Shown one piece after another: positions 1 through 64,000 of a stretch of 64,000 nucleotides of DNA (within the stretch, counting starts at the first letter, position 1; the number at the start of each line of letters is the position of its first letter). The DNA is taken from contig JABJEK010000097.1 of the NCBI GenBank assembly GCA_018702955.1, positions 7,631 through 71,630 of the forward strand, in the 5' to 3' direction. Source of the DNA: Rhodospirillaceae bacterium. Lineage in GTDB: Bacteria; Pseudomonadota; Alphaproteobacteria; UBA6615. The translations under genes were made by a program, and so were the position numbers. The notes beneath the pieces are model-generated. The model worked only from the letters and a program-made list of their open reading frames with translations, made no database searches and was not told the origin of the DNA.

Positions 1-8
1 GAACCGGA

Positions 9-1055
9 TTACGCGTCATTACGCGGTAGCAGCACGGGCTCACCGCGCTCGGCCGATAAATCGGCCGCATTGTAGAGCTCCATCACCTGGATGGCTTCAT
101 CGGCTGTGACCATGGCCGGGCGATCATAGGCCACGGCTTCGAGGAAGTGCTTGGTCTCGTCATACATGGAACCGGCAAACACATGGTCCACCGGCTCGCC
201 CGGCATCGATGACATCGGATACTGAATCCCGTCCTTGACCGTGTTGAACTGAACTTCCTTATGGGTGTCATCGATGGTCAGCGCCCCTTCGGTGCCAATA
301 ACCTCGATCCAGGCCTGCACAAAGTTGGGATAGCCCGCCGGCAGGATCCAGCCGATACCAATGGTGATGGTCGTGCCGTCATCCATGGTGACCATGACCC
401 ACTGATGGTCGGGCGTATCGCTTTTCTGGCTGAACAGCTTGCCCGCCTGCTGGGAATAAACCCGCACCGGCTTGCGCGGTTGCAGACACCAGAGCAGAAA
501 ATCGAGATCATGGACGCCACCGATCGATGTCGGCGACATCTTCGACCGCCCGGTGATCTTCTCGCCCAGCTCGCGCGTTGAGTGACGCGAGATCAGGCAA
601 GTCACCGGCTCACCGATCGCGCCGTCCATCAGTGCCTTCTTCACGTAGACATAACGGGGGTCGAAACGGCGCGAGTAGCCGATCGATATTTTCAGATTAT
701 TTGAAGCGGCCAACGCATAGGCCTCCTCGGCCTCGGGGATGCTGGGCGCGATGGGTTTCTCGACGAAGACATGTTTGCCCGCGTTGAGTGCCGCCATGAC
801 GATCGGGAACCGTGCCGTCTCCGGCGTCATCGCGATAACGATCAAGTCGATCGATGGATCGTCGATCAGGGTCTGCCAATCATCTGTGATCGAAGTCGGA
901 TCGGTCTCCGCGACGATCTGTTTCTGCCGGTCGGGGTCGATCTCGGCGATGTGCAACTCATCGACCAGCGCGTTATGGGCACACGCATTGGCGCGGATAC
1001 CGCCGACCCATCCGGTACCGATCACACCGACATTCACACGCTTGAGTTCCGTCAT
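9..1055 (-). CDS. Gfo/Idh/MocA family NAD(P)-dependent oxidoreductase
   Basis: 353-aa minus-strand ORF. N-terminal Rossmann motif VGVIGTGWVGG; EKP motif (FVEKP) typical of the Gfo/Idh/MocA family. ATG at 1055 preceded by a GGGGGGAA RBS. Confidence 0.8.
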   Translation of the reverse strand: MTELKRVNVGVIGTGWVGGIRANACAHNALVDELHIAEIDPDRQKQIVAETDPTSITDDWQTLIDDPSIDLIVIAMTPETARFPIVMAALNAGKHVFVEKPIAPSIPEAEEAYALAASNNLKISIGYSRRFDPRYVYVKKALMDGAIGEPVTCLISRHSTRELGEKITGRSKMSPTSIGGVHDLDFLLWCLQPRKPVRVYSQQAGKLFSQKSDTPDHQWVMVTMDDGTTITIGIGWILPAGYPNFVQAWIEVIGTEGALTIDDTHKEVQFNTVKDGIQYPMSSMPGEPVDHVFAGSMYDETKHFLEAVAYDRPAMVTADEAIQVMELYNAADLSAERGEPVLLPRNDA

Positions 1056-1135
1056 TGCGGTTCCCCCCATCGCTTTATCATTGCCAGCAACGTCTCGCGA
1101 TTTCGATGTGCTGTCCAGACCGGACGGTACAGCAA

Positions 1136-1765
1136 TCAGGTGGCGTAGCTGCGATCTCCGGCATCACCCAGACCGGGAACGATGTAGCCCTTCTCGTTTA
1201 GCTGCGCGTCGACAGATCCGACAAAGACCGGAACGTCCGGGTGCGCTTCAGACAACGCCGCCAGCCCTTCCGGCGCGGCGAGAATGGAGATCAGACACAT
1301 GTCCGAAACACCGCGCGCCTTGAGCTGAGAGATCGCGGCGATCGATGAATTGGCCGTTGCGAGCATGGGGTCGACAAGCAGAAGCGAACGGTCCGCGATG
1401 TCCGCCGGGCCGTTGAAGTAATACTCAACCGCCTCCAGCGTGTCGTGATCCCGGTAGATTCCGATATGGCAGACGCCGGCGGTCGGTATGATTTCCAACG
1501 CCGCATCCAGCATCACGTTTCCGGCCCGCATGATCGACACCAGAACAGGACCCGGTGCAGCCAGGACCGGCGCACTCATCTTTGTCAGGGGCGTTTCGAT
1601 TTCCCGCTCCGTCAGCGTCAGATCACGCGTTGCCTCAAACAACATGAGCTGGGCGATCTCGCGGACCAGCAGGCGAAAAATAATCGGTGGCGTTTCCTTG
1701 TCACGCAGCAACGAAATCTTGTGCTGCAGCAGCGGGTGACCGATCACGGTTGCACTGGACGTCAT
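1136..1765 (-). CDS. upp: uracil phosphoribosyltransferase
   Basis: Uracil phosphoribosyltransferase signatures: LRDKETPP...FRLLVREIAQLMLFEAT and YIVPGLGDAGDR near the C-terminus. Internal ATG (MTSSATVIGHP) gives 209 aa. The upstream extension of the ORF is GC-rich read-through. Confidence 0.85.
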   Translation of the reverse strand: MTSSATVIGHPLLQHKISLLRDKETPPIIFRLLVREIAQLMLFEATRDLTLTEREIETPLTKMSAPVLAAPGPVLVSIMRAGNVMLDAALEIIPTAGVCHIGIYRDHDTLEAVEYYFNGPADIADRSLLLVDPMLATANSSIAAISQLKARGVSDMCLISILAAPEGLAALSEAHPDVPVFVGSVDAQLNEKGYIVPGLGDAGDRSYAT

Positions 1766-1911
1766 GGTATTTCTCTCTACTGGCCTTCGGCAAACAGATT
1801 TAGCCCGACCCGGCACCAGAAGGCGAGAGGCCGGTTTGCAACCCCGGTTGCGGAGGCGAGATCGGCTCTGCCATTGTTCGTGTGCACACAGGTGATCTTG
1901 CACAAAAAACG

Positions 1912-3666
1912 ATGCCCATGCCCACGGACAACAGACTGCCTCTTAATCGAATCGAGCGCGAGAATCGGCCCGACGGTTCCATCCTCTTGCACAACCGCGC
2001 GCCGTTGCCTGACCCGCTGCCCGACATTCTCGACCGGTTCGATCACTGGACGGCACTGGACAGCAACGCGACCTTCATCAGCGAACGCGCAAATGATGGC
2101 ATCCGGACGACCAGCTATGGCGAGATAGACGGTCGCTCCGATGCGCTCGCGCACGATCTCGCCGCGCGCGGCCTCGCAAAAGGCGATGCGGTTGCGATCA
2201 TCGACGGTGCCGGGGTGCTGCACGCCGCACTCAAGCTCGCATGCCTCAAAGCGGGCCTGGTTCATGTCCCGCTATCGCCGCTCCTGCTGGCATCAGAGCA
2301 TGGCCGCAGCAGGCTGGCGGGTTTGCTCACTGCGGCCGAACCGTGCCTCACGGTCGTGCCAGCGCAGACGTTGCCCGAAGAACTGGTCGCGTTGTGCGGA
2401 ACGGTCACCACGCCTGGCGAGTTGTCCGAAGTTGCGGCCGCGCAAACGCCGTTCGAGCGCCCCGCCGCCGATCCGAGCGACCCTGCCGCGATCTACTTCA
2501 CTTCCGGATCCACAGGTGACCCCAAGGGCGTTTCAATCACCCGGCGCATGATCGCCTCCTGCCAAAGCGCCTATGGGGTTCACTGGCCTTTCCTCGCAGC
2601 CCACCGGCCCGCGCTGATCGACTGGCTACCCTGGCACCACGTCTTCGGCGGGCTCGATAATTTCCACAAGATGATCTGGTACGGCGGGGCCTATCATGTC
2701 GAGCTGCCGCCCGGGCCCGACAATATGGACGCTTTGGCCGCGCGCATCCGCGACGTCCGTCCGACGATCCATATCAACGTGCCCTACGGCATCGACCTCC
2801 TGCTCGACCATCTGGCCGACGATGCGAGCACCCGCGCAGCGTTGTTCGAGCGCCTCGATCTGATCTTCTTCGCCGGCGCCGGCATGGGGGCACGAACGTG
2901 GCGGCGTCTGCAGGACGCGGTCACCGCAGGACCCCACGGGCCCGGTGGTCCGCCGCTGGTTCTGTCGGGCTATGGTGCCACCGAAGCCGGATCGACCATG
3001 TGCCTCGGGCACGAACCGGCAGGACAGACTGACGAAATCGGACTGCCCCTGCCGGGCCACACACTGTGCCTGTCGCCCGTCGACGGCGCGACGGAAATCA
3101 GGTTCCGGGGGCCAAACGTGTCACCCGGTTACGTCGGGTCGGCCGGCCTTGGGACAGTCTCACTCGATGACGAGGGATTCCTGCGTACCGGCGATCTCGC
3201 CCGCGCCCTGCATGACGGCGCGCCCGAGAGAGGACTGTGCTTCGACGGCCGCCTGGCCGAGGATTTCAAGCTGACGACGGGAACACGGGTCAAGGTCGGT
3301 GCGCTGCGCCACGCCATCCTGGCGGCCTGCGCACCCGACCTGCAGGACGTCGCCATCGCCGGTGCCGGACAGGACAAACTCGCCGTCATCCTGTTTCCCA
3401 CGGCGATGGCACTGGTTGACAAAGCTAACGATCTGCAAACCCGCATAACCAAAGCGCTGGCTGCCCACAATGCCGCCATGCCCGGCAGCTCGACATCCGT
3501 CTATCGCGCCGCAATCGCCGACGGACCGCCTGACCGCACGGCCGGTGAGATCAACGACAAGGGCCATCTGGTCCAGAAGACCTGCCTGCACAATCGTGCC
3601 GATCTGGTCGCTCGGCTATACGATGCGCGAACCGACCCGGACATCATCTGTCCCGACAATGCCTAA
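1912..3666 (+). CDS. AMP-dependent acyl-CoA synthetase (feruloyl-CoA synthetase-like)
   Basis: AMP-binding motif IYFTSGSTGDPKGV. Long N-terminal region resembling Fcs-type hydroxycinnamate-CoA ligases. A crotonase gene follows immediately. Start is ambiguous: GTG at 1882 or ATG at 1912 or 1918. Confidence 0.7.
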   Translation: MPMPTDNRLPLNRIERENRPDGSILLHNRAPLPDPLPDILDRFDHWTALDSNATFISERANDGIRTTSYGEIDGRSDALAHDLAARGLAKGDAVAIIDGAGVLHAALKLACLKAGLVHVPLSPLLLASEHGRSRLAGLLTAAEPCLTVVPAQTLPEELVALCGTVTTPGELSEVAAAQTPFERPAADPSDPAAIYFTSGSTGDPKGVSITRRMIASCQSAYGVHWPFLAAHRPALIDWLPWHHVFGGLDNFHKMIWYGGAYHVELPPGPDNMDALAARIRDVRPTIHINVPYGIDLLLDHLADDASTRAALFERLDLIFFAGAGMGARTWRRLQDAVTAGPHGPGGPPLVLSGYGATEAGSTMCLGHEPAGQTDEIGLPLPGHTLCLSPVDGATEIRFRGPNVSPGYVGSAGLGTVSLDDEGFLRTGDLARALHDGAPERGLCFDGRLAEDFKLTTGTRVKVGALRHAILAACAPDLQDVAIAGAGQDKLAVILFPTAMALVDKANDLQTRITKALAAHNAAMPGSSTSVYRAAIADGPPDRTAGEINDKGHLVQKTCLHNRADLVARLYDARTDPDIICPDNA

Positions 3667-3700
3667 ACCCGGCAACGCCCAACTTTAAGGAACCCGGACC

Positions 3701-4513
3701 ATGACCGATGCACCCGTCCTCCTGATCGACCGCGACCCCGACGACGCATTCGTGACGCTGACAATGAACCGGCCCGACAAGCTGAACGCGCTCGACCTCG
3801 AACTTCTCGACGCCCTCGACGCCGCCGTGCGCGAGGCGCAGAAGGATCCCGATATCCGCGCGATTATCCTCACCGGCGCCGGGCGCGCCTTTACGACCGG
3901 ATTCGACCTAATCAGCGACGACTTCGAGATGGACACGGAGGACTGGCGCGCAGACATGTCGGCAAATTGTGATCGCTTGCGCACGATCTGGGCCTCCGAT
4001 GTGCCGGTCATCGCCGCCATTAACGGCTTCGCATTGGCCGGCGGCCTGGAGCTCGCCATGTGCTGCGACCTGGCGCTGGCGGCCGAGGATGCCAAGCTCG
4101 GGGAACCGGAAGTGCGTCACGCGTCCGGCCCCCCATCGCTGATGATGCCCTGGACCATGCCGATCCGCCACGTGCGCTGGCTGATGTACACCGGTGACAT
4201 GGTGGACGGTCGCGAAGCCGAGCGTATCCATCTCGTCAACCGGGCCGTACCCGGCGATCAGCTGATGGACGAGGCGCGACGCCTCGCGCGCAAGCTGTCA
4301 CGTATGCCGGGACCGGCGATCAAATTCGCCAAAGCCTCGATCAACCACCAGCAGGAGACGGCCGGCCTGACCAGTTCCTGGCTCTACAATGTGGAGGCGA
4401 TCTCGTCCCTGCATGCCTCACCCCATGGGCGGGCATGGATGCGAAAGATGCGCGACGAACCGCTGAAAGACGTCCTCGCCGAACGCGAGGCACCGTTCCG
4501 CGACCTCGACTAA
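3701..4513 (+). CDS. enoyl-CoA hydratase/isomerase (crotonase) family protein
   Basis: Crotonase-fold motifs LTMNRPDKLNAL and AAINGFALAGGLELAMCCD. ATG at 3701 with a TAAGGAAC RBS. Confidence 0.8.
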   Translation: MTDAPVLLIDRDPDDAFVTLTMNRPDKLNALDLELLDALDAAVREAQKDPDIRAIILTGAGRAFTTGFDLISDDFEMDTEDWRADMSANCDRLRTIWASDVPVIAAINGFALAGGLELAMCCDLALAAEDAKLGEPEVRHASGPPSLMMPWTMPIRHVRWLMYTGDMVDGREAERIHLVNRAVPGDQLMDEARRLARKLSRMPGPAIKFAKASINHQQETAGLTSSWLYNVEAISSLHASPHGRAWMRKMRDEPLKDVLAEREAPFRDLD

Positions 4514-5136
4514 CTGTTTCGGCCGCGCAGCCGCTCGAACTGGGTCAGGACCGCCTCGGCGTCGACGACATCGGCATAGCGGCGATCGACGTCACGCAAA
4601 TTCGCCTGATGGGGTTCCTCGTCGTGATCGCCAACACAGTCTTCCGGCACGATCGTCCGGAAGCCGAGGCTGAACGCATCGATCACCGAGGCGCGCACGC
4701 AGCCCGACGTGATGCAGCCGGTCACGACCACCGTGTCCACGCCCTGCTTGATCAGGAACGGCGCCACCTGGGTGTTGAAGAAGATCGACGGCGCGCCTTT
4801 CATGACGACCAGATCCGGCTCCTCTGCTGCGATCCGCGGATCGAGCTCGACAGACGGATGCCCCTCGATCAGCTCCTCACGCAGCGGCGCGATCTTCCAA
4901 TGGGGCATGGCGGCCTGGGAGTGATAGCCCATCACGCAGGCGGCGACGGGGAATCCGGCGTCTTTCGCGGCGCGAACCACATCCACCGTTCGTTCCACCG
5001 CAGCGTCGATCATCGGTGCGCCACCCATCCGGAATTCCGGGTCGGTAAAACCACGCTGAAAGTCGACGACCACCACACCGGGGCGCTCGCCCCATCCGAC
5101 GTCACCATCTCCATAGCCCCGTTCGGCGTAATCCAT
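4510..5136 (-). CDS. isochorismatase-family cysteine hydrolase
   Basis: C-terminal 209 aa of the 444-aa track ORF. Motifs VVVVDFQRGF and VVVTGCITSGCVRAS (catalytic-Cys region). ATG at 5136. Stop overlaps the crotonase stop by 4 nt (convergent). Confidence 0.75.
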   Translation of the reverse strand: MDYAERGYGDGDVGWGERPGVVVVDFQRGFTDPEFRMGGAPMIDAAVERTVDVVRAAKDAGFPVAACVMGYHSQAAMPHWKIAPLREELIEGHPSVELDPRIAAEEPDLVVMKGAPSIFFNTQVAPFLIKQGVDTVVVTGCITSGCVRASVIDAFSLGFRTIVPEDCVGDHDEEPHQANLRDVDRRYADVVDAEAVLTQFERLRGRNS

Positions 5137-5259
5137 TCTTCGTTCTCCGTTGCGTACCCTGCACGGGTGAGAGAGTATTAAAGCATGACGCATCAGGCGC
5201 GTCTCGCCGCAGGCAAACGCGAAGCGATAGCCGTGGTGTTTAAACAGGGGGAAGAGTTT

Positions 5260-7335
5260 ATGGGTTATCGGATTTCCGTCGATACGGGCGGCACCTTCAC
5301 GGACATGGTCCTGCTCGATCCGGACGGGAAATTCCATGTCGGCAAGTCGCTGACGACGCCCGAGCGCATCTCCGAGGGTATGTTTTCCGCCCTCGACGTT
5401 GTGGCCGAAGCCGTCGGCAAATCGACGAAGGATCTGCTCGCCGAGACCGATCTGCTGATCTACGGCACAACCCGGGCGACGAACGCCATCGTCACCAAGC
5501 AGACCGCGCGCACGGCGTTTCTGACCACGACCGGCTTCCGCGATATCCTGGTGTTCAAGGAGGGCGGCAAGCACGGCCCTCATGATTACAGCTACGACTA
5601 CCCCCAGCCCTATATCCCGCGGCGTCGCACCTTCGAGATCAACGAACGTATCGGCGCGTCGGGCGAAGTCGTCCGGCCCCTCGACGAGGCCCAGGCCCGC
5701 GAGGTCATCGAGACCCTGAAGGAACGTGGTTTTGAGGCCATCGCCGTGTCCCTGCTCTGGTCGATCGCCAATGAGGCCCATGAAGCCAGGCTCGGCGAGC
5801 TGATCGAGGAGATCATGCCGGGCATTCCCTACACCCTGTCCCATCGGATCGCCCCGATCCTGCGCGAGTATCGCCGCGCCTCGGCCACGGCCATCGACGC
5901 CTCACTTAAGCCTTTGATGCAGGCGCATCTGCGCGGGATGCAGACCGATCTTCGAGATATCGGCTTCACCGGCGATTTGCTCGTGTCCACTTCGGTCGGC
6001 GGCTGCCAGGAAGTCGAGAGCCTCGTCGAGCGTCCGATCAACACGCTGAAATCCGGCCCGGCCATGGCGCCGGTCGCGGGCCGCGCTTACTCTGCGCTCG
6101 AACGGATGGGCGGCGACGTGATCGTCTGCGACGCGGGCGGCACGACCTTCGATGTCGGCCTCGTGCGCGACAATCAACTCGTCTACTCCCGCGACAGCTG
6201 GCTCGGCCCGCAATGGACCGGCGACATCATCGGCGCATCGACCGTCGACGTCCGTTCCGTCGGTGCGGGTGGCGGTTCCATCGCGTGGGTGGATCCCGGC
6301 GGCCTCCTGCAGGTGGGCCCGCAATCGGCGGGTTCGGTCCCGGGCCCGGCTTGTTACGGCGCCGGCGGCACGGAACCAACCGTGACCGACGCGGCACTGG
6401 TGCTCGGCTATATCGACCCCGAATATTTCAACGGTGGCCGGCTCACACTGGACCGCAGCGCGGCAGAAAAAGTGATCGCGACCCTGGCCAAGACCCTGGG
6501 CAAGGAGGTCGACGAGACCGCCCACTCGATTCTGGTCATCGCCAACGAACTGATGATCAAGGCGATCGGCGAAATCACCGTGAATGATGGGCTCAACCCG
6601 CGCGAGAGCGTGATCGTCGCCGGCGGCGGTGCGGCGGGCTTCAACATCATGCCAATCGCCCACGAACTCGGCTGCGCCACAGTGATCCTGCCCCAGACCG
6701 CATCCGCCCTGTCGGCCTGCGGCATGCAGTACTCGTCGATCGTGTTCGAGGCGACCCGCAGCCGGTTTACTGACAGCAACGGCTTCGACCGGGACGGCGT
6801 GAATTCCGCACTCGACGAGATCGAGGCCGACCTGATGGCATTCCGCGACAGTCTCGGCACCGCGAAAGACGCGACGGTCACAATCGAGTTCTTCGCGGAG
6901 GCGCGCTACCGCGCCCAGGTCTGGGAGCTCGACACCCAATTGCCCAAACCCCGTCTCGAAACCGACGCCGACGTGGATGAGCTGGTCGAGACCTTCCACC
7001 TGACCCATGAACGGGTCTACGCCGTGCGCGACGAGGGAAGCCCCGTCGAATGCGTAAACTGGAAGGGGCGTATTTCGATTCGACCGTTTGATCCACCGCC
7101 CTCGCCCGAACCATCGGACACGCATAGTTCGCCTACACCCAATACCACCCGAAACTGCTTCTTCGGTGGTAGCGCGCGTGTGGACACACCGGTGTTCCGG
7201 GGTGCGAACATGGTGATCGGCGACGAAATTCAGGGACCCGCGATCATCGAAGAACCGACGACCACGATCGTCGTCTATCCGGATATGTCGGCGCGCCTAA
7301 GCGCGGCCGGCGACTACATCCTCGACTGTCGTTGA
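5260..7335 (+). CDS. hydantoinase/oxoprolinase family A subunit (HyuA-like)
   Basis: N-terminus MGYRISVDTGGTFTD is the hallmark of HyuA / acetone carboxylase beta / caprolactamase alpha. GGGGAAGAG RBS ahead of the ATG at 5260. Followed by the B subunit. Confidence 0.85.
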   Translation: MGYRISVDTGGTFTDMVLLDPDGKFHVGKSLTTPERISEGMFSALDVVAEAVGKSTKDLLAETDLLIYGTTRATNAIVTKQTARTAFLTTTGFRDILVFKEGGKHGPHDYSYDYPQPYIPRRRTFEINERIGASGEVVRPLDEAQAREVIETLKERGFEAIAVSLLWSIANEAHEARLGELIEEIMPGIPYTLSHRIAPILREYRRASATAIDASLKPLMQAHLRGMQTDLRDIGFTGDLLVSTSVGGCQEVESLVERPINTLKSGPAMAPVAGRAYSALERMGGDVIVCDAGGTTFDVGLVRDNQLVYSRDSWLGPQWTGDIIGASTVDVRSVGAGGGSIAWVDPGGLLQVGPQSAGSVPGPACYGAGGTEPTVTDAALVLGYIDPEYFNGGRLTLDRSAAEKVIATLAKTLGKEVDETAHSILVIANELMIKAIGEITVNDGLNPRESVIVAGGGAAGFNIMPIAHELGCATVILPQTASALSACGMQYSSIVFEATRSRFTDSNGFDRDGVNSALDEIEADLMAFRDSLGTAKDATVTIEFFAEARYRAQVWELDTQLPKPRLETDADVDELVETFHLTHERVYAVRDEGSPVECVNWKGRISIRPFDPPPSPEPSDTHSSPTPNTTRNCFFGGSARVDTPVFRGANMVIGDEIQGPAIIEEPTTTIVVYPDMSARLSAAGDYILDCR

Positions 7336-7349
7336 GCAGGGAGAGCAAG

Positions 7350-9149
7350 ATGTCTGAGCCCGAAACCACCCTCGATCCCGTCCTGATCTCCGTCATGGCG
7401 AACCGCCTCGACGGCATCGTCCGGGAAATGACCAACACGCTGCTGCGCTCCGCGCGTTCCGCCGTGATCTCGTCGGCCCGCGACTTCTCCTGTTGCCTGG
7501 TGACAGGCAATGACGAGCTGCTCGCGCCCGCCGAAGGACTGCCGGTGCATATCTTCGGCTGCCACATCCAGACGGCGAATATGCGCGAATATCACAAGGG
7601 TGATATCCAGCGCGGCGACGCCTATCTCGACAATGATCCCTATGGCGGCAACACCCATCCCGCCGATCACACCTTCATGGTGCCGGTCTTCTTCGAGGGC
7701 GAGCATCTCTTCACCGCCGTCTCGAAGTGCCACATGGCCGACATCGGCAACTCGATCCCGTCAAGTTACTTCGTGCGCGCCCGCGACGTTTACGAGGAAG
7801 GCGCGTTGGTCTTCCCCGGCGTGCGTATCCAGCGCGATTTCAAGAACAACGAGGACATCATGCGGATGTGCCGCGCGCGCATCCGGGTGCCGGACCAATG
7901 GTATGGCGATTACCTCGCCGGGCTCGGCTCCGCGCGGATCGCCGAGCGCCGCCTCGAGGCGTTCTGCGAGAAGTACGGCAAGGACACCGTGAAGGCGTTC
8001 ATGCGTGAATGGTTCGACTATTCCGAACGCCGCATGGTCGACAACATTAAACGCCTGCCCAAGGCGAGCCTCGTCAACAAGGGCCGCTCGGACCCGCTGG
8101 AGGGCCTCCTGCCCGACGGCCTGGAGCTGACCGTCAAGATCGACATCGACCCGGATGAGGGCAACATTCACGTCGACCTCCGGGACAACCCGCCGTCGGT
8201 CGACGCAGGTCTGAACACCTCGCTCGGCTCGGCCACGTCGGCAGTTGTGGGTGCGATCTTCAACGCGCTCGACAAGGATCTGCCGCGCAATGAGGGCGCC
8301 TTCCGGCGGCTGCACTTCCAATATGCCGAGGACAGCGTCGTCGCGGCACCGACCTTCCCCCATTCCTGTTCGGTTTCGACCACCAATGTGTCGGAACGGC
8401 TGGTCAACATCACCCAGTCGGCATTCGCGCAGCTGGGCGACGGCATGGGTCTGTCCGAAGGCGGTGCGGGGCTCGGTGCTGGTATGGCCGTGATCTCCGG
8501 CCAGGACCTGAGGCGCGAGCCCGAGCCCTATGTGAACCGGCTGATGCTGTCGACCAATGGCGGCCCGGCGAGCGCCGAGGCCGACGGCTGGGTCAACTAC
8601 GCCATCCCGGTGATCGCCGGGCTGATGTACCGGGATTCCGTCGAAGTGGACGAACTCAAGCATCCTATCCGCGTCGAATCCCTGACCCTGGTGACGGACT
8701 CCGCCGGTGCCGGACGACGGCGCGGCGCCCCGGCCCAGCAGATCGAGTATGGCCCGACCCACGCGCCGATGATGGCCGTGATTTCGTGCGACGGCCAGCA
8801 CGCGCAGCCGCGCGGCGTACTCGGCGGCTTGCCGGGCACATCCGGCGAGACCTGGCTAATCGAGGACGAAGCCCAGCCGGAGCGGATGCCGAACGTCGTC
8901 CAGCTCACCATCAATCCGGGCCAACGCGTCCGCGGCCGGGATTCTGCCGGTGGCGGCTATGGCGATCCGCTCGATCGCGAAACAGAGCGGGTCATCGTGG
9001 ACGTACTCGAAGGTTGGGAGACGCTGGAGAAGGCGAACGACATCTATGGGGTGATCTTCACCGGCGAGATCGACGACGAGTCCCTCGAGGTCGATGAGGC
9101 CGCCACGGAAGCGCGCCGCCAGGAGCTACGGGAGGCGCGGGCTAACTGA
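7350..9149 (+). CDS. hydantoinase B/oxoprolinase family B subunit (HyuB-like)
   Basis: HyuB-family motifs DFSCCL and DNDPYGGNTHPADH. AGGGAGAG RBS before the ATG at 7350. Adjacent to the A subunit; the TTG at 7332 overlaps the hyuA stop. Confidence 0.85.
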   Translation: MSEPETTLDPVLISVMANRLDGIVREMTNTLLRSARSAVISSARDFSCCLVTGNDELLAPAEGLPVHIFGCHIQTANMREYHKGDIQRGDAYLDNDPYGGNTHPADHTFMVPVFFEGEHLFTAVSKCHMADIGNSIPSSYFVRARDVYEEGALVFPGVRIQRDFKNNEDIMRMCRARIRVPDQWYGDYLAGLGSARIAERRLEAFCEKYGKDTVKAFMREWFDYSERRMVDNIKRLPKASLVNKGRSDPLEGLLPDGLELTVKIDIDPDEGNIHVDLRDNPPSVDAGLNTSLGSATSAVVGAIFNALDKDLPRNEGAFRRLHFQYAEDSVVAAPTFPHSCSVSTTNVSERLVNITQSAFAQLGDGMGLSEGGAGLGAGMAVISGQDLRREPEPYVNRLMLSTNGGPASAEADGWVNYAIPVIAGLMYRDSVEVDELKHPIRVESLTLVTDSAGAGRRRGAPAQQIEYGPTHAPMMAVISCDGQHAQPRGVLGGLPGTSGETWLIEDEAQPERMPNVVQLTINPGQRVRGRDSAGGGYGDPLDRETERVIVDVLEGWETLEKANDIYGVIFTGEIDDESLEVDEAATEARRQELREARAN

Positions 9150-9179
9150 ACGGAGGAACAGACTCCCGCCATCCCACGG

Positions 9180-9878
9180 TCACATACCGCCCGTGATCTG
9201 CAAGGCATTCGGTAGCACGGTGACATTGTCTTCCACCTCTTGCACACCGGCGATTCCCTCTGCGGCCACACGTACAGCCGTTTTCTCCGACTCCGTCAGA
9301 ACGCCGCCCCAAAGCTGGACTTTGCCGTCGCGCACGACATAGCTGACGAAGTTCCCGACGCTCGGTAAATCCTGCGCCAGCGCGCCCGCGAGACTTTCAC
9401 GAATCTGGCGGTCACCGAGATGCTGCTCACCCGGCGCCTTAAGCGCGGCCAATCCCTGCAGCAGATTGGCACGGCTGACAATGCCAACAACCTTGCCATC
9501 GCGAACAACCGGCACGCGCTTGATTCTGTGCGTCTCAAGGAGTTCCGCCACCTGCGAAACCGGCATGTCTTCCGGGATGGTGACGACCTTTCGGGTCATC
9601 ACATCGCGCGCGTGGTGACCATGGGACAACACGAACTCGCGCGCCCTCTCTGCCGGGCCGGTAATCATGTGCAACCACCACGAAGGCCTGCGTTCGGTGT
9701 CATTTTCCGTCCGCCGCATAAGATCGCCCTCACTGACGATCCCCTGAAGAACACCATTATCATCGACAACCGGCACAGCACTGATGTGGCGCCGCAAAAA
9801 TATTCGCGCGACATCCTCCACGCTGGTTTCCGGCGTAACTGTCGCCACATCTGGGGTCATGACATCAACCGCTTGCAT
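9180..9878 (-). CDS. CBS-pair plus BON domain protein
   Basis: Two CBS motifs (VMTPDVATV...AVPVVDDNG; VMTRKVVTI...RVPVVRDGK) and a C-terminal BON-like segment. The ATG at 9878 has a GGAGG RBS. The track start at 9890 lacks one. Confidence 0.7.
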   Translation of the reverse strand: MQAVDVMTPDVATVTPETSVEDVARIFLRRHISAVPVVDDNGVLQGIVSEGDLMRRTENDTERRPSWWLHMITGPAERAREFVLSHGHHARDVMTRKVVTIPEDMPVSQVAELLETHRIKRVPVVRDGKVVGIVSRANLLQGLAALKAPGEQHLGDRQIRESLAGALAQDLPSVGNFVSYVVRDGKVQLWGGVLTESEKTAVRVAAEGIAGVQEVEDNVTVLPNALQITGGM

Positions 9879-10074
9879 GCTTGCCTCCATCTTCGTCTGG
9901 TGAGAAGTGCATCATCACCCCTTTACAGGTTTTCGATATTGCGTTGAATCAACCCGGCACATACTGCGGTCGATCACCACCAGCCCGGTTTCGATAGTTT
10001 CTTTCATCACCTCGGCTCCCGCCGATGTATGATGAACACAGCCGAATCCGCCCCAGCCCTTCTTTTCCGGACAT

Positions 10075-11349
10075 ATGCAGAGCGAAACGCCTCCCGCGCC
10101 CTATAGCCGCCGCGCCGCGATCATCCGGATGGCCCCCATTTTGGGACTGACGTTCATCCTGGCGCATTTCCTGCGCTCCGCGCCGGCGGTCATCGCGCCG
10201 AATCTGCGCACGGAACTCGGGCTGACCCCGGGTGAACTCTCGAGCCTGCCGGCCGCGATTTTCCTGGGTGCAGCGCTCATGCAGCTCCCCGTCGGCGTCT
10301 TCCTCGACCGATTCGGACCCCGGCGCACCATGGCCGCGCTGTTTTCTCTGGCCGCGCTCGGCGCCATTGTATTCGCGGTCGCACAGGGCGTGGTCGTACT
10401 GGCCGTCGGGCTGTTCCTGATCGGTTGTGGCGCGGCTCCGGTGTTTATGGGCGTGATCGTCCTACTGTCGCGCTGGATCGCCCGCGACCGGCTCGCCACG
10501 GGCACAGCCATCTCGATTTCGGTCGGCGGTGCGGGGATGCTTTTGTCCGCCTCACCGTTTGCCGCCGCCGTGGAGCTCTATGGCTGGCGCGCGAGTTTGC
10601 TGGTCGTGGGGGTATTCTCATTCGCGGTGGCCGCTGCCCTGCTGGTGATGGTGCGCGACAGGCCGGAAGACGCACCCCACCCGGCCAGCACCGAGACCCT
10701 GCTCGAGACAATCTTCGGCGTTCGCCATGTCTTACGCGATACGCGCATCTATTCCTTCGCCGCCGTCACCGCCGTGTCCGTGGGGGCGTTGGTGACCATC
10801 CGCAACCTCTGGATCGGGCCCTATCTGAACGATGTGTTCGACCTCGACCTCATCGCACGCGGCAACGTGATCTTCGTGGTGTCCCTGACCTGGATCATCG
10901 CCGCGGTGCTCTACGGACCGCTCGACCGCAAGTTTGATACAAGGCGCGGCGTCGTGACCTGCGGCATGCTGGCCTTCACGGCCATGACGGGGGCGTTGGC
11001 GATCAACAGCAGCAACTCCGTGCTGGTCGTCACGATACTGCTCTCGGGCTTCGCGCTGTTCGCGCCGATGGCGTCACCCATCTTCGCCCATGCCCGCAGC
11101 CTGTTCCCGGACACGCACTCAGGGCGCGTGTTCACCGCCATCAACGTCTGCACCTGGTCAGGCGTGTTCCTAATGCAGATGGGGACCGGCGCCATCCTCG
11201 ACGCCTTCCCGGTCGACGAACTGGGCCGCAGCCCGGCGATCGCCTATCGCACCATGTTCGGGGTGCTGGTGATCGCCTTGCTGCTGGCCCTGATGATCTA
11301 CCGCCGGGTCGAGGACGTTCGGCCGTCGACCGAGCGGGATCATCCGTAG
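10075..11349 (+). CDS. MFS transporter
   Basis: About 12 predicted hydrophobic helices. Major facilitator superfamily (MFS)-like loop GVFLDRFGPRRT between TM2 and TM3. Confidence 0.75.
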   Translation: MQSETPPAPYSRRAAIIRMAPILGLTFILAHFLRSAPAVIAPNLRTELGLTPGELSSLPAAIFLGAALMQLPVGVFLDRFGPRRTMAALFSLAALGAIVFAVAQGVVVLAVGLFLIGCGAAPVFMGVIVLLSRWIARDRLATGTAISISVGGAGMLLSASPFAAAVELYGWRASLLVVGVFSFAVAAALLVMVRDRPEDAPHPASTETLLETIFGVRHVLRDTRIYSFAAVTAVSVGALVTIRNLWIGPYLNDVFDLDLIARGNVIFVVSLTWIIAAVLYGPLDRKFDTRRGVVTCGMLAFTAMTGALAINSSNSVLVVTILLSGFALFAPMASPIFAHARSLFPDTHSGRVFTAINVCTWSGVFLMQMGTGAILDAFPVDELGRSPAIAYRTMFGVLVIALLLALMIYRRVEDVRPSTERDHP

Positions 11350-11355
11350 CGCGAA

Positions 11356-12375
11356 CTAACTCGCGGCAGAGTCGACAAACACCTTCGCCAACTGGGCATC
11401 CGGGTACCGGTTACCCGCCGCGGCACCGACCGGAACGGCCGCAGACATCGCGGCCAGTTCGTCCGCCGACAGGGACACATCGAGTGCCCCCATGTTTTCA
11501 TCGAACCGCTCGGCGCGCTTGGTACCCGGAATGGCCACAACATCGTCGCCCTGCCCGATCAACCAGGCGAGAACCACCTGGGCCGGCGTGCAATTTTTCT
11601 TGGCCGCGAATTCGGCGACCCGAAGTGCCAGTTCGCGGTTCTGCTGGAAATTGCCCTGCGAAAAGCGAGGATGACGATAATGGGGATCGTCTTCCGGCAC
11701 GGTCTCGGAATTGATGAAGTGGTCCGTCAGGAGGCCACGACCCAGCGGCGAATAGGCCACGAAGGAAATGCCCAATTCGCTGGTGGCCGCGCGAATCTGT
11801 TCGGCCTCATCCCGGTACAGAATCGAGTACTCGCTCTGCACCGCCGCCAGCGGATGGGTCGCATGGGCCCGGCGAATGGTATCCGGCTTGGCCTCGCAGA
11901 TGCCGATGGCCCGGACCTTGCCGGCATCGACCAGCTTGGCCATCGCCCCGACCGTGTCCTCGATCGGGACCTCCTGATCGACGCGATGCTGGAAGTAGAG
12001 ATCGATCACATCGATCCCAAGGCGTTGCAGGCTCTTGTCGCAGGCTTCTGCGACATACTCAGGGCGTCCGTTCACGCCCATGCCGCCGCCTTCAATTTGG
12101 GTCTGACCGAATTTGGTCGCCAGCACCACCTTGTCGCGATAACCATCCGCCAACGCGCGCTTGAGCACCTCTTCGTTATGGCCCCAGCCATACATGTCGG
12201 AGGAATCCAGGAAATCGGCGCCATGGTCGATCGCATGGCGGACGAACGCCACATTCTCGTCGTCGTCTGCCGCGCCATACACGCCTGACAGGGACATGCA
12301 GCCCAACCCGACCGGTGCGCATTTCAAATCACTGCCGCCGAGCTGGCGTTTCGTTGCCCTGTTGATATCGGTCAT
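11356..12375 (-). CDS. aldo/keto reductase
   Basis: AKR motifs: LGLGCMSLSG, DSSDMYG, AIGICEA, IPGTKRAERFDEN. Confidence 0.85.
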   Translation of the reverse strand: MTDINRATKRQLGGSDLKCAPVGLGCMSLSGVYGAADDDENVAFVRHAIDHGADFLDSSDMYGWGHNEEVLKRALADGYRDKVVLATKFGQTQIEGGGMGVNGRPEYVAEACDKSLQRLGIDVIDLYFQHRVDQEVPIEDTVGAMAKLVDAGKVRAIGICEAKPDTIRRAHATHPLAAVQSEYSILYRDEAEQIRAATSELGISFVAYSPLGRGLLTDHFINSETVPEDDPHYRHPRFSQGNFQQNRELALRVAEFAAKKNCTPAQVVLAWLIGQGDDVVAIPGTKRAERFDENMGALDVSLSADELAAMSAAVPVGAAAGNRYPDAQLAKVFVDSAAS

Positions 12376-12513
12376 GAATTACACTCCCCTTATCTGCCGC
12401 GCTTGGGCAGGATTTATTTCCCCGGATCAAGCCCGGCATGAACATGGCGGCAGCATAGACGCGCCGAACGGCAGATGCGAGACACCTGCCGCGAGATTTA
12501 GACCCGCTATCGA

Positions 12514-14184
12514 CTAGGGCGCCCAGGCGTCCGGCGTGATGCTGCCGATATCGGTTTTCACATCGATGATGGCCGGGCGCCCGCTGGCAATCGCCTGGTC
12601 CAGTGCGCCCTCAAAATCGCCCGGTTTCTCGACCGTGAGGCCCAGGCCACCCATGGACTCGGCGATCTGCGCGAAGTCCGTGTCCTTGAAGATCCAGAGA
12701 TCGTCCGACCCCGGCGTCTGGCCGCCGTAGGTCGCCTCGTTGATCCCCTTTTCCTGATTGAGCGAGTGGTTGTTATTGACCACGGTCACGGTGTTGATGC
12801 CGCAGCGCACCGCCGTCTCCATCTCCGTCAGATGGTACCACATGGCTCCATCCCCGGCGAAGCAGATGACCGGCCGGTCCGGGGCGGCGCATTTCGCCCC
12901 CATCGCGGCGGGAAACGCCCAGCCGAGCGAGCCCGCACAGCGGATATAGCTCTGGCCGGGATGCTTCAGATCGATCATGGAGCCGGTCCACACGCCCGAA
13001 TGGCCCGTGTCGGACACCAGAATCGCATCACTCGGCAAATGCGCCGTGTATTCGGCACACAGACGCTCCGTACGGAACGGGACATCGTCCGACGCCATCA
13101 GCGGTGCCACCTCCGCGCGCCATTCGGCGACGAGCGCGCTCGTGTGCTCCAGCCAGGCGGCGCGATCGGTGTTTTTCTCGCTCGCCGCCAGCAATGCCGA
13201 CAGCCCGGCACGGGCGTCACACTGCATGGCCGCGCGGACCGGATAGCTGCGGCCCAGCTCGCGGGGATCGATATCGATTTGCACGGTCGCGGCCTCGGGT
13301 CCCGGTACCCGCCACTCGTTGGTCACCATGCCGCCCGCGCTACAGCCGACATAAATCACGAGATCGGCCTCGCAGACCGCCCGGTTGGCACACCAGCGCG
13401 AATAGGCACCGACCACGCCCACGCACAACGGATGGGTGTCCGGGATCATGCCCTTGCCGTTGAGTGACGTGGCGACCGGGATCGAGAGCGCCTCGGACAG
13501 CGCGACGAGTTCCGCCCCAGCCCCGCTATGTTTGACACCGCCGCCGGCCACGATGATTGGCTTCTTGGCCGCCGCGATCTCGCGGGCAACCGCCGCGACG
13601 CCTGACGGGTCGGGTTCGGGGCGGAACGGCGGAATCTGTTTGAACTGTTCCTCGATCAGGACCTCAAGATCGGCTTCGGCCTCGAGGATGTCCTGGCCAA
13701 CGATGCCGTCGAAATCGAGGTGGACCGGTGCGGGCTGCCCGCTGACCGCCTCACGAAACGCCTGGCGCAGGGCGCGCGGCAGCTGATCGATATCGGTGAT
13801 CGCGTTGCTGTATTTGGTCACCGCCTCGAACGGCCCGCGATGGTCGACTTCCTGATAGGCGTGACGCTGCTGATAAGCCTGGGACCGCCGGCCCGTCATC
13901 GCGATCACCGGCGACCCCGCCAGATAGGGGTCCTGCAGGCCTGCCGCCAGATTGGCCGCACCGACGGCCTGGGCCATGCAGACCCCGGGATGGCCCGCGA
14001 TCCGCGCATAACCGTCGGCCATGTAGGCGGCCGGTTTCTCGCCATGAACCATGATCCGACGCATGCCGAGTTCCTCGATCTCCTTGAGCGCGCCGATACC
14101 GAACACCGGCATGAAGAACACATGGCTCAGGCCATAGCCTTTCAGGGTTTCCGCCAGAAACCGCGATCCTGTCATTTTCGTCAT
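12514..14184 (-). CDS. thiamine-pyrophosphate-dependent enzyme (acetolactate-synthase-like)
   Basis: TPP N-terminal domain (YMADGYARIAG), central domain, C-terminal GDGAMWY...N-N motif. The ATG at 14184 has a strong GGGGGAGAAG RBS. The upstream ATG at 14199 has none. Confidence 0.8.
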   Translation of the reverse strand: MTKMTGSRFLAETLKGYGLSHVFFMPVFGIGALKEIEELGMRRIMVHGEKPAAYMADGYARIAGHPGVCMAQAVGAANLAAGLQDPYLAGSPVIAMTGRRSQAYQQRHAYQEVDHRGPFEAVTKYSNAITDIDQLPRALRQAFREAVSGQPAPVHLDFDGIVGQDILEAEADLEVLIEEQFKQIPPFRPEPDPSGVAAVAREIAAAKKPIIVAGGGVKHSGAGAELVALSEALSIPVATSLNGKGMIPDTHPLCVGVVGAYSRWCANRAVCEADLVIYVGCSAGGMVTNEWRVPGPEAATVQIDIDPRELGRSYPVRAAMQCDARAGLSALLAASEKNTDRAAWLEHTSALVAEWRAEVAPLMASDDVPFRTERLCAEYTAHLPSDAILVSDTGHSGVWTGSMIDLKHPGQSYIRCAGSLGWAFPAAMGAKCAAPDRPVICFAGDGAMWYHLTEMETAVRCGINTVTVVNNNHSLNQEKGINEATYGGQTPGSDDLWIFKDTDFAQIAESMGGLGLTVEKPGDFEGALDQAIASGRPAIIDVKTDIGSITPDAWAP

Positions 14185-14237
14185 TGTCTTCTCCCCCATA
14201 TTTCAAGCCGCCATTATGCCGACGGTCTCGCATAGTT

Positions 14238-15104
14238 TTACTTTTCGAGTTGCGCAACGCCACCCGCGCCAAACAGCCGTACGCCGTTGCCATGCGCGAT
14301 TGCCTGGCCAATATCCGGCGGCAGCTGAGCAAGCCAAACACGGTGACGATTGATGATGTTCGCATAAACATCCCACTGGTCCGTCACATAGGTGTCCGAC
14401 GCCGTCAGGAAACGGTCGGGATAGGCCAGAAAAAGATCCCGCCACGCCGTATTGATTGTTCCGCCGGGCGCAATCTCGAAACCCCGGATCGAAATCTCTG
14501 CCCAGAGTTTCTCGTGCGCCGCGAATGTGCGTGCAATTACGTCGGGCGGATCGACCATCCCCGCATGGGCCCAAAGAATTCGCGCGTCCGGCGTATGCGC
14601 GAATATGGCCTCGATCACCTCGGAATCAGCATGAACATGGAGCATCCGGCCCGTCGCGGCCGTCATCTGCGCTACGGCGCGCACGGTTTCGCTGTCGGCA
14701 TAGCGCACCTGGTGGAGGTGGAACTCGCCGATCCCGGCATAGCGATCCGGGTCCCAGCGCGCCTTGAGATACGGCAGCGCGTCAGGATGCCGGAACCAGT
14801 TGCCCGAATGCACCTGGCCGCCATAGGGGCGCAGGAACGGCACCACCAGGCCCGGCCCACCTTCTTTCAACAAGGCCAGCGTGTTGTCATCCGATGTGCT
14901 GGAAACAAGCGCGCGCGGCACGCCGGCCGCGTGCATCTTCTCGACGATCTCGGCCGGGCTGTAGGCGACCGACGCGTCCTCGTTGTAGTGGACGTGACCA
15001 TCGAAGACCGGGACGGGCGTATCCGCCATCGCAAGGGACGGGAATGTGGCGATCACGGCACCCACCGCCACAAGACGCGCAACCTGTTTCATGGAGAATT
15101 TCAT
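14238..15104 (-). CDS. secreted amidohydrolase-2 (TIM-barrel metal hydrolase) family protein
   Basis: Sec-type signal peptide MKFSMKQVARLVAVGAVIATFPSLAMA. Then the FDGHVHY metal-binding start typical of PF04909-like amidohydrolases. Confidence 0.7.
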   Translation of the reverse strand: MKFSMKQVARLVAVGAVIATFPSLAMADTPVPVFDGHVHYNEDASVAYSPAEIVEKMHAAGVPRALVSSTSDDNTLALLKEGGPGLVVPFLRPYGGQVHSGNWFRHPDALPYLKARWDPDRYAGIGEFHLHQVRYADSETVRAVAQMTAATGRMLHVHADSEVIEAIFAHTPDARILWAHAGMVDPPDVIARTFAAHEKLWAEISIRGFEIAPGGTINTAWRDLFLAYPDRFLTASDTYVTDQWDVYANIINRHRVWLAQLPPDIGQAIAHGNGVRLFGAGGVAQLEK

Positions 15105-15204
15105 GGTCCGATCCTGCCGCGCTTGGCGGTCTGGCGCAACAAAGGGCGCATGCTAGTTTCCGTCGATTGATAGACGGTTTCACCTCAACAATGGAGGCGC
15201 ACAG

Positions 15205-16056
15205 ATGCGCTCGCCCCTGGTTTCCGGACAAGTCGCGGCGGGCCTGATTGCCACTGCGATGACAGCCATGATGGCCACTGGCCCGATCGCTTCGGCACAG
15301 GACGCGATGACCAAGTACGTCCGTTATAATCTCAATGACGAAGTGTCATTCGGTATTCTGAACGGAACGACGATCGCCACCCTCGATGGCGACCCGATCA
15401 TGGGTGCCGCGCCGACCGGAAAGACTGTCGCGCTCGACAGCGTCAAACTTCTCCCGCCATCCGACGCGGGCAAGGTCTTCGCCGTCGGCATGAACTTCGC
15501 CAGCCATATCTCGTCGGCGTCCGACCGCCCGCCACCCTTGTTCCTGAAGCTCCCGACCTCCCTGACGGGCAGCGGCAGCGACGTCGGGCTGCCGCCAGAC
15601 GCCAACAACGTGCATTTCGAGGGAGAGTTGGTGCTGATCATCGGCAAGCAGGCGAAGAACGTTTCCGAGGCCGACGCCATGGATTACGTGTTCGGCCTGA
15701 CCGCTGGCAACGATCTGACCGAACGCAGCTGGCAGGGACGCGACCTGCAGTGGATGCGCGCCAAGGCAGCCGACGGGTTCGGCCCCGTGGGACCGGCGAT
15801 GGTAACCGGCCTCGACGCGAACAATGTCTTGCTCACGACCCGCCTGAACGGCGAAATCGTGCAGCAGGAAAACACCCGAAACATGATCCACAAACCGGCC
15901 AAGGTCGTCGCCTATCTCAGCCGTTACTTCACCCTGAAACCGGGGGACATGATCTTCATGGGCACCCCGGGCCGCACCTCGTCGCTCGATGATGGTGACG
16001 TCGTAACGGTGACGATCGGGGGTATCGGCACGCTTTCCAACAAAATCGTGCGTTAG
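15205..16056 (+). CDS. fumarylacetoacetate hydrolase (FAH) family protein with N-terminal signal peptide
   Basis: FAH-family core: FAVGMNFASH...LFLKLPTSLTGSG...FEGELVLIIGK...FGPVGP...KPGDMIFMGTPG. Preceded by signal peptide AAGLIATAMTAMMATGPIASAQD. GGAGG RBS. Confidence 0.75.
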   Translation: MRSPLVSGQVAAGLIATAMTAMMATGPIASAQDAMTKYVRYNLNDEVSFGILNGTTIATLDGDPIMGAAPTGKTVALDSVKLLPPSDAGKVFAVGMNFASHISSASDRPPPLFLKLPTSLTGSGSDVGLPPDANNVHFEGELVLIIGKQAKNVSEADAMDYVFGLTAGNDLTERSWQGRDLQWMRAKAADGFGPVGPAMVTGLDANNVLLTTRLNGEIVQQENTRNMIHKPAKVVAYLSRYFTLKPGDMIFMGTPGRTSSLDDGDVVTVTIGGIGTLSNKIVR

Positions 16057-16072
16057 TCACGCGCGGAAAAGC

Positions 16073-16480
16073 CTAGTTTCGCGTGGCCGTCGACCTCGGA
16101 AGCGGCGGCAGGACGATTCGGACGCGACTTGGATAGCGATGGATGAAACCGGTACCAGCGTCGCGTACAAGGCCGACGATACCACCGGCGAGAATATTGC
16201 CAAGCAGCAGAGGCTCCAACCCCGAATGCAAGGTCCCGGTGGTGGTCTCGTGCCCCGCCAGCTTGCATTCAACTTCGATGTCGCCCCAATCACGCGTCGC
16301 CACGAAGGTCAGCGGTGTGCCGCCGACCAGGCGTGTTCGCACACCATCGCGCTCGAGCGTGCATGCCGCACCCGGCGGCTCGGTGATCACCGTGACGATG
16401 TGACTCCGCTCGCTCACATAGCCAGCGCAGGCCGCCAGAAACAACAGTGAAAAGATTGCGGAAAATCGAAACATCGTCAT
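16073..16480 (-). CDS. small lipoprotein
   Basis: Signal peptide with lipobox LFLAAC|AG. 135 aa. No recognisable family. Confidence 0.55.
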   Translation of the reverse strand: MTMFRFSAIFSLLFLAACAGYVSERSHIVTVITEPPGAACTLERDGVRTRLVGGTPLTFVATRDWGDIEVECKLAGHETTTGTLHSGLEPLLLGNILAGGIVGLVRDAGTGFIHRYPSRVRIVLPPLPRSTATRN

Positions 16481-16679
16481 TCGGTAACAGTTCGGAACAC
16501 GACCGGCGGACTATGCCCATACAGCATACAATGGTCCAACCGTGATTTGGTGTGGTCGACGAACCGGATTGTCGCCGTGGTCTTGCTCGTCCCCCAATCC
16601 TTGATAAGGTATCCGTATATAACGCCAGACAAGAACGACCCCAGCGCGGGCCGCACAAAGCATTTTCGGAGAGTGTCAG

Positions 16680-19007
16680 ATGGAAAAATTCGGTGTTGGC
16701 CAAGGTGTGCGCCGCGAGGAAGACCCACGGCTCCTGCGTGGGCGCGGGCTGTTCACAAACGACGTGAACCTGCCCCACCAGACCTATGCGATCCTGTTGC
16801 GGTCCCCTTACGCCCATGCCGACATCAAATCGATCGACACGAGTGCGGCAAAAGCCGCGCCCGGCATACACGGGGTGTTCACCGGCGAGGATGTCGCGGC
16901 AGACAATCTGGGTGTCCCCGGCATGCCGGCCAAGTGGAAGCGCCCCGACGGCGAGCCCATGAAATACCGGCCGCAGCCGCCGCTGGCGCTGGATCGCGTG
17001 CGTTACGTCGGCGACCCGGTCGCCCTCGTGGTCGCCGATACCCTTGATCAGGCGCGCGACGCGGCCGAGCTGATCGACGTGGACTATCAAGACCTCCCGT
17101 CGATCACGAACACGGCCAAGACTGTCGATCCCGACGCAGCACTGGTGTGGGACGATTCTCCCGATAACGTCTCGGGACAGTTTCAGGCGGGCGATGCGGA
17201 CGCCGTGGAAGCGGCCTTCGCAAACGCGGCACGCATTGTGAAACGCCGCTTCGTCATCAGCCGGGTCTTCGCCCAGTATATGGAGCCGCGTGGCGCCATC
17301 GGCAATTTCGACGAGCACGAGGACCGTTACACCCTGCATGCCGACGTGCAGTATCCCCATCGGGTCCGCCAGCTTCTTTCCGAGAAGATATTCGGCATTC
17401 CCGAGCAGGCGATGCGCGTGGTCGCGCGTGATGTCGGCGGTGGTTTCGGCACCAAGGGCTGGCAGTATGCCGAACACCGGCTCGTCCTGTGGGCGTCACG
17501 CAAGATCGGTCGCCCGGTCAAATGGAATTGCGAACGTAGCGAGGCTGTCCAGGCCGACGAGCATGGCCGCGACAACGTCACGGAAGCCGAACTCGCCTTC
17601 GATGCGGACAACAACGTCATCGGCCTGCGGGTGAACACGATCGCGAATATTGGCGCCTACCTGTCGGCGATCAGGAACCTGCTGTCGGTGTTCGCCAATG
17701 TGGGAACATTGATCGGCGTCTACGACATCCCTGCGGCTCACGTGACCGTGCGCACGGTGCATTCGAACACCAATCCCACGGCCCCCTATCGCGGCGCGGG
17801 ACGGCCCGAGGCGACCTTTGTGATCGAACGCATGTTCGACGAATCCGCCCGCGAAATCGGTGTCGACCCGGCGGCGTTGCGTGCGCAGAACATGATCGCG
17901 TCGGACTCCATGCCGCTCAAAACGGCCCTCGGCCTGTCCTATGACTGCGGCGCCTTCATGGAAAACCAGGCGAAGGTCCTTGAGATGGCCGACTACCAAG
18001 GCTTCGCCACGCGGCGCGAACAATCAAAGACCAACGGCAAGCTGCGTGGCGTTGGCATCGCCAACCCGATCGAACGTGCGGGCTCGCCGTCGCCGGATTT
18101 TGCCGAAGTACGGTTCAACACCGACGGCAGCGCCACAGTCCTGATGGGCACCAAGAGCCAGGGACAGGGTCATGAGACCATGTACAAGCAGATCGTCGGC
18201 GAGCGGCTGGGCCTCGACCCGCGCGAAGTGCGGGTCATCGACGGCGACACGGACCGGGTCGCCTTCGGCATCGGCACGATGGGTTCACGATCGACCGTGA
18301 TCGGCGGATCGGCGCTCTACTATGCCTCGGAAAAGGTGATCAACAAGGCGCGCCAGATCGCCGCGCATTTGCTCGAAGCGGACGGGGCGGATCTCGAGTT
18401 CGCCGACGGCACCTTCACCGTCGCGGGAACCGACAAAACAATGACGCTGAAGGATGTGGCCAAGGCCTCCTTCGCGCCGGCGAAACTTCCAGCGGGCATC
18501 GAACCCGGTCTGTATGAAACGGCCACCTTCTCTCCCGAGGACGACACCTACCCCAACGGCAGCCATGTCTGCGAGGTCGAGATCGACCCCGACACGGGCG
18601 TCGTCGAGATGGTCGGATACTGGGTGGTCGACGATGTGGGCGTGATGGTCAACCCGACCATCGTGAAGGGCCAAATCCATGGCGGGATCGCCCAGGGGCT
18701 CGGCCAGGTGTTGATGGAACAGGTCGTCTACGACCCTGATAACGGCCAGCTACTGAGCGGTTCATTCATGGACTACGCAATGCCCCGAGCCGACAATTTC
18801 TCGGATATCGAGATTGTCGGCAACGCCGTCCCGACCAAGCGCAACCCGCTGGGGGTCAAGGGGGCCGGTGAAGCCGGCACCGTAGGTGCGCTGCCGGCCA
18901 TGATGAACGCGATCATGAACGCGCTCGCCGAGGTTGGGGTCACGGATCTCGATATGCCCGCGACACCCGACCGGGTCTGGCGGGCGATCGCCGAGGCGCG
19001 CGGTTAA
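16680..19007 (+). CDS. molybdopterin-dependent hydroxylase large subunit (xanthine dehydrogenase/CoxL family, form-II-like)
   Basis: 775 aa. Active-site loop APYRGAGRPEA (form-II AYRGAGR type), VGGGFGTKG molybdenum-cofactor motif, C-terminal dimerisation region. GGAGAG RBS. Confidence 0.85.
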   Translation: MEKFGVGQGVRREEDPRLLRGRGLFTNDVNLPHQTYAILLRSPYAHADIKSIDTSAAKAAPGIHGVFTGEDVAADNLGVPGMPAKWKRPDGEPMKYRPQPPLALDRVRYVGDPVALVVADTLDQARDAAELIDVDYQDLPSITNTAKTVDPDAALVWDDSPDNVSGQFQAGDADAVEAAFANAARIVKRRFVISRVFAQYMEPRGAIGNFDEHEDRYTLHADVQYPHRVRQLLSEKIFGIPEQAMRVVARDVGGGFGTKGWQYAEHRLVLWASRKIGRPVKWNCERSEAVQADEHGRDNVTEAELAFDADNNVIGLRVNTIANIGAYLSAIRNLLSVFANVGTLIGVYDIPAAHVTVRTVHSNTNPTAPYRGAGRPEATFVIERMFDESAREIGVDPAALRAQNMIASDSMPLKTALGLSYDCGAFMENQAKVLEMADYQGFATRREQSKTNGKLRGVGIANPIERAGSPSPDFAEVRFNTDGSATVLMGTKSQGQGHETMYKQIVGERLGLDPREVRVIDGDTDRVAFGIGTMGSRSTVIGGSALYYASEKVINKARQIAAHLLEADGADLEFADGTFTVAGTDKTMTLKDVAKASFAPAKLPAGIEPGLYETATFSPEDDTYPNGSHVCEVEIDPDTGVVEMVGYWVVDDVGVMVNPTIVKGQIHGGIAQGLGQVLMEQVVYDPDNGQLLSGSFMDYAMPRADNFSDIEIVGNAVPTKRNPLGVKGAGEAGTVGALPAMMNAIMNALAEVGVTDLDMPATPDRVWRAIAEARG

Positions 19008-19013
19008 TCGGGG

Positions 19014-19208
19014 CTAGCGGCGACGAAGCCAGACGATTCCGGCCACGGCGCCAACCGCGAGCAGAACCAGCAAGTGGTCGACGCCCAGCACCGGGTGGCC
19101 GGCACCCGCACTGTGTTCAACTCCGGTGACATGGGCAAAGGCCGGTGCGGTCGCGGTGGTGGCGGCAAACGCAACGGCCGCGGTGAAAAACTTCTGCATC
19201 TTGATCAT
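19014..19208 (-). pseudogene. truncated hupE/ureJ-like nickel transporter remnant (N-terminal 64 aa only)
   Basis: Signal peptide plus ...FAHVTGVEHSAGAGHPVLGVDHLLVLLAVGAVAG matches the conserved N-terminal HPxxGxDHLLAMLAVG region of HupE/UreJ. The frame stops after TM1. Sequence further downstream is occupied by the C-terminus of the opposite-strand CoxL-like gene. Confidence 0.5.
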
Positions 19209-19220
19209 CCTGTTGGCTTC

Positions 19221-19870
<650 letters not shown>

Positions 19871-19874
<4 letters not shown>

Positions 19875-20578
19875 GAGCGGAACAACCTCGAATATTGGGT
19901 TTCGTGAATCGTGGAGGCCCAGTCGACCATGATGGCCGCAGAACCCATATCGTCAACCGGGCGCGCAAGCGCCGCCTCGGCGGCGGCGACAATCACAGGC
20001 TCAAGCCCCGCCAGGACATGCAGCCCGTCGCTTTGCCCGAGCGGGATGGCGCGCACACCGGCCGACACAATATTCGCGGCAAAGGCGTGCAGATAGGCTT
20101 CGAGCGCCGGCAGCTCGGGAATTCCGTGATCGGCAGCGGTAACCCCGACCGCAACCGGGTAGGCTATCTCGCGCCCCGTTTCGGCGGCGATGTCGCTCAG
20201 GCGAACGAGCCAGGGACTCGACCAATGACGGGTGGCGGCGCTGACGAACGCCGCCCCCTGGCTCAACGTCTCCAACCCCAGTTCACGCGTCGGGCGCATG
20301 GCGTCACCCCGCTCCAGCACCCAGGCCAGGCCGTCTGTATCGTCGTTGCCCACCGCGTCATATGCCGCACAAAACAAGGCCGCATCAACCCGCCCGGTGC
20401 CAGAGGAAACAATTACCTCGATCCAGGAAGACAGATCTTCGCGGTCCGTCGCCATGCCGGTGTCGACTGCGGCTTCCAGGCCGTGGGAATAGCTGAACGC
20501 CCCGACGGGAAAGGCCGGCGAGAGCCAGGTCATCAGGCGCTGCAGGCGCACGCCCGAAAGAGAACGATCAGTGGTCAT
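19871..20578 (-). CDS. ureF: urease accessory protein UreF
   Basis: UreF N-terminal signature [24 protein letters not shown]. The ATG at 20578 has GGAG six nt upstream. Stop overlaps the ureG start (ATGA). Confidence 0.8.
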
Positions 20579-21043
20579 GACCATCTCCATGACTATGGCC
20601 AGCGCCCTCGTCATAGGCGCCGGGTTCCGGATCGAACGACGCAACCTTGGCTTCAACTTCCGCGCCAAGGCGAACCAGCATCTGTGCGATCACATGATCG
20701 GCGCGAATACGCAGCGTGCCGTCATCGAGCACCTGGGTCGGGAGGTGGCGGTTGCCGATATGCCAGGCCATGCGAACCGTATCGCGCGGATCGTCGCAGC
20801 GTATGTCGAGCACTTCTTCATCGGCGGCGCGCACATGCACGATGCCACCGGTGTCCAGGCACAACCCATCGCCGTCACCCATGCGCGTGGCGTCGTCCAG
20901 GTCGAGCAGAAACGCTTCGCCCGCGTCGTCAATCAGGCGCACCCGGCGACGGTAACGGTCATCGAACGCCAGCGTCACCGTGGCGATGGCATCCGCCATC
21001 GGCCAGCTTCCCGCCGCAATGACCTCGGTTGCGCGGCGCAGGG

Positions 21044-21047
<4 letters not shown>
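20568..21047 (-). CDS. ureE: urease accessory protein UreE
   Basis: UreE core [15 protein letters not shown] and short His-rich tail [12 protein letters not shown] start overlaps the ureC stop (TTGA). Confidence 0.8.
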
Positions 21048-22753
<1,706 letters not shown>

Positions 22754-22756
22754 CGG

Positions 22757-23068
22757 CTAACTCTCCAGCGCGCCGTTGACGCGGCCGTTGAAACCGAACA
22801 CGCGGCCCGACCCGGCGTAGCGCACGAGGGCGACCTCGCGGGTCTGGCCGGGTTCGAACCGCACCGCGGTGCCGGCGGGAATATCCAGCCGGAATCCGCG
22901 CGCCGCATCCCGGTCGAATTCCAGCGCGCCGTTGGTCTCGTGAAAATGAAAATGGGAGCCGACCTGTATCGGCCGGTCGCCGCTGTTGGCCACCGACAGG
23001 GCCAGTGTCTCGCGACCCTCGTTCAGAATGATGTCGCCGTCGGCGGGGAAGAGTTCACCTGGGATCAT
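22757..23068 (-). CDS. ureB: urease beta subunit
   Basis: [19 protein letters not shown]...[11 protein letters not shown] is a classic UreB sequence. The track ORF extends upstream into ureA; the ATG at 23068 is used. Confidence 0.9.
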
Positions 23069-23075
23069 GTCTGCC

Positions 23076-23378
23076 TCAGCGGATCGGGTTGTGGACGGTG
23101 ACCAGCTTGGTCCCATCGGGAAACGTCGCCTCGACCTGGACGTCGTGGATCATCTCCGCGATCCCGTCCATCACATCCGCGCGGGTCAGCACCTCACCTC
23201 CCGCGCTCATCAGGTCGGCCACCGAACGTCCGTCACGCGCGCCCTCGACGACGTAGTCGGAGATCAGCGCGATCGCCTCGGGATAGTTGAGCTTCACGCC
23301 GCGCGCCATGCGCTTGCGCGCCACCTCGGCGGCCAATGCGACGAGGAGCTTGTCCTTCTCTCTCGGGGTCAGATGCAT
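23076..23378 (-). CDS. ureA: urease gamma subunit
   Basis: [23 protein letters not shown]...[14 protein letters not shown] is the canonical UreA. Confidence 0.9.
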
Positions 23379-23389
23379 TCTCTATCCTC

Positions 23390-24214
23390 TTAAATCGCCC
23401 ACAGGCGCGGCATCGCCGACGGCAGATCAGCCACGTGATGCCGGAATTCGGCCCAGAATTTTCCATAGGCGTCACGCAGACGCCGGGCATCGCGGTCGAG
23501 CCAACGCACGACCAATACATCCCCCACGCAAGTGGCACCGACGCACAGCCCAACCGGATCCAAACCTTCAGGCAGCAACTCGCGAGCCAGCGGCAGAGCG
23601 GACGACGCGTCGTCGCTCACAAAGACGATGCTGGCGAACGCCCGCGCCCCATTCAGGCCAGCATTGGCCGCGAGGGTCTGTGGGAAGTTATCGTCCAGGT
23701 GTACTGCATCCGCCCAGATCAGCCGGTCGTCACGCCGCACATCCCACGCCTCATGGATGAGCCCGCCGGTGACGCTTTCGCCCATGGCCGTACGCCCGAG
23801 CACAATGATCTCCCCGGCCAGAACCCGCGCGCCTGGCGCAGCCTCAACGACCGTCCGCCGGCGCAGCCGCGCTGTATCGAAGATGATGGTTTCCTGGGGC
23901 AGCCATTCGAGCCAGCTGCCCGGCGCGGCAACGAGTGACATATCGATGCGCACATCCGCGCCCGTCGAGCGATAAATCTTCTCGGCCGCCTGGCCCACGA
24001 TCCGTCCCACCGCCCCCGCACCGCACCTGATCTCGATCGTCAGGTCGTCGCCGCCGACCAGGCCGCCGGATGTCGTCACCAGCGTCCCGGTTTCAGGCTC
24101 TCCCGGGCCGGAATTCGGAAACAGAATACGCAACGGATCGCTCTGGTACAGATGCGCCAGGCGGGTGCGACCGCCAGCGTCAACGAACTCGATCTCTGCC
24201 CGCCCCGATGCCAT
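23390..24214 (-). CDS. ureD: urease accessory protein UreD
   Basis: 274 aa. Position and UreD-like N-terminus (...RLAHLYQSDPLRILFP...). Confidence 0.8.
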   Translation of the reverse strand: MASGRAEIEFVDAGGRTRLAHLYQSDPLRILFPNSGPGEPETGTLVTTSGGLVGGDDLTIEIRCGAGAVGRIVGQAAEKIYRSTGADVRIDMSLVAAPGSWLEWLPQETIIFDTARLRRRTVVEAAPGARVLAGEIIVLGRTAMGESVTGGLIHEAWDVRRDDRLIWADAVHLDDNFPQTLAANAGLNGARAFASIVFVSDDASSALPLARELLPEGLDPVGLCVGATCVGDVLVVRWLDRDARRLRDAYGKFWAEFRHHVADLPSAMPRLWAI

Positions 24215-24234
24215 CTGTATCCAGCCTGCTTGAA

Positions 24235-24930
24235 TTAAACCGTAAGGTGCCGACGAATCTCGGATTCGGGCAAATCACCGATCGGTCCGGAAAGGACAAT
24301 CTCACCCCGATCCATCACCGCCACGTCGTCGGCCAGATCACGCGCGAATTCGTAATATTGCTCGACCAGCAGGATCGCCATGTCGCCGCTGCCGGCAAGT
24401 AGCCGAATGACCGCCTCGATATCCTTGATGATCGACGGCTGGATGCCCTCGGTGGGCTCATCGAGGACCAGCAGCTTTGGCTGAGTCACGAGCGCGCGGC
24501 CGATCGCAAGCTGCTGTTGCTGGCCGCCGGACAAATCTCCGCCGCGGCGTTGCAACATATCCGACAGGACAGGAAACAGCTCGAACACCTGGTCGGGAAT
24601 ACGGGCCTCGCTGCGCGGCAGGCAGGCAAAACCGGTCATCAAATTTTCCTCGACGCTGAGCCGGGGGAATACATCGCGCCCCTGGGGCACATAGGCGATG
24701 CCGCGCCGGGCACGCGCGAAGGGCGGCAGGCGAGCAATATCCTCACCATCCCACATCACCGACCCGCTACGGATCGGGGTATGCCCCGTCAGGCCACGCA
24801 GGAGTGACGTCTTGCCGACCCCGTTGCGCCCGAGAAGACAGGTGATCTTGCCACGCGTGGCCGCAATATCGGCACCCCGCAGAATGTGGCTGGCGCCGTA
24901 GTAAAGATTGATATCGGTAGCTTCGAGCAT
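24235..24930 (-). CDS. urtE: urea ABC transporter ATP-binding protein UrtE
   Basis: Walker A GRNGVGKTS, signature LSGGQQQ, Walker B LLVLDEP. 231 aa. Last gene of the urt block. Confidence 0.9.
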   Translation of the reverse strand: MLEATDINLYYGASHILRGADIAATRGKITCLLGRNGVGKTSLLRGLTGHTPIRSGSVMWDGEDIARLPPFARARRGIAYVPQGRDVFPRLSVEENLMTGFACLPRSEARIPDQVFELFPVLSDMLQRRGGDLSGGQQQQLAIGRALVTQPKLLVLDEPTEGIQPSIIKDIEAVIRLLAGSGDMAILLVEQYYEFARDLADDVAVMDRGEIVLSGPIGDLPESEIRRHLTV

Positions 24931-24932
24931 GG

Positions 24933-25712
24933 TCAGCGACCCAGATAGACTTCAATTACGCGCGGATCGGACTGGACGGTGTCCATCGGGCCTTCCGCAA
25001 GAACGCTGCCCTCATGCAGCACCGAGACCGTACAATCGAGATTTCGCACAAACTCCATGTCATGCTCGACAACGACCAGCGAATGGTCCTTCGCGATCTC
25101 CATGAGCAAGGTCACGGTCTGTTCGGTTTCGGCGTCGCTCATGCCGGCCACGGGCTCATCGAGCAGCATCAACTCGGGCTCCTGTGCCAACAGCATGCCG
25201 ATTTCGAGCCACTGCTTCTGGCCGTGGCTGAGATCACCGGCCAGATCCTCACGCCGCTCGGTCAGTCGGATCGTTTCCAACGTGGCCTCGATCCGTGTGA
25301 GTTGTTCGCCGCGAATACGCGCAAACAACGTCTCGGCGATCGACCGCTTGGTCTTCTGCGCCAGGTAAATATTTTCGAACACCGTCAGGCTCTCGAACAC
25401 CGTCGGCTTCTGAAACTTCCGGCCGATCCCCAGATTGGCGATATCGGTCTCATCGAGATGGGTGAGGTTCACATCGTCGGCAAACAGCACACGTCCCGTG
25501 TCCGGGCGAGTCTTGCCGGTGACCACATCCATCATCGTGGTCTTGCCCGCCCCGTTGGGGCCGATGATCGCGCGCATCTCGCCACGCCGTATGATCAGGT
25601 TCAGGCTGTTCAGTGCCTTGAAGCCGTCGAAGCTGACCGACACACCTTCGAGATAGAGGATCGACGGTTCACGCGCGGTCATGGCGTCCGGCCCGGTGGT
25701 GGGTTCAGGCAT
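24933..25712 (-). CDS. urtD: urea ABC transporter ATP-binding protein UrtD
   Basis: ILYLEGVSVSFDGFKALNSLNL...GPNGAGKTT is UrtD-specific. Start is uncertain: ATG at 25712 overlaps urtC by 8 nt, or ATG at 25682. Confidence 0.85.
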   Translation of the reverse strand: MPEPTTGPDAMTAREPSILYLEGVSVSFDGFKALNSLNLIIRRGEMRAIIGPNGAGKTTMMDVVTGKTRPDTGRVLFADDVNLTHLDETDIANLGIGRKFQKPTVFESLTVFENIYLAQKTKRSIAETLFARIRGEQLTRIEATLETIRLTERREDLAGDLSHGQKQWLEIGMLLAQEPELMLLDEPVAGMSDAETEQTVTLLMEIAKDHSLVVVEHDMEFVRNLDCTVSVLHEGSVLAEGPMDTVQSDPRVIEVYLGR

Positions 25713-26847
25713 CGACACGTCGCAGCCTCCGTCGAATCGCGTCGAACAGTTCGCCCGAGCGCAGTGATTTGTAGACCCCGACAATCCCGTTGGGCATGAC
25801 CAGGGTCACGAGAATGAACAGCGTGCCCAGGAAAAACAGCCAAACTTCCGGGGCCGCGGCGGTGAAGTATGTTCGCGTACCGTTGACGGCGAATGCCCCG
25901 ATGATGGCGCCAAACAACGTGCCGCGCCCCCCGACAGCCACCCATATCGCCATCTCGATGGATTTGGCCGGCGCGAATTCGCCCGGGTTGATGATGCCGA
26001 CCTGGGGCACATAAAGAGCCCCGGCCAGACCGGCGAGCATCGCCGACAGCGTGAACACGAAGAGCTTTGCATTGGTGACCGAATAACCGAGAAACCGGAC
26101 CCGGTTCTCCGCGTCGCGCACGGCGATCAACAACCGGCCGAGTTTCGAGCTCACCACCGCGCGGCAGATGAAATAGACGATCAGGAGCGACACCGCCGTG
26201 GCGACGTAGAGTCCGACCTTGGTCGTTTCGCGCGACAGTTCGAAGCCCAGGATGTCCTTGAAATCCGTTAGCCCGTTGTTGCCGCCGAAACCCATCTCGT
26301 TGCGGAAAAAGGCGAGCATGAAGGCATAGACCATCGCCTGGCTGATGATCGAGAAATAGACGCCCGTGATCCGCGAGCGAAACGCGAGCCAACCGAAGAC
26401 GAACCCCAAGGCACCCGGCACGGCCAGCACCATGACGGCGGCGAACCAAAACTGGTCGAACCCAAGCCAGTACCAGGGGACTGAATCCCAGTTCAGGAAG
26501 ACCATGAAGTCAGGCAGGTCCGGGTTGCCATAAACGCCCCGCTCGCCGACCTGGCGCATCATGTACATGCCCATGGCATAGCCGCCGAGACCGAAGAACG
26601 CCCCATGGCCAAGGCTCAGGATGCCCGCATAGCCCCAGATCAGGTCGAGCGACAGGGCGAGGATCGCAAACGCCAGATACTTGCCCAGGGTGGTCACCCA
26701 GAAGGTCGGGATGTGGAACAGCGAGCCTTCGGGGACCGCCAGATTGAGGATCGGCACCACGAATATCGCGATCACCGCGAGTGTGAGGATGGCCGCCCAG
26801 CTCCGTTTGCTTTCCATAGCGATAAGCCGTGATGAGATCGGTCCCAT
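25705..26847 (-). CDS. urtC: urea ABC transporter permease UrtC
   Basis: 380-aa branched-chain-type permease, 10 TM. Sits between urtB and urtD. Confidence 0.85.
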   Translation of the reverse strand: MGPISSRLIAMESKRSWAAILTLAVIAIFVVPILNLAVPEGSLFHIPTFWVTTLGKYLAFAILALSLDLIWGYAGILSLGHGAFFGLGGYAMGMYMMRQVGERGVYGNPDLPDFMVFLNWDSVPWYWLGFDQFWFAAVMVLAVPGALGFVFGWLAFRSRITGVYFSIISQAMVYAFMLAFFRNEMGFGGNNGLTDFKDILGFELSRETTKVGLYVATAVSLLIVYFICRAVVSSKLGRLLIAVRDAENRVRFLGYSVTNAKLFVFTLSAMLAGLAGALYVPQVGIINPGEFAPAKSIEMAIWVAVGGRGTLFGAIIGAFAVNGTRTYFTAAAPEVWLFFLGTLFILVTLVMPNGIVGVYKSLRSGELFDAIRRRLRRVDA

Positions 26848-26862
26848 ATTCTGTTCCTCCGA

Positions 26863-28560
26863 TCAGGATTCGGCCGCGCGCCCTTTGAGGGCGAACAGAC
26901 CGCGTGGGCGTTTCTGGATAAACAGGATAATGAGCACGAGCACGATCACCTTGCCGAGGATCGCGCCGGAGACCGGCTCGAGGAATTTGTTGACGATACC
27001 GAGGCTGAATGCCCCGACGATTGTGCCCCAAATGCTCCCGACACCGCCGAAGACGACCACCATGAAGCTGTCGACGATGAAGTTCTGGCCCAGATTGGGG
27101 CTGACATTCGAAATTTGGCTCAGGGCCACCCCGGCCACGCCGGCAATGCCGGAGCCCAGCGCGAAGGTCAGCGCATCCACCCGTCCGGTGCGAATGCCCA
27201 TTGCCGAGGCCATACCCCGGTTCTGGGTCACGGCGCGCATCTGCAGCCCGAACCGGCTGTAACGGATGAACGCCGCCAGCGCGGCCACGACCATGATGCA
27301 GAATATGATGATGTAGATACGGTTGACGGTCACGGACACGCCGCCGCCAAACGCGACCGCACCGGAGATCCAGTCAGGGTTTGCGACCTCACGGTTGTTC
27401 GCCCCGAACAGCGTACGTACGAGCTGCTGCAGGATGAGGCTCACACCCCATGTGGCGAGTAGGGTCTCCAGCGGACGGCCATAGAGGAAACGAATGCAAC
27501 CGCGTTCGATCAGCACACCGAACGCGGCGGCCACAATGAAGGCCGCAGGGATGGACACCAGCACATACATGCCGAAGATTTCCGGCGGCATCGTGGACCG
27601 GAATATCTCCTGAACGATGAAGGTCGTGTAGGCCCCGAGCATGATCATCTCGCCATGGGCCATGTTGATGACGCCCATGACGCCGAACGTGATCGCCAGG
27701 CCGATCGCGGCGAGCAAAAGCACCGAGCCGAGGCTGAGGCCGAAGATCAAATTCTCCGCCAGACCAAACAGCGCGAGGCGGTCGTCGATATCGTCCACCG
27801 CTTCGCGTAATGCCGTGCGCACCTCCGCATCGGGTTCGACCGCGTCACCATCAACTTCGAGGAGACGCTGTTCGAGCGCCGATTTGATATCCGGGTCGCT
27901 GCGGTCCGCGAGCGTGGCCACCGCCGCCAGGCGCAACGCACGATCGTCCGACGCGAGCTCGAACACAGCGATACCCGTCTCAAGCGTCTCGCGGATTTTC
28001 GAAACCGTCTCGCGGTCGCGCGCCCGCTTCAGCAGGGCCAGCGCATCGTCGGGCGGGCTGGCGATGACATTGCGCGCCGCCTCGAGCCGCTCGTCTGCGT
28101 CGGGGCTGAACAGCGCGAGCTGTCCGAGGACACCGCGAATCTGGCCGCGCAGCTTGTTGTTTGCGATGATCTTCTTGATCTCGCGGCTGGTGGCCGTGCC
28201 CGCAGGTTCACCGGTGACCGGGCTGGTCAGTTTGAAACCATCCCCGGCGCGATCGGCAATGATGACGATCTTGTCGGCCTTATGACGGTACAGGCGCCCG
28301 TCGGCAAATGCCTGAAGAACGGCGATAGCGCGCTCGTCGCCCAGAGCACCCAGTGCATCGACGGCCGTCGCCTTGTCGGAAAACTTGCGCGCGTCCAGCG
28401 CCTGGACCGCAGCGGCGAAGGGATCAGCCGCGGTCGGTACAGATTGTGCGGCAGCGGGCAGCGTAACCGCTACCAGAAGCGCCAGAAACAGCAACGCACC
28501 GCCAACAAAGGCAATGATGCGGTGTGGGCGCACTGCGCCCATTGAATGGCCCGTAGCCAT
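26863..28560 (-). CDS. urtB: urea ABC transporter permease UrtB with approx. 270-aa N-terminal periplasmic extension
   Basis: 565 aa. C-terminal about 290 aa is a LivH-type permease. The N-terminus has a signal/TM segment, then a helical Ala/Asp/Arg-rich domain. Confidence 0.8.
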   Translation of the reverse strand: MATGHSMGAVRPHRIIAFVGGALLFLALLVAVTLPAAAQSVPTAADPFAAAVQALDARKFSDKATAVDALGALGDERAIAVLQAFADGRLYRHKADKIVIIADRAGDGFKLTSPVTGEPAGTATSREIKKIIANNKLRGQIRGVLGQLALFSPDADERLEAARNVIASPPDDALALLKRARDRETVSKIRETLETGIAVFELASDDRALRLAAVATLADRSDPDIKSALEQRLLEVDGDAVEPDAEVRTALREAVDDIDDRLALFGLAENLIFGLSLGSVLLLAAIGLAITFGVMGVINMAHGEMIMLGAYTTFIVQEIFRSTMPPEIFGMYVLVSIPAAFIVAAAFGVLIERGCIRFLYGRPLETLLATWGVSLILQQLVRTLFGANNREVANPDWISGAVAFGGGVSVTVNRIYIIIFCIMVVAALAAFIRYSRFGLQMRAVTQNRGMASAMGIRTGRVDALTFALGSGIAGVAGVALSQISNVSPNLGQNFIVDSFMVVVFGGVGSIWGTIVGAFSLGIVNKFLEPVSGAILGKVIVLVLIILFIQKRPRGLFALKGRAAES

Positions 28561-28616
28561 AAGAAACCGTCCCGATTTTGCGTTTGGATTTATTATTTAT
28601 TATTTGGGACCAACAC

Positions 28617-28646
28617 CGGCCGCCCCGGAAACACTGGGGGCGGCCG
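28617..28646 (-). promoter_or_regulatory. intercistronic GC stem-loop between urtA and urtB (10-bp perfect stem)
   Basis: cggccgcccc-(10 nt)-ggggcggccg. Lies immediately 3' of urtA, before urtB. An AT-rich tract (tttattatttattattt) follows on the transcribed strand. Confidence 0.55.
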
Positions 28647-28661
28647 ACATCGGGTACGCAC

Positions 28662-29945
28662 TTAGTTGGTCAGGTATTTCGGCTTCTCGCAGTTGCCGCA
28701 GACCCAGGGGTAGGTCCAGTCGGCGGTGAGCTTGGCGCTTTCGGGAATGAAGTCGCTCCAGGCATCACCCACGACCACACCGTCGGTTTCCCACACGGTG
28801 GCGAACTGGCCGTCATCCTGGATCTCGCCGATGAGTACCGGCTTCGAGAGATGATGGTTGGTGTTCATCACGGCGACACCGCCCGTCAGGTTCGGCACTT
28901 CCTGGCCGTACATGGCCTGGCGAACCGCATCAACGCTCGTGGAACCCGCCTGCTCGACCGCCTGGGCCCACATGTTGAAGCCGATATAATGGGCTTCCAT
29001 CGGGTCATTGAAGACGCGCTTGTCGCTGCCGATGAAGTCGTGCCACTTCGAGATCAGCGCGTCATTCTCCGGCGCATCAACGCTCATGAAGTAGTTCCAA
29101 GCTGCCAGATGGCCGACGAGCGGTCCGGTGTCGATGCCGGCAAGTTCTTCCTCACCAACCGAGAAGGCGACGACCGGAATGTCTTCCGCCTTGATGCCTT
29201 GGTTCGCGAGCTCCTTGTAGAACGGCACATTCGCGTCACCGTTGATCGTCGAGACCACGGCCGTCTTTTTGCCCGCTGCGGCGAACTTCTTGATGTCCGA
29301 CACGATGGTCTGCCAGTCGGAATGACCGAACGGCGTATAGTTGACCATGATGTCTTCGGCCGGGACGCCCTTGGCCTTGAGAAAGGCTTCGAGGATCTTG
29401 TTGGTCGTGCGCGGATACACATAGTCGGTACCCGCGAGGACCCAACGCTTGGCCTCACCGCCATCTTCGCTCATCAGATACTCGACGGCGGGGATGGCCT
29501 GCTGGTTCGGCGCGGCGCCCGTGTAGAAGATATTGCGCGAGGATTCTTCACCCTCATACTGGACCGGATAGAAGAGCATCCCGTTCAGTTCTTCGAAGAC
29601 CGGCAGGACCGACTTGCGCGACACCGAGGTCCAGTTGCCGAACACGACATCGACCTTGTGCTGCTCGATCAGCTCACGCGCTTTCTCGGCGAACAGCGGC
29701 CAGTCGGATGCGGGATCGACGACAACCGCCTCGATCTGCTTGCCGAGCAATCCGCCTTTCTTGTTCTGCTCGTCGATCAGAAACAGCATGACGTCCTTCA
29801 GCGCGGTTTCGCTGATGGCCATGGTTCCGGACAGGGAGTGAAGGATCCCCACCTTGATGGTGTCGGCAGCCTGCGCCGACGCGCTCATTGCGAGCGAACC
29901 TGCAAGCACGCTCGCCGCTGCGATGGTTTTTAGGCTCTTGAACAT
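28662..29945 (-). CDS. urtA: urea ABC transporter substrate-binding protein UrtA
   Basis: Signal peptide. UrtA-type sequence IKVGILHSLSGTMAISE...VDVVFGNWTSVSRK. 427 aa. Confidence 0.9.
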   Translation of the reverse strand: MFKSLKTIAAASVLAGSLAMSASAQAADTIKVGILHSLSGTMAISETALKDVMLFLIDEQNKKGGLLGKQIEAVVVDPASDWPLFAEKARELIEQHKVDVVFGNWTSVSRKSVLPVFEELNGMLFYPVQYEGEESSRNIFYTGAAPNQQAIPAVEYLMSEDGGEAKRWVLAGTDYVYPRTTNKILEAFLKAKGVPAEDIMVNYTPFGHSDWQTIVSDIKKFAAAGKKTAVVSTINGDANVPFYKELANQGIKAEDIPVVAFSVGEEELAGIDTGPLVGHLAAWNYFMSVDAPENDALISKWHDFIGSDKRVFNDPMEAHYIGFNMWAQAVEQAGSTSVDAVRQAMYGQEVPNLTGGVAVMNTNHHLSKPVLIGEIQDDGQFATVWETDGVVVGDAWSDFIPESAKLTADWTYPWVCGNCEKPKYLTN

Positions 29946-29987
29946 TCTCCGCCTCCGGGCTTTGTGGTTTTGCGATGCAACCTAATT

Positions 29988-30003
29988 AGCAAAGCGCGTG
30001 CCA
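29988..30003 (-). promoter_or_regulatory. sigma-54 (-24/-12) promoter for the urt-ure block
   Basis: The minus strand reads TGGCACGcgctTTGCT, an exact match to TGGCACG-N4-TTGCW. Placed about 45 nt upstream of the urtA ATG; GGAGG RBS lies between. Confidence 0.6.
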
Positions 30004-30226
30004 GACGGATCACGAGACGTTACGCGCTGTTATTGCTCGATATTTTCTCCCGGAAAGACGATCGCCGCATTTTTAGTCACAAAAATTGGTTAAATAATAA
30101 TCAGTGAAATTCTTTTGCTCAAATATTAGGCGATTTTTACGCCAACATGCTCAAGTCCTCTGTGTTGACGGTTGCCCGAGGCCGGAAATCCGGGCACGCT
30201 TTGACCTTCAACCGGAGAAGATATCC

Positions 30227-30658
30227 ATGCAGATTCTGACGGGAAGCTGTCATTGCGGGAACATCGGCGTTTCCTTTGCAACCGATTTACCCTCCGCAGA
30301 TATGGTCCCCCGTGCCTGCCAGTGCTCGTTCTGCCGCCTGCATTCGAGCGCAGCCGTGTCGGACCCGGCCGGGCACATCACGTTTACTGTGCACGAACCC
30401 GAACATTTGAACCGCTACACCTTCGGACTGGGCAGCACGGAGTTTCTGATTTGCCAAACCTGCGGCGTCTATGCGGGCGCGTTCATGCCCGACGGTGAAA
30501 ACGCCTACGCGAACGTCATGGCAGGGATACTCGACGCGCGGGCCGAGATATCGAGCCCACCTATCCCGGTCCATCGGGCACAGGAGAATCTGGAGGAACG
30601 ACGCACGCGGCGGCGCGCAATGTGGACCCCGGCGACCCTGGTTCAGGAGTCGCGGTAG
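30227..30658 (+). CDS. GFA (glutathione-dependent formaldehyde-activating / CENP-V) family protein
   Basis: CxC...CxxC zinc motifs GSCHCGNIGV and CQCSFCRLH. ATG at 30227 with a GGAGAAG RBS. The upstream part of the track ORF lacks a start context. Confidence 0.7.
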   Translation: MQILTGSCHCGNIGVSFATDLPSADMVPRACQCSFCRLHSSAAVSDPAGHITFTVHEPEHLNRYTFGLGSTEFLICQTCGVYAGAFMPDGENAYANVMAGILDARAEISSPPIPVHRAQENLEERRTRRRAMWTPATLVQESR

Positions 30659-30697
30659 CGCAGGCGGTTGGCGAAGCGAAACCGGGCGACCAGCACC

Positions 30698-31546
30698 CTA
30701 ATCGTTTTTCTCAACTGCCCCAGCGACGGCGAGAATGTGCTGCGCCGCCACGACCACCGGGTTATCGATCATTTCACCGTCGACGGTCGCGATGCCACCC
30801 TTGGCAGCCTCCGATGCGGCGACGATCCGCCGCGCACGCGCAACCTCTTCTTCGCTCGGTGCAAAAACGGCGTGAATCACGCTCACCTGGCGCGGATGGA
30901 TCGCGATCTTTCCATCAAATCCCATGCTGCGGACAAGTTCGGTATCCCCGCGCAGACCGTCATCATCCTTGAAATCCGGCCAGATACCGTCGATCGCCGC
31001 AATGCCGGCCTGCCCGGCCGCCGCGGCAATCCGGCCACGCCCATAGGCCAGAGCAGCGACGCTCATGTCGCTCCCCAACTCGGCCGCATAATCGGCGGAC
31101 CCGAACCCCACCGCGACATTGCGAAGAACCGAACCGGCTATCTCCGCAACGCGATCCAGGCCTTCCGCCGATTCAACAACGGGTATCAGGTCGATGTCCT
31201 TGTCAGCAGACGACAACAAACCATCGAGCCAGCGCATCTCTTCGCCGCTCGACGCCTTGGGGATAAACAATGCGTCCGGCGCAGCCTCGCTTGACAGAAG
31301 GGCAAGTAAATCATGCAGGCCCAACTCTGTGCGCGGGCTGTTGATGCGCAAAACCCAGCGCGGACCGGCCGGCAGCGATCCCGCGAGATATTCCAGCGCC
31401 GTGGCGCGGGCCGCCGCCTTGTCGTCCAGCGCAACCGCATCCTCGAGATCGATACAAACCATATCGGCGCCCGCAGCTGCGGCCTTCTCGAATCGGTCGG
31501 GGCGGGTCGCAGGAACAAACAACAAGCTTCGCCAGAGGGTACTCAT
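30698..31546 (-). CDS. HpcH/HpaI aldolase / citrate-lyase beta (CitE) family protein
   Basis: N-terminus RSLLFVPATRPDRFEKA. Central Asp/Glu metal-site regions. AAGGA RBS before the ATG at 31546. Confidence 0.75.
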   Translation of the reverse strand: MSTLWRSLLFVPATRPDRFEKAAAAGADMVCIDLEDAVALDDKAAARATALEYLAGSLPAGPRWVLRINSPRTELGLHDLLALLSSEAAPDALFIPKASSGEEMRWLDGLLSSADKDIDLIPVVESAEGLDRVAEIAGSVLRNVAVGFGSADYAAELGSDMSVAALAYGRGRIAAAAGQAGIAAIDGIWPDFKDDDGLRGDTELVRSMGFDGKIAIHPRQVSVIHAVFAPSEEEVARARRIVAASEAAKGGIATVDGEMIDNPVVVAAQHILAVAGAVEKND

Positions 31547-31645
31547 CGCGATTTTCCTTGGGGTTGGGTTACACTTGGCCAACGGGCGCAACAAGATCAG
31601 CCTGATGCATATTCATGTCAATTCCGACGAACGCGACTTTCCTGC

Positions 31646-32848
31646 ATGAGTGATTCACCCGCCGCTTCTATGCGCCTCTGGTTGGTCCTGTTCGCCGTCA
31701 CACTGGTGCAGGTGCTGGCCACGTTCGCCAGTCTGACGATCGCTGCCATCGCGCCAGCGGTTTCCGACGGCGTCGGTGTTCCGGTCGAGTTCATCGGTTT
31801 TCAGGTCGCGGTGATCTATACCGGCGCATCATCCATCTCCGCGCTGTCGGACTTTTTGCTTCGGCGCTGGGGGCCGGCGCGCGTCAGTCAGATCAGCCTC
31901 GGTTTGTGCGGGGGCGGCGTGGCCCTGTCGGCGGTGCCGGTGATTCCCGTCATGGCGCTGGGGGCATTGTTCCTGGGGTTCGGCTATGGCATGACCAACC
32001 CATCGGCGACCCAGATTCTCATGAAGCTGACCCCCAATAGCGCGCGCAACTTCGTGTTTTCGGTCAAGCAAACCGGCGTACCTTTGGGCGGCATGGCCGC
32101 CGGGCTCGTCGCGCCGGGCGCCACCGAGGCTTTCGGCTGGCAGACAGCGCCGCTCATCGTGGCGGTGTGCTGCGTGGTCCTGATGTTTGCCCTCCAACCC
32201 TGGCGCAACGGCTGGGACGCGGACCGCAATCCTGGCGCGCGGCTCAACGCCGGCGCCTTCGCGGCCATGTCGATGGTCTGGCGCGTACCGGCGTTACGTT
32301 GGCTCAGTATCGGCGGTTTCACCTATGCTTTTACCCAGCTTTCACTCTCGACATTTGCGGTCACCATCCTGGTGGTCGAGGCGCAGTTCTCTTTGGTGGC
32401 AGCGGGCGCAGTCCTCGCGGCGATCCAGGCGGCAGGCATCATCGGCCGCGTGGCCTGGGGCCTGATCGCCGATCGCTGGGGCATCGGCGGCAATTTGCTG
32501 ATCATCATGGGCGTGATGAATCTAACCGGCGCCTTCGCCATGATCTGGATCGGGCCGGACTGGCCGATCTGGGTGATCTACTTCTTCTTCGTTGCCTTCG
32601 CGGCGAGCGCGCTTGGCTGGACGGGCGTGTTCATCAGCTCGACCGTGGGCCACGCGCCGCGCGAGCAATCCGGCGCGGTGGCCGGCGGGATCGGCGTGCC
32701 GGTCTATGCCGGCGTGATCTTCGGAACCGCAATCCTGTCGGCCATGGCGGACGCCATGGGCAGCGTGTCGAACACCTATGCTGTGGTAATGGGGGTCGTG
32801 ACGGTCGGCCTGATCGCGTTCGTCATGGCCCGCCGCCAGACAAAGTAG
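31646..32848 (+). CDS. MFS transporter
   Basis: About 400 aa with 12 hydrophobic segments. Internal ATG (MSDSPAASMRLWLVLF) used as start. Confidence 0.7.
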   Translation: MSDSPAASMRLWLVLFAVTLVQVLATFASLTIAAIAPAVSDGVGVPVEFIGFQVAVIYTGASSISALSDFLLRRWGPARVSQISLGLCGGGVALSAVPVIPVMALGALFLGFGYGMTNPSATQILMKLTPNSARNFVFSVKQTGVPLGGMAAGLVAPGATEAFGWQTAPLIVAVCCVVLMFALQPWRNGWDADRNPGARLNAGAFAAMSMVWRVPALRWLSIGGFTYAFTQLSLSTFAVTILVVEAQFSLVAAGAVLAAIQAAGIIGRVAWGLIADRWGIGGNLLIIMGVMNLTGAFAMIWIGPDWPIWVIYFFFVAFAASALGWTGVFISSTVGHAPREQSGAVAGGIGVPVYAGVIFGTAILSAMADAMGSVSNTYAVVMGVVTVGLIAFVMARRQTK

Positions 32849-32855
32849 GCGCGGG

Positions 32856-33119
32856 TCAGGCCTTGCCGATCCGCGGCACGTCGGACGAGTGGTCGCCGAA
32901 CGCTTTTTGCAGGACCGATGTGCTGTTTTCAGCGAGCGCGATGCTCTCCGCGAGATGATTCAGGATCTTGATGTTGTTGTTGACCACCGTGGTCGCCTCG
33001 GGGCGACCATCATCCATGATCTTCGTCGCGCGCTGAATGATCTCATTGCGAATGGCCGTGAGAATGACTTCCAGCTTGTATCCTTCGGGATTCTCGTCGT
33101 TGACCAGGAACCCAGACAT
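32856..33119 (-). CDS. hypothetical small protein (87 aa)
   Basis: ATG with GGAG RBS at an 8-nt spacer. Located 75 nt downstream of the Baeyer-Villiger monooxygenase gene. No recognisable family. Confidence 0.5.
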   Translation of the reverse strand: MSGFLVNDENPEGYKLEVILTAIRNEIIQRATKIMDDGRPEATTVVNNNIKILNHLAESIALAENSTSVLQKAFGDHSSDVPRIGKA

Positions 33120-33194
33120 GATCGCACTCCGCGTTAGATGCCGATCTTGTCGTTGTAACTTACCGAGATAAACAAACCCTTACCGGGCAGGCGG

Positions 33195-34793
33195 CTAGTC
33201 CAGCGCGAACCCGGTATAGCCATTGGCCGCGACCTCGTCGCATTTGCGGACATACACCGGAAATCCGCCGCTATACGGCAGGACCACCCGAGCTTTGCCC
33301 GGGATATTGGAGCCAAAATACCAGGACTGGCATGTCGCCCGGAGCGACAGATCGCCCACTTCATTGACATGATTCACCCAGGATTTTTCGGCTTCGGCCT
33401 CCGGTTCGATCCGAATTTTGTCATGGCTTCGCATGTGCTCGATGCACGCCGTGATCCAGTCCACATGCTGCTCGATCGAGGGGATCATGTTGGTCAGCAC
33501 CGATGGGCTTCCCGGCCCGGTGATCATAAACAAATTTGGGAACCCGGCGACGCCAAGGCCCAAATAGGCGCGCGGACCATCTTCCCACTTGTCGCGTAGC
33601 TTGAGGTCATCCATCCCCTTGATGTCGATCCGCTTGAGCGCGCCGGTCACCGCATCGAAGCCCGTGGCGAGGACGAGCACATCGACTTCGTAGACCTGCC
33701 CATCGACGCACACGCCTTCGGGCGTGATCCGATCGATCGGTCTCTCGCTGATATCGATCAGGGAGACATTGTCGCGATTGTAAGTCTCGTAATAGTCGGT
33801 CCCGACACAAAGCCGCTTGCACAGGAACGCCTGCTTGGGCGCGAGCAATTCGCCAATCTCGGGATCGTCAACGATCCCCCGGATCTTGTTGCGAATGAAC
33901 TCCGATGCCGTCTCGTTGGCCGCGTCGCTGGTCTGGAAGTCCGCATAGGCCGCCATGAAGACCAGACCGCCATGGGCCCAGCGCGCCTCATACTCGCGAT
34001 CGCGTTCCTCTTTCGATATCGCCAGCGCCGATGGTCCGGCGACGGGGAAATAATTGCCCGAGAAACTTTTCTTCGCTCGCGCCCGAAGCTCGGGATAGTT
34101 GGCCCGGATCTCGGCCACCTCTTCGGGTTCCATCGGTCGGTTTCGCGACGGGATCACATAATTCGCTGTTCGCTGGAATACGTGAAGTGCCGCCGCCTGT
34201 TCGGCGATCACCGGAATGGATTGTACGCCCGAGGACCCGGTCCCGATCACCGCGACGCGCTTGCCGGTGAAATTAACGCCACCATCCGGCCAATGGGCCG
34301 TGTGATAGGTCTCGCCCGCAAAGTCGTCGAGGCCGTCAAATTCGGGATAATTCACCGCCGACAGGCAGCCGGTCGCCATGATGCAGTAGCGCGCGGTGGT
34401 GCTGGCACCGTCGCCGGTCTCGACACGCCAGAACCCTGCCTCTTCGTCCCAGGCCGTCGAATCGACGCGGGTCTCGAATTGAATGTCTGGCCGTAATTCG
34501 AACCGGTCGGCGACATGGCAGGCGTATTTATGGAGATCGGCCTGCGACGGATAGCGTTCGGGCCAATCCCATTCCTGCTGCAGTTCTTCGGAGAACTGAT
34601 AGGAATAGAACATGGTCTCCGTATCGACGCGCGCGCCGGGGTAGCGGTTCCAGTACCAAGTGCCGCCAACATCGGCCCCGGTCTCGAACACCCGGACCGA
34701 CAGGCCGAGTTCGCGTAACCGGTACAGCATGTACATGCCGGCAAAACCGGCACCGACGACGACAGCGTCAAAATCGGGTGCCTTCTTCGTCAT
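33195..34793 (-). CDS. Baeyer-Villiger (type I flavin) monooxygenase
   Basis: FAD motif VVVGAGFAG. Type I BVMO fingerprint FAGETYHTAHWP (FxGxxxHxxxWP). Second Rossmann VIGTGSSG. Confidence 0.9.
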   Translation of the reverse strand: MTKKAPDFDAVVVGAGFAGMYMLYRLRELGLSVRVFETGADVGGTWYWNRYPGARVDTETMFYSYQFSEELQQEWDWPERYPSQADLHKYACHVADRFELRPDIQFETRVDSTAWDEEAGFWRVETGDGASTTARYCIMATGCLSAVNYPEFDGLDDFAGETYHTAHWPDGGVNFTGKRVAVIGTGSSGVQSIPVIAEQAAALHVFQRTANYVIPSRNRPMEPEEVAEIRANYPELRARAKKSFSGNYFPVAGPSALAISKEERDREYEARWAHGGLVFMAAYADFQTSDAANETASEFIRNKIRGIVDDPEIGELLAPKQAFLCKRLCVGTDYYETYNRDNVSLIDISERPIDRITPEGVCVDGQVYEVDVLVLATGFDAVTGALKRIDIKGMDDLKLRDKWEDGPRAYLGLGVAGFPNLFMITGPGSPSVLTNMIPSIEQHVDWITACIEHMRSHDKIRIEPEAEAEKSWVNHVNEVGDLSLRATCQSWYFGSNIPGKARVVLPYSGGFPVYVRKCDEVAANGYTGFALD

Positions 34794-35827
34794 GACTGAG
34801 CTTGAGCGCTCATCAGTTCGCGGGCGAGATCGAGGTTCGACACATCGGGCTCAAGCTCACCCGACTGGATGCGGCGGGTGATCTCGGTCACGGCCGCGTT
34901 CACCGGAGTGGCCTGGCTGTGCTTTTCGCCCTCGTCGACCACGAGACCATTGATCAGATCGACCTCGCTGTAGCGGCCTTTCAGATGATCCTGGAGAACA
35001 CAATCGCGCGCCGCCGGGCCGATGTCGGCCGCCAGCTTGTCGAGCATTTTTTCGAGCAGCCGGTTGGTATCCTTCACGTCTTCCTCGGTCAGGCCGAAGA
35101 TTGGCTGGATCGTGTGGCCCAGCGTCTGGCCGACCGCCAGCGCTTCGGTGCCCGCCCGGAGCGTGAACTCGCGCATGCCCGGAACCTTCATCGCCTCGTA
35201 CAGGGTGAGACCCAGCATGGCGAGCGGCCCGAGGCACATGGTGTTGACCACGAGCTTCATCCATTTCGCCGAAATGATTTCCGACGAGATCGAGACTTTG
35301 CCGACATGCGTCAACAGTTCTTCGATCTCCGTCACGCGGTCAGCGGTGGCTTCGTTGACGCTGCCGAGCCCGAACCAGGTGTGATCTCGCGTTGTATTCC
35401 GTTGCACGATGCCGGGGGTGAAAATCTCGGACGACATCTCCATGACGCAACCCAGGGTGCGTTCAGGGCCGACGATCTCCTCAATATCATCCAGCATCAT
35501 CGCGTTCTGGACACCCACCAGGAGGCCGTCTTCCTTGAGATAGGGCTTGATCAGTTCGCAGGCCCAGCGCGTGTCATAGGCCTTCACCATCACGAGCACG
35601 ACATCGAACATCTCGTTGAGCGTACAGACATCGCAGAGATGATAGGCCTCGACCGGCACGTTGATCGTCTCGTCGGGAAAATCGATTTGCAGCCCGTTGG
35701 CGCGCATCGCCTCGACATGCGCCGGCCATTGATCGATCAGAACCACATCCAACCCTGCATGCGTCAGGGCGGCGGCAGTGCCGCCACCATTGGCGCCCGT
35801 CCCGACAACCGCGATTTTCTTGCTCAT
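34790..35827 (-). CDS. 2-dehydropantoate reductase (PanE/ApbA) family NAD(P)-oxidoreductase
   Basis: N-terminus MSKKIAVVGTGANGG (Rossmann). PanE/ApbA C-terminal domain. Its stop overlaps the Baeyer-Villiger monooxygenase start by 4 nt. The ORF upstream of 35827 is read-through. Confidence 0.75.
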   Translation of the reverse strand: MSKKIAVVGTGANGGGTAAALTHAGLDVVLIDQWPAHVEAMRANGLQIDFPDETINVPVEAYHLCDVCTLNEMFDVVLVMVKAYDTRWACELIKPYLKEDGLLVGVQNAMMLDDIEEIVGPERTLGCVMEMSSEIFTPGIVQRNTTRDHTWFGLGSVNEATADRVTEIEELLTHVGKVSISSEIISAKWMKLVVNTMCLGPLAMLGLTLYEAMKVPGMREFTLRAGTEALAVGQTLGHTIQPIFGLTEEDVKDTNRLLEKMLDKLAADIGPAARDCVLQDHLKGRYSEVDLINGLVVDEGEKHSQATPVNAAVTEITRRIQSGELEPDVSNLDLARELMSAQAQS

Positions 35828-36041
35828 ACATTCCCCCATGCCCGGCGTGATATCGCCAGAATCATTGATTGTTTCGCGCATACTAGGCGATCCAACGGAA
35901 AAACTCAGTCGCCTTGTTGGCCGTCCCGCACCGAAACGTGAAGACGATATTTCACCCCGCGACGTGACCATAACTCCCGCGAGCCCATAATAACGGGATG
36001 AAACGCGCGGTGATCCATATGCGCGGAAAAGGAGACAAACC

Positions 36042-37388
36042 ATGAGCAACAAGTTCGATATCGTCATCATCGGTGGGGGCAACGCGGGATTCGGCGTGTC
36101 CGCCGTCGCCAGCGAGGCCGGAAAAACGATCGCCTTCGTCGAGGAATGGGATTTCGGCGGAACCTGTCCCAATCGCGGCTGCACACCAAAGAAAGTTCTG
36201 GTTGCGGCCGCCCATGCGCTGTACGAGATTGAGCTGGCGAGCGTGCACGGCATCAATGTCGGCGAACCCAAACTGGACTGGGCGAAGCTGATCGACCGTG
36301 AAAAGGACATGATCGACTTCATTCCCGACGCCATGGCCGGCGTCGCCGAGAAACGCGGCCAGGTATTCCGCGGACACGCCAAATTCGTCGGACCGAACAG
36401 CATCGATGTGGACGGCACGGTCCTTGAGGCCGACAACATCGTCATCGCGACGGGCTCCAAGCCACGCGCGCTGCCTATCCCGGGCGCCGAACTGATGATC
36501 ACCTCGGACGAGGTCCTGTCGGAGCGCGAGCAGCCCAAGTCCGTGGTCTTTGTCGGTGGCGGCGTCATCGCCATGGAGTTCAGCCATGTCTATGCCCGCG
36601 CAGGCACGGACGTCACGATCCTCGAGGCGCTGCCCCAACTGCTGCCGAGGCTCGACGCAGATGCGGTCACAGCCATTCAAGGCGAGACCGAGCGGATCGG
36701 TGTCAACGTGAAGACGGGTGTAAAGGTAAACGAAATTCGCGAAGACAACGGGCAGTTGACGGTCGAATACGAACATGACGGCAAGACCCAAACCGTGAGC
36801 GCCGAACGGGTCGTCAACGGCGCCGGCCGTGTCGCCAATGTCGACACGCTCGATCTCGACGCCGGCAACGTCAACCATGACGGTGTCGCAGTCGATGTCG
36901 ATGCGTATCTGCGCTCAACCTCCAACCCTTCCGTCTGGGTGTGCGGCGATGCGCTCGTCACCTCTCCCCAGCTTTCGCCGCTCGCCACTTATGAAGGGCG
37001 CATCGTGGGCAAGAATATCGTCGAGGGGCCGGTAGAGATGCCCGAATACGCAGTCGTGCCGAACTGCGTCTACACGGTACCCGCACTGGCCAGCGTCGGG
37101 CTGACCGAGGCCGAGGCCAAAGAACAGGGTCTGAAGGTCAACGCGACCACCAACGATATGACCGGTTGGTTCTCCGGCAAGGCCTATGGCGAAACGGTGG
37201 CCTGGTCGAAGGTGCTGATCGACGAGGACACAGACCAAATCGTCGGCGCCCAGATGGTCGGGCATAGCGGCGAGGAACTGATCCAGCTGTTCGCCTTCGC
37301 CATGACCCACGGGATCACGGCGAGCCAGATCAAGAACACACCCACCGCGTTCCCGACCTTCGCGTCGGACGTGAAGAACCTGTTCTAG
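36042..37388 (+). CDS. FAD-dependent pyridine nucleotide-disulfide oxidoreductase (glutathione reductase / dihydrolipoamide dehydrogenase family)
   Basis: IVIIGGGNAG; redox-active disulfide GGTCPNRGCTPKK; C-terminal dimerisation domain. AAAGGAG RBS. Confidence 0.85.
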   Translation: MSNKFDIVIIGGGNAGFGVSAVASEAGKTIAFVEEWDFGGTCPNRGCTPKKVLVAAAHALYEIELASVHGINVGEPKLDWAKLIDREKDMIDFIPDAMAGVAEKRGQVFRGHAKFVGPNSIDVDGTVLEADNIVIATGSKPRALPIPGAELMITSDEVLSEREQPKSVVFVGGGVIAMEFSHVYARAGTDVTILEALPQLLPRLDADAVTAIQGETERIGVNVKTGVKVNEIREDNGQLTVEYEHDGKTQTVSAERVVNGAGRVANVDTLDLDAGNVNHDGVAVDVDAYLRSTSNPSVWVCGDALVTSPQLSPLATYEGRIVGKNIVEGPVEMPEYAVVPNCVYTVPALASVGLTEAEAKEQGLKVNATTNDMTGWFSGKAYGETVAWSKVLIDEDTDQIVGAQMVGHSGEELIQLFAFAMTHGITASQIKNTPTAFPTFASDVKNLF

Positions 37389-37393
37389 AAATG

Positions 37394-37432
37394 CAAAGGG
37401 GCATGACCGGCAGCGGTCATGCCCCTTTCATA
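37394..37432. terminator. convergent-gene hairpin terminator
   Basis: aaaggggcatgacc-ggcagc-ggtcatgccccttt: a 14-bp stem. Lies between the plus-strand gene ending at 37388 and the minus-strand gene ending at 37449. U-rich tail is better on the minus-strand transcript. Confidence 0.55.
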
Positions 37433-37448
37433 AAACCTGATACTCCGA

Positions 37449-38387
37449 TCAGCTGCCGGGCGCGTACTTGCCGGTAAGCTGCGGCGTGAACCGGCCCTCG
37501 CTGCCTTCCGCCGAGGTGTGCTCGAACCGGGTCACGCGGGCCCAGGTCCGCTTCAGCTCATCCTCGATATTGATCGTCAGGCGGCCGCAGCCCTCGACTT
37601 CGAGCTCCACCTTGTCGCCATCCTGGAAGGGGTTAAGCCCGCGATGGTTGGTGCCGGTCGCAATGACGTCGCCGACCTCCAGCGTGTGGACCGCACTCAG
37701 ATACTCGATCAGGCGTGGAATCTTGTGCGCCATGTCGTCGGTGTTGAAGTCCTGCATCAGGTCCCCGTTCACCCAAAGCTTCACATCGAGATTCTGCGGG
37801 TCGTCAAACTCGTCTGCCGTCACGAGCCACGGCCCTAGCGGCGCAAACGTGTCGCGGTTCTTGGCCTCGAAGAAAACATTGAAAGGTGTCGGCATATCGC
37901 GGGAAGACCCATCGATGAAGTTGAAATAGCCGAAAATGTAATCCATCGCTTCACTGGCCGGCACGTTCTTCGCGCGCTTGCCAATAACCAGCCCAAGTTC
38001 CGCTTCGCCTTCAAAAATCGTCGCGGGAATGTCGGGAAGCACCATGGAGTCTCCGTCACCGATGACCGTGCTGCCGGCCTTGTTAAAGGCATTGATCGGC
38101 GCCGGCTTCGGCAACGTGCCGTTCTCCATATAGTTGACCGCCATGCAATCGATGTTGCCGGGACGGGGCAACGGCGGGCGGATACGCACACTGGCGACGG
38201 GGATACCCTCGCCCGATGCCGCTGCCTTCTCCAGCCGGTCGCGATACGCGTCGAAGCGCTCGATCAGGCCGTTGATCAGATCATGCGGGCCGGTGTGCGG
38301 GATATCCTGCACTTCGGCGGACACATCCACCACATCATCGCCACGCAGAACACCAAGCCTAAAATCGTCGAAATAGAGTATTTTCAT
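37449..38387 (-). CDS. fumarylacetoacetate hydrolase (FAH) family protein (cytoplasmic)
   Basis: FAH core: CMAVNYMEN...EGEAELGLVIGK...FAPLGPWLVT...VGDVIATGT. Confidence 0.8.
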   Translation of the reverse strand: MKILYFDDFRLGVLRGDDVVDVSAEVQDIPHTGPHDLINGLIERFDAYRDRLEKAAASGEGIPVASVRIRPPLPRPGNIDCMAVNYMENGTLPKPAPINAFNKAGSTVIGDGDSMVLPDIPATIFEGEAELGLVIGKRAKNVPASEAMDYIFGYFNFIDGSSRDMPTPFNVFFEAKNRDTFAPLGPWLVTADEFDDPQNLDVKLWVNGDLMQDFNTDDMAHKIPRLIEYLSAVHTLEVGDVIATGTNHRGLNPFQDGDKVELEVEGCGRLTINIEDELKRTWARVTRFEHTSAEGSEGRFTPQLTGKYAPGS

Positions 38388-38581
38388 CCCGCTTCCCCAA
38401 ATTATCGGTCAATCCGTTGCCCTTCCGGCTGCGCCTTTTAGCAGACCCTGTGACCCGGATGCGAGCCCGGACGTCCACCATGCGACCACGACCGAGGATG
38501 CCCCTCGCGCCGGCCTTGTCTATCCGCTAGCCTCAAGCTCAACCAAAACGCACCCGATACGACCGCAAGGACGGACAAACG

Positions 38582-39508
38582 ATGAAAGCATCCTATTTCG
38601 AACGCCATGGTGGCCCCGAGGTCCTGACCTATGGCGACCTGCCAGATCCCGTTCCGGGCCCTGGCGAGGTGATCGTGGATATCCATGCCGCGAGCGTGAA
38701 CGCGGCAGACGTCAAGGTCCTCGAGGGCGGCACCTATGGCGAGGTCGGATACTTCCCCTACATCCTCGGCCGTGACTTCTCGGGTGTGGTTGCCAGCCTC
38801 GGTGAAGGCGCGGACGATTTCGCGGTCGGCGATCCGGTGTTCGGCGTGTGCGAACGCGGACAGGAAGGCACCTACGCGGAGAGGATCGCCATGGACCAAG
38901 CGCTCCTGACGTCGAAGCCCGACAACCTGTCCCACATCGACGCAGCCGCGCTGGCCCTGCCGGGGCTCACGGCGATCATCTCTATCGAGGAGACGATCAA
39001 ACTACAGGCGGACGAGAAAATCCTGATCCAGGGCGGCGCGGGCGGCGTAGCCGGGTTCGCCATCGAGCTCGCCAAACATATTGGCGCCCATGTCATCACC
39101 ACCTGCAGCGCCCGCAACATCGACTATGTGCGAGGTCTCGGCGCTGACGAGGTAATCGACTACAACGCCCAGGATTTCACCGAAATCCTCACGGACTGCG
39201 ACGCCGTGTTCGAAACCGTTGGCGGGGACGTGACGCAGAAATCATTCGCGGTCCTGAAACCAGGCGGCCGACTGGCCGGAATCGCCTCGGGCCCGAAGGC
39301 GCCGGACTCTCCACGTGATGACGTGGAGTCCCTGCGCCCGGCCGTTGGCCGAGACCGGAAATATATGGAACGGATCATCGCTCTGCGTGATGCCGGTGTC
39401 GTGCAAGTACCGCCGATCGAGACATATACCCTTGAGAACGCGGCGGCGGCCTTGACGAAAAGCGCTGGCCGTCACCTCACAGGCAAGCTGGTCCTGCAGG
39501 TCCGCTAG
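38582..39508 (+). CDS. quinone oxidoreductase / zinc-type medium-chain dehydrogenase family protein
   Basis: GPEVL...PGPGEVIVDI...ILIQGGAGGVAGFAIELAK: a medium-chain dehydrogenase/reductase-fold quinone oxidoreductase. Confidence 0.8.
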   Translation: MKASYFERHGGPEVLTYGDLPDPVPGPGEVIVDIHAASVNAADVKVLEGGTYGEVGYFPYILGRDFSGVVASLGEGADDFAVGDPVFGVCERGQEGTYAERIAMDQALLTSKPDNLSHIDAAALALPGLTAIISIEETIKLQADEKILIQGGAGGVAGFAIELAKHIGAHVITTCSARNIDYVRGLGADEVIDYNAQDFTEILTDCDAVFETVGGDVTQKSFAVLKPGGRLAGIASGPKAPDSPRDDVESLRPAVGRDRKYMERIIALRDAGVVQVPPIETYTLENAAAALTKSAGRHLTGKLVLQVR

Positions 39509-39513
39509 GGACG

Positions 39514-39828
39514 ATGCTCTACATCATCTACCAGGAGGACGGGCCGGATTCGCCGGCGTTGCGCGCGGCACACAAGCCGGCCCACTTCGCCTATCTGGAA
39601 GAGCATAAGGACATCCTCGTGCTCGGTGGCGCCATGCTGGCCGATGACGACGAGACCCGGATCGGCAGCACATTGATCATCAATGTGCCGAACCGGGAAG
39701 CCGCCGATCTATTTTCGGAGAACGAGCCGTTGCGTCGAGCAGGGACCTTCAAAAGCGTGAAGATCACGCGGATGCGCCGCGGCCAATGGAACCCCGACGC
39801 GGCACCGGACACCGCCGAGGGCAACTAG
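39514..39828 (+). CDS. YciI-like protein
   Basis: 104 aa. RxxHxxxL...GGAMLADD pattern of the YciI family. Confidence 0.7.
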   Translation: MLYIIYQEDGPDSPALRAAHKPAHFAYLEEHKDILVLGGAMLADDDETRIGSTLIINVPNREAADLFSENEPLRRAGTFKSVKITRMRRGQWNPDAAPDTAEGN

Positions 39829-39860
39829 ACCGGCAACCCATTTCGAACAAAGGAAAGCCG

Positions 39861-40262
39861 ATGGCCAAGACACAGATCACGTCGCCCAAGATGAAAGCAC
39901 CGGGCGGGCATTTCTCCCACGCCACGACCGTCGCGGCGCGCGGCCAACTGGTCTTCATCTCGGGCATGACGGCGCACACGCCGGATGGCTCCGTCGCCGG
40001 GGTCGGCGACCCCGAGGCCCAGACCCGACAGGTCTGCGAAAATCTGAAGGCAGCCATAGAGGAAGCCGGCGGCACCATGGCCGACATCTGCAGGGTCGAT
40101 GTCTTTGTCCGGAACATGGAGCATTTCGATGCGGTCCACAGAGTGCGCCGCGAGTATTTTGCACCACCCCTACCCGCCTCGACCATGGTCGAGGTCACTA
40201 AAATGACCCACCCGGATTATCTGGTGGAGATCAGCGCCATCGCCGTTCTCGAGGACGCCTAG
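39861..40262 (+). CDS. RidA/YjgF family enamine-imine deaminase-like protein
   Basis: 133 aa: ...QLVFISGMTA...ADICRVDVFV...MVEVTKM. AAGGAAAG RBS. Overlaps the convergent GMC-family stop by 4 nt. Confidence 0.8.
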   Translation: MAKTQITSPKMKAPGGHFSHATTVAARGQLVFISGMTAHTPDGSVAGVGDPEAQTRQVCENLKAAIEEAGGTMADICRVDVFVRNMEHFDAVHRVRREYFAPPLPASTMVEVTKMTHPDYLVEISAIAVLEDA

Positions 40263-41917
40263 GCGTAGTTCTCCGGCTTCGGCGCCGGTCGGCCGAGGAT
40301 CATGTCCGCGGCCTTCTCGGCAATCATCACCGTCGGCGCGTGGGTGTTACCGCCGACCAAAGACGGCATCACCGAGGCATCGACCACGCGCAGCCCATCG
40401 ACGCCGCGCACCTGCAAGGTCTCGTCTACGACGGCTGTCTCATCACTGCCCATGCGGCACGTGCCGACGGGGTGATAAACCGTGCCCCCGGTGTTCCGGA
40501 TAAACGTGTCGATTTCGGCATCCGAGCGCACATTCGGGTCTGGCCAGATCTCGCCGTCGCTTAACGCCGCCAGTGCCGGCTGATGCATGACCTCACGCAT
40601 GGCCTTGAAGCCATCACGCATCGTCTCCCGGTCGCGTGCTTCCGACAGATAGTTCGGTTCGATGATCGGTGCTTCGCGCGGGTCGGCGGAACGCAACCTG
40701 ATCTCGCCCCGGCTTTCCGGGCGCAGCTGGCAAACATGACACATGAACGCATCGGGCCGGGTGTGGTCAGGGGTGTGATTGGCAAACGGCCTCCGAATCA
40801 GCGACAGCAGATTGCCGGCGCTGAAGTGAAACTGAACATCGGGCATCTCCAGGCTCTCCGACGTGCGCAGGAACGCGCCGCCCTCCAGCGGGAACCCCGC
40901 CGCCGGGCCCGACCGCAAAAGCGCGGCACGCACCATCGACACCGCACCCCGCTCTGTCCGCGTCAGATCATCGGTCAAAGTGCGAACCTTGGAGGTGTGC
41001 ACGGTGTGCACGCAGAGATGATCTTGCAGGTTCCCGCCGACATCACGCTGGTCCACATGCACATCGATGCCATGCGCCCTGAGCTCGTCCGCGCGCCCGA
41101 TACCGGACAGCATTAACAACTGCGGCGAACTCACGACACCGCCGGACAGCAGCACCTCTCGATCGGCCCGCACGAGATGTTCATGGCGTCCCTGCGCATA
41201 GCGCACCCCGACGGCCCGGCCGCCCTCGAACACCACGCGTTGGGTCAACGCCCCGGTCTCGACCGTCAGGTTGGGGCGGGAGAGTGCGGGGCGCAAATAC
41301 GCCGCGGCCGCGCTCCAGCGTCGTGCGTTGCGGATATTGAACTGGTAGCGCCCGAAACCTTCCTGCTCGGGACCGTTGAAATCATTGTTGGTCGGATAAC
41401 CGGCCTCGGACCCGGCCGCCACGAACGCGTCAAAGAGCGAGTGATCATGTGCGGCATCGCTGACCGTTAACGGGCCGTCGGCACCGTGGAAAGCATCACC
41501 GCCACGGACATTCCCCTCTGCCCGTTTGAAGTAGGGCAGGACATCCGCATAGGACCATCCGGCGAGCCCAAACTGGCGCCAGAGATCATAGTCGCGCGCA
41601 TGCCCGCGAATGTAGATCATGCCGTTCAGCGACGAGGACCCACCGAGGGTCTTGCCGCGCGGCCAGGGAATGCGGCGCCCGGCCAGATTTTCCTGGGGTT
41701 CGGTCTCGAACTGCCAATTATATTTCGGGTTGGGGATCACCCGCCCGTTGCCGACGGGAATGTGGATCAGCGGATGTGCATCGCGCGGACCCGCTTCGAG
41801 CAGTAAAACCCGTATATTCGGGTCGGCGCTCAGCCGATGCGCCAGCACGCATCCCGCGCTTCCGGCACCGACGATGATGTAGTCAAAACTGGTCGTTGTA
41901 CGCACCACATGTCTCAC
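40259..41917 (-). CDS. GMC-family FAD oxidoreductase (choline-dehydrogenase-like)
   Basis: FDYIIVGAGSAGCVLAHRLS...GKTLGGSSSLNGMIY...YHPVGTCRMG. Confidence 0.85.
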   Translation of the reverse strand: MRHVVRTTTSFDYIIVGAGSAGCVLAHRLSADPNIRVLLLEAGPRDAHPLIHIPVGNGRVIPNPKYNWQFETEPQENLAGRRIPWPRGKTLGGSSSLNGMIYIRGHARDYDLWRQFGLAGWSYADVLPYFKRAEGNVRGGDAFHGADGPLTVSDAAHDHSLFDAFVAAGSEAGYPTNNDFNGPEQEGFGRYQFNIRNARRWSAAAAYLRPALSRPNLTVETGALTQRVVFEGGRAVGVRYAQGRHEHLVRADREVLLSGGVVSSPQLLMLSGIGRADELRAHGIDVHVDQRDVGGNLQDHLCVHTVHTSKVRTLTDDLTRTERGAVSMVRAALLRSGPAAGFPLEGGAFLRTSESLEMPDVQFHFSAGNLLSLIRRPFANHTPDHTRPDAFMCHVCQLRPESRGEIRLRSADPREAPIIEPNYLSEARDRETMRDGFKAMREVMHQPALAALSDGEIWPDPNVRSDAEIDTFIRNTGGTVYHPVGTCRMGSDETAVVDETLQVRGVDGLRVVDASVMPSLVGGNTHAPTVMIAEKAADMILGRPAPKPENYA

Positions 41918-42206
41918 TTATTGGGATGTCGAGAATGCCGCATTGACTTTTCCCCCATTGTGACCTTTTTTACGGGTGCTGCTGGAGCAGCTCCTGGCGC
42001 CAATGCCTCGAAATTTTAGCCAGCGTTTTCAACGTATTACGCTGGATGATAGCCCAAAACAGAATGGCTGGGTGGTCATATTTCGCGCGAACGGCGGACC
42101 GGAAATAGCAATTTACAACACGATCCTGCCGCAAAAGAGGCATGTTCGTGGGGGAATATTGGTGGCGTTCGGGACACGACGAACGCCATTTATAAAGGAG
42201 CAGGCC

Positions 42207-42419
42207 GTGACACAGACCGGTGCAGATTTGGAAGGCGCGAACACACAGGCGACCAGCGGAGACGCGGTCAGCGAGACCGAAGCCTATGGCCGGGCGCGCG
42301 CGCAAGGTGACGACGCCATCGAGCGTACGTGCATGGTGTGTGGCAACAAGTTCGAGAGCGAAGGCTGGCACAACCGTTTGTGCGGCAGCTGTCGCAAGCG
42401 CAGCGTCGCGGCCGGCTAA
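42207..42419 (+). CDS. small C-terminal zinc-ribbon protein (approx. 70 aa)
   Basis: GTG with AAAGGAG RBS. Acidic, disordered N-terminal half, then CMVCGNKFESEGWHNRLCGSCR (C-x2-C-x12-C-x2-C). The track ORF starts further upstream at a GTG in AT-rich sequence. Confidence 0.45.
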   Translation: MTQTGADLEGANTQATSGDAVSETEAYGRARAQGDDAIERTCMVCGNKFESEGWHNRLCGSCRKRSVAAG

Positions 42420-42442
42420 CGCCGCCCCTGACTGACGCCGTC

Positions 42443-43333
42443 TCACCGGCCCGTGATGTGCCGGATGATTGCCGAAAAATCGAGACCTTCGTTACCGAGC
42501 GCCGCATAGGCGTCGAAGAGTTCTGTTGCCTGCGCGCCGAGCGGTGTGTTGGCGCCCGTCGTGGTGGCGGCCTCCTGTGACAGCTTCAGGTCCTTCAGCA
42601 TCATCGCCACGGTGAAGCCGGCCGCGTAGTCATTGTTGGCCGGCGACGTCGGCACGGGACCGGGCACTGGGCAATAGCTCGTCATTGCCCAACACTGGCT
42701 GGTCGCCGTCGAGGCGATGTCGAAGAGTTTCTGCGCATCCAGATCGAGCTTTTCGGCCAGCCCGAACCCTTCCGATACCGCGATCATCTGGATCGCGAGC
42801 ATCAGGTTATTGCAAACCTTCGCGGACTGGCCCGCGCCGGCCGCACCCGCGTGGAAGATGTTCTTACCCATAGCCTGAAGGATCGGCTCCGCGCGACCGA
42901 AGGCGCTGTCCGTGCCGCCACACATGAAGGTGAGCGTTCCCGCCGCCGCACCGCCGACACCACCCGACACGGGCGCATCGATCATCTCGAGCCCGCGCTT
43001 TTCTCCCTCGACAATCATGTCCCGCGCCGTGGGCACGTCGATGGTCGAGCAATCAATCACCAGCGCGCCTTTTTCCAGCGCATCCAGAACGCCGTCATCG
43101 GCGACATACACAGAGCGAACATGCGCCCCCGCCGGCAGCATGGTGATGATCACTTCCGCGCCCACTGCCGTCGCGACGGCGCTGTCGGCCGCCGAAGCGC
43201 CGCCACCGACCGCGCGGCTCACCGCTTCCGCAGAGATATCGAATACGGACACGCTGTGCCCGGCCGAGATCAGGTTGGCAACCATCGGACCGCCCATGTT
43301 GCCCAACCCGATAAATCCGATCTTCGCCATCAT
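42443..43333 (-). CDS. mmsB: 3-hydroxyisobutyrate dehydrogenase
   Basis: IGFIGLGNMGGPM. 3-hydroxyisobutyrate dehydrogenase (HIBADH) catalytic region. Last gene of the valine-catabolism operon. Confidence 0.8.
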   Translation of the reverse strand: MMAKIGFIGLGNMGGPMVANLISAGHSVSVFDISAEAVSRAVGGGASAADSAVATAVGAEVIITMLPAGAHVRSVYVADDGVLDALEKGALVIDCSTIDVPTARDMIVEGEKRGLEMIDAPVSGGVGGAAAGTLTFMCGGTDSAFGRAEPILQAMGKNIFHAGAAGAGQSAKVCNNLMLAIQMIAVSEGFGLAEKLDLDAQKLFDIASTATSQCWAMTSYCPVPGPVPTSPANNDYAAGFTVAMMLKDLKLSQEAATTTGANTPLGAQATELFDAYAALGNEGLDFSAIIRHITGR

Positions 43334-43360
43334 TCTCTCCCTGGTTTACACCGCCAAATG

Positions 43361-44410
43361 TCAGCCGAAACTTGGCTCGCCCGCGACGGGTTCAAAATAG
43401 TCATCGACATCGGCGTCACTGACCGCATCGAGGGTCGCCGGGTCCCATTGTGGTGCCCCGTCCTTGTCGATCACGACCGCGCGGATGCCTTCGAACAAAT
43501 CATGACCCCGGAAACTACGGTCGGCAAGGCGGTACTCCATCGCCATGATGTCGGCGATCGATTCAATGCGCGCGCCCAGACGCAACTGCCGGTGCGTGAC
43601 CTTCAGGGCGGTCGGCGACTTCGAGGCCAATGTCTCGATTTGCGTCCGCGCCCAGTCGCTGTCCTCGGCCGCGAGCCGGGCCAGGATGTCCTCGACGCTG
43701 TCGCCCGCAAAACAACGATCGATCGCATCGCGATGTGCCGCCAGTGGCGCCTCCCCCGGGTCGACCGCGAAGTCACGCAGAATGTCGGCGACCCCGTCCC
43801 CGTCGAGTGTCGTGGCCGCGACCAACGCGGCGATCAGGTCCTCATCACGGTCGGCCGGCACGTGAACGTCGCCGATGCCCGCATAAAGCGTGTCGGCGGC
43901 CCGCAAACGATGGCCGGTCAGCCCGAGATACATGCCGATTTCACCCGGACAACAGGGCAGGAACCAGCTGGCACCAATGTCAGGAAACAGCCCGATGCCG
44001 GTTTCCGGCATCGCGAACAGGATCCGGTCCGAGACGACGCGGTGCGAACCATGCACCGACATACCCACGCCGCCGCCCATGGTCACCCCGTCCATCAGCG
44101 CGATGTAGGGCTTCGGAAAGGTGTGGATCATCACGTTCAGCTTGTATTCCGCGGCGTAGTAGGTCGGCCCGAAATCTGTGCCGCGCCCCTCATACAGATC
44201 GCGGATATCGCCGCCGGCACAGAAGGCCTTATCACCCGTCCCCTGAATGACGACCGCATCCACGCCGTCATCCGCGGCCCAGGCTTCGAGTTGCGGCGCG
44301 ATCGCATGGATCATGGACAGGGACAGCGCATTCAGCGCCTTGGGCTTGTTCAACGTGATCAAGCCAATCCGCCCGCGCTGTTCGAGCAGAACTTCGGGTT
44401 CATCGTTCAT
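43361..44410 (-). CDS. 3-hydroxyisobutyryl-CoA hydrolase (crotonase superfamily)
   Basis: ITLNKPKALNALS...AFCAGGDIR...ALMDGVTMGGGVG. About 350 aa, typical of 3-hydroxyisobutyryl-CoA hydrolase (HIBCH). Confidence 0.8.
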   Translation of the reverse strand: MNDEPEVLLEQRGRIGLITLNKPKALNALSLSMIHAIAPQLEAWAADDGVDAVVIQGTGDKAFCAGGDIRDLYEGRGTDFGPTYYAAEYKLNVMIHTFPKPYIALMDGVTMGGGVGMSVHGSHRVVSDRILFAMPETGIGLFPDIGASWFLPCCPGEIGMYLGLTGHRLRAADTLYAGIGDVHVPADRDEDLIAALVAATTLDGDGVADILRDFAVDPGEAPLAAHRDAIDRCFAGDSVEDILARLAAEDSDWARTQIETLASKSPTALKVTHRQLRLGARIESIADIMAMEYRLADRSFRGHDLFEGIRAVVIDKDGAPQWDPATLDAVSDADVDDYFEPVAGEPSFG

Positions 44411-44417
44411 GGAAAAC

Positions 44418-45557
44418 CTACTGACGCAAAAGATCTCGGGAAATAATCACGCGCATGATCTCGTTGGTGCCCTCAAGAATTTGATGCACACGCAGATCGC
44501 GCAGATAACGTTGGATGGGGAACTCTTTCAGGTATCCATAGCCGCCGTGTAGCTGCAGGGCCTGGTTCACCACGTCGAAGCCGGTGTCGGTCGCCACGCG
44601 CTTGGCCATCGCTGCGGCCACCGTAGTGCCGTGCATCTTGTTGTCGAGCATCCAGGCGGCGCGGTGGATCATCAACCGCGCGGATTCGAGTTCGGTCGCC
44701 ATATCGGCCAGGCGGAACTGCAGCGCCTGGAAGTCCGCCAGCGGCTGGCCGAACTGCTTGCGCTCCTTCATATAATCGCGCGTCGCATCGAGACAGGCCC
44801 GCGCGCCGCCGATCGAGCAGGCGCCTATATTGAGCCGGCCACCGTCGAGGCCCTGCATGGCGATCTTGAACCCCTCACCCTCGGCACCGATCAGGTTCTC
44901 GACCGGGACCCGGCAATCCTCGAAGATTACAGCCGCGGTGGGCTGGCTGTTCCAGCCGAGTTTCCGCTCCAGCTTGCCGAACGAAAGCCCCGGTGCATCC
45001 TTTTCGACGACGATGCAGCTGATGCCTCCAGGGCTGTCGTCTCCGGTACGCACCATGCAGACGTAGATATCTGCCGCTGAGCCACCCGAGATGAACGCCT
45101 TGGACCCGTTCAGGACGTAGTGGTCGCCGTCACGCTTGGCGCTGGTGCGCAGCGCTGCCGCGTCCGAGCCCGAGCCCGGCTCGGTCAGGCAGTAACTCGC
45201 GAAATGTTCCATGGTCGTCAGTTTGGGCAGGAACTTCGCGCGCTGGGCATCACCGCCGAAGCTGTCGATCATCCACGCGCTCATATTGTGGATCGAGATA
45301 TAGGCTGCGGTTGAAGGACACGCGCTCGCCAGTTCCTCGAAGATGATCGTGGAATCCATGCGGCCGAGGCCCGAGCCACCTTGCTCCGGGTCGCAGTAGA
45401 TACCGGCCAGCCCCAACGCCGCAGCGGCGCGAAGCGTATCCACCGGGAAGATGCATTCCTCGTCCCATTTTTCGGCATGAGGCAGCATTTCGTCGGTCGC
45501 GAAACCGCGCGCCATGTCCTGTATCGCGGACTGTTCTTCCGTGAGCTGAAAATCCAC
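44418..45557 (-). CDS. acyl-CoA dehydrogenase (isobutyryl-CoA dehydrogenase-like)
   Basis: A GTG start gives the canonical N-terminus VDFQLTEEQ. Acyl-CoA dehydrogenase motifs [10 protein letters not shown] and QLHGGYGY. 379 aa. The track ORF runs 39 codons further upstream. Confidence 0.8.
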
Positions 45558-45685
45558 CTTGCGGGCCCCGTTTGTTTGTCGCGCGATCCGGAAACGAATC
45601 CGCGCGCGCCGGAGTCTAACCGCTCGCACATATGGAACCAATCCCCGCCCGCCTGCGCTAGAATGGGCGAACAAGGAGCAATGTT

Positions 45686-46657
45686 ATGGCCACCGAGATC
45701 GACCCCACACGCCGGCTCATTCTTCTCACCGTGAAGGAGAATGTCAGCCTGACCGCACTCGATGCCGAGACCGGCGACACCGTCGCCTGCATCAAGGTGG
45801 GCACCCTGAACAAAAGCAAACCCCATGAACTCGCGGTGTCCGCCGACGGCACGCGCGCCTTCGTGTCCCTCTATGGCAGTGCCGACTACGGCCCCAACGT
45901 GCCGGACAACCGGATCGCCGTGGTCGACCTCACCGACATGACCCTCATCGGGCATATCGACCTCAATCTCTACAAGGGCCCCCACGCGCTGGTCGTCGAC
46001 CGGGACGGAAACCTGTGGGCGACGGTCGACGGCAGCCGTTGCGTCCTGGTGATCGATACCGACAGCTACGAGATCGTCCAGACGATCTGGCTCCAGACCC
46101 CGGGGCATTTCCTCGCCGCCACGCCCGACGGCAAGACGCTCTATGCCTCGTCCAAGGAATATCCGGTGATCACCGAGATCGACATCGAAAGTCGGTCGAT
46201 CACCGCGCAAATCGCCGTGCCGGTGGGCGCACAGGCGATCCGGGTGTCCCAGGACGGATCGCAATTGTTCGTGGGCGATTTTCATCGCCCGCTGTTGCAT
46301 GTGATCGACTGCGCCGCGCGGGAACTGATCAGCACCCACGCATTGACGGGCGTGCCCGGTTGGCCTTTCGTTTCACCCGACGGGCAGACACTGGTCGTCA
46401 GCACCTATGACGAGCCCAACGACAAGGGTTACGTCGAGATCCTCGACGCGAACGATCTCGACTCTCGCCGGGTCGTGGACGTCGCGGACGAGCCGTTCCA
46501 TGTGCTGTTCAGCGATGACGGAAAGCATCTCCATGCCGCGCTGGGCAATGGCGAGGTGCCGCGGATCGACGTGGCCAAGGCCGAAATCGTCGATGGCGCC
46601 TATCACGCCGGCGGCACCATGCCCGAAGCGATTGTCGCGTATGATCCGGTCGGCTGA
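45686..46657 (+). CDS. YVTN-family beta-propeller repeat protein (lactonase-like)
   Basis: Repeated approx. 40-aa units of the form DGxxLYV/DxxxxxVxVID. AAGGAG RBS. Confidence 0.65.
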   Translation: MATEIDPTRRLILLTVKENVSLTALDAETGDTVACIKVGTLNKSKPHELAVSADGTRAFVSLYGSADYGPNVPDNRIAVVDLTDMTLIGHIDLNLYKGPHALVVDRDGNLWATVDGSRCVLVIDTDSYEIVQTIWLQTPGHFLAATPDGKTLYASSKEYPVITEIDIESRSITAQIAVPVGAQAIRVSQDGSQLFVGDFHRPLLHVIDCAARELISTHALTGVPGWPFVSPDGQTLVVSTYDEPNDKGYVEILDANDLDSRRVVDVADEPFHVLFSDDGKHLHAALGNGEVPRIDVAKAEIVDGAYHAGGTMPEAIVAYDPVG

Positions 46658-46663
46658 CCGTTC

Positions 46664-47422
46664 CTAGGTCACCGTCATGCCGCCGTCGACCGCGAGGATG
46701 TGGCCCGTCACATAGGCTGCGGCCGGGCTCGCCAGATAGGACACAGCACCCGCAATGTCTGCGGGGTCGGTAAACCGGCCGAGCGGAATCTTCGCAAGGC
46801 CTGCGTCGCGACGCGACTGGTCGTTGTCGAAGATCTCAGCCCGCAGTTTGGTCATCGACGTCCCGGGTGCCACTGCGTTCACGCGAATGTCGTGGGGCGC
46901 CCATTCGGCGGCCAGATGGCGTGTCATGCCGCCGATCGCCGCCTTCGAGATTCCGTAAGGCGAGACATTCACCGCACCGATGGTGGTGAAGGTCGAGGCA
47001 ATATTGATGATCTGGCCCGACCGCCCGGCCTCGATCAGGTGCCGCCCCACCTGCTGGGTCATCATGTAGGTGCCCGTGACGTTTATGCGCATCACGGCTT
47101 CGAATTCTTCCGCAGCCACGTCAATCGCGGGCTTCGCCAGCAGCATCGCGGCATTGTTGACCAGCAGATCGATGCGTCCGAACCGCTCCAGCACCGCGTC
47201 AGAACAGGCGATGATGCTGGCGTCGTTGCGCAGGTCGAGTGCGACACCGAGCGACTGACCCCCGGCGGCATCGATCGCGGCGAGCGTGTCAGCCAAATCC
47301 GCCGGGTCGAGCTCCGTGACCGCTACATCGAACCCGTCACGTGCCAGCGTTTCGGCAATGGCGCCGCCCAGCCCGTAGGACGCGCCGGTGACCAGGGCGA
47401 CCGGCCTTGGGTCATTACTCAT
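46664..47422 (-). CDS. SDR-family oxidoreductase
   Basis: TGASYGLGGAIA...NNAA...YGISKAA (YxxxK). Confidence 0.85.
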   Translation of the reverse strand: MSNDPRPVALVTGASYGLGGAIAETLARDGFDVAVTELDPADLADTLAAIDAAGGQSLGVALDLRNDASIIACSDAVLERFGRIDLLVNNAAMLLAKPAIDVAAEEFEAVMRINVTGTYMMTQQVGRHLIEAGRSGQIINIASTFTTIGAVNVSPYGISKAAIGGMTRHLAAEWAPHDIRVNAVAPGTSMTKLRAEIFDNDQSRRDAGLAKIPLGRFTDPADIAGAVSYLASPAAAYVTGHILAVDGGMTVT

Positions 47423-48303
47423 GTCGTCTCTCCGTCGGATAAATCACGTAGGTACTTGTAGATCTCGGTGAAGTCAGCGCCCGGCATGGCGCCGTCAGCG
47501 GCGTTCCAGAGACCTGTCATGACTGTCCCGACTTTGTCGGAGGTGCTCGATTTTCGGACCTCGTCGAAATACAGCGCAACGTCCTTGGTCATCAGCGACA
47601 TGGCGAAACCCGCATCGAAGGTCTCGGTGGCGACCCGCTTCGGGAACTTGTCCGCTGACGCCGTGTTCCGGCCCGTCGAAACATTCACCACGTCGAGGAT
47701 GGTCTCCATCGCCACGCCCTGACTAAGCCCGAACTGGACCGCCTCGCTGGTCGCCGCCATGGCGGTCGCCGACAGGAAGTTGTTGAGCAGTTTGACCGCC
47801 TGACCCTGCCCGGGGTTCTGACCAACATGGAAGGTGTTTCCGCCCACCGCATCAAACGGGCCGGCCAGCGCCGCCACGGCGGCGTCGGGCCCCGACGCGA
47901 TGACGGTCACGGTCCCGGCGATGGCGCCGGCCTTGCCGCCGCTGACCGGCGCATCCACGAAGGTGATGCCGGCGTGTTTCAACCTTGCACCAATCTCGCG
48001 GGCCGCCTCGGGTCCCGTGGTCGAGAAATCCACCACCGTGGACACGCGGCGATCCGCTGCGTTGATTATTTCATCACAGACCGACGCGACAATCCGTCCG
48101 TCGGGGAGGCTGAGAAAGACCGTGTCCTGCTGGGCCACCGCGGCGACACTATCTGCGACGGCTGCTCCGTCCGGCGCGCGCGCTGCCGTGCCTGCCGCAT
48201 CGAACACAGTCGGGACAATGCCCGCAGCGCACAGATTGGTGCACATGGGCCCACCCATGTTTCCCAGCCCGATAAACCCGTAAGATGTGTCCGGCATGCT
48301 CAT
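47419..48303 (-). CDS. beta-hydroxyacid dehydrogenase (HIBADH/6PGDH NAD-binding family)
   Basis: YGFIGLGNMGGPM...FVDAPVSGG. Stop overlaps the SDR start by 4 nt. Confidence 0.8.
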   Translation of the reverse strand: MSMPDTSYGFIGLGNMGGPMCTNLCAAGIVPTVFDAAGTAARAPDGAAVADSVAAVAQQDTVFLSLPDGRIVASVCDEIINAADRRVSTVVDFSTTGPEAAREIGARLKHAGITFVDAPVSGGKAGAIAGTVTVIASGPDAAVAALAGPFDAVGGNTFHVGQNPGQGQAVKLLNNFLSATAMAATSEAVQFGLSQGVAMETILDVVNVSTGRNTASADKFPKRVATETFDAGFAMSLMTKDVALYFDEVRKSSTSDKVGTVMTGLWNAADGAMPGADFTEIYKYLRDLSDGETT

Positions 48304-48378
48304 CGTCCCCGTGTTCGGCCGATCATCCGTCGGCCTTCACGGGTCATTATAGCGGAGCAGCCGATTGGGGAGGCAAGA

Positions 48379-49185
48379 ATGACATCACCGAAAACCTGGG
48401 AACTCTACGCCGTCAAGTACGGCACGCTCGTCGAGCGGATGCGCGGCGAGAGCTTCGTCAAGCTCGATCCCCATGACGACGGCCCCATGCCCATCGACTA
48501 TTATGTCTGGGCCGCCGTATCCGACGACCAGACCATCGTCATCGATACCGGCTTCGACGATGCCGAGGCCAAGAACCGCGGCCGCAGCCTGATCCGCAGC
48601 GTCACCGACGGGCTGGCCACCATCGGTGTCGAGGCCGCAACGGTGTCCGACGTCATCGTCACCCATCTCCATTACGACCATATCGGCGGACATGCCCAGT
48701 TCCCGGCGGCGAAGTTCCACCTGCAGGAAAAGGAGATGCAGTTCGCCACCGGCCCGCACATGTGTAGCCATGTGGTGAACGCCTCCTTCACGCCCGACCA
48801 TGTCGCCGACATGGTGCGCAACGTCTTCGAAGGCCGAGTGTCGTTCAGCGACGGTGAGGCCGAGATCGCGCCGGGCATCACCGTGCACCTCACAGGCGGC
48901 CATTCCATGGGGCTGCAGTTCGTGCGGGTGCTGACCAAACGCGGCTGGGTCGTGGTGGCATCCGACGTTACGCATTTCTATGAAAACCTGGAGCGGCGGA
49001 TGCCCTTCCCGGTGATCTACAACCTCGCGGACATGGTGCGCGGCTTCGATGCGCTGGCTGCACAGGCAGAAACCCCGGGCCATATCGTGCCCGGGCATGA
49101 CCCGCTGGTGCTGGAGCGCTACCCCGCGCCCGATCCCCGCCTTGAGGGGATCGCGGTCCGGCTGGACGTCACGCCGAACGCCTAA
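48379..49185 (+). CDS. MBL-fold metallo-hydrolase (N-acyl-homoserine-lactonase-like)
   Basis: Internal ATG (MTSPKTWELYAVKYG) with a GGGAGG RBS. HLHYDHIGG (HxHxDH) motif. About 268 aa, like AHL lactonases. Confidence 0.75.
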   Translation: MTSPKTWELYAVKYGTLVERMRGESFVKLDPHDDGPMPIDYYVWAAVSDDQTIVIDTGFDDAEAKNRGRSLIRSVTDGLATIGVEAATVSDVIVTHLHYDHIGGHAQFPAAKFHLQEKEMQFATGPHMCSHVVNASFTPDHVADMVRNVFEGRVSFSDGEAEIAPGITVHLTGGHSMGLQFVRVLTKRGWVVVASDVTHFYENLERRMPFPVIYNLADMVRGFDALAAQAETPGHIVPGHDPLVLERYPAPDPRLEGIAVRLDVTPNA

Positions 49186-49736
49186 CTCTTTGCCATTTCG
49201 TCGGCGAGGTCTGACGACCATTCCGCGCGGGGCCGGTAGCCCTCGGTCGCCTTGCACAGCTCTTCGGTCAGCTTGATGATCTCGTCGTCCGACAGGTCGA
49301 ATTCGAGATACTCGCCGAAGGGCTGGGGCACGTGGAAGGGCGAATCCAGATAGACCTCGATATTGTTGCCCTCGGGGTCGTCGAAATAGACCGACCAGGC
49401 GTTGCCGTGGTTGCGCGGCAGGAGGTTCTCGACGCCCTCGTCCACCACCCGCCGGTACATCACCCGCAATTCGCCCAGGGATTTCACCCTGAACGACAGC
49501 TGGTTGATCGTGCTGGGCACGTCGTCGGGCCGACCGCTCGCCAATATTACCTGATGATGCATCGCGGGATCGTTGGACATGAAGGTGATGTGTCCGTTGT
49601 AACGCTCGACGAACCCACGATCCGTCACGGTGAAACCAAGAATGCGGGTGTAGAAATCGGCCATTCGGTCGGTATCGCGCACCCACATGCCCGCATGGGA
49701 GAGTTGTGGTTTGATCTGGTCTGTCATGTCGTTCAT
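49182..49736 (-). CDS. VOC (glyoxalase/bleomycin-resistance/dioxygenase) family protein
   Basis: 184 aa with two beta-alpha-beta-beta-beta modules (HAGMWVRD...; EGNNIEVYLD). Stop overlaps the lactonase-like metallo-hydrolase stop by 4 nt (convergent). Confidence 0.7.
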   Translation of the reverse strand: MNDMTDQIKPQLSHAGMWVRDTDRMADFYTRILGFTVTDRGFVERYNGHITFMSNDPAMHHQVILASGRPDDVPSTINQLSFRVKSLGELRVMYRRVVDEGVENLLPRNHGNAWSVYFDDPEGNNIEVYLDSPFHVPQPFGEYLEFDLSDDEIIKLTEELCKATEGYRPRAEWSSDLADEMAKS

Positions 49737-50938
49737 CCCTCCGATGCCACGACGCCGCTGTCCTGCAGCGCCGCGATCTGTTCTGCGTCGTAGCCGATAT
49801 CACCGAGAATCTCGGCCGTGTGTTCACCGACTTCCGGCGGTGCGACCGCGAACGAACTCGGCGTTCGCGACAAAGATACCGGCTGGCGTGCAAAGCGCAT
49901 CTCGCCCAGCGCCGGGGACGTCAGCGGTTGGGCGATGCCCAGATGCTGGACCTGGGGGTCGTCGAAGACCTGGCCGATGTCGTTGATCGGCCCGCAAGGC
50001 ACGCCCGCCGCGTTGAACTTCTCGACCCACCCGGCCGACGTATCGGTTGCGATCGCTTCGCCGATCAACCGGTTCAGCCGGTCGCGGTTTTCCGAGCGCC
50101 CGGGTGCGTCCTCGAACTCCGGGTCCGTCATCCATTCCTCATGGCTGAGGATACGGCAGAACCGCCCCCAGATTTCCTGACCCGCAACCGCGATGTTGAT
50201 GTGCCCGTCCGACGTGGCGAACACGCCGGTCGGAATGCTTGTCGGATGGTTGTTCCCGGCCTGCCCCGGAACGTCCTCGTCGACCAGCCAGCGCGCCGAT
50301 TGGAAATCGAGCATGAATATCTGCGCCTCGAGCAGCGACGTCTGGAGCCACTGGCCCTTGCCGGATTTATCGCGCTCGAGCAGCGCCAGCAGGATACCCT
50401 GGGCCGCAAACAGCCCGGCCGTCAGATCCGCGATCGGAATGCCGACCCGCATCGGGCCCTCGCCCGGTGCGCCCGTGATGGACATCAGCCCGCCCATGCC
50501 CTGGGCGATCTGGTCGAAGCCCGGCCGCTTGGCATAGGGCCCGTCCTGGCCGAAGCCCGAGATGCTCGCGAGGATGATCCGCGGATTGATCGCCGCGAGT
50601 GATTCATAGTCGATGCCCAGGCGGTTCTTCACGTCGGGCCGGTAATTCTCGACCACCACATCGGCGTTCGCGACGAGCTTGCGAAACACCTCCTTGCCCG
50701 CCTCGGCCTTGAGGTCGAGCGCGAGGGACCGCTTGTTGCGGTGCAGGTTCTGGAAATCCGAGCCATGGCGTGATCCGCCGAGTGCGGCACCGCCTTCGAC
50801 GGCGGGCGGCATCTCGACCTTGATAACATCGGCCCCCCAATCGGCGAGCTGACGCACACAAGTCGGGCCTGAACGGACACGGGTCAGATCGAGGACCTTT
50901 ACATGGTCGAGGACCGCGGCGGCGGGATGGTGAGGCAT
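49733..50938 (-). CDS. CoA-transferase family III (CaiB/BaiF) protein
   Basis: VKVLDLTRVRSGPTCVRQLADWGADVIKVE...VENYRP...catalytic Asp region. Confidence 0.85.
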   Translation of the reverse strand: MPHHPAAAVLDHVKVLDLTRVRSGPTCVRQLADWGADVIKVEMPPAVEGGAALGGSRHGSDFQNLHRNKRSLALDLKAEAGKEVFRKLVANADVVVENYRPDVKNRLGIDYESLAAINPRIILASISGFGQDGPYAKRPGFDQIAQGMGGLMSITGAPGEGPMRVGIPIADLTAGLFAAQGILLALLERDKSGKGQWLQTSLLEAQIFMLDFQSARWLVDEDVPGQAGNNHPTSIPTGVFATSDGHINIAVAGQEIWGRFCRILSHEEWMTDPEFEDAPGRSENRDRLNRLIGEAIATDTSAGWVEKFNAAGVPCGPINDIGQVFDDPQVQHLGIAQPLTSPALGEMRFARQPVSLSRTPSSFAVAPPEVGEHTAEILGDIGYDAEQIAALQDSGVVASEG

Positions 50939-50964
50939 GATTTCTCTCTACGTCGGTGTTTTGA

Positions 50965-51930
50965 CTAAAGCTTGAGCAGGCGCTTGGCGTTTCCGTTCAG
51001 GATCTTCGCCTTGTCTTCGGCGTTCAGGTGCACCCGCTCGATCCAGTCCATCCCCGGCGCGTTGGGCACAAAAGGATAATCGACGGAGAACAGAATCCGG
51101 TCGGCACCCATCTCGGCGATCGAGCACATCAGGGCCGGATCGGAGAAATTGCCGCTGGTCGTGATGTGGAAGTTGCGGCTGAACACCTCGCGGAACGACA
51201 GGGACTTGTTGCCCGGCCGCGACAGCGCGTGGTCGATCCGCCAGAGCAGGAACGGCAATCCCTCGCCGAGATGGCCGAGGATGATGTTGCAGTCCGGATA
51301 CTTCTCCAGCACCCCGCTCAGGACGATACGAATCCCCTGGGTCGCGGTCTCGACCGTGAAGCCCCAGCCGGCGTTCAGCAGTGCGGGGAAATCCTTCACA
51401 TAGGGCTCGTAATAGGTGTCGACGACGGTCTTGTTCGGGACGGCGGGATGCATATACAGCGGCACGCCGAGGGCCTGGGCCCGCTCGAAGACCGGCCAGA
51501 AGCGCTCGTCGTCGAAGAACACGCCATGGGTCAGCCCATGAATCATCGCGCCCTTGAAGCCCAGTTCGTTGACGCAACGCGAGAGCTCGTCGGCGCAGGC
51601 ATCCGGATCGGGCGTGGGCAGGTTCGCGAAGGCCGCAAACCGGTCCGGTCGCTGGGCGACGATATCGCGCAGCCTGTCGTTGGTGGCGCGGGTCACCTCC
51701 GCCGCTGTGGCCGGCTCGAGCCGCTGTGTCGACGGCGCGCCATGAGACAGGACCTGAATATCGACGCCCGTGGCGTCCATCTCCGCAATCCGCGCATCGA
51801 ACAAATCCTCCAGCTTGGTCTGCATCACGCCGGACCCACCCCGGTCTTCCTCCGCGACATGCGCCGTCAGCTCCGGATCCCAGTAATGCTCTTCGATCGC
51901 GATGACCTGTTCGCCGTTCGACGTCGCCAT
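50965..51930 (-). CDS. amidohydrolase-2 family (ACMSD-like decarboxylase/hydratase)
   Basis: Internal ATG (MATSNGEQVIAIEEHY) with a GGGGGAGAG RBS. IEEHY...HGL...DYPF metal-site pattern of the PF04909 family. Confidence 0.75.
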   Translation of the reverse strand: MATSNGEQVIAIEEHYWDPELTAHVAEEDRGGSGVMQTKLEDLFDARIAEMDATGVDIQVLSHGAPSTQRLEPATAAEVTRATNDRLRDIVAQRPDRFAAFANLPTPDPDACADELSRCVNELGFKGAMIHGLTHGVFFDDERFWPVFERAQALGVPLYMHPAVPNKTVVDTYYEPYVKDFPALLNAGWGFTVETATQGIRIVLSGVLEKYPDCNIILGHLGEGLPFLLWRIDHALSRPGNKSLSFREVFSRNFHITTSGNFSDPALMCSIAEMGADRILFSVDYPFVPNAPGMDWIERVHLNAEDKAKILNGNAKRLLKL

Positions 51931-52154
51931 GTGTCTCTCCCCCGGTCGTATTTGTTTGTTTGCTGCTGGATCGTACTGAGTCCCGACAGGCTTACGCAAA
52001 GAAACAGGTACAAGAAAGAATTTTTCCAATAATCAAATTCGTGGTTCACTTGTCCCAACGCCCTTCGCGATGCGGCCATTCGCTTACGGCCCGGGAAGCG
52101 TGGGAATTGGCGTCACTTAAGATCGCCAGCCAACGAATACGGGAGGAATTACAA

Positions 52155-53879
52155 ATGAAAATGATCATCGAACGCGATGTGCCGATCACCATGGATGACG
52201 GCCAGGTGCTGCGGGTGGACGTCTACCGGCCCGACACGAAGAAAAAAGTGCCGGTCGTCATGGCCGGCGGCCCCTACGGGAAAGGCGTGAAGTACCAGGA
52301 GCATTACAAGCCGCTCTGGGATTCACTTCTCAAGATGCACCCCGATATCCTGCCGGACTCGAAACATCGCTGGCTGACCTGGGAAACCGTCGATCCCGAA
52401 GTCTGGGTTCCCTGGGGCTACGCCTGCGTGCGGCTCGATTCCCGTGGTGCGGGCCGGTCTCCCGGTTATCTCGATATATTCTCGCCCCGCGAGACCCAGG
52501 ATTACGCCAACGCCATCGAATGGGCCGGCGAGCAGAAATGGTCGAACGGCAATGTCGGCCTGAACGGCGTGTCCTATTACGCGATCAACCAGTGGCAGGT
52601 CGCCGCTCTGCAGCCCAAGCATCTGACGGCGATGATCCCCTGGGAGGGCGCGGCGGATCAGTATCGTGACTGGGCGCGCCATGGCGGCATCCTGTCCAAC
52701 GTGTTCATGGAGATCTGGTATCCACGTCAGGTCGAGAATGTGCAGCACGGCAATGCGAAGGGCCCAAAGGACCGCTGGATGGGCGAAAGCGCCACCGGCC
52801 CCGCCAAGCTGTCGCCGGCCGAGCTCAAGGCCAACCGCGCCGACACAATGGAGAATTTCCGTGTCCGCGAGATGGATGACGACTGGTACCAGTCGCGTTC
52901 TCCCGACTGGTCGAAGGTGAAAGTCCCCTTCCTGAGTGCCGCGAGCTGGGCCGGGTTCGGTCTTCACCCGCGCGGCAACTTCGAGGCCTACACCCAGGCC
53001 GCATCGCGTCAGAAATGGCTCGAAGGCCATCCGGGGCGCCACGAGGAATGGTTCTATCTCGAATACGGCATGGAGCTGCAGAAGCGCTTCTTCGACTATT
53101 TCCTGAAGGGCGAGAAGAACGGCTGGAACCGGGAACCCAAGGTCTGGGTCAACCTGCGCCGCCCGTTCACCGACGATGTCGAGCTGCGCAAGGAAAGCGA
53201 GTGGCCGCTCAAGGGCACCAAGTGGACCAAGTATTTTCTCGATGCCGGCGGCAAGGGGAAGATGGACACGAAGGTCCCGAAGACGAACCGGAAGAAGGAA
53301 TTCCGGGCACTCACCCGCGGCATCACCTGGAAGTCCACACCGCTCGCGCGGGAGACCGAGTTCACCGGGCCGATGGCAGCCAAGCTCTTCGTCTCATCCT
53401 CGACCGAGGATTGCGATCTCTTCGTCACCGTCCAGGGCTGGTCGGACAAGGGCCGCGAGGTTCACTTCCAGGGCACGGTCGACCCAAAGACGCCGCTGGC
53501 CCAGGGTTGGCTGCGCGTCTCCCATCGCAAGCTGGACGAGGAAAAATCCGATCCCTGGCGGCCGTATCACACCCATGACGACAAGCAGATGCTCACACCG
53601 GGTCAGGTCTATGAGGTCGATGTCGAGATCTGGCCCCAGTGCGTCGAGTTGCCGAAGGGTTTCCAGATCTCGATCAACATCGCCGGGCAGGATTACGATC
53701 GGCCAGGACCGGCGGTCGACGCCTATGTTCCGTCGCGGGGCTCGGGCGTCTTCCTGCACGATCATCCGACGGACCGGCCGAAGGAAATCTTCGGCGGCAA
53801 GACGACGATCCACACCGGACCGAAGCACAAATCCTATCTGCTGATGCCGGTGATCCCGAAGAATCGCAAATCGACCTAG
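52155..53879 (+). CDS. CocE/NonD (X-Pro dipeptidyl-peptidase S15) family hydrolase
   Basis: Internal ATG (MKMIIERDVPI) with a GGGAGGA RBS. LDSRGAGRSPG...GVSYYA serine-nucleophile region. C-terminal beta-sandwich domain. Confidence 0.8.
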   Translation: MKMIIERDVPITMDDGQVLRVDVYRPDTKKKVPVVMAGGPYGKGVKYQEHYKPLWDSLLKMHPDILPDSKHRWLTWETVDPEVWVPWGYACVRLDSRGAGRSPGYLDIFSPRETQDYANAIEWAGEQKWSNGNVGLNGVSYYAINQWQVAALQPKHLTAMIPWEGAADQYRDWARHGGILSNVFMEIWYPRQVENVQHGNAKGPKDRWMGESATGPAKLSPAELKANRADTMENFRVREMDDDWYQSRSPDWSKVKVPFLSAASWAGFGLHPRGNFEAYTQAASRQKWLEGHPGRHEEWFYLEYGMELQKRFFDYFLKGEKNGWNREPKVWVNLRRPFTDDVELRKESEWPLKGTKWTKYFLDAGGKGKMDTKVPKTNRKKEFRALTRGITWKSTPLARETEFTGPMAAKLFVSSSTEDCDLFVTVQGWSDKGREVHFQGTVDPKTPLAQGWLRVSHRKLDEEKSDPWRPYHTHDDKQMLTPGQVYEVDVEIWPQCVELPKGFQISINIAGQDYDRPGPAVDAYVPSRGSGVFLHDHPTDRPKEIFGGKTTIHTGPKHKSYLLMPVIPKNRKST

Positions 53880-53889
53880 GGACACACAC

Positions 53890-54420
53890 ATGACCACGTC
53901 AGACGAGGCGGCCTCCTCCAGTACCGGGGAGGCCGCCTCCGAGCTGCGCACCGTCGACATCAAGTTTGATGCCAGGGCCCGCACCCTCGGAAAGATGAAA
54001 AGCGAGGTGACCATCACCTCGCAATTCTCCAACTTCTCGGTCACGCTGGAGACCGACGAGGGCAAGCTTCACGGCGGCGATGCCTCCGCACCCATGCCGC
54101 TGCACTATTTCGCGGCCGGCGTCGTAACCTGCCTGATGACCCAGATGAAGGCCTTCGCCAAGCGCCTGCGCATCCCGGTCGAGAACATCGAGATGAACGC
54201 CAACTTTCACTGGCGCCTCGAACAGCAGGGGCGCGAGCCCTATGTCTCGCAACCCGTGGGCTTTGACATCGATATCGATGTGGACAGCGATGCGCCGCTG
54301 GAAGACCTGAAGCGCCTGATCGAGGCTGCCAAGAAGGGATGCTTCGCCGAGCAGGCACTCACCCTGCCCTGCGCGATCGGCCACCGCCTGAAGGTCGGCG
54401 AAGACTGGGTCGACGTCTAG
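53890..54420 (+). CDS. OsmC/Ohr family protein
   Basis: 176 aa. Conserved Cys pair (VTCLMTQ...; GCFAEQ) of OsmC-like peroxiredoxins. Confidence 0.7.
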   Translation: MTTSDEAASSSTGEAASELRTVDIKFDARARTLGKMKSEVTITSQFSNFSVTLETDEGKLHGGDASAPMPLHYFAAGVVTCLMTQMKAFAKRLRIPVENIEMNANFHWRLEQQGREPYVSQPVGFDIDIDVDSDAPLEDLKRLIEAAKKGCFAEQALTLPCAIGHRLKVGEDWVDV

Positions 54421-55670
54421 TTTCGCCTGGCGACCACCTGATCGGCAATCAGCCGGTGGACTCCCAACGATTCGCAACGGCGGTCGTTGATCCTGCCAGA
54501 TTCCCATTTCGCGAATTGAACAACGACCACCCCCTGTTCCGGAAAAATGTGAAGAAACTGGCCGCCGGACCCCCAACCCGTGAATCCGTCGTTCGGGTCC
54601 TCGAACACCCACCACTGGAACCCGTAGCGATACTGGAGATCAAAGTCGCGGAAATCGCATCCGCGGCCCGTATCGCGATTGTCGTTCACCGACAGGCGCA
54701 GCCAGTTACCCATGAAGCCACGGTCCGCTTTGTACAGGTCCAGGATATGTGCACCGATCAGAGCCATGTCTCCGGCTGACATCCGGAAACAGCAATGGGA
54801 CGGAGACCGGTATTGATAGTCCGCCTTCCAGCGAGCGCGCTTGCGCGGGCCCAGCGCGCGCCAGAAATAATGGTCGAACCCCCGCGTCAGGTTCGGCGCC
54901 TCGTGATCAGGCAAGATGTCCATGAACTCGGGAATCTGTGACAAACGTTCTTCAGCAAGGATACCGAGCAACTGGCTGTCGAGCCCCGAGTAGTTGAATG
55001 GTCGTCGTTCGCCTGAACCGGGATCGAATTCCACATCTTTCAAAATCTCAGCTGTTACCCCGCGCAGCGTGCAATCGGAACCCTGCGGGTCGCGATTGCA
55101 GTCATCACTCTCCAGCACCTTGACCCTTGGTTTATCACGTTCATCATCCCACTCCATCGCGCTCGACATCTGAAGCAAGTCACGCACGGTGACCGCACGA
55201 TCGGGATACACAATCTCCGTAGGCAATAGGTCGATCAGACGGGATGAAATATCCAGTGGCACGCCAAGCGCCGGATCCATAAAAATGCGCCCGAAGAGCA
55301 GTGACGTGATCGACTTTGTGGTGGAGGCGAGACCATAGAGTTCATCTTCCACACCGCGCTGGCACCGACCCGCGCCATGCATGGGGCGCTCTGCATGGAA
55401 GTAGGGTGCCGCGCGATCAACGACAAAAAGCGCGCACACCGCATTGCGCTCGAGAAACTGTTCCAGATCGCAACGCCCCCCAAAGAGGCCGCACCTGTAG
55501 TCCACGTCGAGCGATTTGACGGGACGTGGCGTCGCACCGGCGTCCGTGGGTTCAAGCCAGTTTCGGTGCTTCCAATCCCGGGTTTCGTCAGCCAAAGCAC
55601 CTTCAGGTAGAGCCCCAGACATGACCGCGATCAGGGACAGGAGGAGGAGACACCTCAGAGCTAACGACAT
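54417..55670 (-). CDS. secreted cysteine-rich beta-lactamase-fold serine hydrolase
   Basis: Signal peptide MSLALRCLLLLSLIAVMSGALP. SxxK nucleophile motif GLASTTKSITS. 10 Cys residues in the mature chain. AAGAAGG RBS. Confidence 0.7.
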   Translation of the reverse strand: MSLALRCLLLLSLIAVMSGALPEGALADETRDWKHRNWLEPTDAGATPRPVKSLDVDYRCGLFGGRCDLEQFLERNAVCALFVVDRAAPYFHAERPMHGAGRCQRGVEDELYGLASTTKSITSLLFGRIFMDPALGVPLDISSRLIDLLPTEIVYPDRAVTVRDLLQMSSAMEWDDERDKPRVKVLESDDCNRDPQGSDCTLRGVTAEILKDVEFDPGSGERRPFNYSGLDSQLLGILAEERLSQIPEFMDILPDHEAPNLTRGFDHYFWRALGPRKRARWKADYQYRSPSHCCFRMSAGDMALIGAHILDLYKADRGFMGNWLRLSVNDNRDTGRGCDFRDFDLQYRYGFQWWVFEDPNDGFTGWGSGGQFLHIFPEQGVVVVQFAKWESGRINDRRCESLGVHRLIADQVVARRN

Positions 55671-55698
55671 GTGGAACGCCTTCTTAATCAACCCTGCG

Positions 55699-56844
55699 TT
55701 AGTGCCTTGCATGCACAAACATAGCGAACCCTAGCGCAACCGCGCTCAGCGCGGCCATGGCATAGAATGCACCGCCGGTGAAACTGCTGTAGAGCGCGCC
55801 GGACGCGATCAGCGCCAGCCCCATGATGATCCCCGATATGGAGGCGTAGGCGCCCTGCGCGGTCGCCTTCAGGCCTTCAGGCGCGTTCCCGGCGATGTAA
55901 TGCATCGTCGCCAGGTAGGTCGCACCGAAGGTGATGGCATGCATCGCCTGGGCCACGATCAGCCCCGGTAGAGCGACCGTCTCGGCCAGAATCAGCCAGC
56001 GCACCAAAGCCGTGCCCGCGCCCAGCAGGAGCAGCCGGGAGGCGCCAAGCCGCGCCACCACTGCACCGCTGAAGGCGAACAGGACGATCTCGACGACGAC
56101 GCTGCCGCCCCAGAGCAGCCCGACCATGAGTTCCGAATGCCCTGCCGCCTTCCAGTGGATGCCGGAGAACCCGTTGAGCACGGCATGGCTCGCCTGCACC
56201 GCACTGGCCGCCAGCACGAAGGCGAGGAAACGCCGGTTGCGGACAAACGCCAGCACATCCGTCCAGCGCGCATGGCCGCGCGCCTCGTTCTGCTCGCGCA
56301 GAAAAACCGTCGTCACCAGCACCGCGACGAGGCCGAAAAATATGACGAGCAGGATCAGATCCGGGTCACGCCCGGTCAGCAGCGCCCCCACCCCCAGAGT
56401 ACCCAGGATAAACGTCACCGAGCCCCACAACCGGATGCGGCCATAGTCCAGCCCGTGGCGGAGCACCGCCGACATGGCCTGGGAATCGCCGAGCGGAATG
56501 AGCGCATGATAACTCGGCGCATAGACGAGGGTGATCAGCAGGATCAGCCAGAAGGACGAGACCAGGGAGAAGCCGGAGAAGGCAATCAGGCTGACGGCCG
56601 CGGTGATGACCAGCATGCGGCGGCCCTGCCCCCCATGGTCGGCCGCGCGGGCGATCACCGGATCCACCAGCACCCGCATCCAGGGACCAACCGCAAGGAT
56701 GATGCCGATATCGCCCGGCGTCAGCCCACGGCTCTGCAGCCAGATCGGCCAGAACGGCACCACCACGCCCAGCACAAAGAAGACCGCGCCATAGAACATG
56801 GCGAAGCGGAGCGAGGTGCGGAACGGGGTCTCAGTCACGGCCAT
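55699..56844 (-). CDS. MFS transporter (HcaT / MFS_1_like type)
   Basis: 12 hydrophobic helices. N-terminus TPFRTSLRFAMFYGAVF resembles phenylpropionate/nucleoside-type MFS permeases. Confidence 0.7.
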   Translation of the reverse strand: MAVTETPFRTSLRFAMFYGAVFFVLGVVVPFWPIWLQSRGLTPGDIGIILAVGPWMRVLVDPVIARAADHGGQGRRMLVITAAVSLIAFSGFSLVSSFWLILLITLVYAPSYHALIPLGDSQAMSAVLRHGLDYGRIRLWGSVTFILGTLGVGALLTGRDPDLILLVIFFGLVAVLVTTVFLREQNEARGHARWTDVLAFVRNRRFLAFVLAASAVQASHAVLNGFSGIHWKAAGHSELMVGLLWGGSVVVEIVLFAFSGAVVARLGASRLLLLGAGTALVRWLILAETVALPGLIVAQAMHAITFGATYLATMHYIAGNAPEGLKATAQGAYASISGIIMGLALIASGALYSSFTGGAFYAMAALSAVALGFAMFVHARH

Positions 56845-56862
56845 TATGTTTGGGACTGCCCA

Positions 56863-56902
56863 TAAAAAACGCCGGCCGCCCACATGGTGTGAACGGCCGG
56901 CG
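56863..56902 (-). terminator. rho-independent terminator downstream of the deiodinase-like gene
   Basis: On the minus strand: cgccggccg-(15 nt)-cggccggcg, followed by TTTTTT. Confidence 0.7.
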
Positions 56903-56938
56903 CGTGATCTGTTTTACCGCAGAAGCGTAGGACGCTGC

Positions 56939-57709
56939 CTATTCGGCGGCTTCCTGTCGGCTGGCAATTTCTTCCTTCGACAGCGGCTGGTTCCGGAACC
57001 GGCCATGCTTCTCGTAATACGCATCGACCTGCACATGCTTGGCGACGGTCAGCGGTGCGGCCTTGAAGAAGTCATAGAGCGCAACAACGCCACCGGTCCA
57101 CATCGTCCGCATCATGTGCGGCATCGAACGCGTGGCCCGAAGTTCGGCGGTCGGTGCATTCTCGACCTTGTGATAGCTCTCGCGATCCTCAAGCGCCGCC
57201 TCGATCAGATGCGGGGCCGCCCAGTTGCAGCGATAGTGGATCGTGCCATCGGGGCGAATGATGTAGACGACGTTCGGCATGGCGCCATAGGCGCGATGGA
57301 AATCGCCGTCGAGACTGTCGACCAGCACCCGACGGAATTCCTTGTAGCGTGGCGCGACCAGTTCGGCGGACTTGAACTTGTCATCCATGTTCTGGTGCGG
57401 ACCCATGCGCTCACCCGGATGGGCCTCGCGGACATAGACCATGACAAAGTTCACGTCGGAGAACTTCTCGACGATGTCCCGGTAGATCTTGATGTTCTTC
57501 GTATACATCGAACAGGTCGACGAACCGGTCTCGATGACGGTCCACTGACCGTCGAAATCCGACAGTTTGACCTCTTCGCGCGTCGCAAGGTCGGTGAATG
57601 TGGCGTCGATATATTTGTCGCCCGCCTGCGGGCCGACAAAGGTGTCGAAGTTGTAATCCACAACGCGGAAACGTTTGTTGTTGTAAACAGGCTTCGGTGC
57701 ATCAGACAT
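56939..57709 (-). CDS. iodothyronine-deiodinase-like thioredoxin-fold protein (Cys variant)
   Basis: ETGSSTCSMY aligns with the deiodinase active site NFGS(C/A)TUPPF, with Cys in place of selenocysteine. FVMVYVREAHPGE aligns with the deiodinase FLLVYIDEAHPSDGW. AGAGGGGG RBS. Confidence 0.65.
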   Translation of the reverse strand: MSDAPKPVYNNKRFRVVDYNFDTFVGPQAGDKYIDATFTDLATREEVKLSDFDGQWTVIETGSSTCSMYTKNIKIYRDIVEKFSDVNFVMVYVREAHPGERMGPHQNMDDKFKSAELVAPRYKEFRRVLVDSLDGDFHRAYGAMPNVVYIIRPDGTIHYRCNWAAPHLIEAALEDRESYHKVENAPTAELRATRSMPHMMRTMWTGGVVALYDFFKAAPLTVAKHVQVDAYYEKHGRFRNQPLSKEEIASRQEAAE

Positions 57710-57868
57710 CGTGGGCCCCCTCTTTGCCTATGAATTAGATTGTTCTTGCTTGTGTGTATGCCACACAATTACGTCCACTATAGCACAAATCAAGCCTCCA
57801 GGCTGCAACTGCGCGACCTGCGAAATTGGTAAAACTGCCGTGATCGGGCGCGATCAGGCGCCAGATTT

Positions 57869-58927
57869 CTAGGCACCGAGTTTCGCGGCCATCCAGTCGG
57901 CCATCAGCGGCCGTGATTTGAACGGAATGTTGTCGCAGACGTGGTTTCCCTCGGGAAACACCACCAGTTCGGCATCGTCACCCGCCTCGTCGATCATCTG
58001 CTGGGATTCCTCGACCGGGCAGATTTCGTCGAGCCCGCTATGGACGATCAGCAGCGGGCACCCAATTCGATCGAGCACACCGTCCAGTGTGTACAGCTTC
58101 GCGGTCTCGGCGGCGTCTTCCACCGTCTCGTCGCCGAACGCGAAACGCAGCGTGTCCTGCACGGCGAATGGCATGCGGTCCCAGAAGCCCGACATGCTGT
58201 GGAACCCGCCGATCGAAACACACGCCTTGATGCGCGGATCGACCGAGGCGCGCGGCGCGGCATAGCCGCCGAAACTGCGGCCCCAGATGCCGATGCGCTC
58301 GCCGTCGATCTCGGGCCGCGCCTCCAGCACATCGATCAGCGCGCCGACAGGCACCTCCCAGTCCGGGCGGATCCGCCATTTGAGCATGGTCAGGCTCTGG
58401 CCCGGCCCGTCATAGGCGCAGGTGGCGACACCCCGCTTGAGAAACTCGTTCTCCAGCGTGTGGAACTCTTCCTTGGTCGAGTCCCCGCCGCAGGTGATCA
58501 TCACGCAGGGCGCGGGCCCGTCGGTATTGGGCACCCGCAGGTTGGCCGGGAAGCTGTCCCCGTCGAACGGAATGTCGATGACCTCGGCCGGGATCGCCAG
58601 ATGGGGCGCGCCCTTGGCATAGGCGGCGCGCTGGCGGCGTTGCATCCGCGCCTTCTCCTCGGCATCCCCGAAGGAGACCGACTGGCCGATATGATAGTAG
58701 AGCGCCGCGCGCACGAACGCCTCGCCCGCCGTCATGGCGCGACCCTCGGCCAACGCCGCGTCGCCAAGCCCCTCATGGGTCTCTGCCAGCCCTTCCCAGA
58801 CGGGCATCCATTCCTCCATCCGGGTGATGGTCCCCAGCACGGTCTGAGCGTCGTTGTAGTCGACCCCGGCGGCCATCAGCCGCGGGAACCTATGTTCGAT
58901 GGTTTCCTGTAGTGCAGCGTCGGCCAT
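57869..58927 (-). CDS. alpha/beta hydrolase (FrsA/DUF1100-like)
   Basis: Internal ATG (MADAALQETIEHRF). GWGRSFGG nucleophile elbow (GxSxG). 352 aa. Confidence 0.7.
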   Translation of the reverse strand: MADAALQETIEHRFPRLMAAGVDYNDAQTVLGTITRMEEWMPVWEGLAETHEGLGDAALAEGRAMTAGEAFVRAALYYHIGQSVSFGDAEEKARMQRRQRAAYAKGAPHLAIPAEVIDIPFDGDSFPANLRVPNTDGPAPCVMITCGGDSTKEEFHTLENEFLKRGVATCAYDGPGQSLTMLKWRIRPDWEVPVGALIDVLEARPEIDGERIGIWGRSFGGYAAPRASVDPRIKACVSIGGFHSMSGFWDRMPFAVQDTLRFAFGDETVEDAAETAKLYTLDGVLDRIGCPLLIVHSGLDEICPVEESQQMIDEAGDDAELVVFPEGNHVCDNIPFKSRPLMADWMAAKLGA

Positions 58928-58952
58928 GGCGCGCTCCCCGGTTGGACTGGTT

Positions 58953-59657
58953 TCAGTCGAGATGTTTGTGGAAAAAGTCGATGGACAGGGCGAGCGCCCT
59001 GGTCGCCTCGGGTTCGCTGTAGGTCGTGCCGCCGTGGCGCGCGAACGCGTGATCGGCGCCGGGATATTTGTGGATCTCGACCAGCGGGTTGGGTGACAGC
59101 CGCCGTTCAATCATCGCGCAGACCTCCGGCTGGACCCATTTGTCGGCCAGCGCCTGATGCAGCATGAAGGGCTTCGACAGGTTCGGCGCTTCCTTGATCG
59201 AATGCTCGATATAGGTGCCGTAATAGGCGACCGCGCAGTCAATGTCGGAGCGGCAGCACATCAGGTAGCCCATCTTGCCGCCGAGGCAGTAGCCGACAGT
59301 GCCGACCTTGCCGTTGCCGCCCTCGATGCTGCGCAGATAGCTCGCGGTGTCCTCCATATCCTGGACACCCAATTCGTAATCAAAGTCGTAATAGAGATCG
59401 ATCGCCTTGGCCCAGTGGTCCCGGTTGCCGTCGGACAGCTCGACCCCCGGCTCCAGCCGCCAGAACAGATCGGGCACGAGGGTGATCCAGCCCGCTTTCG
59501 CGAACTCCTGCGCGTGCTCGCGCATGGTGTCGTTGACGCCCCAGATTTCCATGATCGCGATGATCGCACCGACCGGTGCCTTGTCCGGATAGGCGACATG
59601 GGCGCCCATCATGGCGCCGTCGCGCAGCGGCACCTGGATATCTTCGATTCGTGCCAT
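58953..59657 (-). CDS. dienelactone hydrolase family protein
   Basis: GYCLGGKMG nucleophile-Cys elbow and the C-terminal His region of the dienelactone hydrolase family. 234 aa. Confidence 0.8.
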   Translation of the reverse strand: MARIEDIQVPLRDGAMMGAHVAYPDKAPVGAIIAIMEIWGVNDTMREHAQEFAKAGWITLVPDLFWRLEPGVELSDGNRDHWAKAIDLYYDFDYELGVQDMEDTASYLRSIEGGNGKVGTVGYCLGGKMGYLMCCRSDIDCAVAYYGTYIEHSIKEAPNLSKPFMLHQALADKWVQPEVCAMIERRLSPNPLVEIHKYPGADHAFARHGGTTYSEPEATRALALSIDFFHKHLD

Positions 59658-59670
59658 TTCGGTTCTCCTT

Positions 59671-62028
59671 CTAGTCCTGAAGCGCGGCCCAGACGCGCGC
59701 CGGTGTCATCGGCAGGTCGATCGGCTCCTTCCCGGCACTTGCCAGCGCGTCGGCAACCGCCGCCATGCCCGAGGGCAACGCACCCGCGACGCCGGATTCA
59801 CCCGCGCCCTTGGCGCCGAGCGGGTTCGTCGTCGCCGGCACCGAATGGTGGCCAACATCGAGAGCCGGCAAATCATCGGCCCGCGGCATCATGTAATCCA
59901 TGAACGAGCCGGTCACGAGTTGGCCGTCCGCGTCATAGACGACACATTCCCCCAGCACCTGGCCCAATCCCTGGGCGATACCGCCATGGATTTGACCCTC
60001 GACCACCATCTCGTCGAACACGTTCCCCACATCGTCGACCGCCGCATAGCGCGCGACAGCGACCGTTCCAGTTTCGGGATCTATCTCGACCTCACAGATG
60101 TGACAGCCGTTGGGGAAGGTCATCTGGGGGGATTCGAACTTCTCCGTCGCGTCCAGGCCGCCTGTAAACTCTTCCGGCAACGCCAGCGTCGAAATCCGGT
60201 CCGCCAGTTCGATGATGCCGATTTGCCGGTCGGTCCCCTTGATCCGAAACGCACCGGCATGGAATTCGACATCGTCGACGGCCGCCTCAAGCACATGCCC
60301 CGCCAGCGCGCGACCCTTCTCGATCGCGGTGTCGCAGGACACGGCCATGGCGCTGCCCGCCATCATCATCGAGCGCGACGCGACTGACGGCGTACCCGGC
60401 GGCGCTTCGAGGCTGTCCCCCTCGATCAGCCGCACCTTCGACGGCGGGATTCCCAGCCGGTCGCCGATCAGCCGTGTGTAGGTCGACAGGTGGCTCTGCC
60501 CCATGGCCTGCACCCCAAGCCGCACGGTCGCATAGCCGTCGCCCTCGAAACGCAGGTCGGCGGTCTCCTCGAGGATTCCGCCGGCGACTTCGAGGAAGCA
60601 GGCAATCCCGATTCCGCGCAGCCTGCCGTCTTTCTCGGATGCCGCACGGCGTGACGGAAACCCGTCCCAGTCGGCCAGCGCCAGCGCCTTGTCGAGGCAG
60701 GCCTCGAACTCGCCGGAATCATAGATCGGCCCGTTCGGCGTTGTGTAGGGCATCGCCGACGGGGCGATAAGGTTACGCCGGCGAATCTCGACCCGGTCGA
60801 TGCCCATTTCGGACGCCGCCCGGTCGAGCAATTGCTCGATCGCGATGATCGCCTCGGGCCGCCCCGCGCCGCGATAGGGGCCCAGCGGCGCCGTATTTGT
60901 CAGGGTCATAGTCACGTCGATATGGATCGCCGGAATCGTGTAAACGCTGGCCAGGCAATTCTTGGTGTTGTTGGTCGCGAACACCGCAGAGAAGGTGGTC
61001 AGGTAAGCCCCCATCCCGACCCGGTTGCGGACCCGCAGCCCCTGAATCACGCCGTCCCCGTCGAGCGCCATTTCGGCCGCGATCAGGGTGTCGCGTCCCG
61101 CCGTGTCAGCGAGAAAGCTCTCCAGCCGCGTGTTGCACCATTTAACCGGCCGACCAACCTGACGCGCCGCTAACAGGATCGCAGCATATTCGGGATAGGG
61201 ATGGGCCTTCATGCCGAAGCCGCCGCCGACATCATGGGTCAGCACCCGCAACTGATCGGGTTCCACGCCGAACACCTGGGCGGCGAACATCTTCGACACC
61301 AGCCCAACCCCCTGGGTCGGCGCGGTCAGCGTGTAACGGCCGAGCGCCTCGTCCCATTCGCCGATGCCGCCGCGCGGTTCCATGGAGACCGGCGCGAGGC
61401 GTGTGTCAAGCAACTCCACCCGCGAGATATGCGCCGCCTCGTCGAACGCCGAAGCCACCGCGCTTTCGTCCCCGTCCACCCACTCGAAGGCGACGTTGCC
61501 GGGCGCGCTGTCCCAAACCTGCGCCGCCCCATCGGCAAGCGCCTCCGCCACGCCGGGAACCGCCGGCAGGCTTTCTATATCGAGGATCACCGCTTCGGCC
61601 GCGTCCGCAGCCCGGACCGGCGTGTCGGCAACGACGAGCGCCACCGCCTCGCCCGCATGGCGGACCTTCTCATACGCAAGCACCGGCTTGGGTGCCGACG
61701 CCATCGTCATGCCGTCTCTACCCGGAAAACTGATCGCCGGCGGGATATCGCCCAGGCCCGCGGCCTTCACGTCTGCACCGGTGATCACCGCCAGGACGCC
61801 GGGCATCACCAGCGCCGCCGCCACGTCGACGCCGCGCAGGACGCCATGAGCGACCGGCGACCGCACGAACGCGCCGTAGGCCTGCCCCGCCAAATTAATA
61901 TCGTCGGTGAAGCGTCCCGCCCCGGTCAGGAGCGGGAGGTCCTCGCTGCGCAGCGTGTCGCCGTCGCTGCCGTAGCGCGCGGTGATTTCGTTCACGGCTT
62001 TTGTCTCCTCGACCATCCGCCCCGGCAT
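59671..62028 (-). CDS. molybdopterin-dependent hydroxylase large subunit (CoxL/XDH family, form-II-like), paralog 2
   Basis: 785 aa. GPYRGAGRPEA active-site loop. VGGGFGMKA molybdenum-cofactor motif. About 35-40% identical by eye to the gene at 16680-19007. Confidence 0.85.
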   Translation of the reverse strand: MPGRMVEETKAVNEITARYGSDGDTLRSEDLPLLTGAGRFTDDINLAGQAYGAFVRSPVAHGVLRGVDVAAALVMPGVLAVITGADVKAAGLGDIPPAISFPGRDGMTMASAPKPVLAYEKVRHAGEAVALVVADTPVRAADAAEAVILDIESLPAVPGVAEALADGAAQVWDSAPGNVAFEWVDGDESAVASAFDEAAHISRVELLDTRLAPVSMEPRGGIGEWDEALGRYTLTAPTQGVGLVSKMFAAQVFGVEPDQLRVLTHDVGGGFGMKAHPYPEYAAILLAARQVGRPVKWCNTRLESFLADTAGRDTLIAAEMALDGDGVIQGLRVRNRVGMGAYLTTFSAVFATNNTKNCLASVYTIPAIHIDVTMTLTNTAPLGPYRGAGRPEAIIAIEQLLDRAASEMGIDRVEIRRRNLIAPSAMPYTTPNGPIYDSGEFEACLDKALALADWDGFPSRRAASEKDGRLRGIGIACFLEVAGGILEETADLRFEGDGYATVRLGVQAMGQSHLSTYTRLIGDRLGIPPSKVRLIEGDSLEAPPGTPSVASRSMMMAGSAMAVSCDTAIEKGRALAGHVLEAAVDDVEFHAGAFRIKGTDRQIGIIELADRISTLALPEEFTGGLDATEKFESPQMTFPNGCHICEVEIDPETGTVAVARYAAVDDVGNVFDEMVVEGQIHGGIAQGLGQVLGECVVYDADGQLVTGSFMDYMMPRADDLPALDVGHHSVPATTNPLGAKGAGESGVAGALPSGMAAVADALASAGKEPIDLPMTPARVWAALQD

Positions 62029-62095
62029 TCTGGCGGCCGGGGTCGAGCGAACAGTCTAGGAGAAGAGGCGGGACGCGGGAAGCGGCCTGTTCCCG

Positions 62096-62980
62096 CTAGA
62101 AGCGGTAGAACGCTTCCGAGTTCTCCACCATGATCTTGCGGCGCATGTCCTCGTCGGGTACCCACTGGCCGAAGGCCTCGACCGGATCGGCGTCGTTCGG
62201 GTTGACCTCATACTTGTTCGGATGGGGCCAGTCCGTGCCCCAGATCACGCGGTCGGCGTTCGCCTCGATGAGCGCACGGGCCATCGGCTGACAATCGTCA
62301 TACGGCGGCAGATCGGTCGCGCTGACGCGGTTGGCACCGGAGATCTTGATCCAGGTGTTGCCGTCGCGGACCAGCTTCAGCAGGGCCTGGAAGCCAGGCG
62401 CCTCGATGCCGGCGGTCGCCGGCTGATAGGCGAAATGGCCGATCGTCATAGGCGTCGTCATCTTCTCAAACACCGGCATCAGGCCGACGATGTCCTTGCC
62501 CGGGAACAGCCACTCAATGTGCCAGTCGAACGGCTTGATGCGCGCCTCCAACTCGGGGATCGCGTCGAGATCGAGCGGCATGCCGCCCTTGTTGTCGATG
62601 TTCAGGCGCACGCCGCGGATACCCTGGTCGCTCAGCTCCTGCAGCTGGGCATCGGTGAAGTCCATGGTCATGGCGCACACGCCACGAGCCCGGTTGGGGG
62701 TCTCGGCATTCAGCGTGTTCATGCCATCGAGGATGGCCGAATTGTCCGTGCCGTAGACCGACGGCTGGGTGAACACGACCCGGTCGATGCCCAGGGTCGC
62801 GTGCAGATGCTTGAGATCATCGAGCGTCGAGACCGGCGGGTTGTAGCCACGGTCGGGCGACAGCGGATAGCGGTCCTCGAACACATGCACATGGGTGTCG
62901 ATCGTGCCCTTGGGCAGGGTGATGTTCGGCTTGCGCGGGTTACGGTCGGGCGCAATGCAATCTCTGATGTCGCTGTTCAC
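62096..62980 (-). CDS. amidohydrolase-2 family protein (LigI-type lactonase-like)
   Basis: IDTHVHVF metal site near the N-terminus. WGTDWPHP C-terminal motif typical of the 2-pyrone-4,6-dicarboxylate lactonase branch. Confidence 0.7.
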   Translation of the reverse strand: MNSDIRDCIAPDRNPRKPNITLPKGTIDTHVHVFEDRYPLSPDRGYNPPVSTLDDLKHLHATLGIDRVVFTQPSVYGTDNSAILDGMNTLNAETPNRARGVCAMTMDFTDAQLQELSDQGIRGVRLNIDNKGGMPLDLDAIPELEARIKPFDWHIEWLFPGKDIVGLMPVFEKMTTPMTIGHFAYQPATAGIEAPGFQALLKLVRDGNTWIKISGANRVSATDLPPYDDCQPMARALIEANADRVIWGTDWPHPNKYEVNPNDADPVEAFGQWVPDEDMRRKIMVENSEAFYRF

Positions 62981-63055
62981 GGCGAGGCCTCTTCCTGATT
63001 TTTTTGTTCGTTCAAGTGTTTGAAGATCCCGCCGAGCGGCGGAAACGCTTCCCTA

Positions 63056-63805
63056 TCACATATTCCCGGCGGGCCGAAAGACGTCGCGCGAAGCGATTTC
63101 CAGCACCAGCTTGTTGATCACGGCGCGGGGGAAATCCGCCGGCGATTCCGTCACTACCGTAAAGGCACCCGGGCCGCCAATGACGACCTCGCGGAAGTAG
63201 CCGTCGAGGTCGTACTTCACGCCCTCGACCTCCGTCTGTTCCTGCTGCGGGTTGATGACCAGGCCGTTGATGGTGATGCCTTTGGCGAGCGCCCGGTCAC
63301 GCGCGGCCGAGACCTCTTCCTCGAGGCCGCGGGAATCGCGCCCGTCGGCCGACAGGTCGATCACATGCCGGGTGCCCTCGATGCCGTTGGCGTCGAACAG
63401 CGCCGCGGTGAAATCGAGCGCGCCGGTGATCGACGTCAGCCCGCCCTTGGGGATCGGGTTCGCGTCCACCGCCACCGCGAAGGCCGCGGCATCGGCGGCG
63501 CTGGCGATCACCGTCCAGCCGACGGTGATCCGCTGGGTCACCGACCACTCCACATAGGTCACCGCCACCCGGCCCAGCGGGCCCGACAGCATCGCGTTGA
63601 TCACGCCCGGGTCCGTCAGGGCCTGCACATATCCAACACGCTGCAGATTGACCTCGCCGCCGTCGATCGAGGCCGACACATCGACCGCGAGAACCAATTC
63701 CACATCGACGGGTATTTCCTGGGCACCTGCAGGGGCGACGGCAGGCGCAATCACCCACGCGGCGAGCGCCAGCAGGACGGCGGAGACCCTAGGCCAGGTT
63801 CGCAC
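63056..63805 (-). CDS. DUF1194 (secreted vWA-like) domain protein
   Basis: Signal peptide. LVLAVDVSASIDGGE...VAVTYVEWS...GITINGLVI matches alphaproteobacterial DUF1194 proteins. Confidence 0.65.
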   Translation of the reverse strand: MRTWPRVSAVLLALAAWVIAPAVAPAGAQEIPVDVELVLAVDVSASIDGGEVNLQRVGYVQALTDPGVINAMLSGPLGRVAVTYVEWSVTQRITVGWTVIASAADAAAFAVAVDANPIPKGGLTSITGALDFTAALFDANGIEGTRHVIDLSADGRDSRGLEEEVSAARDRALAKGITINGLVINPQQEQTEVEGVKYDLDGYFREVVIGGPGAFTVVTESPADFPRAVINKLVLEIASRDVFRPAGNM

Positions 63806-64000
63806 GATAGAACTCCAGCAGCCGGGCGATCACCGTGGCGTAGACCGCCGGATTGCGCGGCTCATAGACCTCGGCATGGTTGATGTCCGGTATGATCATC
63901 ATGTCCTTCGGCTGGCCGGCATTGGCGAACAACGCCTCGCCCTCCTCCAGCCGCACCATCGTGTCCTTCTCGCCCTGCACCAGCAGCAGCGGGCGCGGCG
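63789..64000 (-). CDS. alpha/beta hydrolase, C-terminal fragment (gene continues beyond window)
   Basis: ...LLVQGEKDTMV...IPDINHAE is a typical C-terminal His region of alpha/beta hydrolases. The ORF is open at the window edge. Confidence 0.5.
   Translation of the reverse strand, partial: PRPLLLVQGEKDTMVRLEEGEALFANAGQPKDMMIIPDINHAEVYEPRNPAVYATVIARLLEFYRANLA

Follow-up and report, generated by a model that had tools for sequence, protein, structure and literature searches.

A conserved sigma-54 promoter with predicted NtrC-type enhancer dyads upstream of an alphaproteobacterial urea uptake and urease gene cluster

The urt-ure gene cluster

The window, i.e. the whole 64-kb stretch of DNA analysed here, carries genes for urea uptake and hydrolysis on its minus strand. 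The first-pass annotation had read them in the order urtA-E, ureD-A-B-C-E-F-G and a 'ureJ remnant', and every one of these genes was recovered with NCBIfam and Pfam models, the last as a HupE/UreJ-like open reading frame (ORF). The uptake half begins with urtA (28662..29945; TIGR03407, 573.6 bits), followed by the permease genes urtB (26863..28560; 565 aa) and urtC (25705..26847; TIGR03408, 443.6 bits) and by the ATPase genes urtD (24933..25718; TIGR03411) and urtE (24235..24930; TIGR03410). TIGR03409 covers residues 269-561 of UrtB, whose N-terminus is extended by about 265 aa; the UrtB proteins of relatives are 555-560 aa long. Start and ribosome-binding site (RBS) analysis points to GTG 25718 or ATG 25712 as the likely start of urtD, which overlaps the end of urtC.

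The urease half begins with ureD (23390..24214; Pfam UreD), which starts 20 nt past the urtE stop, and continues with the genes for the gamma, beta and alpha subunits, ureA (23076..23378; NF009712), ureB (22757..23068; NF009682) and ureC (21044..22753; NF009686, 1062 bits). The start of ureB is placed at ATG 23068, and the NF009682 match begins at residue 17 of the longer ureB ORF. The remaining genes are ureE (20568..21047; UreE NCBIfam models), ureF (19871..20614; Pfam UreF), which overlaps ureE and has an approximate start, and ureG (19221..19874; TIGR00101). The sole Rfam match in the window, 5_ureB_sRNA antisense to ureC, is explained by conservation of the coding sequence.

The genes had been described as separated by short gaps or overlaps only, which is accurate for most junctions (2-21 nt or overlapping) but not for the 101-nt gap between urtA and urtB. 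For the same reason, the claim that the block contains no other promoter-sized gap has to be abandoned, as 101 nt separate the urtA stop at 28662 from the urtB ATG at 28560. Relatives whose flanking genes differ retain the 13-gene order, the order urtABCDE-ureDABCEFG is widespread, and urtE is directly followed by ureD in 35 GTDB species loci.

The last ORF of the cluster, referred to here as mini-UreJ, runs from ATG 19199 to a stop at 19014 (19014..19199, minus strand) and encodes 61 aa. It combines a signal peptide ending AFA/H, the motif H-x-TGV-x-H...G..H..G-x-DH, one transmembrane (TM) helix and a basic C-terminus. The signal peptide, the N-terminal His, an HP..G.DH motif and the first TM helix are shared with the HupE/UreJ permeases (PF04955), and both kinds of protein sit in urease clusters. 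However, these permeases are about 180-190 aa long with about six TM helices, whereas the match of mini-UreJ to Pfam HupE_UreJ is confined to positions 3-49 of 179; identification as a full HupE/UreJ nickel permease was therefore rejected, since a protein of about 60 aa with only one TM helix is no permease by itself. Nor does the earlier label 'ureJ remnant' fit. The ORF is 61-63 aa long in L084, L088, L090 and L092, the dN/dS values among relatives are 0.08-0.48, and of the seven significant matches found in 1.84 billion representatives, six measure 59-63 aa. Constant length and low dN/dS indicate that mini-UreJ is a conserved gene under purifying selection and, to judge from the matches, the homologues of 59-63 aa form a small family of their own. 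Mini-UreJ is a small conserved UreJ-derived protein and a candidate nickel binder.

A conserved sigma-54 element upstream of urtA

The intergenic region upstream of urtA contains a sigma-54-type -24/-12 element, TGGCACGcgctTTGCT (29988..30003, minus strand; TGGCACGCGCTTTGCT is the minus-strand reading of 30003..29988), that agrees with TGGCACG-N4-TTGCW at 12/12 positions. The GG of the -24 box and the GC of the -12 box are spaced by exactly 10 nt, and the element points toward urtA from a short distance upstream. It lies 42-43 nt before the start codon; with the urtA ATG at 29945 the spacing measures 42 nt, in good agreement with the roughly 45 nt estimated at first. Exact matches to TGGCAC-N5-TTGCW number one in the 64-kb window against 0.05 expected.

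Conservation was counted in 73 orthologous urtA loci, as elements with at least 10/12 matching positions within the region -150..-25. Such an element is present on the urtA strand in 35 of the 73 loci and is not a product of chance: the reverse strand has none (0/73), and coding controls have two (2/73). The positional conservation spans Alpha- and Gammaproteobacteria, with a typical element-to-ATG distance of 38-62 nt. In alignment A2 the TGGC..G..TTGC columns are invariant while the spacer around the element diverges between relatives, and loci L008 and L003 share the 16-mer of the window unchanged. One could still argue that the motif is a functionless chance match, as its one-mismatch versions occur in the window at chance level (2 against 1.66 expected). 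This explanation is vanishingly improbable and in effect refuted by the rarity of the exact match, its position and orientation, which are those required ahead of an RBS and an ATG, its conservation in two proteobacterial classes and the conserved enhancer dyads that accompany it. Overall, the comparative evidence indicates that the sigma-54 motif reported in the first-pass annotation is a genuine, evolutionarily conserved promoter of urtA.

Since the -12 GC lies at 29990/29989, the transcription start site (TSS) is predicted at about 29977. The resulting 5'-untranslated region (5'-UTR; 29946..29977, minus strand) would be about 32 nt long, including the RBS GGAGGCGGAG; it is almost unchanged in L081 and L150, and an Rfam scan finds no riboswitch or leader in it. 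Two other GG-N10-GC matches in the window were rejected. TGGCTCGCGAGTTGCT, inside ureD (23589..23574), is ascribed to chance because its GG lacks conservation in five relatives, and TGGCCATAACATTGCT (45692..45677), which adjoins an acyl-CoA dehydrogenase gene and lacks dyads, is likely to be a chance match as well.

Paired dyads in the AT-rich tract

Further upstream lies an AT-rich tract (30140..30060) with 30% GC compared with 63% window-wide. The enteric NtrC consensus TGCACC-N5-GGTGCA, allowing up to three mismatches, has no match in 29946-30700, and matches in the window are fewer than in shuffled sequences; the search for enhancers therefore relied on phylogenetic footprinting. This approach uncovered a dyad consensus, TGCCTAAAAATTAGGCA, that is conserved across relatives with three different upstream neighbour genes. 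NtrC-type sites had been anticipated upstream of urtA, and alignment with the conserved dyads of relatives places two of them there on the minus strand, a proximal dyad TGATTATTATTTAACCA (30103..30087) and a distal dyad CGCCTAATATTTGAGCA (30132..30116). Using a position weight matrix (PWM) built from relatives only, without the window, the proximal dyad scores 21.1 bits and the distal dyad 19.3 bits, ranks 1 and 2 of 63,984 window positions. Each dyad spans 17 bp and the two are 29 nt apart, or about three helical turns; counted upstream from the T of TGGCAC, their centres are at 92 and 121 nt, i.e. at about -118 and -147 from the predicted TSS. Simulations with composition-matched Markov versions of the intergenic region upstream of urtA give a best-site P of 0.0002, and a pair of comparable quality and spacing arose in 0/5000 of them.

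The arrangement recurs in relatives. The offset of the distal dyad matches that in L011, L061, L073 and L081, and L150 keeps the frame of the proximal dyad despite a diverged spacer. Of 35 independent loci, 19 have dyads at a distance of 70-170 nt upstream from the -24 box (coding control, 0), often paired and 28-31 nt apart. A TGC-N11-GCA frame whose centre is A/T-rich marks the alphaproteobacterial NtrC type; the window dyads, CGC...GCA and TGA...CCA, agree with 5/6 and 4/6 of the strict TGC/GCA triplet positions. Elsewhere in the window, other high PWM matches at 50962-50978 and 57725-57741 adjoin CoA-transferase and hydrolase genes and have no sigma-54 element.

The AT-rich tract had been proposed to be an IHF or enhancer region. 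The enhancer half of this idea is borne out by the predicted NtrC enhancer inside it, but the best IHF match in the window is no better than in shuffles. Of 51 distinct PurtA regions, 15 have a perfect WATCAR-N4-TTR box (0.3 expected), a strong enrichment, and in relatives the centre of this IHF-type box mostly falls 23 nt before TGGCAC. Its counterpart in the window, TAACAGCGCGTAA (30020..30032, minus strand), is degenerate with two mismatches, which renders its function uncertain; a best match with two mismatches is also the mode of the shuffles, and the window itself lends no support to an IHF site.

The same tract could be read in another way, with transcription starting at a sigma-70-type promoter, TTGAGC-17-TATTAT (30122..30094), under a Rhodobacter-like NtrC, and TGGCAC-N5-TTGC being incidental. 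This 9/12 sigma-70-like match lies on the urtA strand, and NtrC proteins that depend on sigma-70 are known in some Alphaproteobacteria. Yet both hexamers belong to the dyads themselves, sigma-70-like matches are no commoner than chance predicts, and it is the -24/-12 element that stays invariant while the spacer diverges and keeps its position in 35/73 loci. Furthermore, the Rhodobacterales locus L028 has no sigma-54 element, as that mechanism would lead one to expect, whereas the clade of the window has one. A sigma-70 start is accordingly given very little credence.

Which activator would bind the dyads?

Six-frame translations of the 64-kb window contain no ntrC, no rpoN or RpoN box and no GAFTGA-type activator; NtrC and RpoN are thus only assumed to be present in the cell. 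The predicted activator of the dyads is of the NtrC type. It is conceivable, albeit improbable, that the sigma-54 promoter is served by another bacterial enhancer-binding protein (bEBP), be it specific for urea or organic nitrogen or related to NtrX or NifA. No regulator is encoded in the window, the dyads are unlike the enteric NtrC consensus, and a NifA-type TGT-N10-ACA match is found at 30263..30248. The latter was rejected, as it lies within the coding sequence of the divergent GFA gene and is unconserved in L150. TGC-N11-GCA with an A/T-rich centre is, moreover, the S. meliloti NtrC site established by EMSA and footprinting (PMC10746234), and in Gammaproteobacteria the urtA promoters have classical TGCACC..GGTGCA sites at similar offsets.

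Another argument against a different bEBP is the company that the dyads keep. Metagenomes were scanned for a sigma-54 promoter with two loose dyads, and the hits, which come from organisms other than that of the window, were ranked by a PWM trained on urtA promoters. PII/glnK follows 24 of the 46 distinct high-scoring regions, and UrtA-type genes follow seven; low-scoring regions preceding PII amount to 0/51. Pfam domains encoded downstream include P-II (5/5 tested), AmtB, GltB, NIR_SIR, allophanate hydrolase and Peripla_BP_5, so that the same promoter and two-dyad architecture, spacing included, precedes glnK, amtB, gltB and nirA, the core of the Ntr regulon, as well as atzF and other urtA genes. 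Judged by these domains, the genes behind the shared architecture are the Ntr regulon. The alphaproteobacterial enhancer consensus TGCCTAA-N3-TTAGGCA, as a pair 29 nt apart and about 75-100 nt upstream of TGGCAC, predicts Ntr-regulon promoters in metagenomes.

A hairpin after urtA

Folding of the gap between urtA and urtB reveals a GC-rich hairpin with a 17-bp stem and a 10-nt loop (28610..28653, minus strand). Its dG is -31 kcal/mol (z = -3.3), and none of 200 shuffled sequences is equally stable. Relatives carry hairpins at the same place with different stem sequences; RNAalifold on MAFFT-aligned urtA-urtB gaps returned 0 pairs and the hairpins proved unalignable, and each sequence was therefore folded separately for a survey of z-scores. 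A median z of -3.1 was obtained for 87 distinct loci, with z below -2 in 72% of them compared with 4% in a coding control. That a hairpin follows urtA almost everywhere is a by-product of modest use. The stem of the window hairpin is followed by CAAAUAAUAAAU, with no U-run, and a Rho-independent terminator was rejected for this reason; at least five U within 8 nt past the stem are found in only 6/87 loci, L008 and L011 being examples where an added U-run makes a canonical terminator. The post-urtA hairpin is probably an attenuator or an mRNA-stabilising stem-loop.

One transcript or several

The reading to which we assign a good likelihood is that the sigma-54/NtrC promoter of urtA, with its dyad enhancers, reads into all 13 genes. 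A single transcript over all 11 kb is plausible. Co-transcription is favoured by tight spacing, by conserved synteny and by the urtE-ureD junction, at which no further sigma-54 element was found in 43 lineages.

The main competing view accepts the promoter and limits its reach: it would serve mainly urtA or urtABCDE, most transcripts would stop at the hairpin, and urease would be expressed from internal sigma-70-type promoters. The strong hairpin straight after urtA in 72% of 87 loci speaks for this, as do the canonical terminators of L008 and L011, the many other bacteria in which ure and urt genes are unlinked or otherwise ordered, and the urtE-ureD gap of more than 80 nt in 15/43 lineages. 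A 9/12 sigma-70-like match is also present within ureF, 55 nt upstream of ureG. On the other hand, the hairpin of the window lacks a U-tract, from urtB onward all genes overlap or are at most 21 nt apart, relatives with other flanks share the entire order, and sigma-70-like matches in the block number 3 against 2.6 expected from shuffles. In addition, expression of urt as well as ure is lost when rpoN is mutated in Bradyrhizobium. On balance such a restricted promoter seems unlikely, although the hairpin and the weak sigma-70-like match in ureF mean that the urease genes do not necessarily depend on the urtA promoter alone.

A mechanism for the preferred 13-gene reading can be drawn by analogy with glnAp2-type promoters. 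Under nitrogen limitation, NtrC~P would bind the dyads centred at about -118 and -147, oligomerise and loop to the closed complex of the sigma-54 holoenzyme, using ATP for opening. Transcription would start near 29977, and the 5'-UTR, about 32 nt long, would carry a strong RBS. urtA would be read first, and the hairpin without a U-tract right after its stop codon would probably stabilise or partly terminate a short urtA message, yielding surplus binding protein. Read-through would then extend to urtBCDE, ureDABCEFG and the 61-aa UreJ-derived gene.

More tentatively, in a clade of uncultured marine and soil Alphaproteobacteria urea uptake, urease and nickel handling might be a single NtrC/sigma-54 transcription unit with two lineage-conserved refinements. 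The U-less stem-loop, whose structure but not sequence is conserved in Alpha- and Gammaproteobacteria, would determine how much binding protein is made relative to the membrane components. Mini-UreJ, as a hitherto undescribed single-pass HupE/UreJ derivative of 59-63 aa, would expose an N-terminal His after cleavage and act as a membrane-anchored, nickel-capturing micro-protein in urease maturation.

Comparison with known systems

The picture that emerges is of an uncultured Rhodospirillales-like alphaproteobacterium that probably scavenges urea under classical Ntr control. Beyond annotation its significance is small; a sigma-54 promoter call made from sequence alone proved correct. Sigma-54/NtrC control of urtA is standard and already documented in Pseudomonas putida and Bradyrhizobium, and the promoter is accordingly real but ordinary. 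According to PMC8050072, PurtA of P. putida KT2440 (PP_4841) is a sigma-54/NtrC promoter that drives urtABCDE (citing Hervas et al. 2008/2009) and is induced in the lack of good nitrogen sources, for which NtrC is credited. As in the window, the -24/-12 promoter lies directly before urtA. P. putida does not have the urt-ure fusion seen in the window, because its urease genes, including ureD (PP_2842), are at a separate locus, and the gammaproteobacterial loci of our set have TGCACC..GGTGCA sites where the window has the TGCCTAA-N3-TTAGGCA type.

Bradyrhizobium sp. DOA9 is, like the organism of the window, an alphaproteobacterium, but belongs to the Rhizobiales. A predicted sigma-54 box, TGGCATGGTTCTTGC, lies 77 nt upstream of urtA, and rpoN mutants show a sharp fall in urtA-D and ureA-D expression; the published account makes no mention of a single 13-gene unit of ure and urt (PMC13207237). 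A predicted NtrC regulog likewise includes ure and urt (PMC5343134). A different solution is found in Rhodobacterales and Caulobacter, where NtrC without GAFTGA acts with sigma-70 (bioRxiv 10.1101/2023.06.06.543975), as does the sigma-70-dependent NtrC of R. capsulatus (PMC5343134; bioRxiv 10.1101/2023.06.06.543975). The R. capsulatus system combines an NtrC lacking GAFTGA with the absence of a -24/-12 element, whereas the window has a perfect sigma-54 element. Masepohl and co-workers are said to have placed R. capsulatus ureDABC under NtrC control in 2001.

A close architectural parallel is E. coli glnAp2, with NtrC sites at about -140 and -108. Promoters of this type and the window share two 17-bp dyads about three helical turns apart and some 110-150 nt upstream of a sigma-54 promoter. 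They differ in half-sites, which in the window resemble TGCCTA/TAGGCA with degenerate copies (CGC..GCA and TGA..CCA), and in the target, which is glutamine synthetase for glnAp2 and urea uptake and hydrolysis for the window.

The sigma-54 element upstream of urtA

The promoter proposed upstream of urtA in the first-pass annotation is real, and its core reading as a sigma-54, NtrC-type promoter is right; the roles of NtrC and rpoN are predicted from sequence. The element TGGCACGCGCTTTGCT (30003..29988, minus strand) agrees with the sigma-54 consensus TGGCACG-N4-TTGCW at 12 of 12 specified positions. Shuffles predict 0.05 exact copies of TGGCAC-N5-TTGCW for the 64-kb window, which has one; allowing one mismatch yields two matches against 1.66 expected, so that only the exact match rises above background. 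The ATG of urtA, preceded by GGAGGCGGAG, lies at 29945, 42 nt 3′ of the element. Counting from the -12 GC at 29990/29989, transcription would start at about 29977, giving a predicted 5′-UTR of approximately 32 nt. Two weaker GG-N10-GC matches on the minus strand look like chance: TGGCTCGCGAGTTGCT at 23574-23589, inside ureD and not conserved in relatives, and TGGCCATAACATTGCT at 45677-45692, which adjoins an acyl-CoA dehydrogenase gene and has no dyads.

A scan of orthologous urtA loci (80 collected from Alpha- and Gammaproteobacteria, one genome per species, UrtA identity 72-87%) treated GG-N10-GC as obligatory, counted matches to the 12 consensus positions and retained elements with at least 10/12 in the interval -150..-25. 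Such elements were found on the urtA strand in 35/73 loci, on the opposite strand in 0/73 and in equal-length coding sequence in 2/73, which identifies the element as a conserved feature of urtA genes at the sequence level rather than an accident of the window. The ATG usually follows its 3′ end at 38-62 nt, and so it does in the window; the identical 16-mer is present in a Tara Oceans Rhodospirillaceae MAG (L008). The sequence features that define a sigma-54, NtrC-type promoter were tested, and the window has all of them.

Paired enhancer sites and the IHF position

The intergenic region upstream of urtA, bounded by a divergent GFA-family gene from about 30228, has a GC content of 47%, and its core (30140..30060) one of 30%, versus 63% for the window. 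The enteric NtrC consensus is not found upstream of the window urtA, and a direct pattern search therefore fails. Closer relatives (UrtA identity 84-97%) were collected via exact-protein look-ups and their upstream regions aligned. The genes upstream of urtA differ among them (GFA, a 2OG-Fe(II) oxygenase or a molybdo-enzyme cluster); despite these three neighbours, two blocks are kept in all, namely the -24/-12 element, with invariant TGGC..G..TTGC columns, and a pair of 17-bp dyads with the consensus TGCCTAAAAATTAGGCA, which has the TGC-N11-GCA frame of NtrC sites. In the window, the distal dyad CGCCTAATATTTGAGCA (30132..30116, minus strand) is centred 121 nt upstream of TGGCAC, about -147 from the predicted start, and the proximal dyad TGATTATTATTTAACCA (30103..30087, minus strand) 92 nt upstream, about -118; the distance between them is 29 nt.

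Under a weight matrix trained on 18 dyads from relatives only, these two sites are the best and second-best of the 63,984 window positions. Composition-matched simulations of the intergenic region reached a best site of this quality in 0.02% of cases, and a pair of the same quality and spacing in 0/5000. Of 35 further sigma-54-positive loci, none of them used for the matrix, 19 have one or more dyads that score at least 12 bits and have their centre 70-170 nt 5′ of the -24 box; equal-length coding sequence gave no dyad matches. The dyads in these independent loci are often paired, 28-31 nt apart, at offsets identical to those of the window (120/91 in L011, 122/93 in L061, 123/93 in L073). L150, a very close relative, shares the synteny of the window, and its promoter and 5′-UTR are nearly identical; its spacer has strongly diverged, yet both dyad frames are in register. 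Gammaproteobacterial urtA promoters have classical TGCACC..GGTGCA sites instead, at comparable offsets. The third-best matrix match in the window is TGCTCAAGCTTTAGTCA (50962-50978, 13.4 bits), some 24 nt 5′ of a gene for a family-III CoA-transferase (49733-50938, minus strand); no sigma-54 element is found nearby.

The AT-rich tract had also been regarded as a possible IHF/enhancer region, and the enhancer half of that proposal holds; the sequence gives no basis for claiming an IHF site. Across 51 distinct urtA promoter regions, the IHF-type box WATCAR-N4-TTR between enhancer and promoter is perfect in 15 (0.3 expected) and present with one mismatch in 16 (5.1 expected). Its centre usually falls 23 nt 5′ of TGGCAC, as exemplified by AATCAGTGACTTA in the related locus L090 and seen also in L092 and L073. 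At this position the window (30020-30032) reads TAACAGCGCGTAA, with two mismatches and no better than shuffles; the box is similarly degenerate (two mismatches) in its closest relatives, L081 and L150.

Identity of the activator

No enhancer-binding protein or rpoN is encoded in the 64-kb window. In about 1.3 Mb of sequence examined, a sigma-54 element is combined with a dyad at urtA promoters and at just one other place. In L003, a Kiloniellaceae MAG, the identical 16-mer (891-906) and one dyad lie 5 kb upstream of urtA and head genes for an NMT1-type binding protein, a permease and an arginase-family (urea-producing) hydrolase, which precede urtA and run to 5932; this arrangement points to an extended operon in which urea is first produced and then consumed.

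Metagenomes were scanned for TGGCAC-N5-TTGC with two loose dyads (TG-N3-A-N5-T-N3-CA) 10-14 nt apart and 70-100 nt upstream; the resulting stretches, at least 120, were ranked by the urtA-trained matrix and duplicates collapsed. Among the matches listed, 24 of the 46 distinct high-scoring regions precede a PII protein of about 112 aa and seven precede UrtA-type proteins, whereas none of the 51 distinct low-scoring regions precedes PII. Pfam recovered P-II in 5/5 of the downstream proteins tested for it, and elsewhere an ammonium transporter, the glutamate synthase large subunit, nitrite/sulfite reductase, allophanate hydrolase and several Peripla_BP_5 urea-type binding proteins. The gene set behind these composite promoters, on contigs from other organisms, is the canonical Ntr regulon. 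In S. meliloti, EMSA and DNase footprinting define the NtrC site as TGC-N11-GCA with an A/T-rich centre, also found at glnII promoters (PMC10746234). Given this site and the regulon association, which comes from other organisms, the window dyads are best read as predicted NtrC sites.

Seven very AT-rich marine contigs (L112, L134, L153, L172, L191, L194 and L200; about 32-35% GC) have two dyads of 23-26 bits and a sigma-54 element before glnK; the NtrC enhancer consensus thus holds across alphaproteobacterial-type lineages that differ widely in base composition. It is important to point out that some alphaproteobacterial NtrCs (Rhodobacterales, Caulobacter) are devoid of the GAFTGA loop of sigma-54-type activators and work with sigma-70 (bioRxiv 10.1101/2023.06.06.543975); the Rhodobacterales locus in the ortholog set has no sigma-54 element, consistent with a sigma-70-type NtrC.

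Transcription of the urt-ure cluster

NCBIfam and Pfam confirm every gene named in the first-pass annotation: urtA, B, C, D, E, ureD, A, B, C, E, F, G and a HupE/UreJ-like ORF, all on the minus strand. After start-codon refinement, the junctions are gaps of 15 nt (urtB-urtC), 2 nt (urtD-urtE), 20 nt (urtE-ureD), 11 nt (ureD-ureA), 7 nt (ureA-ureB), 3 nt (ureB-ureC) and 21 nt (ureG to the last ORF), or overlaps (urtC-urtD, ureC-ureE, ureE-ureF, ureF-ureG). The assertion that the block has no other promoter-sized gap is wrong in one place, the 101-nt urtA-urtB gap.

The nearest UrtA relatives (up to 99% identity) come from uncultured Alphaproteobacteria (Rhodospirillaceae, Kiloniellaceae and Minwuia-type MAGs), and the complete 13-gene order is kept in relatives with different flanking genes on both sides. 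The urt-ure fusion is widespread, with ureD directly 3′ of urtE in 35 species-level loci of Alpha- and Gammaproteobacteria. A second sigma-54 element at the urtE-ureD junction was found in 0/43 distinct lineages, including those with gaps >80 nt, and sigma-70-like matches within the block are at chance level (3 against 2.6 expected). In Bradyrhizobium rpoN mutants, both urt and ure expression are lost (PMC13207237). Together with the tight packing, these observations favour one transcript, and co-transcription of all 13 genes is the likeliest model and, judging from sequence, a fairly probable one.

The single-transcript reading is qualified by the 101-nt gap and by a 17-bp GC-rich hairpin within it, directly 3′ of the urtA stop (28653..28610, minus strand; dG -31 kcal/mol, z -3.3), which has no U-run. 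Relatives, too, form a hairpin at this position, with stems that differ in sequence; as MAFFT and RNAalifold failed to align these hairpins, they were folded one by one. Over 87 distinct alpha- and gammaproteobacterial loci, the 80 nt after the urtA stop have a median z of -3.1, with z < -2 in 72% versus 4% of coding controls, and a U-run follows in only 6/87. The hairpin is probably an attenuating or stabilising stem-loop that would raise the UrtA-to-permease ratio, which fits better than a full terminator.

Two further features of the cluster were observed. UrtB (26863-28560, minus strand; 565 aa) has its conserved permease domain at residues 269-561 only, preceded by an N-terminal extension of about 265 aa with faint HEAT-repeat hints that is common to relatives (555-560 aa). 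The sole Rfam gathering-score match in the window, 5_ureB_sRNA (RF02514, 85 bits; 22312-22601, plus strand), is antisense to ureC codons ~51-147. Since this family represents an H. pylori RNA transcribed in cis antisense to the gene for the urease large subunit, the match probably reflects coding-sequence conservation; the plus strand upstream of it yielded no sigma-70-like promoter.

A conserved mini-UreJ

The last ORF (ATG 19199 to stop 19014, minus strand; 61 aa) had been called a ureJ remnant and aligns with the HupE/UreJ profile, 179 positions long, at positions 3-49 only. It is nevertheless kept at 61-63 aa after ureG in relatives with differing downstream genes, with an invariant pattern of signal peptide ...AFA/H-x-TGV-x-H...G..H..G-x-DH (slash, cleavage), a single TM helix and a basic C-terminus. 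Pairwise comparisons gave dN/dS values of 0.08-0.48 (synonymous sites are almost saturated), and 1.84 billion representative proteins yielded seven significant matches, six of 59-63 aa and one full-length (192 aa). Kept length, pattern, dN/dS and homologues of about 60 aa identify this mini-UreJ, on sequence criteria, as a small gene under selection and not debris. For domains attached to HupE/UreJ-2 permeases, metal chelation by an N-terminal His that signal-peptide cleavage exposes has been documented (PMC12537917). This suggests a nickel-related role, and mini-UreJ may, by analogy, be a membrane-anchored nickel-binding micro-protein. It is the least ordinary thing at the locus, though outside the promoter finding proper.

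Relation to known systems

In Pseudomonas putida, urtA is an established target of sigma-54/NtrC control, and PurtA even serves as a nitrogen biosensor (PMC8050072); such control is predicted by comparative genomics in several proteobacterial orders (PMC5343134) and supported in Bradyrhizobium by rpoN-mutant transcriptomics and a predicted promoter (PMC13207237). The window promoter is a further example of this known control, in an uncultured alphaproteobacterium. Beyond it, the analysis adds three modest extras: an explicit NtrC enhancer consensus for Alphaproteobacteria, a hairpin that follows urtA almost universally, and mini-UreJ as a conserved gene. In its architecture the promoter resembles those of the glnAp2 type, with two NtrC-type dyads about three helical turns apart, 110-150 nt upstream of the -24/-12 element.

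What the first reader, a model, noticed from the sequence alone, without database searches (positions are those of the whole stretch)
54417..55670. Secreted, unusually cysteine-rich beta-lactamase-fold hydrolase in an apparently AT-shifted gene
The protein has a Sec signal peptide and the SxxK serine-nucleophile motif (STTK) of PF00144-type beta-lactamase/esterase/penicillin-binding proteins. It also carries 10 Cys in the mature chain (CGLFGGRC, DDCNRDPQGSDC, HCC, RGCDF, RRC...), which is atypical for this family and suggests multiple disulfides. By eye the gene is less GC-rich than its neighbours, hinting at horizontal acquisition. It lies between an OsmC peroxiredoxin and an MFS permease.
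Basis: partly seen in the sequence, partly recalled or inferred. Interest (0 to 1): 0.5.

Follow-up and report, generated by a model that had tools for sequence, protein, structure and literature searches.

The report
Disulfide-rich periplasmic NylB/PIB-1-like serine hydrolase
This gene encodes an exported serine hydrolase of the beta-lactamase fold from a small, unstudied bacterial subfamily whose eight invariant cysteines include an adjacent Cys-Cys pair at the back of the active-site pocket, which makes it a modestly unusual variant of a well-known enzyme type.

Summary
Window 54417-55670 (-) encodes a 417-aa PF00144 protein with a signal peptide, S116-T-T-K119 and 10 cysteines in the mature chain. 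Its GC3 is 0.67 against a window mean of 0.78 (z -2.2), and its codon-usage fit is the worst of 47 genes.

The cysteines are a family trait. Eight are conserved in every full-length relative, and many relatives have exactly eight. A ninth and tenth (C191, C200) come and go together.

C293-C294 aligns with Ser283-Gly284 of PIB-1, at the back of its pocket. In the wider clade this dipeptide is CC (about 125 proteins) or GG (14), and almost never a single Cys. In 32 exported relatives CC is the only cysteine pair, so a vicinal disulfide is likely. I could not test any pairing, because no model coordinates were available.

Recent horizontal transfer is not supported. The deiodinase-like / HcaT-like MFS / hydrolase arrangement is syntenic in three lineages. 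The hydrolase is nevertheless the fastest-diverging gene of the block and has low GC3 in all three. That fits an old acquisition, a replacement, or fast evolution.

The substrate is unknown.

The parts
54417..55670 (-). Coding sequence of the hydrolase (417 aa plus stop). An alternative TTG start at 55691 gives the 424-aa database version.
   Evidence: PF00144 at 45.7 bits. AF2 model pLDDT 89.8, pTM 0.88.
55679..55685 (-). Shine-Dalgarno-like AAGAAGG, 8 nt upstream of the ATG at 55670.
   Evidence: Read directly from the sequence. The orthologue in L001 has GAGTGAGG in the same place.
55590..55670 (-). Signal peptide, residues 1-27 (MSLALRCLLLLSLIAVMSGALPEGALA|DE). It looks Sec-type: one Arg, no twin-arginine motif and no lipobox.
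   Evidence: Hydrophobic core with KD 2.69. The model has low pLDDT over residues 15-26. The feature is conserved in relatives. No Pfam TAT_signal hit. The cleavage site is inferred from the -3/-1 rule.
55362..55493 (-). N-terminal cysteine module: C60, C67, C79 and C103. I infer two disulfides; the pairing is unresolved.
   Evidence: All four are present in every full-length member of the subfamily. The fourth position drifts between 99 and 103. P0066 lacks all four but keeps the C-terminal four, so the modules are independent.
55314..55325 (-). Motif 1: S116-T-T-K119, the nucleophile Ser and the general-base Lys.
   Evidence: Invariant in alignment A1 and in 150+ relatives. Aligns to PIB-1 Ser131/Lys134 and NylB Ser112/Lys115.
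55071..55100 (-). Clade-specific loop C191...C200 (DDCNRDPQGSDC). I infer a fifth disulfide here.
   Evidence: Both Cys are present together only in the window protein, P0002, P0003, P0007, P0010 and P0021, and both are absent elsewhere.
54984..54992 (-). Motif 2: Y227-S228-G229. The catalytic Tyr is present; the motif is not the class C YxN.
   Evidence: Y227, S228 and D231 are invariant. Aligns to PIB-1 Y230-S-T (bioRxiv 10.1101/2024.03.05.583521).
54789..54794 (-). Vicinal cysteine pair C293-C294, preceded by H292. It is predicted to line the back of the substrate pocket and is probably a vicinal disulfide.
   Evidence: Invariant in the subfamily. Aligns to PIB-1 Ser283-Gly284 and NylB Gly267-Gly268, and H292 aligns to NylB His266. 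In the wider clade the dipeptide is CC 125, GG 14 and single-Cys 4. It is the only Cys pair in 32 exported relatives. The oxidation state was not testable.
54657..54659 (-). C338, in the hairpin E332-340/E343-349 (the loop equivalent to R2). Its inferred partner is C399.
   Evidence: Relatives carry Cys at 338 or at 345. These are cross-strand partners in the predicted hairpin, and C399 is always present with them. C338 aligns 3 residues before the PIB-1 pocket residue Tyr334.
54570..54578 (-). Motif 3: G365-W366-G367, in place of KTG.
   Evidence: G367 is invariant. Aligns to PIB-1 A366-Q367-G368 (bioRxiv 10.1101/2024.03.05.583521).
54474..54476 (-). C399 (followed by invariant E400) in the C-terminal helix. 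Its inferred partner is C338.
   Evidence: Invariant. Aligns within the PIB-1 acidic stretch that supplies pocket residues Glu394, Asp396 and Glu399.
55699..56844 (-). HcaT-like MFS permease immediately upstream. It is probably co-transcribed with the hydrolase: the spacer is 28 nt.
   Evidence: PF12832 at 192 bits. NF008346, the 3-phenylpropionate MFS transporter model, scores 244 bits against a cut-off of 259. In L001 the gap is 17 nt, and in L004 the two genes overlap by 4 nt.
56859..56903 (-). GC-rich hairpin (16 pairs) plus a T-run, between the deiodinase-like gene and the MFS start.
   Evidence: Identical in L001, and present with a different stem sequence in L004. Its role as a terminator or attenuator is inferred.
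53890..54420 (+). Convergent OsmC-like gene. Its stop codon overlaps the hydrolase stop codon by 4 bp. I do not infer that it belongs to the same system.
   Evidence: The gene is absent from the syntenic locus L004.

Best explanation
The gene encodes a Sec-exported, periplasmic acyl-serine hydrolase (esterase or amidase) of the NylB/PIB-1/Lsa45 branch of the PF00144 beta-lactamase fold.

Shown: catalysis would use the Ser116/Lys119/Tyr227 triad. The third motif is G-W-G, of the PIB-1 type, not KTG.

Shown: the protein belongs to a small, uncharacterised subfamily found mainly in alphaproteobacterial MAGs. The subfamily is defined by eight invariant cysteines.

Inferred: these cysteines form four disulfides in two independent modules. 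The N-terminal module is C60, C67, C79 and C103. The C-terminal module is C293, C294, C338 and C399. The window's clade adds a fifth disulfide, C191-C200.

Inferred: the most likely C-terminal pairing is a vicinal C293-C294 disulfide lining the back of the substrate pocket, plus a C338-C399 staple. That staple would tie the R2-like hairpin to the C-terminal helix, both of which form pocket walls in PIB-1.

Inferred, and weaker: the gene is the second cistron of a two-gene unit with an HcaT-like MFS permease. The enzyme therefore probably releases a carboxylic acid, possibly aromatic, in the periplasm, and the permease imports it for the surrounding catabolic genes.

Shown: the gene has sat in the same chromosomal slot since before three related lineages diverged. 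It is nevertheless the fastest-diverging and lowest-GC3 gene of the block.

Inferred: this reflects an old acquisition or replacement, and/or rapid evolution with weak codon adaptation. It does not reflect a recent transfer.
For: Fold and clade:
- PF00144 scores above its cut-off.
- The AF2 model has pLDDT 89.8.
- The subfamily profile hits 4gb7, PIB-1 and NylB at E 1e-24 to 1e-26.
- S116, K119, Y227, S228, D231 and G367 are invariant.

Export: signal peptides are present across the subfamily.

Cysteines:
- The eight-Cys core is present in all full-length members, and 21 of 47 representative clusters have exactly 8 Cys.
- Other NylB/PIB-1-like hits have a median of 2 Cys.
- The 293-294 dipeptide is CC in 124-125 proteins, GG in 14 and a single Cys in 4.
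- 32 exported relatives have CC as their only Cys.
- The loop Cys sits at 338 or at its cross-strand partner 345, always with C399.
- C191 and C200 co-occur.
- CC aligns to PIB-1 Ser283-Gly284. The PIB-1 structure paper describes Ser283 as forming the back of the pocket.

Operon: the spacer is 28 nt here and 17 nt in L001, and the genes overlap by 4 nt in L004. A conserved hairpin lies upstream of the MFS gene. The MFS resembles HcaT.

History:
- Synteny holds in L001/L002 and in L004-L006.
- Against L004, flanking proteins are 52-90% identical (most 75-90%, SDR 52%), the MFS 57% and the hydrolase 35-42%.
- Against L001, dS is 1.16, the highest of 16 genes, and dN/dS is 0.11, indicating purifying selection.
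- GC3 is low in all three orthologues: 0.67, 0.66 and 0.70.
Against: - No coordinates of the model were available, so no S-S distance was measured. All pairings rest on comparative patterns.
- The CC/GG association is not corrected for phylogeny.
- PIB-1 is reported to be metal-dependent, and several subfamily members carry RR in the signal n-region. A metal-binding role for some cysteines is therefore not excluded.
- The MFS linkage exists only in the window's own clade. Other family members sit in unrelated contexts without an MFS. The substrate inference is therefore weak.
- No substrate information exists for any member.
- The NJ grouping of the window protein with P0010/P0007 has only 69% bootstrap support. 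Orthology across the syntenic slot is likely but not certain.
Confidence: 0.6

Rival explanations
1. It is an ordinary chromosomal class C (AmpC-type) beta-lactamase, or a PIB-1-type carbapenemase, whose job is antibiotic resistance. On this view the cysteines are incidental.
For: PF00144 hit and SxxK motif. The closest characterised structure by Foldseek is PIB-1, which hydrolyses carbapenems.
Against: - The YxN and KTG motifs are absent; the protein has Y-S-G and G-W-G.
- No NCBIfam beta-lactamase model is hit.
- Identity to PIB-1 is only 18-20%.
- The cysteines are invariant across the subfamily, so they are not incidental.
- The gene is paired with an importer-type MFS inside a catabolic neighbourhood.
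Confidence: 0.1
2. The conserved cysteines, especially C293, C294, C338 and C399 around the pocket, bind a metal ion or cluster. Alternatively the vicinal pair stays reduced as a functional dithiol. Either way they would not be structural disulfides.
For: - All four map to pocket-forming elements.
- PIB-1 activity is described as metal-dependent (title).
- Some family members have RR in the signal n-region, which could indicate Tat export of a pre-folded, cofactor-bearing protein.
Against: - The window protein and its orthologue have no RR motif.
- No member hits Pfam TAT_signal.
- The Cys count is even, and exactly 8 in many members.
- CC occurs alone in 32 exported relatives, where two adjacent thiols cannot make a four-ligand site.
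- CC is replaced by GG, not by His or Asp ligands.
- The Zn sites described for PIB-1 are intermolecular Asp/His contacts, not pocket residues.
Confidence: 0.12
3. The gene is a recent horizontal acquisition, and this explains its AT-shifted composition.
For: - The GC dip is the size of the gene: 0.57-0.60 against 0.62-0.67 in the flanks.
- GC3 z is -2.2 and the codon-usage fit is the worst in the window.
- The family is rare and patchy: 8 loci among 185,579 species representatives.
- Family members sit in unrelated contexts.
- One member is a sharp AT-rich island: L009, GC 0.465 against 0.613.
Against: - The gene is in the same position, flanked by the same genes, in three lineages whose flanking proteins differ by up to 25%.
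- All three copies have low GC3.
- There are no tRNA genes in the window, and no integrase or IS element was seen beside the gene.
- dN/dS of 0.11 indicates long-term purifying selection in place.
Confidence: 0.1
4. It is a low-molecular-weight penicillin-binding protein or DD-peptidase that remodels peptidoglycan or another envelope polymer (AmpH, Lsa45 or EstG type). On this view it has no link to the MFS gene.
For: The protein is periplasmic and has the same fold. Lsa45 and EstG are among the structural neighbours.
Against: - The family is very rare and is not a housekeeping gene.
- It is closest to NylB-type amidases.
- It is tightly spaced behind the MFS gene in three lineages.
- Its divergence is much faster than expected for an envelope-maintenance enzyme.
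Confidence: 0.1

Closest known systems
PIB-1 (PA5542) of Pseudomonas aeruginosa, PDB 8rlj
   Same: - It also has an N-terminal extension before SxxK.
- Its motif 2 is Y-S-x rather than YxN, and its motif 3 is x-x-G (AQG against GWG) rather than KTG.
- The pocket is built from the same elements: the strand after Ser283, the R2 loop and the acidic C-terminal stretch.
   Different: - Identity is only 18-20%.
- At the site of the vicinal pair PIB-1 has Ser-Gly, and its structure paper mentions no cysteines or disulfides.
- PIB-1 is a metal-dependent carbapenemase. No such activity is shown here.
6-aminohexanoate-dimer hydrolase NylB (PDB 1wyb, 2zm2 and others) and the Bacillus anthracis NylB-like protein 4gb7
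   Different: - NylB has Gly267-Gly268 and 4gb7 has Ala-Gly where this protein has Cys-Cys.
- Neither carries the vicinal Cys pair at this site; their full cysteine content was not checked.
- NylB is, from my own knowledge, a cytoplasmic plasmid-borne nylon-oligomer amidase.
- Identity is 17-19%.
Lsa45 of Leptospira interrogans (PDB 8dc1) and Caulobacter EstG (7u1b/7u1c)
   Different: Identity is low (15-19%). I did not inspect the CC-equivalent position in either protein. Neither is reported to be cysteine-rich.
Ambler class C beta-lactamases (AmpC)
   Same: PF00144 fold, the SxxK nucleophile motif and the catalytic Tyr.
Proteins with functional vicinal disulfides (nicotinic acetylcholine receptor alpha C192-C193, methanol dehydrogenase C103-C104). 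This comparison is from my own knowledge.
   Same: Adjacent, strictly co-conserved cysteines sit at a ligand-binding site.
   Different: The folds are unrelated, and the oxidised state is not demonstrated here. This is an analogy, not a membership claim.

Membership tests
PF00144 beta-lactamase / transpeptidase-like serine hydrolases | Match to the family HMM above the curated cut-off | tested here: met
   45.7 bits against a cut-off of 27, E 6e-12. All 24 members of A1 match.
PF00144 beta-lactamase / transpeptidase-like serine hydrolases | S-x-x-K nucleophile motif at the N-terminus of a helix | tested here: met
   S116-T-T-K119 is invariant. The model has a helix at H117-131.
PF00144 beta-lactamase / transpeptidase-like serine hydrolases | The two-domain beta-lactamase fold | tested here: met
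   [not shown]
PF00144 beta-lactamase / transpeptidase-like serine hydrolases | Acyl-enzyme hydrolytic activity | not testable with these tools
   Requires an enzyme assay.
Ambler class C beta-lactamase | Y-x-N second motif | tested here: not met
   The motif is Y227-S228-G229. The third position varies in the family (G, N, D, A or S).
Ambler class C beta-lactamase | K-T/S-G third motif | tested here: not met
   G365-W366-G367. Relatives have G/A-I/L/V-G.
Ambler class C beta-lactamase | Match to a curated beta-lactamase model (NCBIfam) | tested here: not met
   No beta-lactamase family was hit at E of 0.1 or below.
NylB / PIB-1 / Lsa45-like branch of PF00144 | Closer in sequence profile and in fold to these than to other PF00144 groups | tested here: met
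   [not shown]
NylB / PIB-1 / Lsa45-like branch of PF00144 | PIB-1-type non-canonical motifs (Y-S-x and x-x-G) and an N-terminal extension | tested here: met
   Alignments, and the motif description in bioRxiv 10.1101/2024.03.05.583521.
NylB / PIB-1 / Lsa45-like branch of PF00144 | Nylon-oligomer or carbapenem hydrolysis | not testable with these tools
   Requires an assay. The NylB specificity residues (Asp181, Asn266) were not systematically compared.
Family VIII carboxylesterases | W-x-G in place of KTG (from my own knowledge of the family) | tested here: not met
   The aligned triplet is G-W-G here and G/A-I-G in relatives. Trp is at the second position and only in the window clade.
Eight-cysteine subfamily (defined here) | Cys at 60, 67, 79, about 99-103, 293, 294, 338 or 345, and 399 | tested here: met
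   All eight are present in the window protein. The same set occurs in 47 of 135 full-length representative clusters.
Vicinal-disulfide-containing proteins | Two adjacent, co-conserved cysteines | tested here: met
   C293-C294. CC 124, single Cys 4, neither 34.
Vicinal-disulfide-containing proteins | An S-S bond between the adjacent residues | not testable with these tools
   No model coordinates were available, and the bond would need a crystal structure or mass spectrometry in any case.
Sec-exported periplasmic proteins | N-terminal n-h-c signal peptide with an A-x-A cleavage site and no twin-arginine motif | tested here: met
   Sequence inspection and hydropathy. No TAT_signal hit. No dedicated predictor was available.

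The most novel reading that the evidence does not exclude
The invariant Cys293-Cys294 pair forms a strained vicinal disulfide that is part of the substrate-binding surface at the back of the acyl pocket. It would act as a rigid stacking platform or as a redox-sensitive gate. This would hold not only for the eight-cysteine subfamily but for a large, uncharacterised clade of exported PIB-1/NylB-like hydrolases in which CC is the only cysteine pair. That would be a new, recurrent active-site element in the beta-lactamase fold. It would also suggest that the activity of these periplasmic enzymes, possibly including PIB-1-like carbapenemase homologues, depends on the Dsb system or on periplasmic redox state.
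Probability: 0.3. Interest if true: 0.65.

Novelty: new variant of a known kind. Interest (0 to 1): 0.45.

Why it matters
PF00144 enzymes are studied as resistance determinants, as biocatalysts (family VIII esterases, nylon hydrolases) and as envelope enzymes.

- None of the related solved structures whose alignments I inspected (4gb7, PIB-1, NylB) has a Cys-Cys pair at this site, and I found no paper on one in this fold. The first experimental look at such a pocket would be new.
- A conserved disulfide scaffold would make the subfamily a natural example of pocket stapling, which is useful for enzyme engineering.
- A vicinal disulfide at the pocket would link the activity of a broad clade, including close PIB-1 homologues, to oxidative folding. 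DsbA is already discussed as a route to disabling beta-lactamases.
- The locus is also a clean case of a single gene, with its partner transporter, diverging several-fold faster than a conserved syntenic block.

Tried and rejected
- Disulfide pairing from the AlphaFold model: the model is confident, but no coordinates are exposed. I could measure no distances, so the pairings rest on comparative patterns only.
- AFDB fold search: the library was not available.
- NCBIfam naming of the hydrolase: only sub-threshold noise, such as the 3-succinylated cholic acid synthase model at 17 bits against a cut-off of 800.
- Tat export: RR motifs occur in some relatives, but no member hits Pfam TAT_signal and the window protein has no RR. 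I rejected Tat export for this protein.
- Conserved gene context as a clue to function: context is conserved only within the window's own clade. It is unrelated in L007-L009 and L011-L018, so I gave it low weight.
- 'Low GC3 is a family-wide trait': rejected. L008, L013, L016 and L017 are not deviant, and L007, L014 and L015 only weakly so.
- Mobile-element signatures: there are no tRNA genes in the window, and no integrase or IS element was seen next to the gene.
- Positive selection: dN/dS is 0.11-0.27, so there is no gene-wide signal. I did not run site models.
- Literature: no paper in the library combines PF00144 with disulfide, or vicinal disulfide with this fold.
Full report
**1. The observation**

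The ORF at window 54417-55670 (-) encodes 417 aa. A Shine-Dalgarno-like AAGAAGG lies 8 nt upstream of the ATG at 55670. The identical database protein (P0001, a Rhodospirillaceae MAG, 'serine hydrolase', 424 aa) starts 7 codons earlier, at TTG 55691. Either start gives a signal peptide.

- PF00144 scores 45.7 bits against a cut-off of 27. STTK is at residues 116-119.
- There are 11 Cys: one in the signal peptide and ten in the mature chain, at 60, 67, 79, 103, 191, 200, 293, 294, 338 and 399.
- This is the highest Cys fraction of the 51 genes I called in the window: 2.6% against 1.03% pooled.
- Gene GC is 0.583 against 0.628 for the window.
- GC3 is 0.667 against 0.859 for the OsmC-like neighbour and 0.833 for the MFS neighbour.
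- Among 47 genes of at least 150 aa, z(GC3) is -2.2. The fit to the window's own codon usage is the lowest (z -2.6).
- GC1 and GC2 are normal, so the shift is synonymous.
- A handful of other genes have GC3 of 0.68-0.71, so this gene is an outlier but not a singular one.

**2. What kind of enzyme it is**

It is not a canonical class C beta-lactamase. The second motif is Y227-S-G rather than YxN, and the third is G365-W-G367 rather than KTG. No NCBIfam beta-lactamase model is hit.

An AlphaFold2 model built on 24 homologues is confident (pLDDT 89.8, pTM 0.88).

- Foldseek puts PIB-1 first at E 1e-17.
- A profile of the subfamily hits 4gb7, PIB-1 and NylB at E 1e-23 to 1e-26. R61-type peptidases score only 1e-5.

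The PIB-1 structure paper (bioRxiv 10.1101/2024.03.05.583521) describes the same departures from AmpC: SxxK is kept, the second motif is YST instead of YxN, the third is AQG instead of KTG, and there is a long N-terminal extension. The window protein therefore belongs to the NylB/PIB-1/Lsa45 branch. Identity to any solved member is only 17-20%.

**3. The cysteines are a family signature**

The indexed search found only 28 homologues. One is identical, one is 81% identical (P0002), and the rest are 43% or lower.

In the alignment of 24 (A1), S116, K119, Y227, S228, D231, W281, D284, C293, C294, G367, C399, E400 and H405 are invariant. Every full-length sequence has Cys at 60, 67, 79, 103, 293, 294 and 399. 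Every one except P0024 also has Cys at 338; P0024 carries the loop Cys at 345. Many have exactly eight Cys in total.

C191 and C200 occur together in the window protein, P0002, P0003, P0007, P0010 and P0021, and are both absent elsewhere. That is the pattern expected of a disulfide pair.

The exhaustive profile search of 1.84 billion cluster representatives gave 12,032 hits at E of 1e-3 or below, and 138 at 1e-30 or below. I aligned the 170 sequences held to the profile.

- 47 of 135 full-length representatives carry the eight-Cys core. Their Cys counts have median 9 and minimum 8.
- The remaining NylB/PIB-1-like hits have a median of 2 Cys.
- The fourth Cys drifts between positions 99 and 103.
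- The seventh Cys is at 338 or at 345. In the model these are cross-strand partners of the hairpin E332-340/E343-349, so both occupy the same spot.
- One member (P0066) keeps the C-terminal four while lacking the N-terminal four. The two sets are therefore independent modules.

An even, invariant set of Cys with no extras in an exported protein is best read as four disulfides. The window clade would have five.

**4. The vicinal pair**

Across the aligned hits the dipeptide at 293-294 is CC in 124-125 proteins and GG in 14. It contains a single Cys in only 4. Fisher's test gives p = 2e-30, not corrected for phylogeny.

In 32 full-length relatives CC is the only cysteine pair beyond the N-terminal 35 residues. 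Nearly all of these have an N-terminal signal peptide or membrane anchor. The pair is therefore an old, self-sufficient unit. The 338/345 and 399 cysteines were added later as a second pair.

That favours two bonds: a vicinal C293-C294 disulfide and a C338-C399 disulfide. The alternative pairing, 293-338 with 294-399, is not excluded.

P0141 is a CC-only protein and a close PIB-1 homologue (E 7e-58). In its alignment CC falls on PIB-1 Ser283-Gly284. The paper lists Ser283 among the residues forming the back of the substrate pocket.

In NylB the pair aligns with Gly267-Gly268, and H292 aligns with His266. From my own knowledge, His266 is the position of the activity-enhancing H266N substitution.

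C338 aligns three residues before PIB-1 Tyr334, at the pocket floor. C399 aligns inside the acidic stretch that supplies Glu394, Asp396 and Glu399, on the pocket side. All four C-terminal cysteines therefore sit on pocket-forming elements.

The three solved structures whose alignments were shown have AG, SG or GG at this site (4gb7, PIB-1, NylB). I found no paper linking a vicinal disulfide with this fold.

I could not measure distances, because model coordinates are not exposed.

**5. Export**

The window protein has a Sec-like signal peptide: one Arg, a hydrophobic core, then ALA|DE.

The 81% orthologue was mis-called as starting inside its signal peptide. The upstream ATG restores MPSILKFLRFFSLIAVAMGALFDNVSA|DE.

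Most relatives have comparable N-termini. Some carry RR in the n-region, but no member hits Pfam TAT_signal.

**6. Context and transcription**

The upstream gene is an MFS permease resembling the 3-phenylpropionate transporter HcaT. NF008346 scores 244 bits against an equivalog cut-off of 259, and PF12832 scores 192 bits.

The spacer between the MFS stop and the hydrolase ATG is 28 nt here and 17 nt in L001. In L004 the two genes overlap by 4 nt.

A 16-bp GC hairpin with a T-run lies between the preceding deiodinase-like gene and the MFS start. It is identical in L001. In L004 it is present with a different stem sequence. MFS and hydrolase therefore look like a two-gene unit.

The wider block encodes the following:
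- amidohydrolase_2 enzymes,
- a CocE/NonD hydrolase,
- a family III CoA-transferase,
- a glyoxalase/VOC protein,
- dienelactone hydrolase,
- a molybdenum hydroxylase,
- an SDR,
- an acyl-CoA dehydrogenase.

This makes periplasmic release of a carboxylic acid, followed by import, a reasonable guess.

It remains a guess. Family members outside this clade sit in unrelated contexts with no MFS.

**7. History of the gene**

The arrangement is deiodinase-like, MFS, hydrolase, then OsmC and S15 peptidase on the opposite strand. It is syntenic in two MAGs carrying P0002 (L001, L002). Without OsmC, it is also syntenic in the lineage carrying P0010 (L004-L006).

| Comparison | Flanking proteins | MFS | Hydrolase | OsmC |
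|---|---|---|---|---|
| Window vs L001 | 85-98% identical | 92% | 79-81% | 76% |
| Window vs L004 | 52-90% identical (most 75-90%) | 57% | 35-42% | absent |

- dN/dS for the hydrolase is 0.11 against L001 and 0.27 against L004, so the gene is under purifying selection.
- Its dS against L001 is 1.16. That is the highest of 16 genes, whose median is about 0.5.
- GC3 is low in all three orthologues: 0.67, 0.66 and 0.70.
- In an NJ tree the window protein and P0002 group with P0010 and P0007 at 69% bootstrap. The distance of about 1.0 is as large as the distance to members from other orders.

The family is rare. Only 8 loci were found among 185,579 species representatives, all of them alphaproteobacterial MAGs. 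One member is a sharp AT-rich island: L009, GC 0.465 against 0.613.

Taken together, the family does move horizontally, but in this lineage the gene is not a recent arrival. Three readings remain open, and I cannot separate them:
- an old acquisition that is still incompletely ameliorated;
- a like-for-like replacement of the MFS-hydrolase cassette;
- rapid evolution of a weakly codon-adapted gene.

**8. Verdict**

The interpretation needs three corrections:
- The enzyme belongs to the NylB/PIB-1 branch, not class C.
- The acquisition was ancient, or the gene evolves fast; it was not a recent transfer.
- The key feature is a conserved disulfide scaffold, including a probable vicinal disulfide at the pocket. 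The wider clade shares the vicinal pair.

This is a new variant of a known kind of enzyme. It is of moderate interest, mainly to structural enzymologists. The substrate is unknown.

Noticed in passing
window 54417-54420: The stop codons of the hydrolase (-) and the convergent OsmC-like gene (+) overlap by 4 bp, which leaves no room for a terminator between them. L001 has the same arrangement (11200-11203).
   Followed up: partly
window 56859-56903 (-): A 16-bp GC-rich hairpin with a T-run lies only about 15 nt upstream of the MFS start codon (ATG at 56844). It is identical in L001, and present with a different stem sequence in L004. It could terminate the deiodinase-like gene or attenuate the MFS-hydrolase leader. 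There is no room for a promoter downstream of it.
   Followed up: partly
window 56939-57709 (-) and 53890-54420 (+): Two thiol/selenol-type redox proteins flank the MFS-hydrolase pair. One is a deiodinase-family, thioredoxin-fold protein with Cys (GSSTCSMY) at the position where, from my own knowledge, animal deiodinases carry selenocysteine. The other is an OsmC-like protein that hits NCBIfam 'OsmC-related (seleno)protein' at 117 bits against a cut-off of 95.
   Followed up: no
window 53890-56844, compared with L004 6859-9527: MFS, hydrolase and OsmC behave as a variable cassette inside a conserved block. In L004 OsmC is missing, the MFS is 57% identical and the hydrolase 35-42%, while most flanking genes are 75-90% identical.
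   Followed up: partly
L009 7750-8950: The family member in this unrelated alphaproteobacterial contig is a gene-sized AT-rich island (GC 0.45-0.50 against 0.58-0.62). Its ORF extends upstream of the database call and includes the N-terminal Cys module. No clear signal peptide is visible.
   Followed up: partly
proteins P0008, P0015-P0018 and P0020 (family members): The signal-peptide n-regions contain RR motifs (SRRFRFS, HRRKFFL, TRRFSLS) that resemble twin-arginine signals. No Pfam TAT_signal hit was obtained.
   Followed up: partly
L001 9950-10000: The public gene call for the 81% orthologue (P0002, 400 aa) starts inside the signal peptide. An upstream ATG at 9950, preceded by GAGTGAGG, restores a 417-aa precursor.
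   Followed up: yes
window 1136-1903, 9180-9890, 16073-16480 and 30668-31294: These genes have GC3 of 0.68-0.71 and poor codon-usage fit, comparable to the hydrolase. I did not examine them.
   Followed up: no

Follow-up and report, generated by a model that had tools for sequence, protein, structure and literature searches.

A soluble cysteine-type member of the bacterial deiodinase-like branch in a marine alphaproteobacterium

What would a protein built like the animal iodothyronine deiodinases do in a marine bacterium? The question is raised by a 256-residue protein encoded in the window, the whole stretch of 64,000 nucleotides analysed here, whose host is an uncultured marine alphaproteobacterium. 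Bacterial deiodinase-like proteins of both Sec and Cys type have been known from the Sargasso Sea since 2005 (Zhang, Fomenko & Gladyshev; PMC1088965), so that the family itself is not newly discovered and the window protein is a further member of it; the GOS survey counted 22 Sec and 21 Cys deiodinase-like sequences (PMC2398784). The discoverers proposed only a generic redox function and did not expect thyroid hormones in these organisms (PMC1088965). The original prediction called the bacterial proteins uncharacterised, and correctly so, as our literature search gave no experimental study of a bacterial deiodinase-like member.

Assignment to the deiodinase family

The window protein is a soluble Cys-type member of the bacterial deiodinase-like branch, within PF00837. 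The gene and the parts of the protein to which we refer are:

56939..57709, minus strand: CDS of the deiodinase-like protein, 256 aa, stop codon included (ORF list, sequence, PF00837 match, homologues)
57512..57514, minus strand: TGT codon of Cys66, aligned to the Sec-to-Cys residue of the Dio2/Dio3 crystal constructs
57410..57427, minus strand: codons of E95-A-H97-P-G-E100, the EAHP motif, invariant in the alignments, with E95/H97 equivalent to Glu160/His162 of Dio2
57227..57229, minus strand: TGC codon of Cys161, the second and last cysteine of the protein, placed by the AF2 model at the end of strand beta4
56942..57217, minus strand: last Trx-fold helix and conserved helical C-terminal extension, residues 165-256

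PF00837 (T4_deiodinase) was the best Pfam match, with 50.3 bits against a cutoff of 27 (E 2.6e-13), covering profile positions 104-217 of 237; this is the family that the original prediction had named, and no other thioredoxin-fold family came out ahead of it. AhpC-TSA (PF00578) reached 26.4 bits against a cutoff of 26, which is 24 bits under PF00837 on the same region, and GSHPx (PF00255) was insignificant (12.5 bits against a cutoff of 27, E 0.11). Residues 25-161 also aligned to positions 174-324 of the 347 in NF038285 (deiodinase_rel), at 53.3 bits against a cutoff of 250. We found 347 homologues of the protein, and a PF00837 match was precomputed for virtually all of the 120 relatives listed, the exception being a 149-aa fragment. 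Some homologues are already named 'deiodinase-like protein' by NCBI.

When a profile of 79 family members was compared with the PDB, Dio2 (2.3e-11) and Dio3 (2e-10) preceded any other solved protein by six orders of magnitude, the next one being at 7.5e-5. The protein has the thioredoxin fold together with the N-terminal Prx-like two-strand module. Its AF2 model (256 aa, pLDDT 84.6, pTM 0.84) was used for the structure comparison proposed at the outset, in which Foldseek placed Dio2 (2e-10) and Dio3 (1e-9) at the top ranks; mouse Dio2 and Dio3 are thus the closest solved relatives by sequence as well as by Foldseek. The alignment to the deiodinases, initially made by eye, was reproduced by HMMER: TVIETGSSTCSMY pairs with LVVNFGSATCPPF of the Sec-to-Cys Dio2 crystal construct, FVMVYVREAHPGE of the second motif with FLLVYIDEAHPSD, and YRDIVEKF of the intervening helix with FRQLVEEF. 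The distance from one motif to the other, said to be preserved, is kept to within one residue, Dio2 and Dio3 having one more.

That AhpC-TSA passes its cutoff at all lends some weight to another explanation, which we regard as possible, if doubtful: a peroxiredoxin-like thiol peroxidase or generic thiol-disulfide oxidoreductase, in which Cys66 would be redox-active, Cys161 resolving and thioredoxin or glutathione the reductant, and in which the deiodinase relay residues described below would be inherited from an ancestor and serve peroxide or sulfenate chemistry. For many relatives AhpC-TSA or Redoxin matches were precomputed, and some sources call these relatives 'peroxiredoxin' or 'redoxin domain-containing protein', which speaks for such a role, as do the 'redox function' of the discoverers (PMC1088965) and the Prx-like module and Prx-like recycling scheme of the deiodinases themselves (PMC11592359); the 24-bit lead of PF00837 over AhpC-TSA speaks against it.

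Residues of the catalytic site and the C-terminal extension

Both HMMER and the family profile align Cys66 with the Sec site, where the original prediction had put a cysteine, and this residue is invariant in the relatives (79/79). The segment S63-S64-T65-C66-S67-M68-Y69 aligns with S-A-T-C(U)-P-P-F, and the family motif T-C-x-x-[YF] agrees with the animal T-U-P-P-F and not with the UxxC carried by the Sec forms of the bacterial proteins (reviews PMC13188914, PMC9312934). For Dio2, a proton relay comprising Ser127, Thr129, Tyr157, Glu160, His162 and His182 has been proposed (PMC11592359). Its six equivalents Ser63, Thr65, Tyr92, Glu95, His97 and His105 are all invariant in the 79 sequences and, as judged by alignment, the whole deiodinase relay residue set is retained. 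The most conserved motif, YVREAHPGE, is deiodinase-specific and not a peroxiredoxin feature, which argues against a peroxidase.

Other positions argue in the same direction. The protein has no CxxC, and the PxxxTxxC signature of peroxiredoxins is absent, position -7 being Ile59 (I, V, L or F, never Pro, in a 19-sequence alignment), although Ser63 at position -3 would fit. Copley et al. reportedly described in 2004 that a catalytic Arg replaces the thioredoxin cis-Pro in peroxiredoxins; the position of this Arg is, we presume, that of the thioredoxin-type Pro145 of the window protein, which is invariant. Cys161 is a candidate resolving Cys, present in 69 of 79 relatives (87%; otherwise S, A, T or V) and in 78 of the 81 genomic matches, and the fact that 13% of relatives dispense with it also weighs against the peroxidase. 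Met68, two residues from Cys66, varies across the wider family, which argues against a Cys/Met metal site.

The substrate-binding features of the animal enzymes were largely replaced. Phe224-Glu225-Arg226 of Dio2, which binds thyronine, corresponds to Pro145-Asn146-Val147, and the Lys241/Arg275 position would fall at about Trp163 if the alignment is extended without gaps. Ser64 occupies the proximal and Arg126 the distal Cys position. The loop-D insertion is present with conserved edges (EAHPGE ... H105), without a strand in the AF2 model, and counts 7 residues between the two His of this region compared to 19 in Dio2, a gap of 12 residues. Since the thyronine-binding residues are replaced, loop-D is shorter and there is neither an anchor nor a proximal or distal Cys, we conclude that the protein is not a thyroid-hormone deiodinase and that its substrate, as far as these residues indicate, is not a thyronine.

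The C-terminal extension of ~90 residues is strongly conserved in the family and absent from animal deiodinases. We found no counterpart for it, and in the accounts of bacterial deiodinase-like proteins consulted we found no description of either the extension or the full conservation of the relay. Beyond the Trx core, many His, Glu and Asp positions are invariant. In agreement with the claim that signal peptide and membrane anchor are missing, the most hydrophobic 19-residue segment (residues 205-223) had a Kyte-Doolittle mean of 1.08, and the ~29 kDa protein is predicted to be soluble and cytoplasmic.

Gene structure, neighbourhood and distribution

The signals that flank the gene and its neighbours in the window are:

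57716..57723, minus strand: Shine-Dalgarno sequence AGAGGGGG, 6 nt 5' of the ATG, read from the sequence; relatives keep AGAGGAGG or AGGGGG
57777..57785, minus strand: extended -10-like promoter element TGCTATAGT, with the consensus TGCTATAAT in relatives (13 upstream regions aligned)
57750..57768, minus strand: inverted repeat TTGTGTG-GCATA-CACACAA immediately 3' of the -10-like element, its register kept by 13 relatives
56864..56903, minus strand: intrinsic terminator with a 16-bp G+C-rich stem, a 3-nt loop and a T6 run (terminator scan, sequence)
57869-58927: FrsA-like alpha/beta-hydrolase gene, upstream of the deiodinase-like gene
Upstream of the deiodinase-like gene: dienelactone hydrolase gene
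Downstream of the deiodinase-like gene: MFS_1_like permease gene

The reading frame starts with ATG, ends with TAG and has a GC3 of 0.76, typical of a coding frame. Its GC content is 58% compared to ~66% in most neighbours and tracks the GC of the host genome in relatives. Recent foreign origin was considered, and these values gave no clear sign of it.

The upstream region 57710-57868 is AT-richer, as had been noticed, with a GC content of 51.6% against 62.8% for the window, at the 1.2th percentile of all 159-nt segments. A simple consensus sigma-70 scan gave no full -35/-10 pair in the region, so that the promoter function of the -10-like element is putative. The element came out only on comparison of the upstream regions of relatives. 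In the inverted repeat 76.9% of the cells are paired, compared to 12-58% when the partner is slid (13 relatives), and its covariation score was equalled by 3 of 500 shuffles; it may act as an operator or form a hairpin in the 5' leader. The clean terminator placed 3' of the gene is real, its 16-bp stem spanning 56903-56869 and being followed by the T6 run. The description of the gene as a monocistronic unit stood in part: the conserved extended -10-like element in the spacer supports it, whereas the terminator scan found no terminator between the gene and the upstream hydrolase gene, and the order of the two is conserved. A monocistronic gene is plausible, no more.

The neighbours are those first described, hydrolases upstream and an MFS permease downstream. 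The hydrolase-to-gene order is conserved in relatives, with gaps down to 30-52 nt in two of them (L016, L026), and adjacency to an FrsA-like hydrolase was seen again in a second major clade. Although equipped with a promoter-like element and a terminator of its own, the gene is kept directly 3' of the FrsA-like hydrolase, as would suit small-molecule catabolism or detoxification. Across the family the neighbours are of the following types: hydrolases, lactonase-type amidohydrolases, SDRs, Mo-hydroxylase subunits and transporters. All-against-all clustering of the neighbours at 81 genomic and 80 metagenomic loci revealed neither a universal partner gene nor a consistently linked halogen-related gene, the largest cluster covering 24/81 genomic and 10/80 metagenomic loci. 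In the window clade an OsmC-like gene of the peroxidase family is situated 1.2 kb downstream, and such a gene adjoins three distant relatives too, which favours the peroxidase explanation; no thioredoxin reductase or AhpF-type partner was present among the neighbours of the family loci.

Some members of the wider family are fused to a SAM methyltransferase or to an HD domain. The methyltransferase fusion (P0152) was considered as a link to halide methylation and set aside as uninformative, because its domain is a generic class I one: at 34.9 bits it clears the Pfam cutoff for TPMT, it matches generic methyltransferase models better, and no specific family came from NCBIfam.

The search for Sec orthologues with an in-frame TGA, suggested together with the original prediction, was negative for the window clade, with none among the ~165 relatives examined. 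Only Cys codons and no in-frame stop were seen in a genome scan (80 loci, 81 matches) and a metagenome scan (80 loci), neither of which was aimed at the UxxC Sec branch; the metagenomic result refers to every readable match. Four family representatives beginning at a Met two residues past the catalytic position (P0156, P0234, P0241, P0270) were suspected to be Sec forms split at a TGA, and for three of them this was rejected. Upstream of the suspect starts the contigs read in frame T-C-P-M-F, T-C-P-M-Y and S-C-P-M-Y, so these three carry Cys and owe their late start to a miscalled start codon or a broken frame, and the fourth is cut by the contig end. The family was found almost entirely in marine Alphaproteobacteria MAGs. 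The marine habitat is rich in iodinated and brominated organics.

Proposed chemistry and comparison with known systems

We tentatively favour a thiol-dependent, deiodinase-type reductive elimination, probably a dehalogenation, on a non-thyronine substrate, and for its chemistry, substrate class and recycling route we infer the following scheme. Cys66 lies where helix alpha1 of the thioredoxin/peroxiredoxin-type fold begins, and its thiolate would attack a small substrate at an electrophilic atom. This atom would most likely be a halogen carried by an aromatic or heteroaromatic ring and would be abstracted formally as X+, as in deiodinases, while the proposed hydrogen-bond relay Ser63-Thr65-Tyr92-Glu95-His97-His105 would supply the leaving carbon with a proton. 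Cys66 would thereby become a sulfenyl halide or sulfenic acid, to be resolved by Cys161 where present, or by an external thiol, for instance glutathione or thioredoxin, and the short loop-D and the family-specific C-terminal helices would probably shape a different binding site. The marine family, the hydrolase-rich context and the intact relay lie on the side of dehalogenation; the loss of the thyronine residues, the short loop-D, the AhpC-TSA score and the lack of a linked halogen gene lie on the other.

Sec-to-Cys mutants of mammalian deiodinases are much poorer catalysts, a further point against the scheme. In its favour, the natural Cys-type deiodinase of amphioxus is described in a later account as catalytically competent with a nanomolar Km (Klootwijk et al. 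2011, via PMC8143656) and as acting on iodothyroacetic acids (PMC8143656), showing that Cys forms can be efficient reductive dehalogenases.

In a more specific version of the dehalogenation reading, which we hold to be unlikely, the clade would be a cofactor-free Cys-based reductive dehalogenase of aerobic marine Alphaproteobacteria, the equivalent among prokaryotes of the thyroid-hormone deiodinases, that removes I or Br from natural halogenated aromatics together with the hydrolases and Mo-hydroxylase that recur next to it. If true, this would add a new enzymatic route to the marine iodine and bromine cycles and provide a soluble, easily expressed model for deiodinase chemistry. Being small, soluble and selenium-free, the protein should be expressible in E. 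coli without Sec machinery, and it lends itself to asking whether carbon-halogen reduction of the deiodinase type is older than the animals and what part the relay residues play. As a dehalogenase it would bring a thiol-only enzyme class into bacterial organohalogen metabolism; should it turn out to be no more than a peroxidase-like redox protein, it would be an ordinary member of the thioredoxin-fold superfamily.

It seems to us improbable that the targets of the protein are reactive halogen or chalcogen species, whether inorganic or protein-bound (HOI/HOBr adducts, haloamines, S-/Se-adducts), or that it is a redox sensor or chaperone whose C-terminal helices bind a partner. Deiodinase chemistry runs through a Se-I / S-I intermediate (PMC11592359), and the S-I intermediate is also formed by thiols with HOI; the marine habitat, the conserved C-terminal extension without a known counterpart and the invariance of many His, Glu and Asp positions beyond the Trx core would likewise suit such a function. 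The SAM methyltransferase and HD-domain fusions of the wider family could be cited for it as well, but the methyltransferase of P0152 could be assigned to no specific family, no partner gene is conserved, and a metal site formed by Cys and Met is disfavoured by the variable Met68. That the protein is a genuine iodothyronine or iodotyrosine deiodinase of the thyroid-hormone type, with thyronine-like compounds as substrates, is very improbable: PF00837 membership, the complete relay and the amphioxus Cys enzyme, which according to the account mentioned deiodinates thyroacetic acids (PMC8143656), would allow it, but neither the amino-carboxylate-binding Glu-Arg nor the Lys/Arg that follows beta4 nor the gating Phe is kept, loop-D is shorter by 12, and thyroid hormones are not expected in such organisms (PMC1088965).

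Among known systems, the marine bacterial Sec/Cys proteins of PF00837 resemble the window protein in Pfam family, marine bacterial origin and, in their Cys forms, Cys at the Sec site, whereas the bacterial Sec forms have UxxC where the window clade has C-S-M-Y, a motif that contains a single Cys, and none of the ~165 relatives examined has Sec. The bacterial 'deiodinase family protein' of NF038285 aligns over the catalytic-domain region; its ~170 extra N-terminal residues, the absence of the C-terminal extension and the score of 53 bits against the cutoff of 250 indicate a different subfamily. Peroxiredoxins (AhpC/TSA, Bcp, Tpx) differ by their PxxxTxxC and Prx Arg, neither of which is found in the window protein, where the EAHP relay is present, and TlpA/ResA/DsbE differ by CxxC and by export or membrane anchoring, both of which it lacks.

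The amphioxus deiodinase, by its description, is likewise a natural non-seleno member with Cys at the catalytic site, but it is an animal enzyme on iodothyroacetic acids, unlike the bacterial protein. Compared to Dio1-3 (4TR3/4TR4, 9H48), the window protein has Cys for Sec, no N-terminal membrane anchor, Pro-Asn-Val for Phe-Glu-Arg with the gating Phe (Phe224/258) replaced, and a loop-D 12 residues shorter than the extended omega-loop that borders the catalytic centre of Dio2 (residues 161-188). The resolving Cys residues of the animal enzymes (Dio3 Cys168 / Cys239, Dio2 Cys205) give way to Ser64 and Arg126 at the proximal and distal positions, and the C-terminal extension of ~90 residues is added. 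With Dio1-3 it has in common the Trx fold with its N-terminal Prx-like strand pair, the catalytic position, the Ser/Thr/Tyr/Glu/His/His relay, the aromatic residue at +3 and the EAHP motif.

Family membership and active site

The deiodinase-like protein is encoded, with its ribosome-binding site, by:
56939-57709, minus strand: coding sequence of 256 aa, ATG start and TAG stop
6 nt 5′ of the ATG, minus strand: Shine-Dalgarno sequence AGAGGGGG, conserved in an alignment of 13 upstream regions

In the Pfam search its best match was PF00837 (T4_deiodinase; 50.3 bits, cutoff 27, E 2.6e-13, residues 56-161), AhpC-TSA was borderline (26.4 bits against a cutoff of 26) and GSHPx insignificant. Thus, in the HMM comparison suggested with the original prediction, no other thioredoxin-fold family came before PF00837, and we regard membership in this family as practically certain. 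The bacterial equivalog NF038285 of NCBIfam (deiodinase_rel) matched the catalytic domain only, its 53 bits falling short of the cutoff (250), and is a different subfamily. Searches of the PDB retrieved the vertebrate deiodinases Dio2 and Dio3 with the single protein (6e-9 and 4e-6) and with a 79-member family profile (2.3e-11 and 2e-10), the next match of the profile being a thioredoxin-family protein at 7.5e-5. A confident AlphaFold2 model (pLDDT 84.6, pTM 0.84) was computed from 79 relatives, and the proposed structural comparison, carried out on it with Foldseek, gave Dio2 first (2e-10) and then Dio3 (1e-9).

The deiodinase alignment originally drawn by eye was reproduced by HMMER in both motifs and the helix between them: residues 57-69, TVIETGSSTCSMY, pair with LVVNFGSATCPPF of the mouse Dio2 Sec-to-Cys crystal construct, YRDIVEKF with FRQLVEEF and, in the second motif, FVMVYVREAHPGE with FLLVYIDEAHPSD; the spacing is preserved as claimed, with a lone one-residue indel between the motifs. 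The Dio2 core consists of a thioredoxin fold with an N-terminal peroxiredoxin-like strand pair and a deiodinase-specific insertion with loop-D (residues 161-188), and its proton relay around Sec130 comprises Ser127, Thr129, Tyr157, Glu160, His162 and His182 (PMC11592359). By the HMMER mapping, the relay and catalytic positions are filled by Ser63, Thr65, Cys66, Tyr92, Glu95, His97 and His105, all seven invariant across 79 relatives (56-90% identity), and the aromatic residue at +3, which is Tyr69 here and either Tyr or Phe across the wider family, corresponds to the Phe in the deiodinase T-U-P-P-F. The relay histidines are separated by 7 residues compared to 19 in Dio2, so that loop-D is 12 residues shorter. 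Deiodinases recycle through a proximal and a distal Cys, and the thyronine site of Dio2 involves Phe224, Glu225-Arg226 and Lys241 (Arg275 in Dio3) (PMC11592359). In the window protein, however, Phe-Glu-Arg is replaced by Pro145-Asn146-Val147, Pro145 being invariant in relatives and equivalent to the classical thioredoxin cis-Pro, the proximal and distal positions are Ser64 and Arg126, and the membrane anchor of the animal enzymes is absent. The sole other cysteine, Cys161 at the end of strand beta4, is kept in 69 of 79 relatives and is otherwise S, A, T or V.

Beyond the catalytic domain, the model predicts one further element:
residues 175-256: helical C-terminal extension (helices 192-205, 208-235 and 245-255)

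Many of its positions are invariant among relatives, and neither a Pfam family nor a PDB match covers it. The extension is a hallmark of the bacterial clade, because most full-length proteins among the best 150 representatives of the library-wide profile search align as far as profile position about 225-240.

Transcription unit and genomic neighbourhood

The surroundings of the gene were largely as first described. Upstream it is flanked by genes for an FrsA-like alpha/beta-hydrolase and a dienelactone hydrolase, and downstream by one for an MFS_1_like permease; the terminator is a G+C-rich hairpin of 16 bp with a T6 run behind it (56903-56864, minus strand), and the 159-nt upstream spacer is AT-richer, with 51.6% GC against 62.8% in the window (1.2th percentile). 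The protein also lacks a signal peptide and any membrane helix, since no 19-residue segment exceeds a Kyte-Doolittle mean of 1.08. A long opposite-strand ORF (56798-57733) was rejected as an antisense artefact; in relatives it recurs only as a shadow of the conserved gene.

The alignment of the 13 upstream regions revealed two conserved elements:
57777-57785, minus strand: extended -10-like element TGCTATAGT (consensus TGCTATAAT in relatives)
57750-57768, minus strand: inverted repeat TTGTGTG-N5-CACACAA in the leader, after the -10-like element and in register across the regions

In the repeat 77% of cells are paired, its arms covary among relatives (e.g., GTGCG/CGCAC) and the covariation score was matched by 3 of 500 shuffles; it could act as an operator at which a repressor covers the transcription start, or form a hairpin in the 5′ RNA. 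Together, the -10-like element, the repeat, the Shine-Dalgarno sequence and the terminator support a putative promoter of the gene's own. The proposed monocistronic unit is thus borne out in its promoter-like element and terminator, but the terminator scan found none behind the FrsA-like hydrolase gene and the gap between the two genes is down to 30-52 nt in two relatives (L016 and L026), so that both may be co-transcribed. For the MFS gene, the mechanical ORF list puts a GTG start at 56883 (minus strand), inside the terminator stem. An ATG at 56844 (minus strand; MAVTETPF...) is the plausible start, only ~20 nt from the T-run, and expression may therefore rely on read-through or on a promoter within the upstream gene.

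Neighbour clustering over 81 genomic and 80 metagenomic loci yielded no universal partner gene. The window order, Amidohydro_2, CoxL-type Mo-hydroxylase subunit, DLH, FrsA-like hydrolase, deiodinase-like gene and MFS, is retained only in the ~16 closest loci, and in other subclades the place next door is taken by an MsbA-like ABC exporter, SDR with aldo-keto reductase and FAH, LysR with a TRAP transporter, or an IlvD/Edd-type dehydratase. An FrsA-like hydrolase directly upstream on the same strand recurs in 5 of 11 loci of a second major clade and at L150, with 25-29% identity to that of the window, and a CoxL-like gene abuts the deiodinase-like gene in L077-L079 and L144. This context hints more at a role in small-molecule catabolism than at an operon dedicated to peroxide defence. 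The CoxL-type gene of the window is:
59671-62028, minus strand: CoxL/xanthine-dehydrogenase-type molybdopterin-binding large subunit

It is bordered by Amidohydro_2 (lactonase-type; 62096-62980, minus strand) and the dienelactone hydrolase (58953-59657, minus strand), and no ORF for a small (2Fe-2S) or medium (FAD) subunit adjoins it. In the window clade an OsmC-like (peroxidase-family) gene (53890-54420, plus strand) is located 1.2 kb downstream, and OsmC-related ORFs lie 11-122 nt from three distant deiodinase-like genes (L121, L131, L133). On the short contig encoding the representative P0156 (L161, 622-1371), the deiodinase-like gene faces DUF190 and crcB (fluoride channel) in convergent orientation, a single case that may be coincidence. 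The sole Rfam match in the window, RF02514 (5_ureB_sRNA; 22312-22601, plus strand; 85.1 bits, gathering 40, E 1.4e-20), implies a urease gene cluster there.

Distribution and selenocysteine

The profile search returned 2078 cluster representatives at E≤1e-3, of which 138 reach E≤1e-30. Named genomes are nearly all uncultured marine Alphaproteobacteria (Rhodospirillales/Rhodospirillaceae MAGs; Tara, ALOHA, Red Sea); a few Gammaproteobacteria, Hyphomicrobiales and a single Polyangiaceae MAG complete the list. The nearest relative is 93% identical, which puts the window in an organism of this kind. Many Rhodospirillales MAGs carry two paralogues (L030 and L060, L040 and L061, L028 and L069), which share 53-57% and 65-67% identity with the window protein, and some metagenome contigs carry tandem copies (L126, L137, L157). 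Fusions in the wider family (P0152, P0264, P0238, P0243) are to a class I SAM methyltransferase, to an HD_4 domain and, in two proteins, to long uncharacterised N-terminal regions; for the methyltransferase, TPMT scored 34.9 bits, generic models scored higher and NCBIfam was non-specific.

The Cys66 codon is TGT. The suggested search for selenocysteine orthologues found no in-frame TGA among the readable metagenomic hits and no in-frame stop in the 81 hits from 80 loci of species-representative genomes, all of which have Cys at the catalytic position. The 80 metagenomic loci, from more distant relatives, have TC[SPAM]M[YF] or TCSQY wherever the active site is readable (one was frameshifted, one lacked the anchor motif and a few ended at a contig edge). 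Four short representatives beginning right behind the catalytic position were considered as TGA-split candidates and rejected, three being Cys forms and one a contig-end cut. Bacterial selenoprotein forms with bacterial SECIS elements were reported in the Sargasso Sea set (four; PMC1088965) and in GOS (22; PMC2398784), and reviews list them with a UxxC motif (PMC13188914, PMC9312934); these evidently sit on another branch than the window clade.

Catalytic readings and relation to known deiodinases

In the best-supported reading, the protein would be a thiol-dependent enzyme applying the deiodinase catalytic apparatus to a non-thyronine substrate: Cys66 would attack an electrophilic atom, for which a halogen on a ring is the most plausible candidate, the relay would supply the proton, and Cys161 or an external thiol would serve recycling. 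This is supported because every residue of the deiodinase-specific constellation is kept without variation, because peroxiredoxin hallmarks are missing and because a natural Cys-type deiodinase, that of amphioxus, is active (PMC8143656). The apparently shortened loop-D, a genome context with no halogen-linked signal and a literature search that found no experimental work on bacterial members, which the original prediction had called essentially uncharacterised, count against it. Dehalogenase-type chemistry as such is a realistic but still tentative proposal. Peroxiredoxin-like or thiol oxidoreductase chemistry is somewhat less likely, the protein having no Pro at -7 and Pro145 where the catalytic Arg is expected; Copley et al. 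in 2004 reportedly equated the position of this Arg with the thioredoxin cis-Pro. That the protein acts on reactive halogen or chalcogen species, inorganic or protein-bound, or serves as a sensor is improbable, and true thyronine or iodotyrosine deiodination can be largely dismissed.

The bacterial deiodinase-like family was already described in 2005 (PMC1088965) and is represented in Pfam and in NCBI protein names; the marine alphaproteobacterial Cys-type gene is therefore a further member of a known family, which would not surprise specialists, and its product offers a convenient selenium-free entry to the family's functional question. Four points are added here for which the literature consulted gave no earlier description: the proposed proton relay of deiodinases is completely conserved, so is the C-terminal extension, a hydrolase gene recurs next to the deiodinase-like gene, and the monothiol motif T-C-x-x-[YF] is deiodinase-like, in contrast to UxxC.
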